Under the pieces are notes generated by a model. It was not told the DNA's origin and made no database searches. It saw only the letters and a program-made list of their open reading frames with translations. DNA of 64,000 bases from Gammaproteobacteria bacterium (GTDB lineage: Bacteria > Pseudomonadota > Gammaproteobacteria > Eutrophobiales > Eutrophobiaceae), in the NCBI GenBank assembly GCA_030829955.1, contig JAURNY010000022.1:12332-76331 (forward strand), read 5' to 3'. A program made the position numbers and the translations under genes. Below are positions 1 to 64,000 of the stretch, one piece after another. Every line of letters starts with the position of its first letter. Positions within the stretch are counted from its first letter, which is position 1.

Positions 1-1
1 A

Positions 2-703
2 ATGTGTGTGTCTCGTCCTACGAATCCTACAGGTAATGTGCTAACCAATGATGAAATGAATGGTTTGATACAACTAGCAGAAGACTATGCAGTACCATTG
101 ATTGTCGATAATGCCTATGGCGCGCCTTTTCCTAATATAGTTTTTAGTGATATATCGCCTCTATGGAATCCAAACATGATTTATTGTTTGAGCCTTTCCA
201 AGGTTGGTTTGCCCGGAACGAGAACAGGTATAGTTATCGCGAATGAAGAAGTTATTACATTAATTCGCAATATGAATGCTATCATCAATCTGGCCCCAGC
301 AAATCTTGGTGCCATGATAGCTTATGATTTGATACAAAGTGGTGAACTGGTTAGATTATCTAATCTATTAATCAAAAATTATTATCGTGAACGTTTACAA
401 CATACATTATCTATTGTTGATAGAGAAATGGATGGTATTAATTATTTATTACACCGCCCTGAAGGAGCAATCTTTTTGTGGTTATGGTTGCCGGATTTAC
501 CAATTAGCACACTTGAACTTTACCAGCGGTTGAAAGAAAGGAAGGTATTAGTGGTTCCTGGCGAATATTTTTTCCCCGGACTTGAAGAAGATGACTGGAT
601 ACATAAACATCAATGCATTCGACTTACCTACTCGATGCAGGCAGATACAGTAGAAGCTGGCATCAGGATTATTGCTGAAGAATTAAGAAATGTAATGAAT
701 TAA
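2..703 (+). CDS. avtA: valine--pyruvate / class I aminotransferase, C-terminal part (5' end outside window)
   Basis: ORF is open to the window edge. SRPTNPTGN, PLP-lysine block SLSKVGLPGTRTG, PEGAIFLWLW and HQCIRLTY are colinear with E. coli AvtA as I recall it. Confidence 0.8.
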   Translation: MCVSRPTNPTGNVLTNDEMNGLIQLAEDYAVPLIVDNAYGAPFPNIVFSDISPLWNPNMIYCLSLSKVGLPGTRTGIVIANEEVITLIRNMNAIINLAPANLGAMIAYDLIQSGELVRLSNLLIKNYYRERLQHTLSIVDREMDGINYLLHRPEGAIFLWLWLPDLPISTLELYQRLKERKVLVVPGEYFFPGLEEDDWIHKHQCIRLTYSMQADTVEAGIRIIAEELRNVMN

Positions 704-705
704 GC

Positions 706-1692
706 CTAATGATGTTGTAATTTATCGAGTAAATTTGCACCGAAACTAAAAAGTCGTTCCTGCCAGTTACGTTTTTGTTCAAAACTGATTTGGTAGACTT
801 GACTTTCTTTTACTGCTTCAGCCAGATAATCATCACTGGTGATTAGCTGATCAACAAGTTTTAGTTCAATGGCTTGCTTGCCATACCAATGTTCACCTGT
901 TGCTATCTTATCTATATCTACCTCTTCACGATTTTCCTTTACAAAATCCTTGAACAATTTATGTGTTTCTTCTAATTCCTGTTTGAATTTTTCTCTATCT
1001 GCATCTGTATTTTCGCCAAATAGTGTTAATGTGCGCTTGTATTCACCTGCAGTAATCTGTTCATAATCAATATCCATTCTTTTTAATAAACGATTAAAGT
1101 TTGGTATTTGTGCCAATACACCAACGGAACCCAGAATAGCAAATGGTGCTGCGATAATTTGATTGGCAACGCAGGCCATCATATAACCACCACTAGCGGC
1201 GACTTTATCTACAGCAGCTGTTAATTTAATACCTCGATCACGTATGCGTCTGAGTTGGGATGCGCCCAGACCATATCCATGTACTATACCTCCTCCACTT
1301 TCGATCAAAACTACTACTTCATCCTTGTCTGTTGCTATAGTTAGAAGAGCTGATATCTCTTCTCTAAGCGATGAAACTGCAGACGCCTTAATATCTCCTT
1401 TAAAATCCAGAACAAAAACCTTTTTGTCTTCTGAACCTGTCTTATCTTTTTCCTTATATTTTTGCTTTTTTTCTTTTAGAAATTTCTTTAGCTGTTTCTT
1501 TGATAAGGTTTGCGAGTTGAGCAACATGCTCATGGTTTCAAATTTTTCATTCAGGTTTTTTACTTCAAGTTTCTCCGCATCATGTTTGTTGCGACTTGCA
1601 AGTATGATAATTACGCCAATAGCGATTAATAATAAAATAACAACGCTGCTAAACTTGGCCAGAAACATGCTGTATTCGCTTAAAAAATCCAA
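706..1692 (-). CDS. sohB: S49-family inner-membrane peptidase SohB
   Basis: N-terminal TM helix, Lys-rich linker, then a ClpP/SppA-like core (VVVLIESGGGIVHGYG, AVDKVAASGGYMMACVAN). Length of 328 aa fits SohB. Confidence 0.85.
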   Translation of the reverse strand: MDFLSEYSMFLAKFSSVVILLLIAIGVIIILASRNKHDAEKLEVKNLNEKFETMSMLLNSQTLSKKQLKKFLKEKKQKYKEKDKTGSEDKKVFVLDFKGDIKASAVSSLREEISALLTIATDKDEVVVLIESGGGIVHGYGLGASQLRRIRDRGIKLTAAVDKVAASGGYMMACVANQIIAAPFAILGSVGVLAQIPNFNRLLKRMDIDYEQITAGEYKRTLTLFGENTDADREKFKQELEETHKLFKDFVKENREEVDIDKIATGEHWYGKQAIELKLVDQLITSDDYLAEAVKESQVYQISFEQKRNWQERLFSFGANLLDKLQHH

Positions 1693-2237
1693 CTTATTCT
1701 CCTGAAGATGATGGTAATAGTAATTTGTTATTAGTAGAGCATATTAGGCAGAAAAAGTTTATCAATATTACCATTAGATGAAAAAATTTTTTAACTGATT
1801 TACGGTGATATTATTTTTTTATAATGACGCAATTCAGCATTTTTTTATAATCTAATTAATGACGTTATCGCCTTATGATTTAAACATTATTTTCGAGCAT
1901 TTCAATAATCCTAATTATGCACATCTCATTTTCTATAGATAAAATAATCTGCTGAAATAATTTACCATGTATACCCAGTATTAATATACTGTTTTACTCT
2001 TATGCCATTTGCATACATGAGTCAAAATCTATACTGACTTAATGGGTAACAGCCTTTAGCGGATTTTTGATAATATCGAGTTACACTAAAATAACTCCTG
2101 ATAGAAGCTTGTCGACAAATGTTTTGAACAATTTTTGATATTCTCATTATCATCAATAATTAATATTTTTTAAAGTCATGATTCAGGCATTAAATATTTT
2201 ATTAAAAAACTATTATAACCATTAGGTTTGTTTTTTT

Positions 2238-2876
2238 TTAGTTACCTGCTTTCTGAATAATGCGATTTGTTTCTTCCTGTCTTCGTTTGATAACATCCAT
2301 AAATGCAAAGGCAACATGTGGTACATGCTCAAAATAATGAGTTAACCTTTTATAGGCAACCTTTAATAAGATGCAAGGTGTTATCGAGCGAATCGATGCA
2401 CTTCGAATCCCATCCTGAAAATAACCCATCTCACCTATAGGTTGTACTGGATCAACATAAGCAACGTGAATTTCATTATTATGTTTATCATGAGTGAAGA
2501 CTTCCAATTTGCCGTTAACCAATACATACAAGGTGGGGTCATATTCACCTTCGAAGATGAATTGTTGATCTGTATCAATAATCAATTCTGAAAAATGATT
2601 ACCAATGCCAGATAGTTCTGCGCTTGTTAACGATGCGAAAACCGGGCAATGCGCAAGTCGCTCTGCTCGTTGGCGACGTAAAGCATTATTTAATTGATCC
2701 TCCGAGATCATTTTTTCAGATAATAGAATTTCACCAATCAGTTTTACCTTTTGGTTTTTTATCTTCGAATTACGCTTTTTCTGTATAGCGATTCGAATAG
2801 AGCCAAGTGAGCAGGGTAGGTACTCACCGAGCAATTTAGGTCTTGGAGGAGGGGTTTTATTAGTCATCACTATCAT
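2238..2876 (-). CDS. cyclic-nucleotide-binding (Crp/cNMP) domain protein with N-terminal GspE-N/MshEN-like motif
   Basis: cNMP beta-barrel signature (FIFEGEYDPTLYVLVNGKLEVF ... PIGEMGYF ... RSASIRS). The ORF-track start at 2915 is a GTG with no SD. GGAG precedes the ATGs at 2876 and 2867, so the start is uncertain within about 50 nt. Confidence 0.7.
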   Translation of the reverse strand: MIVMTNKTPPPRPKLLGEYLPCSLGSIRIAIQKKRNSKIKNQKVKLIGEILLSEKMISEDQLNNALRRQRAERLAHCPVFASLTSAELSGIGNHFSELIIDTDQQFIFEGEYDPTLYVLVNGKLEVFTHDKHNNEIHVAYVDPVQPIGEMGYFQDGIRSASIRSITPCILLKVAYKRLTHYFEHVPHVAFAFMDVIKRRQEETNRIIQKAGN

Positions 2877-3415
2877 TATCTCCAGATTTCCTGAAATCTT
2901 AGGAGATTCAAACACTCAAGGCAAAAGATTTAGATAAAATTAATGATATTTTGTTTTGAAACTAGGATTTATTTATAAAGTGCAAAACGTTAAGTTATTT
3001 AGTTTTATTATCTACTTATATGTAATAGTTAATTTGGAAAAAAATATCTACACCTGTAGAAGTCTAATTTTGATTTGTATGCTCTTGTTTACTGTTTACT
3101 ACAAATCGAGACTCTGCCTCGGCAACATCAATTAAAATAAAATGACGCTGGTGATTATTTTATCGATACTAAGGATAGTGTTTTGATCATTGAACTAGCG
3201 ATTATTAAATTAGGTTATAGTTCCAAATGGATTTTGGATTATATCAAGATCGAATCGATAGATAATGATAGCATTCGCTGGGTGTTTATTGATTTACGAA
3301 ACGGCAGCACCTTTGACTAGCTAAATGCAGAAAACTGGTTGTACTTTCTTGATGAGGCTTATCCTCAATTGAAATAGATTTCATTAAAATGTTTTCGAGA
3401 TGAAGAATGCCCATG

Positions 3416-3444
3416 AAAAAAGCCCGACTATATCGGGCTTTTTT
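3416..3444. terminator. bidirectional rho-independent terminator
   Basis: aaaaaAGCCCGActataTCGGGCTttttt: perfect 7-bp GC-rich stem flanked by an A-tract and a T-tract, 22 nt after the SDR gene stop. Confidence 0.75.
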
Positions 3445-3465
3445 ACTGAATGACAAGCTCTTTCG

Positions 3466-4284
3466 TTAAGCTGGTGAAGGATGCCAGCCAGCATCTGCCC
3501 AAAGTTCACCACTAATTACTGAGTTGGAAATCATGAAGCAGATGGCATCTGCGATTTCTGCTGGGCGAATTAAGCGACCTAGCTGGGTATCTGGTAATAC
3601 ATATTTTTCAATATACTCATCTCCCATAGCACGAACCATTGGTGTATCCGTAAAACCGGGATGAATCACACCACAACGCACACCATGAAAAATCGCTTCT
3701 TTAGTTAAGGTTGCTGCTGCGCCTTCAATACCTGCTTTGGTAGAGGCATAAGAAACTTGACCTTTATTACCCTGAGATGAAATAGAACCAATGAAAACTA
3801 CAGTGCCTTGTACTCTTTCGTCGGGATGCCATTTCTTTAAACCTTTAACTGCTCGATCTTCAGCAATCATGGCAATCATATGCATAGCCCAGTAAACAGG
3901 AGCGATCAAGTTGACATCAACAACAAGTTTGAAGTTTTCAACAGGATACATTGAAGCTTTTTTTGTTTCTTTGTCCACTCTAACTGCCAGATCGTCACGA
4001 GTAATACCTGCAGCTGGAATACAAATAGAAGGTAATCCATATTTCGCTTTCATTTCTTCAAAGACTGATGTGCGAAATTCTTCGTCACAAGTATTTCCCT
4101 TGAAAGGTACACATATGTCAGCATTTGCTTCGTTATTGATCTGTTCTGCAGCAATTTCGATATTGTCTGACATATCCACCAAAGCTAGTTTTTTTACGCC
4201 GCGTTTTGCAAGCTCAAAACTGACTGCGTTACCAATACCGCTGCCACCGCCAGTGATTACACCTACTCTGCCTTTAATTTCCAT
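3466..4284 (-). CDS. short-chain dehydrogenase/reductase (SDR) family oxidoreductase
   Basis: TGGGSGIG Rossmann motif at the N-terminus, YASTK catalytic Tyr-x3-Lys, PGFTDTPM. Confidence 0.85.
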   Translation of the reverse strand: MEIKGRVGVITGGGSGIGNAVSFELAKRGVKKLALVDMSDNIEIAAEQINNEANADICVPFKGNTCDEEFRTSVFEEMKAKYGLPSICIPAAGITRDDLAVRVDKETKKASMYPVENFKLVVDVNLIAPVYWAMHMIAMIAEDRAVKGLKKWHPDERVQGTVVFIGSISSQGNKGQVSYASTKAGIEGAAATLTKEAIFHGVRCGVIHPGFTDTPMVRAMGDEYIEKYVLPDTQLGRLIRPAEIADAICFMISNSVISGELWADAGWHPSPA

Positions 4285-4428
4285 GCTTTACCTCTTTATC
4301 AAATGGAAAAATAATATATTGGTAATTGTAAACTATATTTATTGCACTGCAATATAAATCTCGTAAATAGTAGATTTATTATTGATTACAATAATTTAGC
4401 TAGATTTCTATCAGATGATCCATAAGAT

Positions 4429-5154
4429 TCATACCATCGTCTTTAGAATCAAGCTGATACCGCTTATTAGCATAAAAAATAGGGCATATTTTTTAAATTG
4501 AAGGGCATCGAGCCGGCATAAATATGATTTCGCTATTATGACACCCAGAATAGCGCCAAGTCCTAAACTCAATCCATAATAACCAATTTGCATGGTCAAT
4601 ATACCAAAACTACCATAACTAATGAGCTTGGTCAGTTGCATGATCAGGGAATTTAGTGATTTAGTTGCGATCATTTTTTCTTTAATTAAGCCGTAATTCA
4701 CCAAAAAAGGGTTGTGAGCAGGACCAGTGGCGCCAATCAGACCAGATAAATAGGAGATAATAAAACCAACGGGGAAAAATATTGGTAATACGACCCTGAA
4801 GTTTAGCCGCTCTGTGAAATAAAATTGTTGAACCACATAGAGAATCAAGAAACTTCCGATAATGAATTGGATGACCGTGGCGTCTATTTGACTAATCGAC
4901 CATGCACCACAAATTGAGCCCAGAATACTCCCTGGAAGCATATAGCGAATTACTTGCCAGTCGATATCGTTACGAAAAATATAAACACGTGAAGGATTCG
5001 CTAACAAAGCCGCAATCGAAATCACAGGCGCTGTTAAATTAGCGCCTAACCAAAGTGAAATAATTGGCATGAGAATCGTAGCTGCACCACCTGCTACGAT
5101 GGTGCTAAAACACCAAGCAATTACTCCACATGTAAATAATAATATAAAGCTCAT
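4429..5154 (-). CDS. TauE/SafE (DUF81) family anion exporter membrane protein
   Basis: 241 aa, multi-pass hydrophobic protein with internal duplication. Gly-rich helices are typical of the sulfite-exporter TauE/SafE family. Confidence 0.7.
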   Translation of the reverse strand: MSFILLFTCGVIAWCFSTIVAGGAATILMPIISLWLGANLTAPVISIAALLANPSRVYIFRNDIDWQVIRYMLPGSILGSICGAWSISQIDATVIQFIIGSFLILYVVQQFYFTERLNFRVVLPIFFPVGFIISYLSGLIGATGPAHNPFLVNYGLIKEKMIATKSLNSLIMQLTKLISYGSFGILTMQIGYYGLSLGLGAILGVIIAKSYLCRLDALQFKKYALFFMLISGISLILKTMV

Positions 5155-5213
5155 GCGACAATTCTATGCTAATTGAGTTACCATCTTGTGAATATTGAAA
5201 TTGGAAATATACA

Positions 5214-5492
5214 TTGGATATCAAAGTTAAACATACATCTGTTGGTCGAGGTTTAGGTTGGCTGAGCGATGGAATAGAATATTTTTTAGGTAACCCAATG
5301 GGGTGGATTGGTGCATTAATTGTTACCTTTATCAATCATATGTCGATTAGTCTGGTGCCAGTCCTTGGTCTTCTAGCCATCTATTTTTTACCGCTAGTTT
5401 TTGGTTATTTCATATTACTATCTGTCATTATCGGAAGTATTTATGTCGCTTATAAGGACTGTTTTGACGTGTCAGGCACTGAGTCAACATAG
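5214..5492 (+). CDS. small membrane protein (short; possibly truncated member of a GxGWL membrane family)
   Basis: TTG start, two predicted TM helices, ends 4 nt before msrA. No family assigned with confidence. Confidence 0.4.
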   Translation: MDIKVKHTSVGRGLGWLSDGIEYFLGNPMGWIGALIVTFINHMSISLVPVLGLLAIYFLPLVFGYFILLSVIIGSIYVAYKDCFDVSGTEST

Positions 5493-5495
5493 GGT

Positions 5496-6137
5496 ATGTT
5501 ATTTAGCAAAATGAAAAAAATGAGCATGCCCACGGCTACAGAAGCATTGCCAGGTAGAGATGAGCCATTAAAGGTAAGTGCAAATCACTTCGTAAAAGGT
5601 AATGTCATCAAACCACCTTTTCCTGAATCTTGTCAGAAAATAATCTTTGGAATGGGCTGTTTTTGGGGAGCGGAAAGAAAGTTTTGGCAACTTGGCGGAG
5701 TATTCAGTACTGCAGTCGGCTATGCCGGTGGCTATACACCTAACCCAAGCTACGAAGAAGTATGTACCGGCATGACAGGACATAATGAAGTGGTATTGGT
5801 TGTCTATCAAACTTCAGAAATAAGTTTTCAGGAATTAGTAAATATATTTTGGGAATCACATAATCCAACTCAAGGGATGAGACAAGGAAATGATAGCGGT
5901 ACGCAATACCGCTCTGGTATTTACACTTTTATTGAAGAGCAGCAGGAGCAGGCGTTATCATCCAGAAATGATTATCAGGAAAAATTAAATGCAGCTGGCT
6001 ATGGACAAATCACAACTGAAATCATGAATGCGCCAGAGTTTTATTATGCTGAAGATTATCATCAGCAATATTTGGCAAAAAATCCTGGCGGTTATTGTGG
6101 TTTGGGTGGCACAGGCGTAAAGGTAAAAAATAGCTAG
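5496..6137 (+). CDS. msrA: peptide-methionine (S)-S-oxide reductase
   Basis: GMGCFWGAE active-site motif, [42 protein letters not shown]. Colinear with E. coli MsrA. Confidence 0.95.
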
Positions 6138-6271
6138 ATTTTTTTGCGCTTACTTTTTATTTTAGTAATAGCCTTTTTAACTGTCCCTACATCTTTTTTC
6201 ACGGATATCACAGCAGTTGATCTATGTGTAATAGCCATCATACTACCACCTGTTGTTCTAACGTAATACAT
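6134..6271 (-). CDS. candidate 45-aa basic small protein (below ORF-track cutoff)
   Basis: AGGAG lies 6 nt upstream of the ATG at 6271. Product is [45 protein letters not shown]. It starts 26 nt downstream of the PilZ-like gene on the same strand. No homology recognised. Confidence 0.25.
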
Positions 6272-6297
6272 AGTCTACTCCTAGAGAAACAATAGTT

Positions 6298-6801
6298 TTA
6301 ATTGACCGAAAATTGACTGGCAAATTTACCAATCCATTCTTCAGTTACTTTTTCCTGACTCAAAAATGGACCTTCACGATATTTTTTTTCGTTTAAATAG
6401 ATTTCGATGTGACAAATTTTTTCAATAATTCTTAGCTTCGGAGCATCTTCTGCATTTAATAACCATACTCCTAACTCGTAACCGGTTTCAGTTTGCTTTA
6501 CGGCGACAACTTTTGCCGAGAATTGATAGGTTTCTTTTTTAGTAGGAATTGTTATTTCAAGAATATTGCCGGGTTTTTCATATTTTTCACTTGAAAAAGT
6601 CAGACCAATATTGGCCTGATGACCAAATTCTAGTTTTGATTTTTCCCAGAAACGTAAACGCTTGTAATGGAGCGGGAAGCGTTTTGGGTGGTTGATGAAA
6701 CCCGTAAGTGATTCATTTTTAAAATCAATTTGTTTTTGTGACATCTGATCAGTTATTGATAATGACGAACTATCTACTATTTGAATACTTGTCGCCAGCA
6801 T
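6298..6801 (-). CDS. PilZ-like domain protein (c-di-GMP-binding motifs degenerate)
   Basis: Beta-barrel pattern KRFPLHYKRLRF ... ANIGLTF ... GNILEITIP ... AKVVAVKQ ... GYELGVWL resembles PilZ. However RxxxR and D/NxSxxG are not intact. GGGAG lies 6 nt before the ATG at 6801; the track start at 6822 is a TTG. Confidence 0.4.
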   Translation of the reverse strand: MLATSIQIVDSSSLSITDQMSQKQIDFKNESLTGFINHPKRFPLHYKRLRFWEKSKLEFGHQANIGLTFSSEKYEKPGNILEITIPTKKETYQFSAKVVAVKQTETGYELGVWLLNAEDAPKLRIIEKICHIEIYLNEKKYREGPFLSQEKVTEEWIGKFASQFSVN

Positions 6802-6890
6802 GATGATCTCCCAAACATTCAATTATTTATCCGACATTAAAGACTAGGTTGAAAGAATAATCAAGTATAAATACATAAATATCAATATTT

Positions 6891-6945
6891 TATATATTTA
6901 TTATTAAATTTAGCTTTAAATTTTAAATATAATAATAAATATATA
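6891..6945. repeat. perfect 15-bp inverted repeat (TATATATTTATTATT / AATAATAAATATATA) with 25-bp spacer in AT-rich intergenic region
   Basis: Read directly: 6891-6905 is the exact reverse complement of 6931-6945. Confidence 0.8.
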
Positions 6946-7291
6946 ACCTATTGAAATATATATGGTTAATTGTATAGATTGTATTGTCATCAATACAAGC
7001 AGGTACTAATTCAGCCATATATTCACCAATAATTACTTCATAAGCTTGCTATTCATTGCTGTCTACAAATAAATGGAACTAGGCCATGCCGGTAATTATT
7101 AAAATCACAGGCAGAATGACATCGTTTAACAGATAAAATTTTATATAATGTTTTATATTCATGCCCAACAATTGATAAAAAATTACTATTTACATAGTGT
7201 TTAAGAGTAATTCTTTGAACCAGTTACGTTACTGTTTTGTTTTTTTGTGTGCGGCTCCAGATTATTTCGTGCCTAGATGTGGAAATAAAAA

Positions 7292-7771
7292 ATGAAAATC
7301 ATAGTTGGCATCATCATCGCCATACTTCTTACAACAATATTTTTCTTATTTTGGTCTGATATTTCAGAGCTAACTGAAACATCATCTTTATCTACTCAGG
7401 AACAAGCTACTGAAGAAGTGATAACTGCCACTATTTCAGAACAACCGAAAAAGAAGATTGTTATTGAATACGATAGCAATGGTGAAGAGATGAAGAGTGA
7501 ATACAATAAACTTGAATCAGCACGATTGGAACTGAAACGTGCCTTGGCAAAAACAAAACATTTATTATGGGGTATGACTTTTCCGTCGGAACAGGCAAAA
7601 AAAATTAATGCGGTCATGTTAAATGCTCATAAATTTGAAAAAACACCGCGTATGTTAGGAGCATTTTTTGATGCGAAGGAAATCAGGAGTGAAATAGAAA
7701 AAGTTAATTTTGCCAAAAATGCATTAATTGATCTGGAAAAGTTAGTTAGTGAAGCTGAGCCAACTAATTAA
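7292..7771 (+). CDS. hypothetical membrane-anchored protein
   Basis: N-terminal TM helix, then an acidic linker and a helical C-terminal region. No recognisable family. Confidence 0.5.
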   Translation: MKIIVGIIIAILLTTIFFLFWSDISELTETSSLSTQEQATEEVITATISEQPKKKIVIEYDSNGEEMKSEYNKLESARLELKRALAKTKHLLWGMTFPSEQAKKINAVMLNAHKFEKTPRMLGAFFDAKEIRSEIEKVNFAKNALIDLEKLVSEAEPTN

Positions 7772-9044
7772 GCAAACTTGCTTTATATATTCCGGAATTA
7801 ATAGATGGAGAGGTTAATTTAACTTTCGTTATAGTATTTTCTAAATTTTCATCACAAACATGTTTTAATTCAACACGAATATAATTGTCGGTATATCCTG
7901 TCCAGAAACCATCTCCATTTTTTGTTTCCCATAATACTTCTCGTTGAGTATTTACGTGCTTATTCAAGAAGTTCAGTCGCATTGTCTGTGTCAACATATG
8001 TAAAGCATGACTACGTTGTTTTTTAAGATCATTTGCAACTGGTTCAGGTAATGTTGCTGCCTTAGTTCCAGCGCGAGGCGAGTAGGTAAAGATGTGAATA
8101 TGTGAAAATGCCATCTTCTCAATAAATGCTAATGATGCTTGCCACTCTTTATCACTTTCACCAGGAAAGCCGACAATAATATCTGTCGTAATATTAATAT
8201 CTGGAATCAGTTCTCTGGCTTTATTGATTAGTCCTGCAAAGTCATTGGTTTTGCAGCGTCTAGCCATTCGTCTTAGTACGCTGTCAACACCACTTTGTAA
8301 TGGTAAATGTAAATGAGGCATTAAACGTGGGTTAGAAAATAAAGAAAAAAACTTATCATCCAGTTCCCATGGTTCTAATGAACCCAATCTAATACGTGGA
8401 ACGGTAGTTTCAGATAAAATTGTATTTATTAATTGTGTTAGATTTGTATCAATATTACTGCCATAACCGCCCAGATGTACGCCGGTTAAAACAATTTCCT
8501 GTATACCTTTGGCATGAATCGAATTTATTTCTTCAATGATTGCGCTAATTTTTCGACTCTTTTCCTCGCCACGTGCAATAGTCACTATGCAAAAAGTGCA
8601 TCGATAACGGCAGCCATCCTGCACCTTGATAAATGCCCGATTTCTTCCACGTTGAAATATAGCAGCTTCATCGGGTTCACTTGCTAACATGGGCATTGCT
8701 TCTATGTTTAATTCATTAAGTACAATGTTGACCAAATCATCTTTTTGTTTATTTCCAACTATGAGATCAATGCTATCTATGTCTAGTTTTATATTCGAAT
8801 CAAGTGTCGCATAACACCCGCTAACAATTAGCTTTGCTTTAGGATTACGTTTATGTGCGCGTCGAATGATTTGCCGTGATTTTTTTACCGCTTCCTGTGT
8901 AACCGCGCAGGTATTTATCACAAGCAGATCGGCCTGTTCTGGTGTTTGCACAATATGATGACCCTGTGCTTGAAAATGTTCGGCCCAGGTCTCAAGTTCG
9001 GCTTCATTCAATCGACAGCCTAATGTTTGTAGGTGAATTTGCAT
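7764..9044 (-). CDS. mtaB: radical-SAM methylthiotransferase, MiaB/RimO family (MtaB-like)
   Basis: MQIHLQTLGCRLNEAE UPF0004 N-domain, CRYRCTFC radical-SAM cluster motif, C-terminal TRAM-like region. Start moved to Met24 (9044), which removes the overlap with the upstream gene. Confidence 0.75.
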   Translation of the reverse strand: MQIHLQTLGCRLNEAELETWAEHFQAQGHHIVQTPEQADLLVINTCAVTQEAVKKSRQIIRRAHKRNPKAKLIVSGCYATLDSNIKLDIDSIDLIVGNKQKDDLVNIVLNELNIEAMPMLASEPDEAAIFQRGRNRAFIKVQDGCRYRCTFCIVTIARGEEKSRKISAIIEEINSIHAKGIQEIVLTGVHLGGYGSNIDTNLTQLINTILSETTVPRIRLGSLEPWELDDKFFSLFSNPRLMPHLHLPLQSGVDSVLRRMARRCKTNDFAGLINKARELIPDINITTDIIVGFPGESDKEWQASLAFIEKMAFSHIHIFTYSPRAGTKAATLPEPVANDLKKQRSHALHMLTQTMRLNFLNKHVNTQREVLWETKNGDGFWTGYTDNYIRVELKHVCDENLENTITKVKLTSPSINSGIYKASLLN

Positions 9045-9090
9045 GGCGCGAACTATAGCAAAAGTAAAATTGAATGCGACTATTTGGTTT

Positions 9091-9462
9091 TTAGTGGTGA
9101 GAATCTCTGGCACATTTCAGTACTAGTTCCGGCATGCTGGCATCCATACCAATGGCCTTGGCTATATTAAACTGACAATTCGGAAAGCGTTCATTAGCTT
9201 CATCAATTAAATTAGGTATATCTATGGCAACATGATTCCCGGAATTTAGAAAATAGGGCAGTACCTTGATTGCAGTAATGCCTTCGTCAATAAGTATTTT
9301 AATCGCACTTAATAAATCAGGTTCAACCAGTTCCAGAAAGGCATATTCAATTAATTGATATTCATTTTTTGATTGCTGACGTACCCTGTCAGTCAATTTT
9401 CTTATTTCTTCATTTGATTGTTCACGACGACTGCCGTGTGCCAGAATAATTAAACCTTTCAT
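9091..9462 (-). CDS. CbiX/SirB-family (sirohydrochlorin chelatase-like) protein
   Basis: MKGLIILAHGSR N-terminus and FLNSGNHV motif are typical of the small CbiX family. Confidence 0.7.
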   Translation of the reverse strand: MKGLIILAHGSRREQSNEEIRKLTDRVRQQSKNEYQLIEYAFLELVEPDLLSAIKILIDEGITAIKVLPYFLNSGNHVAIDIPNLIDEANERFPNCQFNIAKAIGMDASMPELVLKCARDSHH

Positions 9463-9464
9463 GA

Positions 9465-10121
9465 TTAATTTATTAATAGTGCCCTGGTTTCATTTAATAA
9501 TGATTCATCTACTTTAAAACCTAGACTTTGAGCTTTTCTAGTTTTATCTATGGCACTTTCTGCTTTATTTATTAATAAGTCTGCTTTTGCCCATGAATGA
9601 TAAATATAGGCTCTTACTCTATCATTGGGTGTTTGCTCAGCTAATTGATAAATATTTTCGGCTTCAGAAAGCAAGGTACTGCGAGATGGTTCTTCCAAAG
9701 TAATACCACAACGTGTTTTTATAAGTGCATAGTCTGCCAGAAAGTCGGGTTCATTCAGTTTTTTTTCGTTGGCAAGTCTAAACATGTCCATCGCTTGACA
9801 CATTTGATTATGCTTTTCGTATAGTACACCGAAACCAATGTAGACATAAGGATTGTCTTTATTTAATAACCAGGCTTCATTAAAGCGTTGCATGGCTAAT
9901 TCATCTTTATCTTGTAGATGAGCTTCAAACCCACTATCAACATAACCAATAGAAGCATGTTCGCTAGTACCAAATGTTTGTATCGCTTTATCTATAAACA
10001 AATGATCTTTTTGTAATAACTCCGGATCGCTTCTTTCCATGCCGCCAAACATTGGTTGTGAATCATCAGCATGTGCAGGAGATAGCTGGATGAATAAAAT
10101 AATAAAGATAACTGTTTTCAT
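9465..10121 (-). CDS. secreted TPR/Sel1-like repeat protein
   Basis: Signal peptide MKTVIFIILFIQLSPAHA, then helical repeats. Confidence 0.5.
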   Translation of the reverse strand: MKTVIFIILFIQLSPAHADDSQPMFGGMERSDPELLQKDHLFIDKAIQTFGTSEHASIGYVDSGFEAHLQDKDELAMQRFNEAWLLNKDNPYVYIGFGVLYEKHNQMCQAMDMFRLANEKKLNEPDFLADYALIKTRCGITLEEPSRSTLLSEAENIYQLAEQTPNDRVRAYIYHSWAKADLLINKAESAIDKTRKAQSLGFKVDESLLNETRALLIN

Positions 10122-10127
10122 ATCAGG

Positions 10128-11081
10128 TTATTTTTTCTCTTTCAAATTCTTTAATGTTTTAAGATGAATCGCAACACAACGTGCCAATGCATCAAGATCA
10201 TATCCTCCTTCCAGCAAGGATAAAACTCGACCCTGACAATGTTTGTCAGCTACTTCTAGCAAGCGTTCAGTCATCCAGCCATAAAATGAATCACTTAATA
10301 ACATTTGTGCCAGAGGGTCTGCGGCATGCGCATCAAAACCGGCAGAGATAAGAATACATTCTGGTTTAAATTCATCCAGTTTGGGTAATATTTTATGTTG
10401 AAAAGCAGCTGCATAATCGTCAGTGTCTGAACCGGCAGGCATCGGACAATTTAAAGTCGCACCTTTACCCCTGCCTATACCGATTTCATAGTAGTTACCC
10501 GTGCCGGGATAATAGGGAAATTGATGTATGCTGATATAAAGTACACTGGGCTCTTCTTCAAATAGATGTTGCGTACCATTTCCATGATGGACATCCCAAT
10601 CAACTATAGCGATTTTATCAAGTTTATATTTCTGTTGAAGATGACGTGCAAGCACTGCGATGTTATTAAAGATACAAAAACCCAGCGCCATATCATTTTC
10701 GGCATGATGTCCTGGTGGACGCAACAAACCAAAACCATTATTAATGTTTCCAAGCATCATTTCATCAGCAAGTTGTATGGCACTTCCAGCCGCGAGTAGT
10801 GCGATATCGAACGAATCACGACAGACATTTACATCTATCGAGTCAAGATAGGAGTTACCTGAACGACAAACTTCCTCGGCACGTTTTATGAATTGCTTAT
10901 CATGGACAGTCAAGATGTCATCTATTTGTGCAAATTTAGATTCGATTTGTTTAATATCACTAAACCATTGATGTTGTTGCAGATATCTCATTGTCGTAGC
11001 AACACGCTCACCACATTCAGGGTGACCTGGTCCGGTGTCATGTTCAATAAACCGAGTATCACTTAGAAATCCTGTTATCAT
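10128..11081 (-). CDS. histone deacetylase-family (acetoin utilisation / acetylpolyamine amidohydrolase-like) protein
   Basis: RPPGHHA, DWDVHHGNGTQ, SAGFDAH and EGGY motifs of the arginase/deacetylase superfamily. Confidence 0.9.
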   Translation of the reverse strand: MITGFLSDTRFIEHDTGPGHPECGERVATTMRYLQQHQWFSDIKQIESKFAQIDDILTVHDKQFIKRAEEVCRSGNSYLDSIDVNVCRDSFDIALLAAGSAIQLADEMMLGNINNGFGLLRPPGHHAENDMALGFCIFNNIAVLARHLQQKYKLDKIAIVDWDVHHGNGTQHLFEEEPSVLYISIHQFPYYPGTGNYYEIGIGRGKGATLNCPMPAGSDTDDYAAAFQHKILPKLDEFKPECILISAGFDAHAADPLAQMLLSDSFYGWMTERLLEVADKHCQGRVLSLLEGGYDLDALARCVAIHLKTLKNLKEKK

Positions 11082-11285
11082 AATTATGTTGATGTTATGG
11101 TAGTTTTATATTAATTGTAATCTGAATCATTATTTCATAGATAACGATGTCGACAATACGTTCAAACCAAATAGCACTTTGTGGTGTGTAGAAATTACAT
11201 ATTCAGCCTGAATTAATGCTTGGTAAAGGAGTGTGGGGTTGGGAGAAAATGGGCGTTTGAATTAGAACCTTTTTGATTTGAGTAA

Positions 11286-12311
11286 CTAATGGTCTAGATT
11301 ATTAATTACTGTCTTTGTATATTCTTTTGTATTAGCTGAACCACCAAGATCGCCTGTTCGGGTTTCCGGTTTTTTCAGTGATAACTGAATTGCCTTACGC
11401 AATTGATCACCCAGCGGTTTTTCCTCTATATGATCAAGCATCATTGCTGCAGCCAGTAATAATGCAGTTGGGTTCGCTATGCCTTTACCAGCAATATCAG
11501 GTGCGGTGCCATGTACAGCTTCAAAAATTGCTGCATCTTTGCCAATATTACCGCCTGGTGCCAAACCTAAGCCCCCAATTAAGCCAGCAATTTCATCAGA
11601 TAATATATCGCCAAACATATTAGTTGTCAGAATCATGTCAAATTGAGAAGGATTGATAACTAATTGCATTGCAGTATTGTCAACAATTCTATCTTCTATG
11701 ATTAATTTACCTTGATATTCTTCACTAACTTCTCTTGCTGTTTCTAGAAATAAACCGGTTAGTTTCTTTAGAATGTTTGCCTTGTGAACAATCGTGACTT
11801 TTTCGCGACCATTTTTGATTGCATAGTCAAAAGTATATTTTGCAATACGTCTACATCCTGCTCGAGTTATTATGCCTGATGCCTCGGCAACGGCACGGGG
11901 ATCATCATCAATAGGTATGAAATGTTCTACACCGACATATAAACCTTCAGTGTTTTCACGAATTAACACGATGTCAATTTTATCATATCGTCGGCGTGAA
12001 TGAAGAAAAGAAATGGCCGGGCGCACATTTGCATAGAGTTTAAATTCTTCTCTTAATCTAACATTGGCAGATCGAAAACCCTGACCAATAGGGGTTTCAA
12101 GAGGGGCTTTTAATGCAAGTTTAGTTTTGCGGATATCATCTAGCATCGCTTGAGGCAAAGGATCACCGGCCTCTTTTAGTGCAGACATGCCAGCCTTAAA
12201 TCGACGCCATTCAAAGTTTGCTCCAAGTGCTTCAAGTATTTCTTCAGTGGCATCTAGTATTTCCGCGCCGATACCATCGCCTTCAATCAGTGTTGCAGGT
12301 GTCTTGTTAAT
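11286..12311 (-). CDS. NAD-dependent isocitrate dehydrogenase-like (isocitrate/isopropylmalate dehydrogenase family); probable non-canonical ATT start
   Basis: [29 protein letters not shown] and [12 protein letters not shown] motifs. The conserved N-terminal [11 protein letters not shown] lies upstream of the first ATG (12188), in a frame open only back to the TAA at 12327-12329. GGAG is at 12319-12322, with ATT 7 nt downstream at 12311. Confidence 0.75.
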
Positions 12312-12412
12312 AACAATTCTCCAAAGTTAGATTTCTACTGCACATCAATGATGTGTCAGAGTATAAATATATTGATATAAATTATTATCAGGCGCAGGAT
12401 TATTTTTTTCGC

Positions 12413-14527
12413 CTAATGTACGAATGTCAGATTATCATTTGAAGGTGGTGTTATTAAATCGTTTAAGATGTGGGCAGTTTCTTCAAGTAAAATATCTACT
12501 TCAGTTTCATCATCTTCCTCATTATCAACCAACATAATGTCTTCATCATCATTATCTTCCTCAGATAATGGTGGTAGTCCTTTTTCTGAACGCATGGCAT
12601 TTTGAATATCTTTTTTTGCTTTAACCAACTGCTCTCTTTCTTTCTTACGCATACTTTCCAGTAATGATATTTCCTTTTTCTTACTGTTTTCGCGTTTTAA
12701 CTCTAGGTCGTCCAATAATAACTGGAAGAGTTCGTTTTTCTTGATACGTTTTTCATGTTCTTTTTGAGCAATAGAAAAACTATCAATAGGTGCATTGGCA
12801 GGGTAATAAAGAGCAGGTTTCACTTCATCCCAAGGTAAGGCATTTTTATATGCGCGTTCACCCTGATCTTTTGCATCTTTGGCCGTTGGGAAAATAATGT
12901 CAGGTACCACTCCTTTGTATTGGTTACTTCCACCGCTAACCCTGAAAAATTGTGCAATAGTCGTTTTTAGTCGACCATGATCTTCATTGCTGTCCTGAAT
13001 AAAGCGATTTAGATCTATAACATTTTGCACAGTACCTTTGCCAAACGTAGGTTCGCCAATAATAATTCCACGGCGATAGTCCTGAATGGCACCCGCAAAA
13101 ATTTCAGATGCAGATGCACTATTGCCATCCACTAATACAGCGAGTGGGCCCGGATACACAATGCCTGGCTCAGGATCATAATTAACTTCAACACGACCTG
13201 ATGCATCCTTGGTTTGTACGACGGGTCCACGATCAATAAACAAACCTGTTAATTCCAGTGCTTCTGAAAGTGAGCCACCACCATTGCCGCGCAAATCAAT
13301 TATTAATCCATCAATATTTTTGGACTGCATTTCCTTGATGAGTTTTCGTACATCACGAGATGTGCTTTTGTAATTTCTTTCGCCTTTTGCCTGAGCTGCA
13401 AAATCGATATAAAAAGTAGGTAAATCAATAATACCAATTTTGGTATTGGTTTCATGTATTTCAATCACATCAGAACTGGCGTCTTGTTCTTCAAGTTTAA
13501 TCTTATCACGTGTAAGTGTGACTATTTTTGAAGGGCCTTCAACGCCAACACCTTTGGACAATATTTCTAAACGAAGTTTGGTATCTTTTGGCCCTCTAAT
13601 CAGATCGACAACATCATCAAGTCGCCAACCAATAACATCGACCATTTCTTCTTTATTGCCTTGACCGACAGCAATGATTTTATCATCAGCGTTTATTTGA
13701 TTACTTAAATCAGCTGGCCCACCGGTAATTACTTTTACAACCTGAGTGTAATCACTCTCGGCACGGAGTACTGCACCAATGCCTTCAAGAGAAAGGCGCA
13801 TGCTGATATCAAAATTTTCTGAGGTGCGCGGAGAAAAATAAGCAGTATGTGGTTCTACCGATGTCGTATAGGCATTGATAAAAGTTTGAAAGACATCATT
13901 AGAATTAATCTGAAAAGTACTGCTCTGTATACGTTGATAACGTTTACCCAGAGTATCTATAATTTCTTTCGTTTCTTTACCGGCCAATTTCAAGTTTAAA
14001 TAATCATTTTTTACTCGTTTTCGCCAGATTTCATCGATAGCCTGTTTGTCTTTTGCCCAGTCATTATCCCTGCGATCATAACGAAAGGCTTCCTGCATAT
14101 TAAAATTAAATTGTTGATTTAATAAATCATTTGCGTATTTAATACGTTCGGCAACACGTGCTCGATAACGCTTAAAAATATCATATGCAGGTTTCAGATT
14201 GGCATTTCTTAAGGAGTCGTCTATTTTATAACGATATTTCTCGAACTCATCAATATCTGACTTTAAAAAATAGACTTTGTTTTGGTCAAGAATTTCGTAA
14301 TAGTGATCCAGTATCTCTGAGGATAATTCATCATTTAATTCCATTTTTTTGTAATGATATGTTTTCAGAATATGTGTGATTAACTCGCTGGCTCTGACAT
14401 GTTTTTCTTCAGGCTCAAGTTCGGCGAGATTTACAGTTTGATATTTAGCATATGCAACTGACTGCCATACAAACAGAATAAATATTGAGAAAAATAAATG
14501 TCTTATTTTAATAGTCTTTAATGTCAT
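12413..14527 (-). CDS. prc: tail-specific (C-terminal processing) protease, S41A
   Basis: 704 aa with signal peptide, PDZ region, and peptidase core GNGGGSL ... SASASEIFAGA ... GEPTFGKGTVQ. Confidence 0.95.
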   Translation of the reverse strand: MTLKTIKIRHLFFSIFILFVWQSVAYAKYQTVNLAELEPEEKHVRASELITHILKTYHYKKMELNDELSSEILDHYYEILDQNKVYFLKSDIDEFEKYRYKIDDSLRNANLKPAYDIFKRYRARVAERIKYANDLLNQQFNFNMQEAFRYDRRDNDWAKDKQAIDEIWRKRVKNDYLNLKLAGKETKEIIDTLGKRYQRIQSSTFQINSNDVFQTFINAYTTSVEPHTAYFSPRTSENFDISMRLSLEGIGAVLRAESDYTQVVKVITGGPADLSNQINADDKIIAVGQGNKEEMVDVIGWRLDDVVDLIRGPKDTKLRLEILSKGVGVEGPSKIVTLTRDKIKLEEQDASSDVIEIHETNTKIGIIDLPTFYIDFAAQAKGERNYKSTSRDVRKLIKEMQSKNIDGLIIDLRGNGGGSLSEALELTGLFIDRGPVVQTKDASGRVEVNYDPEPGIVYPGPLAVLVDGNSASASEIFAGAIQDYRRGIIIGEPTFGKGTVQNVIDLNRFIQDSNEDHGRLKTTIAQFFRVSGGSNQYKGVVPDIIFPTAKDAKDQGERAYKNALPWDEVKPALYYPANAPIDSFSIAQKEHEKRIKKNELFQLLLDDLELKRENSKKKEISLLESMRKKEREQLVKAKKDIQNAMRSEKGLPPLSEEDNDDEDIMLVDNEEDDETEVDILLEETAHILNDLITPPSNDNLTFVH

Positions 14528-14643
14528 AATAATCCTGATTTGGCATCAAGCCTGCATTGTTATTACCATCTTAGTATGAAATTTGTTAATTACCCATATA
14601 AATTCATTAACTTATCTGCATAGTTTGAGCTGTTTTTGGGGAA

Positions 14644-15087
14644 TTAGTTTCTAATTTTTAATAATTCATTGATGCGCTTATCAATGGCTTTTGCCTTTTT
14701 AGGGTCCCCCCCAAGAAATTGAGGCGCTTTAGCATAGAAATCTCGCATATCATCCAGATACTGGACATTCTCTGGTTCAATTTTGACTGCGATTTCCAGA
14801 TGTTCTCTTGTTTTAGATGCGTAACTGATAGCTGAAAACCAATTTATTTGCTCAGCTCGACGTCCATAACTTTTGGCAAGTACGTGATGTATTGCTGCAT
14901 TGTTAGGTTCATTCGTTAGTACTTGCTTTAGAACAGAGATTGCCTCTTCATATTGTTCGCTTTCATATAGAGCAATACCTTCGGTTTCCAGATCAGGCTT
15001 TGTGTCTGCAGTTGAGCAGACCGACAATAATAAACAAAGCAATATAGGAAATACAATTCTTTTACGATTGTTTACTAGTTTTATCAT
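14644..15087 (-). CDS. TPR-repeat lipoprotein/secreted protein
   Basis: Signal sequence ending LLSVCS, followed by TPR-like helices. Confidence 0.55.
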   Translation of the reverse strand: MIKLVNNRKRIVFPILLCLLLSVCSTADTKPDLETEGIALYESEQYEEAISVLKQVLTNEPNNAAIHHVLAKSYGRRAEQINWFSAISYASKTREHLEIAVKIEPENVQYLDDMRDFYAKAPQFLGGDPKKAKAIDKRINELLKIRN

Positions 15088-15121
15088 TTGCCTATATGAG
15101 CAAAGACTGAATGTTAAAAAG

Positions 15122-15793
15122 CTATTTAATTTCGATTAATTCGATATCAAACAGTAATACGGAGTTTGGACCAATGATATCACTGCCACGTTGACCGTAA
15201 GCTAAATCAGATGGCACAGCAATTTGCAATTTCCCGCCAACCTTCATTAACTGTAATGCCTCTTGCCAGCCAGGAATTACTCGATTTACAGCTAATTCAA
15301 TCGGTTCGCCGCGATTATATGAACTATCAAATTCACTCCCATCAATGAAAGTGCCGCGATAATGCACTAAAATTGTATCGTTAGTTGCTGGTGATTTACC
15401 TGTGCCGCCTTTAATCACTTTATACTGCAGTCCGCTTTCAAGTTCTTTCCAACCTTCTTTTTCCTTGTTTTTTTTCAGGAACTCAATGCCCGCCTGTTGA
15501 TTTTTAACAGCAGCTGCATTTTGTTCTTCTTGTTCTTTTTGTTGGTATGCGGTTAATAATTGTTGCATTTCCTGCATAGCAATTTTGGGGTCTTTACCGT
15601 TTAAAACGTCTTCAACAGCCTGAAGGAAAGCCGTGATATCAACATCAATATTTTGTCTTATGACAGTTTGAGCAAAGAATGTTCCCATGGAATAGCTGAG
15701 TTTTTCTTTTTCTGTTTTCGGTGTCATTTCTGCATAAGCAGATTGTGTGATAAATAAAATTGAAATAAGTAAAGGGTATATAGTTAATTTCAT
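15122..15793 (-). CDS. fkpA: FKBP-type peptidyl-prolyl cis-trans isomerase (FkpA/Mip-like)
   Basis: Signal peptide, helical dimerisation arm, and C-terminal FKBP domain (VHYRGTFIDGSEFDSS ... IPGWQEAL ... LAYG ... IGPNSVLLFDIELI). Confidence 0.9.
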   Translation of the reverse strand: MKLTIYPLLISILFITQSAYAEMTPKTEKEKLSYSMGTFFAQTVIRQNIDVDITAFLQAVEDVLNGKDPKIAMQEMQQLLTAYQQKEQEEQNAAAVKNQQAGIEFLKKNKEKEGWKELESGLQYKVIKGGTGKSPATNDTILVHYRGTFIDGSEFDSSYNRGEPIELAVNRVIPGWQEALQLMKVGGKLQIAVPSDLAYGQRGSDIIGPNSVLLFDIELIEIK

Positions 15794-15885
15794 TAAAACC
15801 TCTGATGTTTTAGAATTTATATGGAAGGCTTGATTTTATTAAGATTCAAAACTTTTGATTACATATTATAACGATATTTGCCCAA

Positions 15886-16869
15886 TCACGATACGGAAGA
15901 TACTGAATTAATAGCTGCTTCCAGTAATTCGGGGGAATTTTTTTGAATTTCTGGGTGCCCGGCAGAAAGATATTGTCGAAATTTTCTAGCACCAGGCTGC
16001 CCTTGAAACAAACCAATAATGTGGCGACTCATATTGCTTAACCTAATTCCCTGTGTAGATTGTTCGAGCATATATTCTTGATAGCGTCGAAATATTTCTT
16101 TTCTGGTTGGTAATTCATACCGTTCCTGAAACATCTTATGATCCAGTTCCGCAATCCAGTACGGATTCTGATAGGCTGCACGACCAATCATGACACCATC
16201 GACATGTTGCATCTGTTCAATGACAGAATCGGTCTTTATTAAGCCACCATTAATAATTATATTTAAATGTGGAAATGCATTTTTTATTTCATAAACACGA
16301 GCATAGTTTAAAATCGGTATCTCTCGATTTTCTTTTGGGCTTAAACCACTCAGAATAGCTATGCGTGCATGAACTATGAAGGATTGACAGCCAGCACTAG
16401 CGACTTTATCAATAAAGTTAAATAAAAAATCAAAATCGTCACGATCATCTATTCCGATGCGTGTTTTCACTGTGACAGGTATAGCAACATGTTTTTGCAT
16501 GTTATAAACGCATTCTCCTACAAGCTCCGGGTTGCTCATTAGGCACGCGCCAAATTGCCCGTTTTGCACCCTGTCACTTGGACAACCAATATTCAGATTT
16601 ACTTCATCGTAGCCCGCATCTTCTGCGAAGTGACAACATTTTGCCAAATCATCTGGCTTACTACCTCCAAGCTGTAAGGCAACAGGATGTTCGATGGATT
16701 GAAATCTTAAAAAACGTTCTCGATCACCATGTATCAAAGCATCAGTAGTCACCATTTCCGTATATAAAAATGCATGTTTAGATAACAAACGCATGAAAAA
16801 ACGAAAATGACGATCGGTATGATCCATCATTGGCGCAATACAAAGTTTATGAGATTTATCACCTTTCAT
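15886..16869 (-). CDS. dusA: tRNA-dihydrouridine(20/20a) synthase
   Basis: CIAPMMDHTDRHFRFF, NLNIGCP and TVKTRIG motifs. Start moved to Met29 (16869), 4 nt after the mutH stop. Confidence 0.9.
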   Translation of the reverse strand: MKGDKSHKLCIAPMMDHTDRHFRFFMRLLSKHAFLYTEMVTTDALIHGDRERFLRFQSIEHPVALQLGGSKPDDLAKCCHFAEDAGYDEVNLNIGCPSDRVQNGQFGACLMSNPELVGECVYNMQKHVAIPVTVKTRIGIDDRDDFDFLFNFIDKVASAGCQSFIVHARIAILSGLSPKENREIPILNYARVYEIKNAFPHLNIIINGGLIKTDSVIEQMQHVDGVMIGRAAYQNPYWIAELDHKMFQERYELPTRKEIFRRYQEYMLEQSTQGIRLSNMSRHIIGLFQGQPGARKFRQYLSAGHPEIQKNSPELLEAAINSVSSVS

Positions 16870-16873
16870 TATT

Positions 16874-17536
16874 TTAAGTTGATTGCAGTATTTGTTTGGT
16901 AAAACTGGTGCGCAAATAATAGCCGCGAGGCAAAGTGATATTTTCGCTAGCAAGCCGATTTTTATCTCTAGTTTGACTCATGGCATTGGCTGCCTTGGGG
17001 CGGATATGTAAATATTTTCCAATAGACGCTGTAATCATATGCAGTTTACCAAGCACAATTAAATCACTGAGTTCTTGCCAGTCTGTTTTAAGTTGTTGTA
17101 ACTCGCATGTAGATGCCTGCCATAATATGGGTGTGCCAATGCGCCTTGCTGCAAAAGGAATTTTGTCATTAACCTCATAAGGTATCCAAAGTACCTTAGA
17201 TAATTTTTTTCTAACTAGAGATTGTTCCCAATTGGCTTGATCATAGGGTGATAATTGCACAACACAAATATATGTAGATTCCTTTGGCGTACCTTGTGAT
17301 GTGACTGGGATGCTTTTTAATTCAATACTCAATTCAGGAAAGTCAGGTTGAGGTTTGCTACCTGATGTTGCTCCCAGAGCATGTTCAAGTAATTGGCCAA
17401 CCCATCCTTTGGCATGTAATACTGAGTTTGGTAGAGTAAATTCGCATTTATTAGCGAGATTTGTCAATGTCATCCCGGCAAGTGCATTAGCACGTTGCAT
17501 CAGTATTTCTTCAGACTGAGGAACTGATTGAAACAT
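16874..17536 (-). CDS. mutH: DNA mismatch repair endonuclease MutH
   Basis: KGWVGQLLE..LGA.SGSKPQPDF, ELKSIP, LQIRPKAAN and TLPRGYYLR are colinear with E. coli MutH. Confidence 0.9.
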   Translation of the reverse strand: MFQSVPQSEEILMQRANALAGMTLTNLANKCEFTLPNSVLHAKGWVGQLLEHALGATSGSKPQPDFPELSIELKSIPVTSQGTPKESTYICVVQLSPYDQANWEQSLVRKKLSKVLWIPYEVNDKIPFAARRIGTPILWQASTCELQQLKTDWQELSDLIVLGKLHMITASIGKYLHIRPKAANAMSQTRDKNRLASENITLPRGYYLRTSFTKQILQST

Positions 17537-17543
17537 TGAAGTA

Positions 17544-20198
17544 TTAACTGGACAACATTTCAGTGATCGTATTTTTTAAACATTCAAATTTAATTGGATC
17601 ACTGAGTGCATTACGGTCTTTATCTCTTATATAAAAAATATCTTCAGCACGTTCTCCAAGTGTTGAAATTTTTGCACCCAGCAAGATCACACCGCAATGT
17701 GCCATTGCGATACCAATACGTGAAAGCAAACCTGGTTTATCAATGGTAATAACTTCCATTTGTGTACGATTATTTTTTTCATCCTGTGTGAATATCACCT
17801 GAGTAGGCACATTGAAACTTTTTAATTGTCGATTTGGAACCCAATTACTAAAAGTGGGAGCCGAATTTGAATTTTGGAGTATATTTAGTATGCGTTGTTG
17901 AATTTCCTGCTCTCGCTCACGATTTGTAATTATTTCATTATTTTTTTGCAGAACAACATAAGTATCTAGCGTGTAATCTTTTTTGCTTGTAGTAATTTTT
18001 GCATCAAGAATATTTAAACCTAACTGATCGATAGTCTTAGTAGTTTCAGCAAAAATATAATCACGGTTTTTCATATAAGTAAAAATCAAACTTCCTCCAC
18101 GAGCAGATTTTTTTTTAACCAGAACAAGAGGTTTACCTGATTTATTATGTTTAATTATTGCTTCGGTGTGCCAGACAATTTCTTCTTTGCTATGACGTAG
18201 AAAATATTCCTGAGTAAATGTTTTCCACAGGTCATTAATAATAATTTCTTTAATGCCTTTATCTTCCAGTTCCATTATTGCCTCATATTTAAGATCTTTA
18301 ACTCTGGTTGTGGGGTGTAGAGGCTTTTGGTGACCAAGACGAATTAGTCTCAATGTGCGTCGATATAGGTTACTTAGTAATGTGCCTTTCCAACTGTTCC
18401 ATAATTCAGGATTTGTTGCGCAAATGTCAGCAACTGTTAAAACATATAAATAATTCAGGCGTGATTCATCTATGACCTTTCCCGAAAACCGACTAATGGT
18501 TTCAGGATCATCTATATCCTCTCGTTGTGCAGTTTTTGACATAAGCAAATGATTCTCAACCAGCCAACAAACAAGTTTTGAATCGTAGTCGCTTAGACCA
18601 TGAGCAATACAGAAATCTATAGCATCCTTGCCCCCCAGTTTTGAATGATCACCACCTCTGCCTTTGGCAATATCATGAAACAATCCGGATATATAGAGTA
18701 ACTCCTGTTTAGGTAGCCGCTTATTTACAATTTCATAACATAATGGATAGTTGTCCTCCACTTCATCAAGACCAAAGCGGCGCATATTTTTAATTACCAT
18801 CAAGGTATGTTCATCGACAGTGTAAATATGAAACATATCGAATTGCATTAATCCTTCAATTTTGGCAAAGGCAGGGAGATAAGCTCCTAATACACCATAT
18901 CTATGCATCAATCTTAGTTTATGACCTACTTTATTTGGGTGTTTAATGATCTCCATAAACAAACTTCGATTTCGTATATCATGGCGAAAACGATTATTAA
19001 TTAAATCAAGATTATCCCGTATAGCACGAATCGTGCTTGCTCTAACGCCTTTGATTTTTGGATTTTGTTGCAAGACTAAAAATAACTCGAGCAATGCAAA
19101 AGGGTATTGTATAAAAACATTTTTATTTTTAATTTCCGCATAATCATTTCTGGTCTGAAAACGTTGATTAATTGGAACAATCTTGTCTTTACGTTTCTTA
19201 AAGATGATGATTTCTTCGAAGTGCTGTAGCAACATATCATTAAGGCGGCTAATGTCACGAATAGTGATAAAAAAGAGTTTCATAAACTCTTCAATGCCCT
19301 TGTTGTTTTCCCCGTTAAAGCCTAGTTTCTCGGAAACACCGCGTTGATATTCAAACAACAGACGATCTTCTCTTCTATCATTAAGCATGTGCAGGGCAAA
19401 ACGAATACGCCAGAGAAAATTACGACCAGTCATTAATGTTGTGAATTCTTCTTTGGTGAGAATACGTTTTTTAACCAGCATTTTAATGTCGAGACTATTA
19501 AAATGTCGTAGTAGCACCCAAACTATCATTTGAATGTCACGTAGCCCTCCTGGAGACTCTTTTACATTTGGCTCAAGCTTATGTCCGGAGTCACTATATT
19601 TATTATGTCTTTCTTGTTTTTCAGTTAATTTGGCAGAAAAAAACTTTTTTGTAGACCAGATCTTATTTGGCGAGATTACTTTTAACATTTGTTCATAAAG
19701 CAGTTGTTCGCCGCTCAGGACCCGTGATTCCATGATATTGGTAATTACGGTTATATCGTTTTTCGCTTCGCGTTGACATTCTTTTACTGTTCTTACACTG
19801 TGTCCTACCTCTAGACCAAAATCCCAAAGAAAAACCAAAAATTTTTTTAATTGTTCTTTATGTGCTGGTTTGGTTTTAGGGTGCTCCAGAATCATTAAAT
19901 CAATATCGGAATGTAGTAATAATTCACTGCGACCATAGCCTCCAACAGCCACCAAACAAAACATTTCACAATCAATAAATAAGTCCCAAGCTTCTATTAG
20001 CAGCTGATCAACTAACCAGGATTGTTTGGCAACAATAAGTTCGATTTCTATGCCCGAATTAAAATATTCGATAAGTTGTTCAAGTCCATTTTTTAGAGCA
20101 TGTTTGAATAACGGCAAGGGAGCTTTTGCTTCTGCTAGTGCTTTTTTAAAACGGGATTTGTCCAGTAATTTAGAATTTAGGATAGATATGCTGGTCAT
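17544..20198 (-). CDS. glnD: [protein-PII] uridylyltransferase/uridylyl-removing enzyme
   Basis: 884 aa. Nucleotidyltransferase GGYGR.EL...SDIDL, HD domain (LFHDIAKGRGGDHS) and two C-terminal ACT domains. Conserved glnD-map adjacency. Confidence 0.95.
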   Translation of the reverse strand: MTSISILNSKLLDKSRFKKALAEAKAPLPLFKHALKNGLEQLIEYFNSGIEIELIVAKQSWLVDQLLIEAWDLFIDCEMFCLVAVGGYGRSELLLHSDIDLMILEHPKTKPAHKEQLKKFLVFLWDFGLEVGHSVRTVKECQREAKNDITVITNIMESRVLSGEQLLYEQMLKVISPNKIWSTKKFFSAKLTEKQERHNKYSDSGHKLEPNVKESPGGLRDIQMIVWVLLRHFNSLDIKMLVKKRILTKEEFTTLMTGRNFLWRIRFALHMLNDRREDRLLFEYQRGVSEKLGFNGENNKGIEEFMKLFFITIRDISRLNDMLLQHFEEIIIFKKRKDKIVPINQRFQTRNDYAEIKNKNVFIQYPFALLELFLVLQQNPKIKGVRASTIRAIRDNLDLINNRFRHDIRNRSLFMEIIKHPNKVGHKLRLMHRYGVLGAYLPAFAKIEGLMQFDMFHIYTVDEHTLMVIKNMRRFGLDEVEDNYPLCYEIVNKRLPKQELLYISGLFHDIAKGRGGDHSKLGGKDAIDFCIAHGLSDYDSKLVCWLVENHLLMSKTAQREDIDDPETISRFSGKVIDESRLNYLYVLTVADICATNPELWNSWKGTLLSNLYRRTLRLIRLGHQKPLHPTTRVKDLKYEAIMELEDKGIKEIIINDLWKTFTQEYFLRHSKEEIVWHTEAIIKHNKSGKPLVLVKKKSARGGSLIFTYMKNRDYIFAETTKTIDQLGLNILDAKITTSKKDYTLDTYVVLQKNNEIITNREREQEIQQRILNILQNSNSAPTFSNWVPNRQLKSFNVPTQVIFTQDEKNNRTQMEVITIDKPGLLSRIGIAMAHCGVILLGAKISTLGERAEDIFYIRDKDRNALSDPIKFECLKNTITEMLSS

Positions 20199-20200
20199 AA

Positions 20201-20968
20201 TTAAAATATTTCGTCTGACCGTTGTGTTAATACTTCATAGCCAGAATCGGTTACCAGAACAGTGTGTTCCCATTGAGCGGACAAACTGCGATCTTTTGTT
20301 ACCACTGTCCATTCGTCTGGTAATAATTTTACATGACGTTTGCCAATATTGACCATGGGCTCAATAGTAAAGGTCATGCCTTTTTCAAGTTTTAAACCGC
20401 TATTGGGTCTGCCGTAATGCAGTATTTGAGGGTCTTCATGAAAAACCCTTCCAATGCCATGACCACAATATTCACGCACAACCGAAAAGTTATTACTCTC
20501 GGCAAGCGATTGAATACAATGCCCAATGTCACCAAGCGTAATACCTGGTTTTATGAGCTTGATTGCATCTGACATACATTGATAGGTGAGTTCTACAAGT
20601 CGTTTGGCTCTAATTGTCGGTTCGCCAATATAAAACATCTTGCTGGTATCGCCGTGATATCCATCCTTAATAACGGTTACGTCTATATTAATAATGTCGC
20701 CATCCTTCAGCTTTTTGTCGCTTGGAATACCATGACAGACAACATGATTAACGGAAGTACATATTGATTTTGGGAACCCTCTGTAATTTAGTGGTGCTGG
20801 GATGGCTTGTTGATGTTCCGTGATGTAATTGTGGCAGATTTCGTCTAATTCACCTGTAGTAATGCCGGCAGTGACATATTCACTAATCATTTCCAGAACT
20901 TCTGCAGCCAGACGACCGGCAATGCGCATTTTTTCAATATCTGCAGAAGATTTAATCGTTATTGACAT
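20201..20968 (-). CDS. map: type I methionine aminopeptidase
   Basis: VCHGIP, DIINIDVT, GHGIG, FTIEP and AQWEHT metal-ligand blocks. Confidence 0.95.
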   Translation of the reverse strand: MSITIKSSADIEKMRIAGRLAAEVLEMISEYVTAGITTGELDEICHNYITEHQQAIPAPLNYRGFPKSICTSVNHVVCHGIPSDKKLKDGDIINIDVTVIKDGYHGDTSKMFYIGEPTIRAKRLVELTYQCMSDAIKLIKPGITLGDIGHCIQSLAESNNFSVVREYCGHGIGRVFHEDPQILHYGRPNSGLKLEKGMTFTIEPMVNIGKRHVKLLPDEWTVVTKDRSLSAQWEHTVLVTDSGYEVLTQRSDEIF

Positions 20969-21016
20969 ATTTTGTGGCCCGATAAAGGGAAAGGCTATTT
21001 GTTGTGGTTATTTTTC

Positions 21017-21155
21017 TATGGTATAAAGCGCACGCGTTTTACGCAAACATACTTTAAATTTTAACGTCACACGCACGCTTCAACTCTGTATGGGGTGCCT
21101 TTTCAGGTTGGTATAGAGGGAGTGCAGAGGCTTAACCCTAACAGGAGAATAACTT
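21017..21155 (+). promoter_or_regulatory. putative rpsB extended -10 promoter (TGgTATAAA at 21019-21027) and roughly 120-nt structured 5' leader
   Basis: taTGGTATAAA resembles the conserved gammaproteobacterial rpsB extended -10 element. A long untranslated leader ends in AGGAG (21143-21147). S2 autoregulation of this leader is known in E. coli; its structure was not verified here. Confidence 0.4.
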
Positions 21156-22079
21156 ATGTCTAATGTCACTATGCGTGATATGTTGGAAGCTGGCGTCCAT
21201 TTTGGACACCAAACCCGTTATTGGAACCCAAATATGGCACCATATTTATTTGGTCAGCGTAACAAAATTCACATTATCAATCTTGAAAAAACCCTACCTT
21301 TGTATGAAGAAGCTATTAACTTTGTTGGTAAAATGGCAGCAAAGAAAGGTACAGTCTTATTTGTTGGCACCAAACGCTCTGCTCAATCAATCATAGCGAA
21401 AGAGGCTGACCGATGCGGGATGCCATACATTAACAAACGCTGGTTAGGTGGAACCCTAACCAATTTCAAAACGATGAAACAATCAATAAACCGTCTCAAA
21501 GAGCTGGAAGCCATGCAAACTGATGGCAGTCTAGACAGAATCAGCAAAAAAGAAGGCTTATTACTAAAACGTGAACTTGAAAAACTGGAGGCGAGTTTAT
21601 CCGGCATCAAGGATATGAAAGGTATTCCCGACGCATTATTTATTATTGATGTTGGTTACGAAAATATTGCCGTTAGTGAAGCGAAAAAACTGGGTATTCC
21701 GGTTGTTGGAATTGTTGATAGTAACAATAGTCCAAAAGATGTTGATTACATAATTCCAGGCAATGACGATGCTATTCGTTCAATTAGTCTTTACGCTAAA
21801 GGCGCTGCAGATGCAATTCTGGATAGTAAGCAGTCCATAGCGCATTTGGGAGACTCTGGTGATAGCGATGAATTGATTGAAATTGATGAATCAGGCGTTC
21901 CAATTGAGGGTGATTCTAAACGAAAAGTTACTAAGAAAAAGACAAAGAAAAAAGTAGTACACGTAAATACAGAAAAAACAGCAGTTGCTGAGGCAGCTAC
22001 AACAAAAAAGAAAGTCGCCAAGAAAACAGCTAAAAAGAAAGTTAGCAAAGTAAGTAGTGCGGCTGATGATGCTGAGTAA
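21156..22079 (+). CDS. rpsB: 30S ribosomal protein S2 with about 65-aa acidic-then-Lys-rich C-terminal extension
   Basis: [17 protein letters not shown] start and a full S2 core. The tail is [14 protein letters not shown]...[17 protein letters not shown]. Confidence 0.95.
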
Positions 22080-22114
22080 TTATCTCTAAGCGTAACTACG
22101 ACGAGGAATATTTA

Positions 22115-22978
22115 ATGACAATTTCTGCTTCTTTAGTAAAAGAATTAAGAGAGCGTACCGGTGCCGGTATGATGGATTGTAAAAAGGCATTGCAGGATGC
22201 CAATGGTGATATCGAGCAAGCGATTGAAGAGATGCGTAAATCTGGTGCTGCTAAAGCAGCCAAGAAAGCGGGTCGTGTTGCTGCTGAAGGTATTATCAGG
22301 ATTGTTCAGGACGGACAGTCTGTAAACATTTGTGAAATTAATTGTGAAACCGACTTTGTTGCAAAGGATGAAAATTTCAACGCGTTTGCACAAAAAGTAA
22401 TGAGTGCTTTAGCTGCAAATGAAGTCGCTAATGTTGATGAATTGATGTCAGCAGATGGTTCAGTACTTGAATCAGCTATTCAAGAGTTGATTTCCAAGAT
22501 TGGTGAAAAGATCAGTGTGCGACGTTTTACTAAGGCAACGCTAGATAATAATGTAGGCGTTTATCAACATGGTGACCGAATCGGTGTAGTTGTTGATTTG
22601 GAAGGAGGTGATGACACGTTGGCGAAAGATATTGCAATGCATATTGCTGCCAGTAAGCCTGTTTGTGTCGATGAAAGTGAAGTCCCAGCTGAATTGCTCG
22701 AGAAGGAGAAAGATATCTTTATAGCTCAGGCGCAGGAAAGCGGTAAGCCAGCAGATATTATCGAAAAGATGGTCGCGGGTAGAATGCAAAAATATTTGAA
22801 AGAAATCACCTTGCTTGGGCAGCCTTTCGTCAAAGACCCTGACCAAACAGTTGAAAAATTACTAAAATCAGCGAATGCAAAAGTAACATCTTTTATACGC
22901 TATGAAGTCGGTGAAGGTATCGAGAAGAAAGTTGATAATTTTGCCGAAGAAGTTATGGCGCAGGCGAAAGGAGAGTAA
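22115..22978 (+). CDS. tsf: elongation factor Ts
   Basis: [23 protein letters not shown]-like N-terminus. Conserved position after rpsB. Confidence 0.95.
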
Positions 22979-22981
22979 TTC

Positions 22982-23710
22982 ATGTCAGACCCGTCAAATA
23001 GAATTACTTTTAGACGGGTTTTGATCAAACTCAGTGGTGAAGCATTAATGGGTGCTGAGCCATATGGCATTGATCCGATAATTATTGGTCGTCTTGCCAA
23101 CGAAATCAATGAACTAAGGCAACACGGTGTAGAGATTGCGATTGTCATTGGTGGAGGCAATATCTTTCGTGGCGCAGGTCTTGCTGCAGGTGGCATTGAT
23201 CGAGTAACCGCTGATCATATGGGTATGATGGCAACCATCATGAATGCACTGGCATTACAGGACGCAATGGAACGGATAGGTATACATGCTCGTGTGATGT
23301 CAGCTATTAAAATCAATCAGATTTGTGAAGATTATATACGTCGTCGTGCTATTAGGCACCTGGAGAAAAACCGGGTTGTTATTTTTGCTGCAGGCACAGG
23401 TAATCCATTTTTCACTACTGATTCAGCTGCCAGTTTACGTGCTATAGAAATTGGTGCTGAATTATTGATAAAAGCGACCAAAGTCGATGGTGTGTATTCT
23501 GCTGATCCTGTAAAAGATTCTTCAGCAAAACGATTTGATCAACTGAGTTATGACAAAGTAATTGAACAAAAACTGGGCGTAATGGATACCACAGCCGTGG
23601 TATTATGCCGCGATAACAATATGCCATTGCGAGTGTTGGATATGATGAAGCCTGGTGCTTTGTTAAAGGCCGCGCAAGGCGAAGACGAAGGCACACTAGT
23701 CACAATATAA
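22982..23710 (+). CDS. pyrH: UMP kinase
   Basis: [35 protein letters not shown]. Confidence 0.95.
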
Positions 23711-23731
23711 TCAGGATTCAGGAGCGAGTAA

Positions 23732-24289
23732 ATGATTAACGATATTCTTAAGGATGCGAAAAGTCGCATGCAAAAAAGTATTGAGGCCCTGAGTGCTGAA
23801 ATGGCCAAAATCAGAACCGGGCGCGCGCACCCAAGTCTGCTAGAACACATCACAGTTAGTTATTATGGTAGTGATACACCATTACAACAACTCGCCAATG
23901 TCAATGTTGTAGATGCCAGAACGCTTGGCATCATGGCTTATGATAAAGGCAGTATCTCCGATATTGAAAAGGCAATCATGAACGCCAATCTTGGGCTGAA
24001 TCCGGTGACTGCGGGAGAAGTGATCAGAGTGCCATTACCTCCGTTAACAGAAGAGCGTCGCAAAGATCTTATCAAGATTGTTAAAGGTGAGGCAGAAATG
24101 GCGCGAGTTGCGATTAGAAATATTCGCCGTGATGCAATTACTTCATGTAAGGAATTGGTTAAGGAAAAAATGATTACTGAAGATGAAGAGCGTAAAGCAG
24201 AAGAAGATATTCAAAAAATGACTGATCAACAGATTGCAGTAATAGATAAAAATCTGGGGCATAAAGAAGCAGAAATGCTCGAGATTTAA
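23732..24289 (+). CDS. frr: ribosome recycling factor
   Basis: 185 aa with [11 protein letters not shown] and [10 protein letters not shown] motifs. Confidence 0.95.
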
Positions 24290-24318
24290 TTGTCACCACT
24301 CTTGGGGGTTTTTCCATT

Positions 24319-25044
24319 ATGGTGAATACTTCAATACATTATCTTCAACATGTTGCCATCATTATGGATGGTAATGGACGCTGGGCAAAAAAACGTAATC
24401 TTCCAAGAGTTGCCGGGCACACTGCCGGAATAAAAACCTTACGTAAACTTATCGAATATGCAGTTCAACTTAAGCTTAATGCATTAACTGTTTTTGCATT
24501 TAGTACTGAAAACTGGCAACGACCAAAGCAGGAAGTCAGTAAATTAATGGAATTATTTATGTCTGCCTTGCAAACCGAGGTGGATGATTTACATGCTAAT
24601 AATGTTTGTTTACGAATCGTCGGTGATAAACAGTCATTTAATTCTTCTTTACAAAATGCAATTGGAGAAGCTGAGGCATTAACCATAAATAATGATGGTC
24701 TTCAATTAAATATTGCGATGAACTACAGTGGGCGTTGGGATATTTTGCAAGCTTGTCGTGCGTTAGTGAAAGAAGGACAACAGGATATTGATGAAGCTGA
24801 TATTGCGGCGCGTTTGTGTTTTTCTAAATATTCTGATCCGGACTTGTTTATTCGTACAGGTGGCGAACAGCGCATTAGTAATTATCTTTTATGGCAGCTT
24901 GCTTATACTGAACTCTATTTTACTAACACGCTTTGGCCGGACTTTGATTCTGAACAGTTTAACCATGCATTGAACTGGTTTTCATCCCGTGAACGTCGTT
25001 TTGGCAAGACATCTGAGCAAATAATCGAATTGAGTGGTGATTGA
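24319..25044 (+). CDS. uppS: di-trans,poly-cis-undecaprenyl-diphosphate synthase
   Basis: HVAIIMDGNGRWA, FAFSTENW.RP, IRTGGEQRISN.LLWQ.AY.E. Confidence 0.95.
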   Translation: MVNTSIHYLQHVAIIMDGNGRWAKKRNLPRVAGHTAGIKTLRKLIEYAVQLKLNALTVFAFSTENWQRPKQEVSKLMELFMSALQTEVDDLHANNVCLRIVGDKQSFNSSLQNAIGEAEALTINNDGLQLNIAMNYSGRWDILQACRALVKEGQQDIDEADIAARLCFSKYSDPDLFIRTGGEQRISNYLLWQLAYTELYFTNTLWPDFDSEQFNHALNWFSSRERRFGKTSEQIIELSGD

Positions 25045-25046
25045 GG

Positions 25047-25850
25047 ATGTTAAAACAGCGCATCATCACGGCTTTGTTTTTAATTCCCATCGTTTTATGG
25101 ACTATTTTTGCCTCAAATGAACATTATTTTGCCGGGTTAATGGCATTGATTATTGTGCTGGCAGCAATGGAATGGGGCAGATTAATAAAACTAACCTCAA
25201 TAGCGTATTACGCTTATGCCTCAATTAATCTGTTAATTATCGTAATGGTTTACATATTAGATGCAATATGGGTACATCAGGTATTGTTAATATCTTCATG
25301 TTTATTCTGGACAGCAGCTATTGGAATAGTAATAGCCTATCAAAAGCAAAAGATGCGATTGCCAAAATCAAAGTGGACATTAATGCTCCTTGGGCAATTA
25401 TTGCTTGTGTCGGCCTGGGATAGTCTTTACTACCTTAAAATGCAGGAATCTGCTGTCGCGTTATTGTTTTTAATGTTACTAATTTGGTCGGCAGATAGTG
25501 GGGCTTATTTTGCCGGTAAGGCTTTTGGTAAAAATAAATTCGCTAGTAATGTCAGCCCGGGTAAGACATGGGAAGGTATTTATGGTGGTTTAGTCGCCGC
25601 ACTAATTGTTGGTTTGGTCTATGTTATGGTGATGTCTGAAAATATATATGCAGTTTTTTTCTTCACTATTGTGACTGTTATTTTTTCAATCACTGGCGAT
25701 TTATTCGAAAGTATTCTGAAACGTGAGGTTGATATTAAGGATAGCGGCAATATTCTTCCAGGACACGGTGGAGTATTGGATCGTATAGATAGCTTAATCG
25801 CTGCCAGTCCTGTCTTTGCACTGGCGAATTTGATGATGGTAAATATTTAA
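25047..25850 (+). CDS. cdsA: phosphatidate cytidylyltransferase
   Basis: Multi-TM protein with C-terminal signature [31 protein letters not shown] at 25047; the track start at 25041 is a TTG. Confidence 0.9.
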
Positions 25851-27031
25851 TGAAAAATATCACAGTACTTGGTTCGACAGGCAGTATTGGTATAAATACG
25901 CTTGAAGTGATTCAACATCATCCGGACAAATTTCGTGCATTTGCATTAACTGCAAATAGCAATGTTGCACAAATGACAGAGCAATGTATTAAGTACAAGC
26001 CGGAATTTGCTGTGATGGCAGATGAACAGTCGGCAACTTCACTTGCGAATGCTATCAAACAGGATGCGCCTGATGTGAAAGTGTTGTCTGGAACTGACGC
26101 ATTGTGTGAAGTTGCCAGTCATATTGAAGTTGATCAAGTAATGGCGGCTATTGTTGGAGCAGCAGGATTGTTGCCAACATTGGCAGCTGCCCAAAAAGGT
26201 AAACGCATTTTGTTGGCTAATAAAGAATCTCTCGTGATGTCTGGTCGAATTTTTATGGATACTGTTAGTCAAAATAATGCCGAATTATTACCTATTGATA
26301 GTGAGCACAATGCTATTTTTCAAAGTATGCCAATGAATTTTGCTAATGGTCTGGATCAGGTTGGTGTAGATAAAATATTACTAACGGCGTCCGGTGGTCC
26401 TTTTAGAACAACACCATTAGATGAATTAGTAAATATGACCCCCGAGCAGGCTTGTAAGCACCCTAATTGGGTCATGGGGAGAAAAATTTCCGTAGATTCA
26501 GCGACGATGATGAATAAAGGACTTGAAGTGATTGAAGCCTGTTGGTTATTTCATTCTTCACCCGATATTATCGATGTGGTTATTCATCCTCAAAGTGTCA
26601 TTCATTCTTTGGTTAGTTATATCGATGGTTCTGTATTAGCTCAATTAGGCAATCCTGATATGAGAACGCCAATCGCCTATGGTATGAGTTGGCCAGATCG
26701 TATTGAGTCCGGAGTGAAAAGACTTGATCTGTTTGATATTGCATCACTTTATTTTGAAGCTCCCGATGAAGCGCGGTTTCCATGTTTAAAATTAGCTAAA
26801 GAAGCCATGCAGGCAGGTGGTACTAATGGTGCAATCCTGAATGCGGCTAATGAGGTTGCAGTTAGTAAATTCTTAAATCAGCAAATACGTTTTACTGATA
26901 TTGCTAAAGTAATTGAGCAAGTATTGGAAATCATGACAGCAAAAGAAGCTGATAGTCTGGAAAATATATTGGAAGATGACCAGCTGGCAAGACAGTGTGC
27001 CAGTGAAGTTATTAGGAAACTTGCTGCGTGA
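25850..27031 (+). CDS. dxr: 1-deoxy-D-xylulose-5-phosphate reductoisomerase
   Basis: [45 protein letters not shown]. Confidence 0.95.
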
Positions 27032-28395
27032 TAGGATTTATACAATCATTACTTGCCTTTGTCGTCGCACTTGGCGCGCTGATTACGTTTCATGAGTATG
27101 GCCACTACTGGGTGGCAAAAAAATTTAATGTAAAAATATTAAGGTTTTCTGTGGGCTTTGGTCGTCCCTTATATAAGAAATTATTTGGCACAGACAATAC
27201 CGAATTTATCATTGCTGCTTTGCCTTTGGGTGGTTATGTAAAGATGTTGGATGAGCGAGAAGGAGAAGTTAAAGCAGAGGACAAGCATCGAGAATTCTGT
27301 CAAAAACCTATCTGGCAACGTTTTTTAATTGTAGTAGCAGGGCCAATATTTAACTTTATTTTTGCAATTGTTGCCTATTGGTGTGTTTTTATTATTGGTA
27401 TTTATGGTCTTAAGCCTTACATAGGGGAAATTGAAGTAAACTCTATTAGTGAAAGAGCCGGAGTAGTTCAAGGACAACAAATAGTTTCGGTCGATGGGAT
27501 AATTACACCGTCATGGTCTGCAGTCATTGACCGATTGGTTGAGCATGCGGTTAACGCAGAGAAAATAGAATTGGGGGTTGTTGATAATGACGGTGTTAAA
27601 AAAATAATATCTTTTGATCTATCAACTATATCAATTGATGACATGGCTGAAGGAAAGTTATTAGAAACACTTGGATTGTCTGTTATCGAGTTTAAGTTGC
27701 CGGCAGTTATTGGGCAGATTATTGCCGAAGGCGCAGCTGAAAGAGCAGGTTTGTTAAAAGGCGACAAGATTATTTCTGTAAATAATGTAGAGATTACGCG
27801 CTGGGGAGAATGGGTGGATGTTGTTAGAGATAATCCTTTGCGGTCTCTAAGTGTGAAAATACAAAGAAATGACGTTCTGCAAACAATCAACATTACTCCG
27901 GAAAATGTTGAACGGGATGGTGAAATGATTGGCCGGATCGGTGCTGCCCCGGAGCCAGTATCAGGGATGTTTGATAAATATTTTACTCGTGAAAGTTATT
28001 CCGTTATTGATGCAAGTATCAAGGCAGTAGAAAAAACTTGGGACATGTCGATATTAACCTTGCAAATATTAGGGAAAATGATCATTGGTGAGGCGTCGGT
28101 TAAAAACCTGAGTGGTCCGATCAGCATCGCGCAATATGCAGGCCAATCAGCATCGATAGGAATTGTTCCATTTTTAATGTTTATGGCTATGGTTAGTGTT
28201 AGTTTAGGTGTGTTAAATTTATTGCCGATTCCGGTATTAGATGGTGGTCATTTATTCTATTACATTATAGAGTTCATACTTGGTAAACCTGTGTCTGCAT
28301 CGGTTCAGATTTGGGGGCAGCAATTTGGAATCGTTATATTGTTAAGCCTTATGGGTATCGCTTTGTATAATGACCTGACACGTTTGTTTGGATAA
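27028..28395 (+). CDS. rseP: RIP site-2 zinc metalloprotease RseP
   Basis: GTG start overlapping the dxr stop. HEYGHYWVA HExxH motif, two PDZ regions, [12 protein letters not shown]. Confidence 0.95.
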
Positions 28396-28422
28396 ATTAT
28401 AAATATAAATAAAATCAAAAAG

Positions 28423-30732
28423 ATGTTTAACTTACTTAATAAGCTACTTCATATTTTTTCATTTGTTTTGATAGCTTTTATGCTGTCAATGTCAGTAAAT
28501 GCGGCAGAAGAATTTATTATTGAAGATATTCGTGTAGAAGGACTCGAGAGGATTACACCGGGAACAGTTTTTAATTATTTGCCCATGCAGGTGGGTGATT
28601 ATTTTGATGATTCACGCTCTTCAGAGGCGGTACGAGCATTATTTAAAACGGGTTTTTTTGATGATGTTCGTCTTGAGCGGGATGGTAATGTGCTTGTGTT
28701 CAGACTAAGGGAAAGGCCTGCTATTGGTTCTATTTCATTTACAGGTAATGAAGATATTAAAACGGATTTATTGATTGAGAACCTGAAGCAAATGGGTTTC
28801 TCTGAAGGCAGGGTGTTTGTTCAGGCTCAATTAGATCAAGTCGAACAGGAGCTTAGACGACAGTATTTATCGTTGGGGAAATATTCTGTTAGGATCACGA
28901 CGACAGTTTCTGAAATGGCAAACAACAGGGTTGCTATTGATGTCGATATATCCGAGGGTCAAGCGTCAAAAATCAAGAAAATTAATATCGTCGGTAATAC
29001 GGTTTTTGATGAAGATGATTTATTGGAGCAATTCACATTAAGTACTCCAACTTTGTTTTCATACTTCAGCAACAATGACCAGTATTCGAAACAAAAGTTA
29101 TCTGCTGATTTAGAGTCTTTACGCTCGTATTATCTTGATGCCGGCTATTTAAACTTCAATATTGAATCTACCCAGGTTTCAATTACGCCTGATAAAAAGG
29201 ATATTTATATCACGATAAATATCACCGAAGGCGAACAGTTTATGGTTACTGAAGTCAAATTGGGTGGTGATTTAATTTTGCCTGAGCAGGATTTGTTTGA
29301 CTTGGTATTAATCAATAGCGGTGAGCTATTCTCAAGAAAAAAAGTTACTGAAAGTAGTCACAACCTTACTGATAAACTTGGTGAAGTTGGATATTCATTT
29401 GCCAATGTTAATTCCATTCCTGAAATTAATAATGAAGATAAAACTGTTTCGATTACCTTTTTTGTAGATCCTGGTAAACGTATTTATGTGCGTCGGATAA
29501 ATTTTACCGGTAATACAAAGACTCGTGATGAAGTTATTAGACGTGAGATGCGCCAACAGGAACGTGCATGGATCTCTACTAAACAGGTTGAGCGTGGAAA
29601 AATCAGACTGCAGCAAACCGGTTATTTTAAGGACGTTAATGTAGAAACGCTTTCTGTGCCTGGTACAACAGATCAGGTTGATGTGAACTACACAATTGAG
29701 GAAGCTCCTGGTGGAAATTTGACTGCTGGTTTAGGTTTTTCTCCTGCTCAGGGTATTATTTTTAATGTTGGTGTTGCTCAGAATAACTTTATGGGTAGTG
29801 GCAAACGCGTTTCTTTCGACTTTAATAACAGTAATATAAATACCCGCTACTCACTCGGATATTTGGACCCATATTTTACTATTGATGGAGTTTCATTTGG
29901 TGGTGATGTTTTCTATCGAGAAACCAATGCTTTTGATGCCAACCTTGCTAGATATGAAACCAAGGAATATGGCACTACAGTAAATTTTGGTTTGCCTATA
30001 TCCGAGACAAATAGAGTCAATGGAGCTGTCAATTACACAAAAACAGATATGAACCTTGACTCTACTTCTTCCTTTGTATTAAGAAACTTTATTAATGACA
30101 ATGGTAGCACTTACGACTTGTTAAAATTATCACTGAGTTATTCTCATAATACTTTAAATGATAGTTTTTTACCTACTAACGGTACTAGACACCGTATTGG
30201 TGGATTAGTATCAACCCCGTTTATGAGTAATTCGCTCGAATATTACAAAATTAGTTATGATGTATCCTGGTTCAAGGATATTTATAAAGATTTTATTTTT
30301 AGCTTGAGTGGTAATTTAGGTTATGGAGATAGCTATAGTGATACAACCGAACTGCCATTCTTTGAAAATTTTTATGCTGGGGGTCCAAAAACTGTAAGAG
30401 GATTTGAGGAAAATACTCTAGGACCTAGAGACGATAGGAATCGTCCAATTGGGGGTGATACAAAGATTGTTGGTAACGCAGAGATTATTGTGCCAGTTCC
30501 TTTCCTTGAAGATTACAAAAAGACTGTGCGCGTGACAGGCTTTATAGATGCCGGTAATGTATATGGTTCTGGAGAAGATGTTGATTTGGGCGAAATACGT
30601 TACTCAACAGGAATTGGCGCGGTATGGCTTTCGCCTTTTGGTGCTCTTAGTGCCAGCATTGCAATGCCGCTCAACGATCAGGCTACTGATGACGTACAGA
30701 ATTTTCAATTTACATTTGGAACAGCTTTTTAG
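28423..30732 (+). CDS. bamA: outer membrane protein assembly factor BamA
   Basis: 769 aa with signal peptide, POTRA repeats (I.DIRVEGL.R), and a C-terminal beta-barrel ending in F. Confidence 0.95.
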   Translation: MFNLLNKLLHIFSFVLIAFMLSMSVNAAEEFIIEDIRVEGLERITPGTVFNYLPMQVGDYFDDSRSSEAVRALFKTGFFDDVRLERDGNVLVFRLRERPAIGSISFTGNEDIKTDLLIENLKQMGFSEGRVFVQAQLDQVEQELRRQYLSLGKYSVRITTTVSEMANNRVAIDVDISEGQASKIKKINIVGNTVFDEDDLLEQFTLSTPTLFSYFSNNDQYSKQKLSADLESLRSYYLDAGYLNFNIESTQVSITPDKKDIYITINITEGEQFMVTEVKLGGDLILPEQDLFDLVLINSGELFSRKKVTESSHNLTDKLGEVGYSFANVNSIPEINNEDKTVSITFFVDPGKRIYVRRINFTGNTKTRDEVIRREMRQQERAWISTKQVERGKIRLQQTGYFKDVNVETLSVPGTTDQVDVNYTIEEAPGGNLTAGLGFSPAQGIIFNVGVAQNNFMGSGKRVSFDFNNSNINTRYSLGYLDPYFTIDGVSFGGDVFYRETNAFDANLARYETKEYGTTVNFGLPISETNRVNGAVNYTKTDMNLDSTSSFVLRNFINDNGSTYDLLKLSLSYSHNTLNDSFLPTNGTRHRIGGLVSTPFMSNSLEYYKISYDVSWFKDIYKDFIFSLSGNLGYGDSYSDTTELPFFENFYAGGPKTVRGFEENTLGPRDDRNRPIGGDTKIVGNAEIIVPVPFLEDYKKTVRVTGFIDAGNVYGSGEDVDLGEIRYSTGIGAVWLSPFGALSASIAMPLNDQATDDVQNFQFTFGTAF

Positions 30733-30753
30733 TTGATTTTTTGGAGTAGTTTA

Positions 30754-31269
30754 ATGAGTTTATTTAAGAATTTTTTATTTGCTTGTGCTTTATTTTCGGT
30801 TTCTCAGTATTCACTTGCGGAGGAATATAAAATAGGTGTGTTTGATCCAATTCGTATTCTGGACAAATCTCCGCAAGCAGCTGATTCAAAGAGTATGCTT
30901 GAGAAAGAGTTTGCACCCAGAGATAAAAAACTGGTTGCTGAGCAAAAGAGAATTCGTGATTTGGAAGAAAAGCTCAATAAAGATGGTGCGATCATGAGTG
31001 AACAGGAACGCACCAAACTTGAAAGAGATATTATTAATGCAAAACGTGATTTAAAACGTAGTCATGACGAATTTCGTGAAGACCTCAATTTTCGTCGTAA
31101 CGAAGAAATGACCAAGATTCAAAAGAAAATTGCTGAAGTGATACAAAAATTCGCTAAGGATAATAATTTCGATTTGATTCTAGATACTGGTATAGTATTT
31201 GCGAGTGATAAAGTTAACATTACAAATTTAATCATCGAGAAATTAAATAAAGAGAATGGTGGCTCTTAA
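30754..31269 (+). CDS. skp: periplasmic chaperone Skp (OmpH)
   Basis: GGAG lies 7 nt before the ATG at 30754. Signal peptide, then a Lys/Glu-rich coiled-coil. Conserved bamA-skp-lpxD order. Confidence 0.9.
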   Translation: MSLFKNFLFACALFSVSQYSLAEEYKIGVFDPIRILDKSPQAADSKSMLEKEFAPRDKKLVAEQKRIRDLEEKLNKDGAIMSEQERTKLERDIINAKRDLKRSHDEFREDLNFRRNEEMTKIQKKIAEVIQKFAKDNNFDLILDTGIVFASDKVNITNLIIEKLNKENGGS

Positions 31270-31290
31270 TCCTATTTACTCTAATTAGTT

Positions 31291-32295
31291 ATGTCTGCCA
31301 CTCTGGGTGAATTAGCAAAAATCGCCAACGCAAGCTTGAGAGGCGATAGTCAATTCAAAATCACTGGCCTCAATACATTGAAAAAGGCTAAATCAGGTGA
31401 TATAGCCTTTTTATCAAATAGGCACTATATTCATTACCTTGATGAAACGAATGCTTCTGCTGTCATATTGACTGAGGATGATAGCAGGTTATGCAAAACA
31501 AATGCTTTGATAAGTGATAATCCATATTTATCTTATGCAAAGATAGCAAACTATTTATTCCCCCCCAAAAAATATTTGCCGTATATAGATAAGCTGGCTT
31601 CAATAGGTGAAGACTGCGAATTAGCTAAAGATATACATATTGCAGCTGGTGCTGTCATTGGTAACAGGGTGACGATTGACGTATCCTGTTATATTGGGTC
31701 AGGAGTTATTATTAGCGATGATGTGTCCATCGGAAAAAATACCCGCTTATTATCCGGTAATACTCTTTGTCATCATGTAAAAATTGGTGACAATGTCATA
31801 TTGCATCCTGGGGCTGTTATTGGCTCAGAAGGTTTTGGTATGGCAGAAGACAAAGGTAAATGGTTAACCATTCCCCAATTAGGTAGTGTTGTAATTGGAA
31901 ATAATGTTGAAATCGGTGCTAATACTACAATCGACCGTGGCGCGATTGACGATACTATTATCGAAGATGGCGTTAGAATCGATAATCAGGTGCAAATTGG
32001 TCATAATGTAATTATTGGTGAAGGTACTGCAATTGCAGGCTGTGTTGCTATAGCTGGTAGTGCTAAAATTGGTAAACGCTGTCGAATTGGCGGTTTAAGT
32101 GCTATTAGCGGCCACATTGAAATATGTGATGATGTAATGGTTACTGGAATGTCTGGTGTGCCTAATACGATTAATGAACCAGGTGTTTATTCATCTGGTG
32201 TTCCTATAACTAATAATCGGACATGGCGACGAAATATGGCGCGATTAAGAAATCTTGATGAAATAATAAGAAAAATACTAAAAAAACTGGATTAG
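31291..32295 (+). CDS. lpxD: UDP-3-O-(3-hydroxyacyl)glucosamine N-acyltransferase
   Basis: Left-handed beta-helix hexapeptide repeats. Conserved position. Confidence 0.95.
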   Translation: MSATLGELAKIANASLRGDSQFKITGLNTLKKAKSGDIAFLSNRHYIHYLDETNASAVILTEDDSRLCKTNALISDNPYLSYAKIANYLFPPKKYLPYIDKLASIGEDCELAKDIHIAAGAVIGNRVTIDVSCYIGSGVIISDDVSIGKNTRLLSGNTLCHHVKIGDNVILHPGAVIGSEGFGMAEDKGKWLTIPQLGSVVIGNNVEIGANTTIDRGAIDDTIIEDGVRIDNQVQIGHNVIIGEGTAIAGCVAIAGSAKIGKRCRIGGLSAISGHIEICDDVMVTGMSGVPNTINEPGVYSSGVPITNNRTWRRNMARLRNLDEIIRKILKKLD

Positions 32296-32308
32296 GCAGA
32301 AAATAAAT

Positions 32309-32761
32309 ATGGCTCAAGATGATATTTTTGATATAGAGAAAATAAAGAATATTCTGCCTCATCGTTATCCATTTCTTCTGGTTGATCGCATATTGGAAAT
32401 TGATGGATATAAACGCATCAAAGCACTTAAAAATATAAGTGTAAATGAGCCTTTTTTTCCAGGTCATTTTCCTAATAAACCGATTATGCCCGGTGTATTA
32501 ATTGTTGAATGTTTTGCTCAGGCCGCCGCTATATTAGGTGCCAATGGTTTGGAAGAGGGCATACTTAATGAAAACAGTTTATTTTATTTGGTAGGTATTG
32601 ATAATGCGCGATTTAGAAAACCCTCAGGCCCAGGTGATCAGCTCATTGTTGAAGTAGAATTTATTACGATGAAACGTAATATCTACAAATATGATGCCAA
32701 AGCTTATATAGATTCCAAATTAGTTGCGTCCGCAGAGCTACTAACGACAGTCATGGATTAA
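32309..32761 (+). CDS. fabZ: 3-hydroxyacyl-ACP dehydratase
   Basis: LPHRYPFLLVDR and FFPGHFP..PIMPGVL hot-dog motifs. Confidence 0.95.
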   Translation: MAQDDIFDIEKIKNILPHRYPFLLVDRILEIDGYKRIKALKNISVNEPFFPGHFPNKPIMPGVLIVECFAQAAAILGANGLEEGILNENSLFYLVGIDNARFRKPSGPGDQLIVEVEFITMKRNIYKYDAKAYIDSKLVASAELLTTVMD

Positions 32762-32766
32762 ACTCC

Positions 32767-33540
32767 ATGATAGACAATACTGTAATTATTCATCCTGATG
32801 CCGAGATTGCTGAAGGTGTTACCATAGGTCCATATTCAATAATTGGTGAACACGTCAAAATTTCTGCTGGTACTAATATTGGATCTCATGTTGTCATAAA
32901 AGGGCCAACAACTATTGGTTCAAACAATCGGGTTTTTCATTTTTGTTCTATTGGTGAAGATCCTCAAGATAAAAAATATCAGGGCGAGAGTGATTCGATT
33001 CTCGAGATTGGCGATAACAATACGATTCGCGAATATGTTTCAATCAATCGTGGCACCGGTGATGGCGGAGGTAAAACCGTTCTTGGAGATGATAACTGGG
33101 TCATGTCCTATGTGCATGTTGCTCATGATTGTTTGATCGGAAACAATAATATCTTTGCAAATAATGTGACCCTCGCAGGACATGTCAGCATAGATAACCA
33201 TGCGATTCTTGGAGGTTTTACAGGTGTGCATCAGTTTTGTCATGTGGGTAGTTATTCTTTTTCAGCAATTTCTTCAGTAATTGTAAAGGATGTCCCGCCT
33301 TATGTCCTAGTGTCTGGTAATACGGCAAAACCATCTGGTTTGAACCGGGAAGGTTTAAAACGACACGGTTTTAGTAGCGAGATGATTAATACTCTTAGAA
33401 AAGCATATCGCACAATTTATCGTGATGGCCTCAAATTGAAAGATGCGTTGAAGCTACTTGAAAACATGTCAGTAAAGTCCAAAGAAGTAAAAGCTCTGTA
33501 TGATTTTATAGCCGCTTCTCAACGCGGAATTGTCAGATAG
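32767..33540 (+). CDS. lpxA: acyl-ACP--UDP-N-acetylglucosamine O-acyltransferase
   Basis: IHP.A.I hexapeptide repeats and NRG.....T.IG..N. Conserved position. Confidence 0.95.
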   Translation: MIDNTVIIHPDAEIAEGVTIGPYSIIGEHVKISAGTNIGSHVVIKGPTTIGSNNRVFHFCSIGEDPQDKKYQGESDSILEIGDNNTIREYVSINRGTGDGGGKTVLGDDNWVMSYVHVAHDCLIGNNNIFANNVTLAGHVSIDNHAILGGFTGVHQFCHVGSYSFSAISSVIVKDVPPYVLVSGNTAKPSGLNREGLKRHGFSSEMINTLRKAYRTIYRDGLKLKDALKLLENMSVKSKEVKALYDFIAASQRGIVR

Positions 33541-33564
33541 ACTATTTTATCGGTTTTCATCATT

Positions 33565-34704
33565 ATGTTTCGTATCGGATTAGTCGCAGGAGAAGCTTCT
33601 GGCGATTTGCTCGGCGCGGGATTATTAAAAGAATTAAAATCAATGCATGGTGATATCGTCGTTGAAGGTATTGGTGGTGAGCAATTAATTAGCGAAGGCA
33701 TGAATTCACATTGCCCGATGGATAAATTATCCATTATGGGAATTACTGAAGTTGTAGCGCATTATAGAGAATTAAAAACGATTCAAAATAATCTGATCAA
33801 TTACTTTGTTAACAATCCCCCAGATATATTTATCGGGATAGATGCGCCAGATTTTAATTTAACAATAGAAAATAAACTTAAATCCGCAGGTATTAAAACC
33901 ATACATTATGTCAGCCCTTCAGTATGGGCGTGGCGTTCATATCGTATTCGCAAGATAAAAAAAGCAATCAATCTAATGTTGACGCTTTTCCCGTTTGAAA
34001 ATGAAATATATGAACAACATAATGTGCCTGTCAGTCATGTAGGACATCCATTGGCAGATAAACTTCATAATAATATTGATATTCAGGGCGCAAGGAAGAA
34101 GCTTGGTCTTTCCGAAACTAAAAAAGTAATTGCGCTTTTACCAGGCAGTAGAACGAATGAAATTAAAACATTAGGCCCAGTATTTATTCAGGTAGCCAAG
34201 CAGCTCCAGAATGAAAACGGGAACCTGAAATTCATTAGCGGTCTAGCAAATCAGAAGACGTATGAACAATTTAATATATTATGCAAGGAGAATAATTTCG
34301 AATCCGATATTAGATTGTTTATTGGTCAAACGCATGATGTTCTGGCGGCAGCAGATTTAATATTAATTGCCTCCGGCACCGCGACATTGGAAGCAATGCT
34401 ATTACAAAAACCAATGGTTGTTGCTTATCGTTTATCATGGCTGACATACTGTATTGTTAAAATACTCGCAAAAATTAAATATGCTTCATTACCAAATATA
34501 TTAGCCGGCAAAGAACTGGTTGCGGAATGTTTGCAAGATGATTGCAATGTTTTTCGTATCAAAAATGAAATGCAAGTTTTGTTAGATAATGAGGAACAGG
34601 TTGCTCATATCAAACGTTCCTTTTCTGGTTTGTCTTCTTCATTAGCTATTGGCGCTAATAAAAGAGCTGCGAAAGCCGTATCGGAGTTATTACATGTCAG
34701 GTGA
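33565..34704 (+). CDS. lpxB: lipid-A-disaccharide synthase
   Basis: [13 protein letters not shown]-terminus, [17 protein letters not shown]. Confidence 0.95.
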
Positions 34705-35305
34705 TAATTTTTTTCTGGATAGTATATTAAAGAGAATGCCACTTGCCGGCGTTGATGAAGTGGGCAGAGGGCCATTAGCCGGCCCGGTTGTTGCGGCTGC
34801 GGTAATACTTGATACGGCCAAGCCAGTCTCCGGCATAAAGGATTCTAAAAAATTAACTCATAACAGGCGAGTAGCGCTTTCAGAAAAAATCAAACAACAT
34901 GCGCATGCCTATGCGATTGGGCGAGCAGGGGTTGAAGAGATAGATTCTATTAATATATTGCAGGCAAGTTTACTCGCAATGAAACGCGCAGTAGAGAATC
35001 TGGCTATTGTGCCAGAATGTGTATTGGTTGATGGTAATCATAAACCGGATATTACTATCGAATGTTTTGCTATTATCAAAGGCGATAGTCTGGTTGAAGC
35101 TATTAGTGCAGCATCAATATTGGCAAAGGTCGAACGCGATATGGAGATGATGGCATTGGATAATATTTATCCTGGCTATGGGTTTGCCAAACATAAAGGT
35201 TATCCCACCAAAGTACATATGGAAGCAATTTCCAGTTTAGGTGTTACTGATATACACCGTCGTAGCTTCGCACCTGTAGCAAAATATATTACAACGAACG
35301 CTTAA
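34694..35305 (+). CDS. rnhB: ribonuclease HII
   Basis: [30 protein letters not shown] precedes the ATG at 34694; the track start at 34649 sits inside lpxB. Confidence 0.9.
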
Positions 35306-35306
35306 T

Positions 35307-38300
35307 ATGATGAGCTTTGTTCATTTACATCTTCATACGGAATATTCCCTAATTGACGGTATCGTTCGAATACCCAGATTAGCAGCAAGTATTTCCACAA
35401 TGAATATGCCTGCTATTGCTGTAACAGAGCAAGGTAATACGTTTTCAGCTGTAAAATTCTATAAAAAAATGCAAGAGCAAGGGATTAAACCCATTATTGG
35501 CGCCGAATTAAATTTTATAAGCGAATATATTGACGAGCCATGTACTGTGGTAATGCTATGTCAACATATCGATGGATTCAGAAACCTTTCAAGATTGATA
35601 TCAAAAAGTTATCAGGAAGGGCAGCGTCGTGGCATGCCGTTTATTAATAAAGAATGGTTAAAAGAATACAATGAGGGTTTAATCGTTTTATCCTCTGCAG
35701 AAAATGGTGAATTGGGTAAATCTTTATTATTATCTGATAAGTCTAACATTGAATCAGTTATTGAATTTTGGATGTCTTTATTTCCAAACCGCTACTATGT
35801 CGAATTACAGCGAACTGGTCATGTAAATCAGCCGGAATATGTCCATCATGCTATAAAGGCAGCTTCACAATTCCAATTGCCAGTAGTCGCAAGTAACAAT
35901 GTTCGCTTTTTATCACAAGAAGATTATGAAGCGCATGAAGCGAGAGTGTGTATACGCGATGGGTATGTTTTAAATGACCCGCGAAGACCAAGACGATATA
36001 CGGATCAACAATACTTGCGAAGTAGTCAAGAGATGCAGGAGTTGTTTACGGATATTCCAGAGGCGATTGAAAATACCGTTTTAATCGCTAAACGTTGTAA
36101 TGTCGAATTTACTCTTGGCGAACATTTTCTTCCAAAATTTCCAACAAAAGAAAACGAAACACAGGAAGGTCGTCTGGTTAGTGATTCACGCAAAGGTCTG
36201 GATAATATTCTGGCTAGACTACCTGTAAATACTGAAGAAACAAATGATGTATATAGCAAACGACTGGAGAGAGAGTTAGAAGTTATCACTTCAATGGGCT
36301 TTGCGGGTTACTTTCTTATAGTTGCTGACTTTATACGATGGGCAAAAGAAAATGGTATTCCTGTGGGGCCGGGGCGTGGTTCTGGTGCGGGTTCATTAGT
36401 GGCTTATGCTTTGGGAATTACCGAGCTTGACCCAATGATCTATGACCTCTTGTTTGAACGATTTCTAAATCCTGAGAGGGTTTCACTTCCTGACTTTGAT
36501 GTTGATTTTTGTATGGATCGACGTGATGAAGTCATTGATTATGTCGCGCGAACATACGGACGCGATCATGTCTCGCAAATCATAACCTATGGCACTATGG
36601 CGGCAAAGGCTGTTGTTAGGGATGTTGGACGTGTGCTTGGTTTTCCATATGGTTTTGTTGATCAGATTGCAAAACTGATTCCTTTTGATTTAAACATGAC
36701 CTTGTCGAGAGCATTGGATGAAGAAAAAGCTTTAAAGGAACGTTATAACAAGGAAGAAGATGTTAGCACGTTGATTGATTTGGCCTTAAAGCTGGAAGGA
36801 ATATCTCGAAATGCAGGTCGACACGCGGGAGGTGTTGTTATTGCACCAACACCGCTTTATGACTATATGCCGCTTTATTGTGAACAAGGTTCACAAGCAA
36901 CAGTAACTCAATTTGATATGGGTGACGTTGAAGGAATCGGGCTTGTTAAATTCGATTTTCTTGGTTTACGCACATTAACAATTATCAACTGGGCACTGCG
37001 TGATATTAATCAGATGTTGAAACAATCTGATCAGGAATTAATAGATATTAACACGATTCCACTGGATGATGAAAAAACCTATAAGTTAATTCAGGCGACA
37101 GACACAACAGCAGTATTTCAGCTTGAATCAGATGGCATGAAAAAACTGATCAAGCGGTTGAGGCCGGATGTCTTCGATGATCTTATTGCATTAGTAGCCT
37201 TATTTCGTCCCGGGCCGTTGCAGTCGGGTATGGTCGATGACTTTATTGACAGAAAACATGGTGCAGCGAGTGTTGTCTATTTGCATCGTGATCTAAATAA
37301 AGATTTAGAGCCTGTTTTAAAATCAACCTACGGCGTAATCTTATATCAGGAACAGGTGATGCAGATTGCGCAAGTATTGGCAGGATATACCTTAGGAGGT
37401 GCAGATCTATTACGTCGTGCGATGGGTAAAAAGAAGCCAGAAGAAATGGCTAAGCAGCGTGATATTTTTACAAAAGGTGCAGTTGATAGAGGTGTGGTAG
37501 AAAAACAGGCAATCATGGTGTTTGATCTCATGGAGAAATTCGCCGGTTATGGATTTAATAAATCGCATTCTGCTGCTTATGCCCTGATTGCATATCAAAC
37601 GGCATGGTTAAAGGCGCATTTTCCTGCTGCATTTATGGCCTCGGTATTATCATCAGACATGGATAATACAGATAAGGTTGTAATGCTGCTGGAAGAAATT
37701 CGCCGTATGCAGATTAAAGTGTTACCGCCTTCAGTCAATCAAAGTAATTACCCCTTTACGGTTATTGATGGTGAAACTATTTGTTATGGTATGGGGGCGA
37801 TTAAAGGTGTTGGTGTTGCTGCGATAGATAATATTATTAATGAACGACAGGAAAATGGTTCTTTCCGAGATCTGTTTGATTTTTGTAAACGAATTGATTT
37901 AAGAAAAGCAAATAAACGTGTACTTGAAGCATTAATTCGTTCCGGAACGTTGGATGAGCTGGGGCCGAGCAGAAGCACCTTATTACATAATCTTACAAAG
38001 GCTATCTCCATTGCTGAACAACATAATCAGAATTCGAATAGTGGTCAGGATGATATGTTTGGATTGGATACTGTTGTCAACCCAGCTGATACAGAAACTG
38101 ATAATCCATCCTTGTTTGAACTTGTCGCAGACTGGAATGATCAGGAAAGATTAACCGGTGAAAAAGATACGTTAGGGTTTTATTTGAAAGGTCATCCGAT
38201 CAATCGTTATGAAGAAGAGCTTGAAAGACTGGTTTCATCTCGGTTAAATTCTTTTAACACTGGTTCTGTATTTGTTGCGGGCTATATTATGAGCATAAGA

Positions 38301-38783
38301 ACACGTACTGGCAGTCGTGGCAGAATGGCAGAAGTCAGATTGGATGATCGTACAGCCAGAGCTATGGTGACTGTTTACTCAGACGAATTTCAACAATACC
38401 GTCATTTATTGATCAAAGATCAGCTCGTCATAATCAAGGGCACTGCAATCGAGGACGATTATGTCGAAAGTGGTGTGTCAATTCGTGCTAATCAACTTTT
38501 TAGTTTGGAAGAAATTCGCAATAAATGCGGTTTCTTGATTCTGAATCTGGATAACAAGTATCTTGCGAATGGCGGCATGAATGAATTGAAACAAATTCTG
38601 TCGTCGAACCGGCATGAAGGCGCTGAAGTCTATATTCGTTATATTAACAATGAAGCCATTGTTAATTTGAATCTGGGAGAGGATTGGAAAGTGAAAATTA
38701 GTGACGATCTTGTCGATAAATTAATCGATTGTGTAGGTAAAGATAATGTTAAAATCGATTATAATAAACGCTTAATCCAATGA
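35307..38783 (+). CDS. dnaE: DNA polymerase III alpha subunit
   Basis: 1158 aa. PHP domain [33 protein letters not shown]-terminal OB fold. Confidence 0.97.
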
Positions 38784-38799
38784 AAAAGACCATAAATAT

Positions 38800-39753
38800 A
38801 TGAATTTTCTTGATTTCGAACAGCCGATTGCCGAATTAGAAGCAAAAATCGAAGAGCTACGCCATGTGGGAAATGATAAGGATATCAATATTAATGAAGA
38901 GATCAGCCGCCTGAAAAAACACAGTGATGAATTGACCCGCACAATATTTTCTTCACTAACGCCCTGGCAGGTTTCGCAGATTGCAAGACATCCGCAGCGC
39001 CCTTATACATTGGATTATATCGAAATGATCTTTACTGATTTTGAGGAACTACATGGTGAACGTAATGTAGGTGATGATCCGGCTATCGTTTCTGGGCTTG
39101 GTCGTTTGGATGGTATTCCGGTGGCAATTATTGGACAACAAAAAGGTCGCGATACAAAAGAACGTCTGCGCCGTAATTATGGTATGCCAAAACCTGAAGG
39201 TTATCGAAAGGCACTTAGAATCATGAAAATGGCAGAGCGTTTTGGACTGCCGGTTTTAACATTTATCGATACGCCAGGCGCATATCCCGGTATTGATGCA
39301 GAAGAACGCGGACAAAGTGAAGCGATTGCCAGAAATCTTTTGGAAATGTCTGAATTGGAAACACCTATTATCGCAACCGTCATTGGTGAAGGTGGTTCAG
39401 GTGGCGCATTGGCAATTGGTGTTGCAGATCGTTTATTGATGCTTCAATACAGTACATATTCTGTTATATCACCTGAAGGTTGCGCATCCATTCTTTGGAA
39501 AAGCGCCGAACGTGCGCAAGATGCGGCCGAGGCGATGGGCATTACAGCAAAAAGGCTAAAAGAATTGGGTTTGATTGATGATGTTATCTCTGAACCATTA
39601 GGTGGTGCGCATCGTGACATGAGCAAGATGGCGGCCGTGTTAAAAGAAAAATTAAAAAATGAAATGAATGATTTATTAAATTCATCACTACCTTCAGTTG
39701 TCATTTCCAGACAGGAAAGATTAAGGACCATCGGTCAGTTTAAAGAATCCTAA
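38800..39753 (+). CDS. accA: acetyl-CoA carboxylase carboxyltransferase alpha subunit
   Basis: [42 protein letters not shown]. Confidence 0.95.
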
Positions 39754-39783
39754 TACAGTTAATCGCAAGATTGCTTTTTGAAT

Positions 39784-41151
39784 ATGAATAATCTCAGTGG
39801 TGTTAACGCTCTTGATAGTGAGAGCATCAATGTATTCATTCAATCACTTCCTGTCAGTTCAAAATATATCCTTGCTGTAAGTGGCGGGATAGATTCTATT
39901 GTTCTTGCGCATCTGTTTTCACAGGTAAGTGATATTCAGAATAAAAATATTCTCATTGTGTATATCGATCATGGGCTTAATGAGCATAGTGCTGAGTGGG
40001 GTGAATCTTGTGCCGAGTGGTCTAAAAAAATTGGTTTTAAATTTGAATATATCAAAGTGAATTCTCGTCCCGAGAAGGGTGAGAGTGTAGAGGCATGGGC
40101 CAGAAAAGTTCGTTATGATTGTTTAATGAGTCTAATGCAGAAAGATGCGATTTTGTTCACAGCGCATCATCAAAATGATCAAGTCGAGACATTATTATTA
40201 AGATTATTCAGGGGTGCTGGCACCAGAGGTGTCTCAGCTATGCAGCTATGTAGACCATTTTCTGAAGGATTGCACATTAGACCATTACTCAATATTACGC
40301 GGGCTGATATAAGAGCCTATGCAGATTTAAAACAATTAAGCTGCATTGAAGACCCGAGTAATCAAGATATTAAGTTGGATCGAAATTATCTGCGGCATAG
40401 CGTCTTGCCAATAATTAATAAGCGTTGGCCTGCGTTTTTAAAAACGATCGCGCGCTTTATTGCTAATCAACAGGAAACATCCATGTTATTAGATGATGTC
40501 GGGCATGATGACATGTCAGAAGTTGTTGATATAAAAACACGAACAATAATTGTTTCAAAACTAAAGTTATTATCTTTGCCAAGGCAAAAAAATCTATTGC
40601 TTTACTTTTGCAGGATTTCAGAACTGGCAACACCTAATCAGGTTCATCTGCAACAGTTATTAAATGAATTGTTAACTGCCGATGAGGATAAAGAGCCATT
40701 AGTAACGTGGTCGAATGTAGAAGCAAGACGTTATCGGGATAGGTTATATATTAAGTTAAGCAATGAATTATTGGGCTTGCCGGAGCAGTCTGACTTATCT
40801 GTAAATCAAGCAATAAAACTCGACGACGAATCGCTTAAGTTGATCGCAAGTCAGGGGAAAGGTGTAAAAGCGGATATAATAAATAATCATAAGATTAGTG
40901 TCAGGTTTAAAAAGGGTGGTGAAAAGATTAAACCCTTCAATCAAAATATGACAAAGACACTTAAGCAATTATTTCAGGAAAAAGGTGTTTTGCCATGGAA
41001 GAGAGAGCGTTATCCATTAATCTATATTGATGATGAATTAGCAGTTGTGCCTGGTATTTGTATAGCGCATTCATTTGCTGCCAATGAATATGAAGCAGGT
41101 TTTATTATTCACTGGACTGGTTTTGAAAAGGTTGTTCAATCGAATGATTAA
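39784..41151 (+). CDS. tilS: tRNA(Ile)-lysidine synthetase
   Basis: PP-loop AVSGGIDS, HHQNDQ.ET.LLRL.RG. ATG at 39784; the track start at 39778 is a TTG. Confidence 0.9.
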   Translation: MNNLSGVNALDSESINVFIQSLPVSSKYILAVSGGIDSIVLAHLFSQVSDIQNKNILIVYIDHGLNEHSAEWGESCAEWSKKIGFKFEYIKVNSRPEKGESVEAWARKVRYDCLMSLMQKDAILFTAHHQNDQVETLLLRLFRGAGTRGVSAMQLCRPFSEGLHIRPLLNITRADIRAYADLKQLSCIEDPSNQDIKLDRNYLRHSVLPIINKRWPAFLKTIARFIANQQETSMLLDDVGHDDMSEVVDIKTRTIIVSKLKLLSLPRQKNLLLYFCRISELATPNQVHLQQLLNELLTADEDKEPLVTWSNVEARRYRDRLYIKLSNELLGLPEQSDLSVNQAIKLDDESLKLIASQGKGVKADIINNHKISVRFKKGGEKIKPFNQNMTKTLKQLFQEKGVLPWKRERYPLIYIDDELAVVPGICIAHSFAANEYEAGFIIHWTGFEKVVQSND

Positions 41152-41923
41152 TTATTTTGAACAGACTAGAAAATGCCTTGAAACTAGTACTGTAGAAGAA
41201 AAAGTCAGTTTGAGTATGTCTATGCAGGAATTATTACTGCAGGCACATGGTGAATGGAAAAAAATAGATAATCACACTTTCACGCCGGGCTGGCCAGAGA
41301 AGCCTGAATTAGTAGAACCTCAGCATTTACCCAGACGTAAATTGACTACGGTTGAAGGACAGGCTGCCATGATTCATTCATTTGCTCATATTGAATTTAA
41401 TGCGATCAATCTGGCATGGGATATCATTTGTCGTTTCCAGCATATGCCAATACCGTTTCATCATGACTGGTCAAAAGTGGCGATCGAAGAAGCGAAGCAT
41501 TTCTCGATGTTAAACAGTCGTTTAAATGATTTAGGCTATACTTATGGTGATTTTCCTGCGCATGATGGTCTTTGGCGTATGGCTGAAGAGACATCTGACA
41601 ATATTCTGGTGCGTTTAGCTGTAATTCCCCGGATTTATGAAGCAAGAGGGCTTGATGTCACACCTGATTTAATTAATCGTTTTAGCGAAATAGGGGACAA
41701 GCAAACAGTAAACATATTAAATGTGATTTATCAGGATGAAATAGGGCATGTTAAAGCAGGTAGTGAGTGGTTTCGCTATGTTTGCGAACAAAGAAAAATT
41801 AATGCTGAGGAAGCATTCGATAAATTGTTTAAACAATATGCACCTCGAGGCAAAAACAAACTAAATGAGTCAGCCAGACGACAGGCTGGCTTTACTGATC
41901 TGGAAATACAATTAATCAGTTAA
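41144..41923 (+). CDS. DUF455 ferritin-like di-iron family protein
   Basis: HIEFNAINLAWD, EEAKHF, ARGLD and DEIGHV carboxylate/His motifs. ATG at 41144 overlaps the tilS stop by 8 nt. Confidence 0.7.
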   Translation: MINYFEQTRKCLETSTVEEKVSLSMSMQELLLQAHGEWKKIDNHTFTPGWPEKPELVEPQHLPRRKLTTVEGQAAMIHSFAHIEFNAINLAWDIICRFQHMPIPFHHDWSKVAIEEAKHFSMLNSRLNDLGYTYGDFPAHDGLWRMAEETSDNILVRLAVIPRIYEARGLDVTPDLINRFSEIGDKQTVNILNVIYQDEIGHVKAGSEWFRYVCEQRKINAEEAFDKLFKQYAPRGKNKLNESARRQAGFTDLEIQLIS

Positions 41924-41927
41924 TTAA

Positions 41928-42668
41928 ATGATATTAAATAAAATAAAAACGGCATTTAAGAAGAATAATAAGCCACAGATATCAGAAACAGATGTGTTTG
42001 AGGGAAAAACATATGCAGAACGAGAACAATCAATTTTTGGTGAAGAACGTGTTTTGCAACAACGACTGTTTGAGAAATGGGCAGTCAAGGAGGAATGGCA
42101 TCTCAAGAACGAAGGTATAAAGCTGATATTAGCAATCGATCCGGCGCAAAAACATCATTTTGATACTGAGACGAAAGATAAAATAAATGATCTCTGGCTA
42201 CATGCAAAAGAGTGTGTAACTGATCATTTGCTTCAGGTTATTAATCCCGAAGAAAAGCCAGAAGCATGGCGTGTTAGTCCGGCTGCATTATACCGTTGGG
42301 CGAAGATAAGTCGTGTCAGTGTGCCAGCAGAACTATCTTCTTTAATGGATTTTGTTTTACAGACTATTTTGTCGACCGAACATGGTAATAACAATGATCA
42401 ACGACATAGTGATACAGGCAATACAGAACAATACAATTTACATAAAGAGATTGTGCTGGGGGCTTCATTGTCATTGTTAGCAAGCAAACCGGATGTTTGT
42501 AAAAGTCGTAGTGGTAAAATCAAGGCGAGACTTATTGCTGAAGAAATTACTAAAAACAGTAAAAATTGGTTTGAGGAAGAACCATTGCTGGCTCAAACTG
42601 CTATGCAGGATTTAATAGAACAATATTTGTTTAAAAGCCAAAATCCATTAAATCAATCAACTGATTGA
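41928..42668 (+). CDS. hypothetical protein (246 aa), co-directional with tilS and the DUF455 gene
   Basis: Long ORF beginning 4 nt after the DUF455 stop. No recognisable motifs. Confidence 0.5.
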   Translation: MILNKIKTAFKKNNKPQISETDVFEGKTYAEREQSIFGEERVLQQRLFEKWAVKEEWHLKNEGIKLILAIDPAQKHHFDTETKDKINDLWLHAKECVTDHLLQVINPEEKPEAWRVSPAALYRWAKISRVSVPAELSSLMDFVLQTILSTEHGNNNDQRHSDTGNTEQYNLHKEIVLGASLSLLASKPDVCKSRSGKIKARLIAEEITKNSKNWFEEEPLLAQTAMQDLIEQYLFKSQNPLNQSTD

Positions 42669-44158
42669 GGGGGTTTAGTTTTTTGCATTATAGTTGATTC
42701 TTCCTCTTCATGCTCAGGCGCATCTAAACTGAAGCTTAATAATATATCACCAATCTCTATGACATCACCTTCTTTAATTGTGGCGCGACCTATTTTTTCG
42801 CCATTCACATAAACCCCATTCATGGAATTCATATCGATAAGCTCGAATTCACCTGCAGAATCACGATGTACTTCAGCATGACGACGAGAAACCGAATTAT
42901 CATCCAGAATTAATTCATTATCTTTCCCTCTGCCTATGCGGCAGATTGTTCTCATTACAGGATAGCGGATATCTTTTTTGTCGTTATCTATAAGGTAAGC
43001 ATAAGGCTTATATTCATAAACTGGCGCTTTACTTTTTTTGTTTGCAGGGCGTTGCCACACTAAAAATAATGTTATTAGAATAAGTATAATGATGATGATG
43101 AATGCAGCGGGTACACCATACCATAACCATAAGTTGATTGGCTTCGCCTCGACCTGCTTTGTGATGATGGTGACCGGTGCAATATCCTCAGTTGGAATTT
43201 CAACATTAGTCGCTGTCTCAGATTGGTCATTATTCTTTATTGGTTCTATTGTAGTTTTTGCAAGTGGTAATTTTATAGGAATCAATAAGGAATCATTTTT
43301 ATCAATTAAAAGTTTGATTGCAGCTTTTTTATTTGATGTGTTGCTTAAATCCTCCAGAGATACAATAAACTGCCCGCCTGTAAATATATTATTTAAGGCT
43401 TTTCGAATATAGGTGTTTTCTAATTCGAGCGATTGATCGACTTCTTTAAATGTGCCGCCAGTTTCTTCACTCAATCGTCGTAATGTTTGTAAAGCAACAG
43501 ATAAGGAAACGGAACGAGGATAACCAATCGAATTAATTACAATACCTGTTTTTCTAGCAAGATTCACAACATCGGAGTGAAAATATGCAAGGTCCTCTGC
43601 CTGCCCATCAGAGAGTAATACCAAAACCTTGCGTGAAGCATCTTGTTCATCAAGATACTGCAATGCCTGTATTACATTTCGATATAGTTCGGTAGTTTTG
43701 CCACTAGCCTTTAGATTTGCTAATTGTTTTTTTAATAAAAAACTGGATTGTCCAAAAGGGGATTCTATACGAAAAGTTTTATCAAATACTGCCAGAGCGA
43801 AATTCAAACCTGCTTCTGAGGTATTATTGATTATGGCCTCAATATGTTTTTTATTTTTTTCGATGACATTCTGTCGGGCGGGATCACTTGTATCAACGAG
43901 AAATAATACGTCAACTGAATTATTTTTATCAGTAGAAAAACCGATATTCAAAAGTTGAATGGGTTTGCCAAGATATGATGCAGACAGATTATCAGGTTGT
44001 TGCTCGTTCAGTTTTCTGTATTCGCAAGTCAGTTTTGAATTTATTTGAGCGCATTGAAGATCGATATTATGTGTTAACTTTTGCCATGATGCAGCGTGTG
44101 TCGCGCCTGAAAATGATATAACCAATAATAAAATACATATTCTTTGGGCTAGCCGCAT
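42653..44158 (-). CDS. bitopic signal peptide-vWA-TM-FHA protein
   Basis: Signal peptide (SGATHA/AS). vWA core (VDVLFLVDTSDPARQ ... VLVLLSDGQAED). TM helix (LWLWYGVPAAFIIIIILILITLFLVW). C-terminal FHA (CRIGRGKDNELILDDNSVSRRHAEVH ... LIDMNSMNGVYVNGEKI). Confidence 0.8.
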   Translation of the reverse strand: MRLAQRICILLLVISFSGATHAASWQKLTHNIDLQCAQINSKLTCEYRKLNEQQPDNLSASYLGKPIQLLNIGFSTDKNNSVDVLFLVDTSDPARQNVIEKNKKHIEAIINNTSEAGLNFALAVFDKTFRIESPFGQSSFLLKKQLANLKASGKTTELYRNVIQALQYLDEQDASRKVLVLLSDGQAEDLAYFHSDVVNLARKTGIVINSIGYPRSVSLSVALQTLRRLSEETGGTFKEVDQSLELENTYIRKALNNIFTGGQFIVSLEDLSNTSNKKAAIKLLIDKNDSLLIPIKLPLAKTTIEPIKNNDQSETATNVEIPTEDIAPVTIITKQVEAKPINLWLWYGVPAAFIIIIILILITLFLVWQRPANKKSKAPVYEYKPYAYLIDNDKKDIRYPVMRTICRIGRGKDNELILDDNSVSRRHAEVHRDSAGEFELIDMNSMNGVYVNGEKIGRATIKEGDVIEIGDILLSFSLDAPEHEEEESTIMQKTKPPQSVD

Positions 44159-44178
44159 AATTGGATACTATGACATAG

Positions 44179-44691
44179 TTATTTGTCTGGAAATAACGGG
44201 TCAGGTAAATCGTAAAATTCAATATGTACGGACTTCATTCCCTGTTTTTCTTCAACAATTTGATTGAATGCATCATCAGGTTCTTTAAATTCGCCCAGCT
44301 GAGCAATGTCTTTTTCCATTTTAGCATTCACATTAATAATCTTTTGATGTAATTCATTTGAATACTCCAGCTTATACGAGCGAGGTTCACCTGTAGATGT
44401 CATATCCTTTATTTCTGTTAACCATAGATAAACATAGCCTTCATCGCCAGTTTCCTTGTTTGGTTGTGAGACATGTGCCGCAATTAATCTGAATTGTTGC
44501 GGCGGTAATTGAGTCGTTGGCCAACCAAGTAATGGAGGAAATGAAAAATAAACGATCAGGTAAAACGCTGAGGTCAGAATGATGGTAAATGCCTTCACAT
44601 ACCACGACCATTTTGAATATAAATTAATGCTTAATAATAATAAGCCCAGTAATATAAAAGCAGAAATAATGCCTGTGATTCCTATTGTCAT
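44179..44691 (-). CDS. 2-TM membrane protein of unknown function (operon member)
   Basis: Two N-terminal hydrophobic helices, then a roughly 100-aa soluble domain. 20 to 24-nt spacing to both neighbours. Confidence 0.55.
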   Translation of the reverse strand: MTIGITGIISAFILLGLLLLSINLYSKWSWYVKAFTIILTSAFYLIVYFSFPPLLGWPTTQLPPQQFRLIAAHVSQPNKETGDEGYVYLWLTEIKDMTSTGEPRSYKLEYSNELHQKIINVNAKMEKDIAQLGEFKEPDDAFNQIVEEKQGMKSVHIEFYDLPDPLFPDK

Positions 44692-44715
44692 AATAATTTT
44701 ATTCCAAAGTTTAAT

Positions 44716-45309
44716 TTATCCTAAAATAACTAAATTTTTAGGGAGAAAGTTAATACCAAAAATTTCACCATCTCGACCAATACTAAAACGTAACGCTGTT
44801 TTTTCGTCACCTTTTTTCTCAAGATTTATAATGCCGTAATACACGACTTCGAGTTTCGGGTTGACCTTGACAAGCCTGACATTTACATCAACAGGTTTTT
44901 CTGTTTCAGAGCCATAGTAATGCAAGTTAACAACATACTCACCTTTAACTACACCACGAAGTGTTACCACTTCCTGATTAAGTGGATTCTGTACTTCTTC
45001 TCCATTTATAGTGATCGTATCATTGACCAGACCACGGTCATCTCGATCAAGATGTAACAAACCTGCTTCAGGCGTTCTGAACCAGACAATCTGACCCTCA
45101 GGATCTTCTACCCATACATCAATATCATCAGGACTAAAATCATCCCACGTGATGGTAAGAATGTATTCCGCTTTCGGATCAATAATCCCTGATTTTGCCT
45201 CAGGATTCATGAACATGATTGCTACCAGAAACAAGAAAGTAAAACCCAATAGGGCATTAAACAATAAATCTGTGAACGGATCGGAACGAAATCGATTTTT
45301 TACACTCAT
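44716..45309 (-). CDS. ExbD/TolR-signature bitopic protein with unrecognised beta-rich periplasmic domain
   Basis: N-terminus RSDPFTDLLFNALLGFTFLFLVAIMFM parallels the ExbD/TolR P-[FL]-x-D-[VLM] plus TM signature. Compare TPLIDMVFILLIFFLV of the ExbD at 61291-61692. It starts 5 nt after the MotA/ExbB-like gene. Confidence 0.55.
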   Translation of the reverse strand: MSVKNRFRSDPFTDLLFNALLGFTFLFLVAIMFMNPEAKSGIIDPKAEYILTITWDDFSPDDIDVWVEDPEGQIVWFRTPEAGLLHLDRDDRGLVNDTITINGEEVQNPLNQEVVTLRGVVKGEYVVNLHYYGSETEKPVDVNVRLVKVNPKLEVVYYGIINLEKKGDEKTALRFSIGRDGEIFGINFLPKNLVILG

Positions 45310-45314
45310 GATAA

Positions 45315-46058
45315 TTATTGTTCAATTTTTGAAAGAACATGTACCTGCGTTAAATGACGTATCATTTCAATTAATTCATCTGCATGTCTGTCAAGCATAT
45401 GATATTGCAGTGCTGATAATACGCTACCGATTAAACCTATAAGAGTAGTATATAGCGCTGTACCCATGCCGGTACTCATATTTTTAAGAATTTTCTGCAT
45501 GGAGCTGACATCAAAATCAGCAATATTAGCTACAGAGCCCAACATGAATATAAAGCCAATAATAGTGCCTAATAACCCCATCTTTAACATCATGTCAGAC
45601 ACAAACCAGCCAATTTCCTGAGGGCCTTTTAAGCGAGATTCATAGACTTCAATCAGATCAACAGAAGCGGAATCATCATTTTGTTTGTTACTGGTCTGAT
45701 TTCGATAATAGATATCGCCAATATATTCAGACATAAAACAAGCTGGCAGTTTAGTGGTGGAGTTAATAATAACCGTTTCGTCTTCACCAACAGATACAGT
45801 AATGTTTTTTTCTTTTTTAATTAATTTTTCAACCTGCATAGACAAGTTAGTTTGTAATGACATTGTATAAATACGGTATGCGCAATGTATTGTTACTAAT
45901 ATATAGATAAGTGTAATTGCCCATGAAATTCGACTTTTGTCCACGGCAAACAACATGGCAATAATGTCCTGTTCCCAGGCAATTATTAATGAAAAGATAA
46001 TGAGACCCGTTAGGATCATCCATTTCAAGAAGAGTATATGTTCAGGTTTATCATTCAT
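45315..46058 (-). CDS. MotA/TolQ/ExbB proton-channel family protein (2+2 TM, MotA-like topology)
   Basis: C-terminal channel motifs MGLLGTIIGFIFMLGSV and STGMGTALYTTLIGLIGSV match the two ExbB paralogues in this window (LLGLLGTVTG.. / ..ALL.TT.GL). Confidence 0.8.
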   Translation of the reverse strand: MNDKPEHILFLKWMILTGLIIFSLIIAWEQDIIAMLFAVDKSRISWAITLIYILVTIHCAYRIYTMSLQTNLSMQVEKLIKKEKNITVSVGEDETVIINSTTKLPACFMSEYIGDIYYRNQTSNKQNDDSASVDLIEVYESRLKGPQEIGWFVSDMMLKMGLLGTIIGFIFMLGSVANIADFDVSSMQKILKNMSTGMGTALYTTLIGLIGSVLSALQYHMLDRHADELIEMIRHLTQVHVLSKIEQ

Positions 46059-46554
46059 ATTCTAAAATTTCTGTAGTGTTTGGTTGAACATTAAAAGGGT
46101 CATTGGATGCTACATATTCTATCATTGACCTCAATATTATATTGATTTTTTTCGCAATGTTATCCAGATTTACATTATCTGTAGATTCCGGTAATAAGTG
46201 GGTGCTTAACACTATTTCATTATTTTTTACAAATACAGCAATTTTGTAAGGGCAATAATTGATATATTGAGGTTCAATTTTCAACATATCCTCAGCAAGA
46301 GACAAATTACAAAACAAAATAACTTCATTATCAGGAAAGTCAACAATACCTCTATCCTGTATAGCCTCACCTATATGTAACCTGCCAGTAATGCGAAAAT
46401 TATATTCAGTTATAATAAATTCTATATCCTGAAGCACATCTGTAAACTGTTTGCTTGTTGATTTTTCATAGAAAGTTGGAGCCGTTTTATCACACCCCGT
46501 AATAATAAAAAAAGTTAATAATATAACGATTTTATAAGGTAGTTTAATGAACAT
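46051..46554 (-). CDS. DUF302-domain lipoprotein
   Basis: Lipobox FIITGC. The pattern F..V...IE..I.E.NF.I ... VILFCN ... P..INYCPYKIAVF.. is typical of DUF302. Confidence 0.6.
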   Translation of the reverse strand: MFIKLPYKIVILLTFFIITGCDKTAPTFYEKSTSKQFTDVLQDIEFIITEYNFRITGRLHIGEAIQDRGIVDFPDNEVILFCNLSLAEDMLKIEPQYINYCPYKIAVFVKNNEIVLSTHLLPESTDNVNLDNIAKKINIILRSMIEYVASNDPFNVQPNTTEILEYE

Positions 46555-46585
46555 TTATTTATTTCATCATATATCAGTAGATTTA

Positions 46586-47158
46586 CTATTCTGCGATAAC
46601 GACTTGAGTACCAACATCGACAAACTTTTTTAATTCCTGAATTTCTTCATTGGTTAACGCAATACAGCCCTCTGTCCAGTCTGTATTTTCATGAATAGCG
46701 AGTTTTTTTTCTGTAGTGGTTCCAATGCCATGAATACCGATAAATCCACCTAACTCGGTATCTTGTGGTGGAATCCTTCTTTGCTTGTAGGCATTTGCAA
46801 TTTTTTTGAATTCTGCAGAATCGATAATCTTATTTTTATAACCATACCAGGCGTCGTTCAGGTTTGGGTAATCAAGCTGCATGAAATAATGAAAACGATC
46901 ACTATCTTTTAAACTTAAAATGCGATAGGTGCCGATTGGTGTTTTGCCATCCCCCTGACGACGTTTAGTGCCTTTGCCTCCTATGCCGCTGGATATTTTA
47001 TAGCGTTTAACAACTTTGCCGGATTTTTCCAGAATCAATTCCTTGTTCTTTTTGGAGATGCGAATTTGGTAATCGTTTGCAGATACAGCAGGGGAGACAA
47101 GGATAAGGTTGAAACCTAGGGAAATAATGACCCCGAATTTTATTAGAATTTTTATCAT
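46586..47158 (-). CDS. L,D-transpeptidase (YkuD) family protein
   Basis: Signal peptide. Catalytic block IGIHGIG ... TEGCIALTNEE (His ... Gly-Cys). Confidence 0.8.
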   Translation of the reverse strand: MIKILIKFGVIISLGFNLILVSPAVSANDYQIRISKKNKELILEKSGKVVKRYKISSGIGGKGTKRRQGDGKTPIGTYRILSLKDSDRFHYFMQLDYPNLNDAWYGYKNKIIDSAEFKKIANAYKQRRIPPQDTELGGFIGIHGIGTTTEKKLAIHENTDWTEGCIALTNEEIQELKKFVDVGTQVVIAE

Positions 47159-47244
47159 CGAACTTTTGTATGCGCTTAATTAACTCTAGATTCTAGGTAA
47201 TTATTTTTAAAATTTCATCCCGAATTGCAGTTGTACGCCAGACA

Positions 47245-47272
47245 TAAAAAAAGGGGCTATAGCCCCTTTTTT
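47245..47272. terminator. rho-independent terminator downstream of pqqA (symmetrical A/T tracts)
   Basis: aaaaaaaGGGGCTatAGCCCCtttttt begins 20 nt after the pqqA stop. Confidence 0.8.
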
Positions 47273-47291
47273 GTACATTAAACAAATATAA

Positions 47292-47366
47292 TTATTTGTT
47301 GTTGATGTACATGGTTACTTCAAAACCAAAGCGAATATCGCTGTATGCTGGTGTTTCCCATTTCAT
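47292..47366 (-). CDS. pqqA: coenzyme PQQ precursor peptide PqqA (24 aa; not in ORF track)
   Basis: Product MKWETPAYSDIRFGFEVTMYINNK fits the PqqA pattern M.W..P...(D/E).R.G.EVT.Y, with the Glu-x3-Tyr cross-link pair. GAGGAG lies 8 nt upstream of the ATG. Confidence 0.85.
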   Translation of the reverse strand: MKWETPAYSDIRFGFEVTMYINNK

Positions 47367-47440
47367 GATTAATTCTCCTCATGTATTGTTAAAAGAAAAC
47401 CCCTAAAAGGGTACACAATTATTATGTGCAATATGAAAAC

Positions 47441-47456
47441 AGCATAAATCGCGCCA
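47441..47456 (-). promoter_or_regulatory. sigma-54 (-24/-12) promoter candidate for pqqA
   Basis: The minus strand reads TGGCGCGATTTATGCT against consensus TGGCACGrNNNTTGCW, with correct GG-N10-GC spacing. It is about 75 nt upstream of the pqqA ATG and next to a sigma-54 activator gene. Confidence 0.5.
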
Positions 47457-47529
47457 ATGAATTAAATCTGTTATAAATCAATTTATTACAATTATTTTTT
47501 AACAATTAAATTATAAAATTGGTTAATAC

Positions 47530-47566
47530 TATCCAATATTTTGGATATTAACAACCATATTTGGTT
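47530..47566. promoter_or_regulatory. two related palindromes (TATCCAAtattTTGGATA and AACCAtattTGGTT), candidate enhancer/operator sites
   Basis: Exact inverted repeats at 47530-47547 and 47553-47566. They lie about 100-130 bp upstream of the sigma-54 element and just before the kinase ATG. Confidence 0.3.
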
Positions 47567-47577
47567 ATACTGACCAT

Positions 47578-49050
47578 ATGTCTGGCAAGAGCAGCAAATC
47601 CCTAAAAAATCTAATATTTGGTCATGAAATCGCTATTTTGCTATTGATTACCATTACCGGATTAACGGGTGGAGCGTCAGCGTATTTCTGGCAACAAAAT
47701 TCCGCAGAATCTGTTCGAATCAATGCCATGTTTTATTTCACAGAGCAGATTCGCGGTGAAATGTATGCGCAAATACAGGAAATGATCAGGGCAAGGGTAT
47801 TAGAAGATCAAAATGCCTTTGATTCTTATTTAGAGTATTCAAGCATAATATCCGAGCGATTTAATGAACTGCGGCGACGTTCTAACTCGCACGAAGAAGA
47901 TATGGCTATTCAGGATCTGAATCTTTCCTATCGTGAGATACAGCGTGATATGAACAATCTGTTCAATGATCCTTACATATCCAATCGTCTTTCCCAGATA
48001 CAGTTACTAAATCCCCAGTTTGCACAACGTATGGTAGGAAAATTTGAACAACATTATGTTAAATTTAAAGAGTTATTATCAAAACAACATGACGAATTGG
48101 ATGAAACATTGGCAGCGTGGACGAAGTTTGCTCCTTTCGCCATTTCAATACCGATTATTATTGTTTTAATCATTGTTATTTATACACGTCAGGTCATGCG
48201 TAATGAGTTTATTAAACCGATTCGCAATATTATGCGTGGCGCAAAAGAAATTAGTCAGGGTGATCTGGATTATCAAATAGAAGAAGTTGGTGTAGAAGAG
48301 GTGGCAACACTGGCAGAAGCTATCAATAAGATGGCAAGAGAATTATCTGAATCCAGAGATGCTATAGTAGAAAACGAACGACAGGCTGCTTTAGGAACGT
48401 TGGTGCCGGTAGTTGCACATAATATTCGTAATCCATTGGCAAGTATTAGGGCGACTGCACAACTGTTAGAACATGCAGAAAATCAGAATGACATTATCGA
48501 ATCAAAAGAAGAAATTATTTCGACCATTGATCGTTTGGGTCGTTGGGTGAGTGCATTAGTATCTTATCTACATCCTCTTAAACCAAACTTGATAGATGTA
48601 TACCCAGTTGATTTGATAAATGCTGCTTTAAGTCTGGTCAATAACAAGATAGAAGAAAAACAGATCAGTATTAATAAAAAAGATTGGGAAAATAATCTTA
48701 AATTATCAGCTGATCCGGATTTAATGGAACAGGCGCTTTTTAGTTTGATATCCAATGCGGTTGATGCGACTCCGAGACAAGGTGATATCACGATCAGTTT
48801 AAGCCATCCCGAAGATTATATTGAGATACATATACTTGATAGTGGACCAGGTTTACCTTTTCAACCTAAATCCGGAAATCTGGAACCCGGACCATCAACC
48901 AAACGCATGGGAACTGGTCTCGGTATTCCAATCGCTTTTAAAATCTGCCAGAAACATGGCTGGAATTTAAACTTTGTAATTCACGAAGGAGAGGGAACTG
49001 AAGTCATTATTTCCGCTCCCTTACATACAATTTCTGAGGTAAATGAATAA
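47578..49050 (+). CDS. sensor histidine kinase (2 TM, HAMP, HisKA, HATPase_c)
   Basis: H-box VAHNIRNPLASI, N-box LISNAVDA, G-boxes DSGPGL and GTGLGIP. Confidence 0.9.
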   Translation: MSGKSSKSLKNLIFGHEIAILLLITITGLTGGASAYFWQQNSAESVRINAMFYFTEQIRGEMYAQIQEMIRARVLEDQNAFDSYLEYSSIISERFNELRRRSNSHEEDMAIQDLNLSYREIQRDMNNLFNDPYISNRLSQIQLLNPQFAQRMVGKFEQHYVKFKELLSKQHDELDETLAAWTKFAPFAISIPIIIVLIIVIYTRQVMRNEFIKPIRNIMRGAKEISQGDLDYQIEEVGVEEVATLAEAINKMARELSESRDAIVENERQAALGTLVPVVAHNIRNPLASIRATAQLLEHAENQNDIIESKEEIISTIDRLGRWVSALVSYLHPLKPNLIDVYPVDLINAALSLVNNKIEEKQISINKKDWENNLKLSADPDLMEQALFSLISNAVDATPRQGDITISLSHPEDYIEIHILDSGPGLPFQPKSGNLEPGPSTKRMGTGLGIPIAFKICQKHGWNLNFVIHEGEGTEVIISAPLHTISEVNE

Positions 49051-50453
49051 TGCAGGGTTTTGATAATTATTCAGCGCAAGTCCCAGTGATTCAAACACAA
49101 GTATTGCTTGTTGAAGATGAGACAGTATTTGCAAAGGCTGTTAGAAAGCATTTGCAGCGACAGGATTATCAGGTGAATGTTGCAGGAGATTTGGAAACGG
49201 CTGGAAGGTTGTTTAAAGAAAAAACGCCGGATTTAATATTGCTTGATATGCGCTTGCCAGATGGATCGGGTCTGGATTTATTAGAAGAATTTAACAACTC
49301 GAACAATAATGTACCGATAATTGTAATGTCCGCCTATGGTGAACTGGAAGATGCTGTTTCTGCGATGAAACTTGGGGCATCAGATTATTTGAAGAAACCC
49401 GTAGATCTGGATGAGTTATCTTTAAACATTCGTAAGGTTCTGGATAAGAATGAGATCTCTAAAAAGCTCACTTATTCAAACAAGCGCGAACAACACGCTG
49501 TTGAATCAGTCGAGTTTCTGGGTGATTGCAAGGCAATCAACTCAATCAGGAAGCAAGTGCAGCGTATAGCACATTTATCTCAGAAAACTTCTGTTATTCC
49601 ACCAACTGTTTTAATCCTGGGAGAAACAGGTACTGGCAAGGATGTCGTTGCCCGATTATTACATGCCAACAGTAATCGCATGGATAAACCTTTTGTGCAT
49701 GTTGATTGTGCATCACTTCCCAAAGATTTGATTGAATCAGAATTATTCGGCCATGAAAAAGGAGCATTCACAAATGCACATGTCGCTCGTACGGGGTTAA
49801 TTGAAGCTGCTGAAGATGGCGCGTTATTTCTGGATGAAATTGGTGAGTTACCTTTAGACCTGCAATCAAAATTATTAGCCGTTCTGGAACGACGGACGTT
49901 ACGTCGAGTTGGCACCACACAGGAAAGACCTGTCGCTGCATGGATAATTGCAGCAACCAATCGTGATCTAGAAAGTCTCTCTGATAGAGGTGAATTTCGT
50001 TCAGATTTGTTTTATCGATTGAATGTAATGTCACTCACCATGCCTCCTTTAAGAGAACGCGGTGATGATATTTTATTACTTGCGAACCATTTTGCTGCGC
50101 AAACAGTTCGTCGATATGGTCTGGACATTGAAGGTTTTGATAGCAGCGCCAAAGCAGCATTACTTGAGTATGACTGGCCTGGCAATGTTAGAGAGATGAA
50201 ACATTTATTAGAACGTGCTGTATTACTTAGCGGTGGAGGAAAAATAGGCCGCGACATACTGAATCTGGACATGTCAGAAAAATCATCTGGTGAATTAGCT
50301 AAACTGGATGAAGATATGACACTTGGCGATGCTGAATTACAACTAATCAAACAGGCACTGGATAGAACAAATCACAATGTATCCAAGGCTGCCAGAGAAT
50401 TAGGAATTACACGTATGGCATTACGTTATCGCATTAAGAAATATGATTTGTAA
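49050..50453 (+). CDS. sigma-54-dependent response regulator (NtrC/Fis family)
   Basis: Receiver domain (DLILLDMRLPDGSG), AAA+ domain (GETGTGKDVVA, EKGAFTNA, ESELFGHE region, LFLDEIGEL), C-terminal Fis HTH. ATG overlaps the kinase stop by 1 nt. Confidence 0.9.
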   Translation: MQGFDNYSAQVPVIQTQVLLVEDETVFAKAVRKHLQRQDYQVNVAGDLETAGRLFKEKTPDLILLDMRLPDGSGLDLLEEFNNSNNNVPIIVMSAYGELEDAVSAMKLGASDYLKKPVDLDELSLNIRKVLDKNEISKKLTYSNKREQHAVESVEFLGDCKAINSIRKQVQRIAHLSQKTSVIPPTVLILGETGTGKDVVARLLHANSNRMDKPFVHVDCASLPKDLIESELFGHEKGAFTNAHVARTGLIEAAEDGALFLDEIGELPLDLQSKLLAVLERRTLRRVGTTQERPVAAWIIAATNRDLESLSDRGEFRSDLFYRLNVMSLTMPPLRERGDDILLLANHFAAQTVRRYGLDIEGFDSSAKAALLEYDWPGNVREMKHLLERAVLLSGGGKIGRDILNLDMSEKSSGELAKLDEDMTLGDAELQLIKQALDRTNHNVSKAARELGITRMALRYRIKKYDL

Positions 50454-50456
50454 AAA

Positions 50457-51785
50457 CTAATGCAGCTTCATTCTGGGTTTATGTTTTAGCGTCAGAATAT
50501 CTGCCACTGTAAAAAGGAAGACCTGAATAAATCCGAGCACGGTAATCTGATGCATTTTGTATAAAGACTGATAGATAAATCTTGCAAGCAAACCTTCTAT
50601 CATCATGCTGGCAGCTCGTTTACCCAGTAAATTTCCCATCATATTACCGACAGTTGTATAACGACTCAGATTAATCAGGGAACCATAGTCTACATATTTA
50701 TAATCCCTGATTGGTTTATTGTTCATGATGTTGATAATCGATTTAACCAGCAGTTCCGCTTGTTGATGCGCTGCTTGCGCGCGAGGTGGAACCAGCTGAC
50801 CTTCATCCCCCATAGGGCATGCTGCGCAGTCACCAAATGCAAAAATTGATTCGTCATTTGTGGTTTGAAGATTCTTTTTCACAACAAGCTGATTAATTTT
50901 GTTAACTTCCAGTCCTTCAATTTCGGCTAAAAAATCTGGTGCCTTGATGCCCGCCGCCCAAACCTTGATTTCTGCAGGAATAAAGCCACCACCTTCGGTA
51001 TTAAAACCTTCTTTAGTCGCTTCAGTAATACGTTGACCAGTAATAACGTTAACATCAATATTCTGTAATGCCTTGGCGGTCATTTCTGATAATCGTGGTG
51101 GTAAGGCAGGCAAGATGCGGTCTGCTGCTTCGAGTATAGTAATCTTGATATCCTCATCGAGTGATAGATTCTTCATGCCAAACTCAATTAGATGTTCAAA
51201 AGCTGTATGTAATTCGGCAGATAATTCAACACCGGTCGCGCCTGCACCGGCAATTGCCGCTGTAAGTTGTCCTTCTCTTATTGGTTCGTTTTGTGTGTTG
51301 GCGCGAGTGACTGAGCGCAATAAATTTTGATGAAATACGTCAGCTTCATGTCGGGTGTCAATAAACATGCAGTGCTCTTTGATGCCCAGGATACCAAAGT
51401 CATTGGTTTGACTGCCGACAGCGATAACCAATATATCATAATTAAACTTTCGTTCAGGGATGAATTGAATACCATCTTCATCTATTGATGCAGCAATGGT
51501 AATTTCCTTTTTATTTCTATTTACGCCTGTCATGCTGCCTAGTCGGAATGTGAAATGATTCTGATGCGCAAGCGCCATATAACTCAGCTCGTCTTTATAT
51601 GAATTCAATGTTCCTGCAGCAACTTCATGTAGTAGTGGTTTCCATATATGAGTTGGCACGGCATCAACCAATGTGATTTCTGCCGTTTTCTTTTTGCCAA
51701 GTTTATTGCCAAGCTTTGCTGCTAACTCCAGACCGCCAGCACCGCCGCCAACTACGATAATTTTGAATTTATTGTTTTCCGACAT
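50457..51785 (-). CDS. ndh: type II NADH:quinone oxidoreductase
   Basis: Two GxGxxG dinucleotide folds (VVGGGAGG, IAGAGATG), FAFGDCA, and a C-terminal membrane-anchoring helix. Confidence 0.9.
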   Translation of the reverse strand: MSENNKFKIIVVGGGAGGLELAAKLGNKLGKKKTAEITLVDAVPTHIWKPLLHEVAAGTLNSYKDELSYMALAHQNHFTFRLGSMTGVNRNKKEITIAASIDEDGIQFIPERKFNYDILVIAVGSQTNDFGILGIKEHCMFIDTRHEADVFHQNLLRSVTRANTQNEPIREGQLTAAIAGAGATGVELSAELHTAFEHLIEFGMKNLSLDEDIKITILEAADRILPALPPRLSEMTAKALQNIDVNVITGQRITEATKEGFNTEGGGFIPAEIKVWAAGIKAPDFLAEIEGLEVNKINQLVVKKNLQTTNDESIFAFGDCAACPMGDEGQLVPPRAQAAHQQAELLVKSIINIMNNKPIRDYKYVDYGSLINLSRYTTVGNMMGNLLGKRAASMMIEGLLARFIYQSLYKMHQITVLGFIQVFLFTVADILTLKHKPRMKLH

Positions 51786-51907
51786 AATTAAGGTATTTAG
51801 TAAGTTTTTATGAGTTATATCAAGATATTAAACGTAAAACTAGCGTTTTTGCCGGAAACGATGAATTGCCATAAAATTAACAATCCGAAGTTAACCAAGG
51901 GAATAGC

Positions 51908-52210
51908 ATGACTGACAATACCGAAATTGAATTACAAGCAGCTGCCTTTAGAACATTGGTAGAGCATTTAAGAAAACATACCGATGTGCAAAATATTGAT
52001 TTAATGAATTTAGCCGGCTTTTGTCGTAATTGCTTGTCTAAATGGTATTTGGCAGCAGCGGAAGAAAAGGGAATGAAACTGGATTATGAGCAGGCCAGAG
52101 AAATTATCTATGGTATGCCTTATTCGGAATGGAAGGAAAAATATCAAAACGAATCAAGCGAACAACAAAAGAAAAAGTTTGCTGAGACCATGGCGCAGCA
52201 AGATCAATAA
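51908..52210 (+). CDS. DUF1244 family protein
   Basis: AAAFR.LV.HL......QNIDLMNLAGFCRNCLSKWY pattern. Confidence 0.75.
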   Translation: MTDNTEIELQAAAFRTLVEHLRKHTDVQNIDLMNLAGFCRNCLSKWYLAAAEEKGMKLDYEQAREIIYGMPYSEWKEKYQNESSEQQKKKFAETMAQQDQ

Positions 52211-53133
52211 AGTGGTGTCAGTTGATAACCTGCTGCTTGTAATTGAACCAGTAAGCCGTTTTTATCAGCTAAATGTGATGCGCCTATAGCAACAAAAGTA
52301 TTTCCATCCTCAAACGCGGTAAAGATACGCTTCATCACTTTTTCATTTCGTTCATACACAATGGCTTGCATGAATCGTTGAAAGACAGCTTCATCATGAT
52401 GAGGCTGTTGATTGAATTTATGTATGCCAAGCAAATCTCGTGCGACATATAAATCAACCAATGTTTTAGCGTCTCGAATAATTTTACTTTGATTGCATAT
52501 TGTATCTTCGAGAATAGTAATCTGATCATCGATAGATATGCTCTCCAGTGAAGCAATGATTTGTTGCATTGTCTCAAGTGATTCAATCGTTGGTCCCATC
52601 TGCAGCGCAAGGTTTAAGAGGTTCATCTCCTGAGAAATGGCACGAACAGGTTTAGGGCGACCAATCAAACTAAAAGCTGCCCAAGGTTTTAGTTGGAGAA
52701 CTTTATCTGCCGGAATACCATAATCGGTCGCAATACGGATAAGTTCATGTTGCATCTGTTCATCCAGCCACTTCTTAAGTGATGTGTTTTCGGAAAAATA
52801 CATTGCATCAAAAAATGCCTGATTTGCTTCATCGCTCGGAATCGTCTCCATTAATAATAATTTACTTTTGACTAAAGCTAATCTCACAGGTGGTGGAAAA
52901 CTGGTAACTTTATAATCCTGTGAATGAATCGTGCCAAATACATAATTGATTCTTTCATCTTTCTCGGCTTTCCATAGCAGTCCTTTTTCATGAGGGAAGT
53001 CAAAACTATCTTGAGAATCGCTGTTTTCAGGTGTGATAAGATATTCATGACATGCCGAAACAGGGTGCGTCATTACATCGGCAGTTATTGAAGCAGATAA
53101 AAAAGTAAAAAAAAGAATTAATAAAAATTTCAT
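52204..53133 (-). CDS. TraB/GumN family protein
   Basis: Signal peptide, LLWKAEKD...NYVFGTIH motif, C-terminal FVAIGA.HL.G..GL. Confidence 0.75.
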   Translation of the reverse strand: MKFLLILFFTFLSASITADVMTHPVSACHEYLITPENSDSQDSFDFPHEKGLLWKAEKDERINYVFGTIHSQDYKVTSFPPPVRLALVKSKLLLMETIPSDEANQAFFDAMYFSENTSLKKWLDEQMQHELIRIATDYGIPADKVLQLKPWAAFSLIGRPKPVRAISQEMNLLNLALQMGPTIESLETMQQIIASLESISIDDQITILEDTICNQSKIIRDAKTLVDLYVARDLLGIHKFNQQPHHDEAVFQRFMQAIVYERNEKVMKRIFTAFEDGNTFVAIGASHLADKNGLLVQLQAAGYQLTPLY

Positions 53134-53229
53134 CGCAATTTAAAAGTCAGGAAATTCTCCTGATTATATTTTGCTTTGACTGCTATATCATATTTTTATT
53201 TCTTATCTCGTAAAATTATGAATCAGTAG

Positions 53230-53391
53230 CTTGATTTTAATCAAGCTTGGAATTTGGCATTGCAAAAATATGATGGGGAAATCCTGGAAGTCGAATTCGA
53301 AGTAGAAGAGAGTGGTTTGCCAGTCTATGAATTTGATATCAAATTAAAGTCAGGCGACATCATAAAAATGGAAATAAACGCTAAAATTTGA
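53230..53391 (+). pseudogene. PepSY-domain gene remnant (no signal peptide or ATG; in-frame continuation past the TGA)
   Basis: Frame translates QAWNLALQKYDGEILEVEFEVEESGLPVYEFDIKLKSGDIIKMEINAKI*, matching the PepSY pattern A..AL....G.i.eve.e...g..vYE..i. It is bounded upstream by a TAG at 53227, and the only candidate start is a TTG at 53254. Confidence 0.35.
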
Positions 53392-53452
53392 GAAGAACAC
53401 GAATATAGCCGTCAAATCTGGCAAATAGGCTTTAAATAACAACAGTTTACGT

Positions 53453-53483
53453 TTATTATCTCGTAATATTCACGAGATAATAA
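53453..53483. promoter_or_regulatory. 12-bp perfect inverted repeat (TTATTATCTCGT-n7-ACGAGATAATAA) 8 nt upstream of the efflux operon start
   Basis: Read directly. The half-site TTATCTCGTAA recurs at 53203-53213. Confidence 0.4.
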
Positions 53484-53490
53484 CTAAACT

Positions 53491-54939
53491 GTGCATAATA
53501 ATAACTATTCTTTCGAGCAGACATTTAGTCGCCTCGTAAGATCCACGTTTCGACTGATTGCAATTTTGTCAGCTATCGTTTTAGCTGGCTGTGCAAGACA
53601 AGTTTATGAGTCAGCGCCGATTGATCCAGTCGATAATCAGCAACAACAATTTGCAATGTCACCAGACAATCTTGAGTTCGGTGCATTTCTGCAGCAAAAC
53701 ATGCCAGGGATCGAATTCCCTATATCAAGATGGGAATTATCTTCATTAACACTAGCCGCCTTATATTTTAATCCTGCTGTGAGAGTTGCTCATTCAGAGC
53801 TAGCAATTATTGATGCCGAACTGGTGATTGCTGGTCAAAAACCAAACCCCACCATCAATCTACCATTAGAATATAAAACCGAGCCGGGCGGCTCTCCCTG
53901 GCTATTTGGACTGATAGGCGATTTTGTTTTTGAACGTCCAGCAAAACGACAAGCAAAAATTGATATTGCTCAAGCTAAACGACATGCAAAGCAAATGGCG
54001 TTATTTCAGCAAAGCTGGACACTATATTCCGCCATTCATCAGGATTTTATTCATTATTTTACGCATATTGAAACACGCAAAAATTTGCTTAATCAAAAAG
54101 CACTGTTGATTGAAATTCTCGGTTTGTTGGAACAAAGAATTGAGTTTGGGCAGGCAAGTGAATTTGAATTAAGTCGTGACAGGCTTGATTTGCAGCGTAT
54201 TGAATTAATGTTGGCGAATCAGGGTTTCAATATTAACGACAGTTTCCATCTGCTGTTTTCACATACCGGATTGCTTGCACATAAAACTGTTAATAGTGAT
54301 TTCGATTTTAATGAATTAGAGAAACACTTGTTAACTAAAGATGAGTATATTACAGATTTAAATCAATCGTTATTATTTGAACGTTTTGATTTTAAAACGA
54401 TGCTCGCTGAATATCAGGTATTTGAAAATGAACTGAAACTTGAGATTGAAAAGCAATATCCGGAAATCAATTTATCTCCCGGTTTTATTTATGAGCAAGG
54501 TAATAATATCTGGCAATTAGGAGCCGCGTGGATATTACCTGCATTTCATAATAACGAGGGACAAATCAAACGTGCATTGGCTAAACGGGAAACAAAACAA
54601 CTGGAAATTCTGCAATATCAAAATCAGTTGATGCAACAGTTCGAGCGTCGTAAACAAAATTATCAAGATAAATTATCGGCTTATAACAAAAGTATAGAAT
54701 TAATTAAAACACAGCGACAACGATTTATTGAGATTGAGAAACAATATGAGCTTGGTTATCGGGACAGATTGTCTGTTATTCGAGCTAAACTGGAAGTGGA
54801 AAAAACCAAAGAGGCTATTTTTGGAATGAGTATCGCTGTAATGCAATCAGCAGTTGTGTTGGAAGACGTGATGCAAGCGCCATTGAATACAAACATTAAA
54901 CTTCAACAATGGGTTAATTCCTTAACAGAAAATCATTAG
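53491..54939 (+). CDS. TolC-family outer-membrane efflux protein (CzcC/CusC-like)
   Basis: 482 aa with lipoprotein-like signal (LAGCA) and two helical-repeat halves typical of OEP family proteins. First gene of a C-B-A ordered operon. Confidence 0.8.
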   Translation: MHNNNYSFEQTFSRLVRSTFRLIAILSAIVLAGCARQVYESAPIDPVDNQQQQFAMSPDNLEFGAFLQQNMPGIEFPISRWELSSLTLAALYFNPAVRVAHSELAIIDAELVIAGQKPNPTINLPLEYKTEPGGSPWLFGLIGDFVFERPAKRQAKIDIAQAKRHAKQMALFQQSWTLYSAIHQDFIHYFTHIETRKNLLNQKALLIEILGLLEQRIEFGQASEFELSRDRLDLQRIELMLANQGFNINDSFHLLFSHTGLLAHKTVNSDFDFNELEKHLLTKDEYITDLNQSLLFERFDFKTMLAEYQVFENELKLEIEKQYPEINLSPGFIYEQGNNIWQLGAAWILPAFHNNEGQIKRALAKRETKQLEILQYQNQLMQQFERRKQNYQDKLSAYNKSIELIKTQRQRFIEIEKQYELGYRDRLSVIRAKLEVEKTKEAIFGMSIAVMQSAVVLEDVMQAPLNTNIKLQQWVNSLTENH

Positions 54940-54944
54940 CAAAT

Positions 54945-56006
54945 ATGAAACAGTTTATAGTCATTATTTTATTATTACTGGGCGGCGGTTATTTTATCGT
55001 CAATGAATCGGGGTCGGCATTGTTTAATGAAACGGTAGAAGATCATGATGATGACGACGATGATGAGACTGGTTTAAGTAGTAAAAAACAACTGGTAGAA
55101 GGCAGTTTGAGTGTTAGCCTAAGTGATGATACGCAACGTCTAGCAGGCTTTAAAACACTTGTTGTTGAAAGCCTTACTGTGCAAAAAGAAGTACAGACCA
55201 TTGCGAATGTGATTAATATCAATTCACTTATTAAATTGAAGTTACAGTATGAAAATGCTGCAGCAAAAAGAAATGTCATAAGAACGCAGCTTAATAGTGT
55301 GTCGGCCGCATTAGAACAGTTGGAAAAATTAAATGCCAAGACAACCAATGTATCTTTAAAACAATTACAGGAAGCGCACGCCGAAAAACAACAACTTCTG
55401 GTAAGTTTAAGTGCAGAAGATACATTCCTTTCGAATCTGAAAATTGAAATGAAACAGGAATGGGGAAATGATTTGGCAGAAATAGCAATGAATTTCGATT
55501 CCGAAATATTTCAGCGGCTGTTGAACAGGCAGGAATTTTTAGTCTTGTTGACCATTAATCCCGCCGACAAAGTGACTGACTCCATGGCGATTGTGTTTGT
55601 GAATTTATTGAATGATCGATTTACTGCCAGAAAAGCTTATCTTATTTCGGTTGCGCCGTATTCGCACTCAACCTTAAATGGCGAAACCTTTTTTCTCAGA
55701 ACTGATGCCGATGGTTTAAGAGAGGGTATGCAGTTATACGCATGGATACCTTCTAATCAACGTTCTAGTACAGGCGTGTTTGTGCCAGACAATGCGGTAA
55801 TTTGGACAGATGGTTTGCCCTGGGTATATGTGCAAACAGATGCAAATACATTTCAACGTCGTAGCCTTGCTAATGCACAGGAAATTAATGAAGGATGGTT
55901 AATCAATAACGTTGTAGAAGTGGGTGAAAAAATTGTAACCAGTGGTGCGCAAACTTTATTGTCTGAAGAGTTTAAGTGGGCCATACCAGATGAAGATGAT
56001 GACTGA
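54945..56006 (+). CDS. RND efflux periplasmic adaptor (divergent MFP) with poly-Asp tract
   Basis: N-terminal TM anchor, HDDDDDDDE tract, long coiled-coil hairpin, C-terminal beta domains. Positioned between the OMF and RND genes. Confidence 0.65.
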   Translation: MKQFIVIILLLLGGGYFIVNESGSALFNETVEDHDDDDDDETGLSSKKQLVEGSLSVSLSDDTQRLAGFKTLVVESLTVQKEVQTIANVININSLIKLKLQYENAAAKRNVIRTQLNSVSAALEQLEKLNAKTTNVSLKQLQEAHAEKQQLLVSLSAEDTFLSNLKIEMKQEWGNDLAEIAMNFDSEIFQRLLNRQEFLVLLTINPADKVTDSMAIVFVNLLNDRFTARKAYLISVAPYSHSTLNGETFFLRTDADGLREGMQLYAWIPSNQRSSTGVFVPDNAVIWTDGLPWVYVQTDANTFQRRSLANAQEINEGWLINNVVEVGEKIVTSGAQTLLSEEFKWAIPDEDDD

Positions 56007-56021
56007 TACAGGTTTACCAGT

Positions 56022-59000
56022 ATGTTATCAGCACTAGTTCGTTTCTCTATCAACTTTCGTGGCGTTGTTATTGCAATCGCCACACTGGTGATGATCTATA
56101 GCATTTATCGTTTGAATCGTGCGGGTCTGGATATTTTTCCCGAGTTTTCTCCGAATCTAATCGTGGTGCAAACAGAAGCATCTGGTTATTCAACAGAACA
56201 GGTTGAAATATTGGTTACCAGACCAATCGAAAGTGTTTTATCCGGCCTGATCGGTATTGACCATGTGCGTTCAGAATCTATTCAAGGCTTATCCATCGTT
56301 AATATTTATTTCGAGGAAAACACTGATATCTATCGGAATAGACAATTGGTTACAGAAAGATTGTCTGGCTTAACCAATATATTACCCGAAGGAGTAGGGC
56401 CAGCCGTCCCCGTGCCAATGGCATCATCTTCAGCCACTATCTTAACCATGGGCGTGACTTCTGATTCAAAAAATTTGATGGAATTACGTAATATCGTCGA
56501 CTGGAATCTGGTGCCAACGATTCTAAGTGTACCAGGTGTGGCAGACGTCAATGTTTTTGGAGGGGAAGTAAAACAATTACAAATAAAAGTGCTTCCGGAA
56601 AAATTGATACGTTTTAATATCGGCGTTAATGAAGTGATTGAAGCTGCAAAACAAGCAACCGGTATATTAGGTGTCGGGTTTGTTGAAAATAGTAATCAAC
56701 GATTAACATTAAAAGTAGTTGGTTTACCTGACACCAAAGAAGAATTAGCCAAGGTCGTGCTAACAAAAGATAAGGGATTAAACATTACGTTGGGTGATGT
56801 TGCCAATATTGATTACGGGCCCGAACCACCTTTTGGTAAAGCTGCGGTGATGGGGAAGGAAGGTGTCGTGCTAATGGTTATTGGTCAGTATGGCGCGAAT
56901 ACTTTAAATGTATCGAATGCGGTTGAGCAAGCTATTAGTGGTTTAGATAATATTTTTGCAAAAAATGATATTACTTTTTATCCGACTTTATTCAGACCCG
57001 CCAATTATATAGAGCGATCTGTAAATAGTATCTTTGGACATTTACTCATTGGCGGTATGTTTGTTGTCACTGTATTGGCATTGTTTTTAGCCAATATACG
57101 TACAGCATTTATATCTGTTATGGCCATACCATTATCTTTATTAACTGCGATTCTGGTGTTGCTGGAGATGGGGGTCAATCTTAATATCATGGTGATCGGT
57201 GGGCTCGCCATTGCATTGGGTGAGGTAGTTGATGATGCCATTATTGATACTGAAAATATCTTCCGCCGTCTGAGGCAAAATCGATTGCTGGACACGCCAT
57301 TGCCATTAAAAGAGGTTGTATATAACGCATCGATGGAAGTGCGTGGTTCAGTCGTATATGCCAGTTTTATTGTGGCGCTGGTGTTTTTACCTTTATTACA
57401 TATCAGTGGTATAACCGGCAGGTTATTTGAGCCATTGGGCATGGCATATATTTTGTCAATAATGCTGTCATTGTTAGTTGCATTAACAGTAACCCCCGCC
57501 ATGTGTTATCTACTCTTAGCGAATGACAAATTAAAAGACACTGAGCCTTTTATGATTCGTGTTTTGCAGCCGCTATACGCAAGTTCGTTAAGATTAATTG
57601 CCCGCGCGCCGTATGTAATTATTACTATTTCTATCTTGTTATGTATTTTAGGTTTATCTGTTTTGCCGGGAGTAGGCGGGCAATTTATACCGAACCTTCG
57701 TGAGGGACACTATATTGTTCATACATCAAGCGTGTCCGGCACTTCATTAGAGGAATCGCTTAGAGTCGGGAACCAGTTAACCAAAGCATTTTTAGACATC
57801 CCCGGTGTTGTATCCGTATCTCAATGGGCTGGTCGTGCAGAGCGCGGTGCAGATACGTTTGGCAGTCACTATAGTGAATTCGAAGTTGATCTGGATTATG
57901 AACTATCTGGTAAGGAGCAACAGGCTGTACTTGATGAAATACGTGAGATTCTGGAAACCTATCCAGGTATTCGTTACGAAGCATATAATTTCTTATCTGA
58001 GCGTATTTACGAAACAATATCGGGTTACACGACACCAATCGTTGTTAATGTATATGGTAATGAACTTGATGCGCTTGATCGCAAGGCAACAGAAGTTGCT
58101 GCAATTATGCAGGAGATTGACGGCGCAAGAAGTGTGCAAGTGCAATCGTCCAGCGTTTCTCCGCAATTACATATCGAATTAAATCTAGACCAATTGAAAT
58201 TTCATGGCCTATCACCTGTTGAAGTGGTTAGTGTTATCAAGGCTGCTTATGAAGGTGAAGTCGTTGCTAGTTATCAAGAACAAAATCGCATTCATGATAT
58301 ATCTGTGATTTATCCGGAAGAGTTACGAGAAACACCTGAGTACGCTTCTTCCCTTTTAATTAAGTCTGCTTCAGGAAGATTGATTCCATTAGATGAGTTA
58401 GCGGATATCAAACAACAAAGTGGTCGATACAATATTTTGCATCAGGATGGACAGCGCCTGCAAAGCATTACCAGCGACGTGGTCGGTAGGGATATTGTAA
58501 GCTTTATGAATGAATTACAGGAAAAAATATTAAACAAAGTTGCCTTTAATGCCGAACTGTATCCTGAGTTTACTGGTGCAGCCATTGAACAGGCTAAGGC
58601 TAGGGAAGAACTTATTGTCTTCTCTTTAATCATTATGTCTATAGTATTAATTCTGATTTATGTTGCGATAAGAAATTTACGCCATGTATTCCTGATGCTG
58701 TTGAATTTACCATTTGCTTTAGTGGGTGGTGTTATTGCTGTGATTGTTACGGGTGCCAATTTATCAGTAGGATCATTAGTGGGGTTTGTGACGTTATTTG
58801 GGATAACGATCAGGAATTCAATTATGCTGGTATCGCATTATCAGTTTTTAATAGAAGAAGAAAAAATGCCTTGGAATATAGATGTAATGATTAAAGGGGC
58901 ACAGGAGCGATTACCATCGATATTGATGACGGCGTTAGTGACGGCTCTCGCAATGTTACCTATTGCTATTGATAGTGATAATCCTGGCAGGGAAATTATG

Positions 59001-59114
59001 GGACCAATGGCAGCAATCATTATTGGAGGATTGGCATCATCAACTATTTTAAATTTGTTGATCATGCCAGCTGTAATGTTTACATTCGGCCGATATAAGG
59101 AAACTAGCGAATAA
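56022..59114 (+). CDS. RND efflux permease, CzcA/CusA-like family
   Basis: 1030 aa, 12-TM with two large loops. TM4 region is GGLAIALGEVVDDAIIDTEN. The czcCBA gene order suggests heavy-metal type, but substrate is not assignable from sequence by eye. Confidence 0.85.
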   Translation: MLSALVRFSINFRGVVIAIATLVMIYSIYRLNRAGLDIFPEFSPNLIVVQTEASGYSTEQVEILVTRPIESVLSGLIGIDHVRSESIQGLSIVNIYFEENTDIYRNRQLVTERLSGLTNILPEGVGPAVPVPMASSSATILTMGVTSDSKNLMELRNIVDWNLVPTILSVPGVADVNVFGGEVKQLQIKVLPEKLIRFNIGVNEVIEAAKQATGILGVGFVENSNQRLTLKVVGLPDTKEELAKVVLTKDKGLNITLGDVANIDYGPEPPFGKAAVMGKEGVVLMVIGQYGANTLNVSNAVEQAISGLDNIFAKNDITFYPTLFRPANYIERSVNSIFGHLLIGGMFVVTVLALFLANIRTAFISVMAIPLSLLTAILVLLEMGVNLNIMVIGGLAIALGEVVDDAIIDTENIFRRLRQNRLLDTPLPLKEVVYNASMEVRGSVVYASFIVALVFLPLLHISGITGRLFEPLGMAYILSIMLSLLVALTVTPAMCYLLLANDKLKDTEPFMIRVLQPLYASSLRLIARAPYVIITISILLCILGLSVLPGVGGQFIPNLREGHYIVHTSSVSGTSLEESLRVGNQLTKAFLDIPGVVSVSQWAGRAERGADTFGSHYSEFEVDLDYELSGKEQQAVLDEIREILETYPGIRYEAYNFLSERIYETISGYTTPIVVNVYGNELDALDRKATEVAAIMQEIDGARSVQVQSSSVSPQLHIELNLDQLKFHGLSPVEVVSVIKAAYEGEVVASYQEQNRIHDISVIYPEELRETPEYASSLLIKSASGRLIPLDELADIKQQSGRYNILHQDGQRLQSITSDVVGRDIVSFMNELQEKILNKVAFNAELYPEFTGAAIEQAKAREELIVFSLIIMSIVLILIYVAIRNLRHVFLMLLNLPFALVGGVIAVIVTGANLSVGSLVGFVTLFGITIRNSIMLVSHYQFLIEEEKMPWNIDVMIKGAQERLPSILMTALVTALAMLPIAIDSDNPGREIMGPMAAIIIGGLASSTILNLLIMPAVMFTFGRYKETSE

Positions 59115-59362
59115 ATTACTCACTATAATTATAAAAATATTAATAACTGTTTTTTGCTAAATCCACTTTTTATCGTTGACTCCAATGTTTTTCGTGATTT
59201 GCTTCGAGTCTATCTGAGAAAGGAAATTTAAGACTTCATCAACTAAAATGTCTTATAAATCATCTCAATATCAAGATGTAGTTGAAGGTTTAGTGGCAAG
59301 AAACCAAAAGATCCAATTTTTTCAGCGATAGAAGCTATCAAGATTACAGAATCTTTACAGTC

Positions 59363-60574
59363 TTAACTTGCTTGTTTACTAATATTTTTCAAATAATCCA
59401 GCCACCACCTAGCCTGATCAGCGGTGCTTTTATCATTTAACGCGCGGTTAAAGGCATTTACAGCAAGATTCGTCTTATTTAAATTATAATTGGCAATACC
59501 CAATAAAAGATTAATATTAGCCAATAGAGATTTATCATCAGTCTTAATATCTGCGGTTAATATTGATGCTGCTTCCTGCCATTGTTCGTATTCTATGTAT
59601 AAACGCCCTAGTCTTAGTCGAGTCTTATTGTCATTGAAACTCTGAACGATCTCTCGAAATAAACTCTTGGCTTTTTCGTTTTCTTTCGACAACAGCCAAC
59701 TGTCAGCAAGTAATATCAGGTTTTTTTGATTTTCAGAAACGTTACCTATCGCTAATTCCTTTTCGAGTAGCTTTGCTGATTTTAGTGGTATTTCCATATA
59801 TAAATACATTCTGGCAAGATCGACAATTTCCTGTTCATTCAATAATTCATATTGATAGGCCATTTCAAATGCAGCTAGTGCTTTATTTTCATTTTTTCCT
59901 TCCTGATAAAGTCCGGCTAACTGCAGCCAATAGTCTTTATTATCTGGATGGCTAACCAGAATTTTTTCCAAGATGGTAGCTGCTTTACTAAATTCTTTTT
60001 GCTCATAGTAAGCAGCAAGCAATAAGTTATACCAATCAAGTGGGGGGTTAGCTGATTTACTCAGTGCTTTTTCTATCTGTAAGATTAATTGAGCATAATC
60101 TTTTAATTGATAGTAGGCCGATGCTGCAACTATATGGCTCTCTGCGCTTGCCTCTGCTTCATTAGCAAACCATTGGGTAAGATAGTTAAGCCCTTCTTTA
60201 GCTCGATCTAAGTGTATAAGTATTTTTGCTATAGCGTAACGAAGATCATGTGTTACTTTATCTGGCAGGATGTTTAACGATAAGGCTTGTTGGAAGGCAT
60301 TAGCAGCAGCTGCAAAATCACCTAGCGCATTTTCAACATAACCTAATGTTTGATAAGCCACTGCCTTGTCATATGCGGGCAGTTCTTCTTTTTTTAGCAT
60401 GATATCCAGTTTTAATTTTGCACTTTTGTATTCAAACTTTTCCATGTCTTCCTGAGCTTTTGATAAAATAGCATAATTATCAGATTGAAGTTTTGCTCCA
60501 TCTTCTGCAGGCACAGATATAGCAGCTGTTAGTAGCAACATGCAAAATAAAACTATTTGGCGTATGTTAATCAT
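59363..60574 (-). CDS. TPR-repeat protein of TonB2-type cluster (TtpD-like)
   Basis: Signal peptide plus multiple TPR repeats. ATGA overlap with the tonB stop. Confidence 0.7.
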   Translation of the reverse strand: MINIRQIVLFCMLLLTAAISVPAEDGAKLQSDNYAILSKAQEDMEKFEYKSAKLKLDIMLKKEELPAYDKAVAYQTLGYVENALGDFAAAANAFQQALSLNILPDKVTHDLRYAIAKILIHLDRAKEGLNYLTQWFANEAEASAESHIVAASAYYQLKDYAQLILQIEKALSKSANPPLDWYNLLLAAYYEQKEFSKAATILEKILVSHPDNKDYWLQLAGLYQEGKNENKALAAFEMAYQYELLNEQEIVDLARMYLYMEIPLKSAKLLEKELAIGNVSENQKNLILLADSWLLSKENEKAKSLFREIVQSFNDNKTRLRLGRLYIEYEQWQEAASILTADIKTDDKSLLANINLLLGIANYNLNKTNLAVNAFNRALNDKSTADQARWWLDYLKNISKQAS

Positions 60575-61269
60575 CTTTGTAAGGAAAACTTGATATCTTG
60601 TCGGGCGCGCTTTTCAACCGGTTTACCATCAACCATGTCGGGATTAAATTTCCATTTTTCTATTGCATTCAGTACAGCCTGATTAAATATTTTTGCCGGT
60701 TTGGCCTTGATGATTTCAGCATCCTTTACTGACCCATCTGTTTTGATTGTAAATTCAACGGTAACAACGCCTTCTATACCTGAACGCAGTGCACGAGGAG
60801 GGTAGATCGGAGGAACTCGTAATGTTGGTTTTACATTTATATCGACCTTGGGTTTTATGGATGCTCCTGCTCCAATTGATGAACGAGTATTTTTTGCAAA
60901 GTCACCAAGATAAGGTGTGCCGCTAACTGCTAATGGTATATCTAGTGATGGCATACTCATTTCCATCTCGACAGTAGCCGGTTTTTCAATCTGTGGATCA
61001 AACATGTCAGGGGGAGGGGGCTCTTCCTCAACTTCAGGCGGTTCCAGTTCTTCTATATTATCCTGTTTGATTTTCTGTTCTGGCGTTTCCCTCAGGCGAA
61101 CAAAATCAACCATATTGATATTATTTGCAATTTGGTCAAACGAAATTTCCTTGCTAACGAGTTTCTGAATCAATATAAAAATGGCGATATTGAATATGAT
61201 CGCCATAATTAAATAAACAGGAATTCGTAAGACAGAATTTACTGTTGGATTAATGACGCTCATAGTCAA
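60571..61269 (-). CDS. tonB: energy transducer TonB
   Basis: N-terminal TM anchor, Pro/Glu-rich spacer (EELEPPEVEEEPPPPD), C-terminal TonB domain (YPPRALRSGIEGVVTVEF.I..DG). Confidence 0.85.
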   Translation of the reverse strand: MTMSVINPTVNSVLRIPVYLIMAIIFNIAIFILIQKLVSKEISFDQIANNINMVDFVRLRETPEQKIKQDNIEELEPPEVEEEPPPPDMFDPQIEKPATVEMEMSMPSLDIPLAVSGTPYLGDFAKNTRSSIGAGASIKPKVDINVKPTLRVPPIYPPRALRSGIEGVVTVEFTIKTDGSVKDAEIIKAKPAKIFNQAVLNAIEKWKFNPDMVDGKPVEKRARQDIKFSLQR

Positions 61270-61290
61270 TTACAATGCTTAAGCTCCTGA

Positions 61291-61692
61291 TCATTCAGTC
61301 GAAGCGGCAATAGAAATATTAGTAACACCGGCAAGACGCACCTGATCAAGTACATCAACAGTTATACCTGTTCGGGCACTTTTATCTGCAAGAATGATGA
61401 TCGTTCCTTCAGGATTTTGTGCATACTGATGTTCAACGTGTGCACGTACTGCGCGCAATTCAATTTGATTATTCTCTATCCATATTTTGCCGTCTTTGGT
61501 AATTCCAATAATCATACTGCCTTGTTCTTCTCGAACTGCAGTTTGAGCAGTGGGTCGATCCACTTCAATACCAGACTCCTTTGTAAAGGATGATGTTACT
61601 AGAAAGAAAATAAGTAGTATAAACACCATGTCAATTAATGGCGTTAGATTGATATTTTCAACCGTGTTTTCTTGTGTATGTGTTCTTCTCAT
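61291..61692 (-). CDS. exbD: biopolymer transport protein ExbD/TolR
   Basis: INLTPLIDMVFILLIFFLV signature. 133 aa. Confidence 0.9.
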   Translation of the reverse strand: MRRTHTQENTVENINLTPLIDMVFILLIFFLVTSSFTKESGIEVDRPTAQTAVREEQGSMIIGITKDGKIWIENNQIELRAVRAHVEHQYAQNPEGTIIILADKSARTGITVDVLDQVRLAGVTNISIAASTE

Positions 61693-61694
61693 AA

Positions 61695-62207
61695 TTAATT
61701 ACTAAATTGTTCCTTGGCTTTAAGCTCTTTGTTTTTTACGCGATTACTTAGATCAGAGCCAATATATATACCAATAATTGACGTTACGAGCCCTGCTGTT
61801 GTTGGCAATAATGCACGGGAGATCCCATCCGCCATGCCGCGTGCGTTACCTGTTCCAAACACATTCATTACATCAAAGATAGCAATCATACCTGTTACCG
61901 TTCCAAGCAAACCTAATAACGGAAGAACTGCTGTAATTGCTTTTATTGGAGCGAGGTTATGTTTAAGTTCTATAGACAGTTCTGTTAATAAACTATCGCG
62001 AATTTTATAGGCATATAAGGAAGACTGGTCTTCTCTGAAGTGCCATTTGTTAACAATCTCTTCTAGGGTTTTAGGATAAACACGAAAAATGTACCAGTAC
62101 CGTTCAAGTATTAATATCCATAATAAAAGTGATAGAAAAAAAACACCTATAAGGACAGGGCCGCCCTTACCAAAAAACTCAAGCATGATGTCAATTTGGT
62201 CCAACAT
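61695..62207 (-). CDS. exbB: MotA/TolQ/ExbB proton channel protein (ExbB)
   Basis: 3-TM protein with LPLLGLLGTVTGMI and ALLPTTAGL motifs. ATG at 62207 lies 1 nt after the upstream stop; the track start at 62261 is inside the upstream gene. Confidence 0.9.
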   Translation of the reverse strand: MLDQIDIMLEFFGKGGPVLIGVFFLSLLLWILILERYWYIFRVYPKTLEEIVNKWHFREDQSSLYAYKIRDSLLTELSIELKHNLAPIKAITAVLPLLGLLGTVTGMIAIFDVMNVFGTGNARGMADGISRALLPTTAGLVTSIIGIYIGSDLSNRVKNKELKAKEQFSN

Positions 62208-62208
62208 G

Positions 62209-63552
62209 TTATTTTTTGTTTCTCTCGGCAAACATGGCAACAAAGGCTGTGCTTTTTTCATCTAGAATCTGAATCAAGCTGTTACTACGTGACAACAAAA
62301 AACTGTGCAATAATAATAATGGAATGGCAACAACCAGCCCCAAAACTGTGGTAACCAATGCCTGTGAAATACCACCTGACATCACACGAGGGTCGCCAGT
62401 TCCGTAAAGGGTAATGGATTGAAATGTTTCAATAATACCGGTTACGGTACCCAATAAGCCAAGTAATGGTGTAACAGACGCGAGTAATACAATTGTGCTT
62501 AAACCACGTTTTATTGGGGGTATTTCCTTTAAAATGGCTTCATCAAATTTTAAACCTAATGTCTCGGTATCGACCTCACGGTTTTTAATATACACCTTCA
62601 TAATTCGACCTAATGGATTATTACCAGCATTATTGTCTTTAAGTTGTTTGGCTACTTTTCTACTGGTAATGGTCAACATAATTAAACGTTCCAGTGATAT
62701 TAATAGACCGACAATACCGAGAAATAAAATGATATAACCTACAATGCCCCCTTGCTCGATTCTGTTTTTTAGATCAGGTAGCTGAACCAGAAGTGCCAAC
62801 ATCGCACCACGCGTAGGATCGACAGGGAAGGCGACAAAGCCACTATTGGTGTTTTCAAGTTCCATTGCGGCTTTCTGAAAACTTGGACTAGGTTGTCTGC
62901 CAGGTTCAATCAATTTGCCAGTTTCAGGTAGATTACGTAAATAACGTCCGGCAGAAACAGCATTAAAGACGCCAACCCTGGTAATTGTTTGTTCAATTTC
63001 ATTACCGGCAGCAGTTACGATAGTGCCTTTAAATTTTACTACTTTGCCGGATTCAACCATTTCATCCATTGCCAGTAGCCAGAGGTCTTCCAGTTCTTGT
63101 AATGCAGGCAATTCTTTACTGCTCGAGAGAGTGTCCAGTATTTCATCACGTTCCGTTTTTTGCGCTGACACAAATGAGTTGTCAATGATACTGTCGAGAT
63201 CACCAGCAATCTGTTTAACAATGCCGTCAAGCTCTCCCAAAGCGCCCATCTTCTCTTTTAATGTGCTTTGTTGAGCATTAATCAGACGTTCGTTTTGTTC
63301 ATAAAGTTGTTTCAGACGTTCGCTGTCTTGTTCGAGACTTTGTAATTTGTTTTTGGCATTACTGAGTAATTGTTCTTGTTTATCGCGTGCTTCTTTAAAA
63401 CGTGCTTCACGTTCAGCCAATTCTTTTTTCTCGGTAGATCGTTCCTGTTTAACCTGTTCAAGCAGTTGAACAAGCGAACTAGGTTCTGCCTGTAATGAGG
63501 AACAGGATAAGAATATAAATATAAAGATGACGTTTAATATTATTTTAAACAT
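62209..63552 (-). CDS. large MotA/TolQ/ExbB-family protein with periplasmic coiled-coil N-domain (TtpC-like)
   Basis: Signal peptide, a roughly 250-aa coiled-coil/soluble region, then an ExbB core (PLLGLLGTVTGII, ALVTTVLGLVVAIP). This architecture is known from Vibrio TonB2 systems. Confidence 0.85.
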   Translation of the reverse strand: MFKIILNVIFIFIFLSCSSLQAEPSSLVQLLEQVKQERSTEKKELAEREARFKEARDKQEQLLSNAKNKLQSLEQDSERLKQLYEQNERLINAQQSTLKEKMGALGELDGIVKQIAGDLDSIIDNSFVSAQKTERDEILDTLSSSKELPALQELEDLWLLAMDEMVESGKVVKFKGTIVTAAGNEIEQTITRVGVFNAVSAGRYLRNLPETGKLIEPGRQPSPSFQKAAMELENTNSGFVAFPVDPTRGAMLALLVQLPDLKNRIEQGGIVGYIILFLGIVGLLISLERLIMLTITSRKVAKQLKDNNAGNNPLGRIMKVYIKNREVDTETLGLKFDEAILKEIPPIKRGLSTIVLLASVTPLLGLLGTVTGIIETFQSITLYGTGDPRVMSGGISQALVTTVLGLVVAIPLLLLHSFLLSRSNSLIQILDEKSTAFVAMFAERNKK

Positions 63553-63555
63553 AGT

Positions 63556-64000
63556 CTACTCCGTCACCTGTATTGGTAGTTTCACCAGATCGGGCGGCGC
63601 CTGTTTATTTGCAATCTGCAATCCTTTCTGTATTGACCTGTGATATTCAGAACCTAGTATTTCCCATTTTTTGGTTTCACGATTCCATGCGCCACTTACT
63701 TCAGCATCCAGAGTTTGGAAGGCCATGGTTAATCGACCAACGCGTAATAAATCGACGGTATAGTCGATGCCATTAACCTGCACTGTGTCATTATAGGCTT
63801 CAATTGTGCGACCATATTCCATTTCAATTTGATAGGCTTCCATGATGCGGCGATATTTATCCGGTAAAGTTACGTCAGGACGGTCCATCATTTCCTGTAA
63901 GGCTGCCACACGTTGTTGACGCTCATCTAGTAGAAATGGTATATCCAACGCAACAAATTGTTCCAAAGTGCTAATCATTTTTAGCATTAAAGGGACTATA
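63556..64000 (-). CDS. DUF3450-family protein (TtpB-like), C-terminal part; 5' end outside window
   Basis: Frame is open to the window edge. The gene sits in the conserved position upstream of the large ExbB-like gene in TonB2-type clusters. Confidence 0.6.
   Translation of the reverse strand, partial: IVPLMLKMISTLEQFVALDIPFLLDERQQRVAALQEMMDRPDVTLPDKYRRIMEAYQIEMEYGRTIEAYNDTVQVNGIDYTVDLLRVGRLTMAFQTLDAEVSGAWNRETKKWEILGSEYHRSIQKGLQIANKQAPPDLVKLPIQVTE

Follow-up and report, generated by a model that had tools for sequence, protein, structure and literature searches.

Three adjacent genes, encoding a MotA/ExbB-family protein of 247 amino acids and two proteins here called p197 and p170, stand in the same order in bacterial chromosomes and in phages. 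They form the core of an operon in a 64,000-nucleotide stretch of gammaproteobacterial DNA (the window), and this triad, smaller than the six genes proposed earlier, is the functional unit. On balance we lean towards reading it as a new ion-driven membrane motor complex of the 5:2 type from an undescribed MotA/ExbB branch, in which the 247-aa protein would be the channel-forming A subunit, p197 the B subunit and p170 a third, obligate subunit, its gene placed as tonB and tolA are after their motor genes. No description of the triad was found in the literature searched, and its occurrence in chromosomes as well as phages points to an unstudied energy-coupled envelope machine.

The operon and its conserved core

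The preliminary description had set out six closely packed minus-strand genes as one unit, and the ORF list reproduces exactly both the genes (Table 1) and their junctions of 31, -8, 5, 24 and 20 nt, the stop of the DUF302 gene overlapping the start of the A subunit gene by 8 nt. No convincing terminator was found inside the operon. Upstream of its leader, at about 47270-47245, lies the terminator hairpin GGGGCTATAGCCCC followed by a T-run. A pattern scan gives a candidate promoter before the YkuD gene (ATGAAA-17-TAGAAT, 9/12 matches), which is weak evidence because promoter-like sites in the region are in total no more numerous than in shuffled sequence. Homologues exist for every one of the six ORFs, and 37 of 80 species-representative genomes show all six in this order, so they are real genes rather than chance ORFs, and Pfam matches bear out each of the earlier domain calls (YkuD, DUF302, MotA/ExbB, vWA plus FHA).

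Table 1. Features of the operon and its leader (positions in the window)
Feature	Positions	Strand	Length or content	Source
YkuD-fold gene	46586-47158	-	190 aa	ORF list
DUF302 lipoprotein gene	46051-46554	-	167 aa	ORF list
MotA-like A subunit gene	45315-46058	-	247 aa	ORF list
p197 gene (B subunit candidate)	44716-45309	-	197 aa	ORF list
p170 gene (C subunit)	44179-44691	-	170 aa	ORF list
vWA-TM-FHA gene	42653-44158	-	501 aa	ORF list
Leader, pqqA terminator to YkuD start	47159-47244	-	candidate sigma-70 promoter 47218-47190	

The gene neighbourhood holds in other genomes, but what is conserved as a unit is the triad. The order A-B-C (MotA-like, p197, p170) is found in 80/80 species-representative genomes of Gamma-, Alpha- and Deltaproteobacteria and Nitrospirae and in 84-85 of 86 viral loci, while the neighbours vary from locus to locus. 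All 80 genome loci have the A subunit gene, as do 84/86 viral loci, and the p170 gene follows the p197 gene in all 83 loci scanned and in 85/86 viral loci. GenBank holds 29 Rhizobium/Sinorhizobium phage records with the triad, phage 16-3 included. In many lytic and temperate phages it forms a self-contained cassette in varying genomic contexts, with terminase, head protease, primase and DNA polymerase genes among its neighbours; in RHph_N34 and 16-3, both isolated phages, it is surrounded by genes for DNA replication and repair, not by structural genes.

The three accessory genes (YkuD, DUF302 and vWA-FHA) are restricted to one gammaproteobacterial clade and are missing from 19/80 genome loci and all viral loci. 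Of the 83 loci scanned, 60 have the YkuD gene and 23 do not, and every viral locus lacks it, so a dedicated YkuD enzyme is not essential; the DUF302 gene occurs in 47/83. This patchiness would be expected if the six genes were not one system at all, the triad being an independent cassette, possibly phage-derived, and the accessories, histidine kinase (HK) and sigma-54 regulator (RR) being merely co-inherited vertically. The flank tilS, accA, dnaE, DUF455, HK and RR is indeed co-conserved in the genomes that hold the accessories, and since these belong to one clade with the whole tilS-accA-dnaE neighbourhood conserved, accessory synteny could reflect descent rather than function; the neighbouring HK/RR pair, moreover, is a likelier regulator of the pqqA-like ORF with its sigma-54 promoter. 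We nonetheless consider this reading rather unlikely in view of the short junctions without a convincing internal terminator. In addition, vWA-FHA homologues diverged to 26-53% identity, some at only 35-39%, still stand directly after p170, the three accessories are all envelope proteins whose YkuD, DUF302 and vWA parts carry export signals, and YkuD and DUF302, or vWA-FHA, are gained and lost in blocks that abut the triad directly. In the motor model, the module of this clade would have acquired the YkuD enzyme, the DUF302 lipoprotein and the vWA-TM-FHA protein, and phage carriage of the bare triad makes the phosphothreonine-reading end a lineage-specific addition, not the essence of the system.

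Subunits of the triad

The 247-aa protein matches Pfam MotA_ExbB (E 4e-10; 40 bits, cut-off 22.9), and two pore-lining Gly/Thr motifs, LGLLGTxxGF (G161, G164, T165, G168) and GMxTALxTT (A201, T205, G208), are invariant in bacterial and phage A subunits and in the window's own ExbB, which upholds its assignment to the MotA/ExbB channel family. The protein spans the membrane about four times, and residues 66-150 or so form a cytoplasmic insert. Phage A subunits (138-190 aa) lack this insert, and because they are almost without a cytoplasmic part, the motor most likely does its work on the periplasmic side.

Neither p197 nor p170 has a family match in Pfam, NCBIfam, PADLOC or PHROGs. Clustering at 50% identity yields 1779 clusters for the p197 family. 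The protein has one TM segment, at its N-terminus (residues 15-33 by hydropathy), in an unusually conserved helix of the transpore type (F.DLLFN.L..F...F). Asp14, within the F.DLLFN motif, is kept by all viral and 99% of bacterial members (163 sequences together), and hhalign places it in register with the Asp of the window's ExbD, at E 0.003 and a probability of 10% over 18 residues only. The AF2 model (pLDDT 91.6) has a helix at 11-33 and beta strands within 49-187, giving an all-beta periplasmic domain whose acidic cluster (D62, D64, D90, D91, D97, E113) is invariant; no PDB fold matches the model. Weak matches to PPC, DUF2135 or ExbD come from a few members of the family, those to Pfam ExbD from 2/69. 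The earlier description of p197 as ExbD-like thus holds for the Asp-bearing N-terminal helix and not for the periplasmic domain: beyond the helix, p197 is without ExbD homology. In the proposed motor the Asp helix would sit inside the A ring and bind the ion, and the all-beta domain would stand in for an ExbD/TolR/MotB-type domain, with an acidic cluster that may bind metal. The pairing, in the preliminary description, of a MotA/ExbB-family channel with a following protein that has an ExbD/TolR-type Asp helix stands.

In p170, a hairpin of two TM segments, which hydropathy also supports, is followed by a small alpha/beta domain; from there a disordered linker leads to the conserved tail DLPDPxxP[DE]K with its final Lys. 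Its AF2 model, of medium confidence (pLDDT 75.7), has helices at 2-25 and 30-50, and shows neither a PDB fold match nor likeness to the C-terminal domains of TonB or TolA; an SHLS/His motif is also missing from p170. By charge count the hairpin loop is net positive, and this charge distribution favours a periplasmic C-terminus, so that the hairpin would probably present the small domain and the Pro-rich tail in the periplasm. The last residue is Lys in 76 of 82 bacterial members, against a background of 5%. The LPxK motif is conserved in the phage versions too, where the Lys is often followed by one to six residues.

Comparison with known motors

ExbB-ExbD-TonB and TolQ-TolR-TolA are 5:2 motors driven by the proton-motive force, each with a third, force-transducing inner-membrane protein. 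The triad resembles both in its A subunit (Pfam MotA_ExbB, Gly/Thr pore motifs), in the single N-terminal Asp helix of p197, which aligns in register with that of ExbD, in the order motor-motor-third membrane protein and in a probably periplasmic output. It departs from ExbB/TolQ in an A subunit of about four TM helices that in phages has only about 140-190 aa, from ExbD/TolR in that p197 is an all-beta sandwich instead of an alpha/beta fold and itself has no Pfam ExbD match, and from TonB/TolA in the two TM helices and LPxK tail of p170, which has no SHLS motif or TonB_C/TolA domain; nor does the operon include a TBDT, TolB or Pal partner. The preliminary description had listed the usual motor outputs as absent, and searches of the operon and its neighbours with Pfam, NCBIfam and PADLOC agree, giving no TonB, TolA, Pal, OmpA/MotB, flagellar, gliding or ZorC/D partner. 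It had also failed to map the operon to a characterised system, and here too no match was obtained in Pfam, NCBIfam, PADLOC, PHROGs, PDB sequence and fold searches or the literature.

Could the triad simply be a housekeeping system of the Tol-Pal or Ton kind? In that case p170 would be the counterpart of TolA/TonB, powered by the A-B motor and not covalently bound to peptidoglycan, and it would act on a partner in the outer membrane or periplasm (the vWA protein, or the DUF302 or a DUF3108-like lipoprotein), with outer-membrane stabilisation or transport as the output. The order A-B-C(-lipoprotein) mirrors tolQ-tolR-tolA(-tolB-pal) and exbB-exbD-tonB; in distant genomes one to three lipoprotein genes directly follow p170, a DUF3108-like lipoprotein replacing vWA-FHA, DUF302 and YkuD; and every accessory protein is exported. 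A force-transducing role has also been proposed for vWA proteins encoded beside tolQ-like motors (Mol Biol Evol 2025, PMC12204202). The likelihood of such a system is nevertheless fairly low, as p170 has two TM helices, lacks the SHLS/His motif and is folded unlike the C-terminal domains of TonB or TolA. No partner gene is common to all loci and none is found in phages, so p170 would need a target that every host possesses. Furthermore, a full, separate TonB2-type ExbB/ExbD set, already reported earlier, is present in the window at 59363-63987 (DUF3450, two MotA_ExbB proteins, ExbD, TonB_C and a TPR protein).

The phage linkage recalls Zorya ZorAB, likewise a MotA/ExbB-like channel that is neither flagellar nor Ton, and the A subunit has weak PADLOC matches to ZorA (best E 2e-6). 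A Zorya-type anti-phage or superinfection-exclusion system, whose motor senses or blocks phage penetration of the envelope, would let chromosomal copies defend the cell and phage copies exclude competing phages; a self-contained cassette in many phages and varying contexts is what defence and exclusion genes often are, and the RHph_N34 and 16-3 triads lie among replication and repair genes, not structural ones. The ZorA matches, however, span shared channel motifs only, and the triad has no long ZorA tail, ZorB with its peptidoglycan-binding domain, ZorC/D, nuclease or other effector. Unlike Zorya, it is a module that phages carry in their own genomes and that the bacterial clade passes on vertically. 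All species sampled from the window's lineage have the operon at one constant position, flanked by housekeeping genes, and its G+C content is like that of the surrounding DNA, a pattern of core function and not of a defence island. We regard a Zorya-type role as unlikely.

GldLM, the type IX secretion and gliding motor, is also of the 5:2 type and has a B subunit with one TM helix and beta-rich periplasmic output domains. In contrast, p197 has a single compact beta domain without sequence or fold match to GldM, the third subunit of the triad is obligatory, and no T9SS genes are present.

Accessory proteins and a possible wall link

The YkuD protein (Pfam YkuD, E 1e-22) has a signal peptide by hydropathy. 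It had been called an L,D-transpeptidase; the YkuD fold stands, but the protein is closest to the hydrolytic DpaA/LD-carboxypeptidase branch, its best NCBIfam match being LdtF_DpaA_YafK (a partial match, its 42 bits lying below the equivalog cut-off of 365) and its closest solved structure 8IKR (E 2.3e-8), with the catalytic GC motif aligned. 8IKR is E. coli DpaA, which cuts the Lpp-Lys-mDAP bond made by LdtA-C (PMC10653827, PMC8263019). p170 is likewise small with a C-terminal Lys, and its operon includes this DpaA-related enzyme. Tentatively, and with the chances against it, p170 may be joined through its last residue, Lys, to meso-DAP of the peptidoglycan, as Braun's lipoprotein is, the DpaA-like enzyme making or removing the link, and p170 would then serve as a wall anchor or force-transmitting arm for the motor. 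p170 differs from Lpp in being held in the inner membrane by two helices, not as an outer-membrane lipoprotein, and has no sequence similarity to it; the phage Lys, often non-terminal, fits poorly with a strictly Lpp-like C-terminal attachment of this putative kind.

The DUF302 protein (Pfam, E 2e-9) has a signal peptide with the lipobox ITG|C. The 501-aa protein is bitopic with a periplasmic vWA and a cytoplasmic FHA domain, as first described: hydropathy gives a signal peptide and one TM segment (349-367), and Pfam matches VWA at residues 83-248 (E 6e-15) and FHA at 406-470 (E 2e-20). Its gene stands, like those of the vWA force transducers (PMC12204202), beside a non-canonical MotA/TolQ-like motor of Proteobacteria. 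In those families the vWA domain follows an N-terminal TM helix (SHLS type) or is itself the Asp-bearing transpore subunit, whereas here it follows a signal peptide and precedes a TM helix without Asp or His and then the FHA domain; the Asp helix is on a separate protein, p197, and most of the family does without the vWA protein.

In Myxococcus, vWA adhesins work with Tol/Exb-like motors (PMC9946355), and GltG is among the NCBIfam FHA matches (E 1.8e-15). A surface adhesion or gliding machine, its motor moving the vWA protein as Agl-Glt moves CglB with FHA as a GltG-like scaffold, is still very improbable, given that the GltG match is limited to the FHA domain (56 bits, with the cut-off at 650), Pfam and NCBIfam reveal no further Glt/Agl genes, the vWA domain is fixed to the inner membrane instead of being exposed on the surface, and vWA-FHA is absent from most of the family, phages included.

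In the motor model, the vWA-TM-FHA protein could connect Ser/Thr-phosphate signalling in the cytoplasm with the periplasmic side; no Ser/Thr kinase motif was found in the window. The family conserves DTSDP (MIDAS-like), G.TTELYR, SDG.AED and a Cys36/Cys45 pair, together with the FHA motifs RIGR, S.SRRHAE and S.NG. The FHA domain carries the canonical phosphothreonine-binding residues and is closest to GarA, OdhI and Rv1827 (E 1e-19).

Layout and conservation of the locus

Six minus-strand genes had been described as a proton-motor operon of unassigned function, separate from a TonB2-type set, and the ORF list reproduces both their coordinates (Table) and their junctions of 31, -8, 5, 24 and 20 nt. 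Their G+C content (0.34-0.37) is like that of the surroundings in the window. The calls of a YkuD protein, a DUF302 lipoprotein, a MotA/ExbB-like protein (hereafter the A subunit) and a vWA-TM-FHA protein are borne out by Pfam and hydropathy, and the separate TonB2-type cluster does exist. For the two remaining proteins, p197 (the candidate B subunit) and p170 (the candidate third subunit), Pfam, NCBIfam, PADLOC and PHROGs gave no match, so that none of these profile collections places them in a characterised system.

Table. Features of the window and of related loci (L-numbers designate fetched homologous loci in other genomes or phages; positions without an L-number are those of the window)
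Feature	Position	Strand	Content or basis
YkuD protein, 190 aa	46586-47158	-	ORF list, Pfam
DUF302 lipoprotein, 167 aa	46051-46554	-	ORF list, Pfam
MotA_ExbB A subunit, 247 aa	45315-46058	-	ORF list, Pfam
p197, 197 aa	44716-45309	-	ORF list
p170, 170 aa	44179-44691	-	ORF list
vWA-TM-FHA protein, 501 aa	42653-44158	-	ORF list, Pfam
246-aa protein	41928-42668	+	Convergent with vWA-FHA gene, 3' ends overlapping by 16 nt
Hairpin terminator, strong	~47245-47270		3' of pqqA-like ORF
pqqA-like ORF, 24 codons	47292-47366	-	MKWETPAYSDIRFGFEVTMYINNK; Glu-x-x-x-Tyr motif; between histidine kinase gene and operon
Sigma-54 motif	47441-47456	-	TGGCGCGATTTATGCT; correct spacing; ~90 nt upstream of pqqA-like ORF start
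HAMP histidine kinase and NtrC-family sigma-54 response regulator	47578-50453	+	Divergent from operon
TonB2-type cluster	59363-63987	-	DUF3450 (cut by window end), 447-aa MotA_ExbB, 188-aa ExbB, ExbD, TonB_C, TPR
Strand switch	~20000-22000		Gene orientation minus to plus near 21 kb
DUF3108-like lipoprotein tandem	L053, L057, L065-L083; e.g. L074 9162-11379		After triad
Tandem p170 paralogues, 174 and 172 aa	L044 2952-4015		Between p197 and vWA-FHA genes
Rhizobium phage RHph_N34 EVC06_145/146/147	L088 3537-5026		Short MotA_ExbB protein / p197 homologue / two-TM p170 homologue
Phage 16-3 p038/p040/p042	L089 3271-5132		Roles as EVC06_145/146/147
Azospirillum brasilense chromid NZ_CP059450.1	L176 4303-6147		Divergent triad

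The p197 family is large and unnamed, with 3813 matches in a 90%-clustered database, and at 50% identity it falls into 1779 clusters. With each GTDB species represented by a single genome, a scan that used a 12-sequence alignment as the query returned at least 566 relatives, of which 80 loci were fetched; ORFs called in these loci were searched with iterated HMMs from the window proteins. The loci come mainly from uncultured marine Gammaproteobacteria, along with Alphaproteobacteria, one Deltaproteobacterium and one Nitrospirae MAG, and their cultured carriers include Methylohalomonas lacus and Spectribacter hydrogenoxidans. Genes for a MotA-like protein, p197 and p170 stand in this order and on the same strand in 80/80 of these species-representative loci, while all six genes are found together in only 37, the YkuD gene plus this triad only in 15, and the triad without any of the three accessories in 19. 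In distant genomes, between one and three tandem genes come after p170; they encode lipoproteins of ~235-290 aa with weak DUF3108-like similarity, which may be lineage-specific periplasmic or outer-membrane partners of the triad. On the basis of these gene-set counts and the different followers of p170, the conserved unit is the triad, and the YkuD, DUF302 and vWA-FHA proteins are accessories of one gammaproteobacterial clade. The observation in the preliminary description is confirmed, and its interpretation is partly supported.

Within its clade the vWA-FHA protein evolves rapidly (26-53% identity), yet its gene lies directly 3' of p170 even in members at 35-39% identity. The neighbourhood of tilS, accA and dnaE is also conserved in this clade, and therefore descent alone could explain part of the synteny. 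In one related genome, two p170 paralogues stand in tandem.

Predicted subunits and known motor systems

The A subunit scores 40 bits against Pfam PF01618 (MotA_ExbB; gathering score 22.9, E 4e-10), and distant bacterial A subunits as well as the phage members L086 and N34 also lie above the threshold. In an alignment that includes the canonical ExbB of the window, the pore-lining motifs are common to both: LGLLGTxxGF and GMxTALxTT in the last two TM helices, in which G161, G164, T165, G168, A201, T205 and G208 are invariant. Asp40, located between the first two helices, is family-specific. Against PDB sequences, the matches to TolQ are only marginal. By threshold and pore motifs, the A subunit belongs to the MotA/TolQ/ExbB channel family.

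What, then, is the partner of this channel? The preliminary description had called p197 ExbD-like. Like ExbD/TolR (PF02472), p197 has a single N-terminal TM helix (hydropathy) with a conserved Asp: the helix F.DLLFN.L..F...F is unusually conserved, and all viral sequences and 99% of the bacterial ones have Asp14 (n=163). hhalign pairs Asp14 with the conserved Asp in the ExbD of the window, but in an alignment of 18 columns only, with an E of 0.003 and a probability of only 10%. This likeness ends at the helix, however: p197 has no whole-protein profile match and no counterpart of the alpha/beta periplasmic domain of ExbD/TolR, and its AF2 model (pLDDT 91.6) consists of a helix (11-33) and an all-beta domain (49-187). 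Weak PPC, DUF2135 or ExbD profile matches occur in a few family members, ExbD in 2/69 only. Single-sequence and profile searches against PDB sequences gave nothing significant, and neither these nor a Foldseek comparison of the model with PDB folds, which had no match below E 0.009, returned ExbD, TolR or MotB. The label ExbD-like can accordingly be kept for the N-terminal Asp helix and dropped for the periplasmic domain. The invariant residues D62, D64, D90, D91, D97, N111 and E113 suggest a metal site in p197.

p170 has two TM segments (hydropathy). Its AF2 model, for which the alignment was built from database matches, has a pLDDT of 75.7 and comprises two helices (2-25, 30-50) and a small alpha/beta domain, with residues 139-154 disordered; Foldseek against PDB folds found no match below E 0.009 and no TonB/TolA fold. 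When the models of p197 and p170 were searched against BFVD, only uncharacterised viral proteins were matched (TM-score ~0.4-0.48), and no family or fold relative of either protein is known. The loop of the p170 hairpin holds ~1.9 K/R and no D/E and the N-tail is uncharged, which favours a predicted periplasmic location of the C-terminal domain. The protein ends in a conserved tail, DLPDPxxP[DE]K, whose Lys is the last residue in 76/82 bacterial p170 sequences and 99/120 database homologues, as against 5% in 1113 neighbouring ORFs. In phage p170 proteins the motif LPP.KLP[DE]K is retained, and 24/85 end in its Lys.

Among the accessories, the YkuD protein has a signal peptide (hydropathy) and a Pfam YkuD domain at residues 30-188 (E 1e-22). 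Its nearest NCBIfam model is LdtF_DpaA_YafK and its closest relatives are DpaA and Csd6; the TEGC motif aligns to the catalytic SIGC of DpaA. The closest solved structure, 8IKR (E 2.3e-8), is that of E. coli DpaA, an amidase that releases Braun's lipoprotein by splitting its C-terminal Lys from meso-DAP, a bond made by LdtA-C (PMC10653827). The YkuD protein can thus be assigned to the YkuD-fold L,D-transpeptidase superfamily as a predicted enzyme. The DUF302 protein (Pfam E 2e-9) carries the lipoprotein signal ITG|C (hydropathy). The 501-aa protein consists of a signal peptide, a vWA domain (Pfam, residues 83-248), a TM segment at 349-367 (VPAAFIIIIILILITLFLV, without Asp or His) and an FHA domain (Pfam, 406-470). 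The vWA domain has a MIDAS-like DTSDP motif, in which Pro replaces the second Ser, and a conserved Cys pair that is consistent with a periplasmic location. The phosphothreonine-binding residues GR, SxxH and NG of the FHA domain are kept as RIGR, S.SRRHAE and S.NG across 37 family members, and its closest solved relatives are the phosphothreonine readers GarA, OdhI and Rv1827 (E 1e-19 to 1e-17). The domain has the sequence features of phosphothreonine-binding domains and is a predicted binder. A Hanks-kinase catalytic motif was not found within the 64-kb window.

To our knowledge, few outputs of the MotA/ExbB 5:2 motor superfamily are known, namely flagella, Ton, Tol, gliding/T9SS and Zorya. 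In working outline the triad is like ExbBD-TonB and TolQRA, but neither the operon nor its flanks encode TonB_C, TolA, TolB or Pal, TonB_C occurring only in the TonB2-type cluster, and none of the six proteins has an OmpA-family match in Pfam or NCBIfam. A Ton, Tol or flagellar stator was therefore rejected, since the partners are missing. Zorya systems combine a ZorA that has a long C-terminal tail with ZorB and the effectors ZorC/D (or ZorE, ZorF/G). Zorya was rejected for want of effectors: the A subunit gave only local ZorA matches to the channel region (best E 1.9e-6; 247 aa versus profiles of 461-699), and the other five proteins have no PADLOC match to Zor components. As for Agl-Glt, a match to GltG reached 56.5 bits against a cut-off of 650 and covered the FHA domain only, and other Glt/Agl genes were not found. 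These searches of Pfam, NCBIfam and PADLOC agree with the earlier statement that the operon holds no partners of these systems. When tested for an ExbD/TolR periplasmic domain, MotB/OmpA, Ton, Tol-Pal, Zorya and Agl-Glt, the module fails in every case. In the two vWA force-transducer families proposed in 2025, the periplasmic vWA domain comes after an N-terminal TM helix of either the SHLS/His or the Asp transpore type (PMC12204202); the topology of the window protein is the opposite, which sets it apart from them. A survey of MotAB relatives from 2025 pools those without a flagellar role as heterogeneous "generic ion transporters", and its abstract and one of its sections do not describe the triad (PMC12505986).

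The triad in phages and a possible output

Distant p197 family members led to contigs of phage-like content, with genes for ribosomal protein S21, HSP20, ClpS, PRPP synthase, RecA-like protein and PhoH. In tblastn searches of GenBank phages, every query retrieved the identical 29 Rhizobium/Sinorhizobium phage records, which comprise at least four genome types: 154-kb Pootjesviridae (e.g., RHph_N34 and P10VF), one 171-kb phage, 68-kb phages and the 60-kb 16-3 group. All triad genes of RHph_N34 and 16-3 are annotated as hypothetical, and in the rhizobiophages the triad sits among replication/repair genes, e.g., those for a late sigma factor and a DNA repair exonuclease. A scan of IMG/VR revealed at least 164 viral contigs with relatives, of which 80 loci were fetched. 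Among the 86 viral loci counted, 84-85 have the triad and none has the YkuD, DUF302 or vWA-FHA gene; the flanks vary among at least eight backgrounds and include terminase, head maturation protease, primase and DNA polymerase. Compared by identity clustering, p197 has a mean identity of 44% among viral sequences, 70% within the sampled bacterial clade and 40% between the two. We found no description in the literature of phage-encoded MotA/ExbB-like motors or of the triad itself, and a comparative paper on jumbo phages mentions neither ExbB, TolQ, MotA nor protons.

The branch that the triad would add to the 5:2 ion-driven motors is widespread: it comprises 1779 clusters at 50% identity and was seen in at least 566 species genomes and at least 164 contigs of IMG/VR, as well as in the genomes of 29 isolated phages. 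We consider it slightly the better bet that it forms a MotA/ExbB-type motor complex with p197 as the B subunit and p170 as the third subunit. In such a complex the A subunit would form the ring, presumably a pentamer that encloses a B-subunit dimer and allows ion-driven rotation. p197 would be the axle, which carries the Asp and has a novel beta-sandwich as its head in the periplasm, and p170 would be a third subunit, its gene standing where that of TonB or TolA would. Phage A subunits (~140-190 aa) are without the cytoplasmic insert of the bacterial form (around residues 66-150) and so have almost no cytoplasmic mass, for which reason the output would most likely be periplasmic. A minimal ion-motor module encoded by phages is unexpected, and its presence suggests an unstudied periplasmic task for which viruses draw on the membrane energy of the host.

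How could such a motor engage the envelope? The invariant terminal Lys of p170 and the adjacent DpaA-like enzyme suggest that p170 may be tethered to peptidoglycan like Lpp, to act as an anchor or force arm. That this Lys is linked to peptidoglycan we regard as rather unlikely; the tail might instead dock into the acidic cluster of p197. If the peptidoglycan link is true, the Lys tail and the DpaA-like enzyme would provide the first motor component attached covalently and reversibly to the cell wall. Still less probable, in our estimate, is the joint reading in which the triad represents a phage-disseminated, unrecognised class of ion-driven 5:2 envelope motors: its B subunit would bear a metal-binding beta-sandwich in place of the ExbD/MotB domain, YkuD-fold enzymes would attach its third subunit to peptidoglycan by a covalent and reversible link at the C-terminal Lys, the minimal phage version would remodel or lock the host envelope in infection (e.g., for superinfection exclusion or control of the wall-membrane link), and a single lineage of proteobacteria would have domesticated the module, with the vWA-TM-FHA protein as its connection to Ser/Thr-phosphate signalling. 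What is new here is a variant of a known machine type, with an unexpected phage distribution and a testable peptidoglycan-tether hypothesis.

Experimentally tractable carriers are Sinorhizobium phage 16-3 (p038-p042), the Rhizobium phage RHph_N34 group and Azospirillum brasilense, a cultured and genetically tractable alphaproteobacterium. The triad of the latter scores better with viral than with bacterial profiles; there are two matching places per record, and the PLSDB record carries no annotation at this position.

Neighbouring genes

The histidine kinase and sigma-54 response regulator genes co-occur with the locus in ~50 related genomes, and in 30 related loci the pqqA-like ORF is kept beside the histidine kinase gene. 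That this pair controls the operon was considered and rejected: the pqqA-like ORF has the only well-spaced sigma-54 motif in front of it and a strong terminator behind it, and several relatives have an intervening cytochrome b561 gene. The motif and the terminator make pqqA the more likely target, and the pair probably controls pqqA, with the motor genes as further targets at most.

The 246-aa protein, which has no Pfam or NCBIfam match, is encoded at the same position in 28 related loci; because some of these are without the vWA-FHA gene, it probably lies outside the motor system. Farther away, GC skew turns from negative to strongly positive at the strand switch near 21 kb, and its cumulative minimum in the window lies at 18-20 kb; the switch may be replication-related or purely transcription-related.
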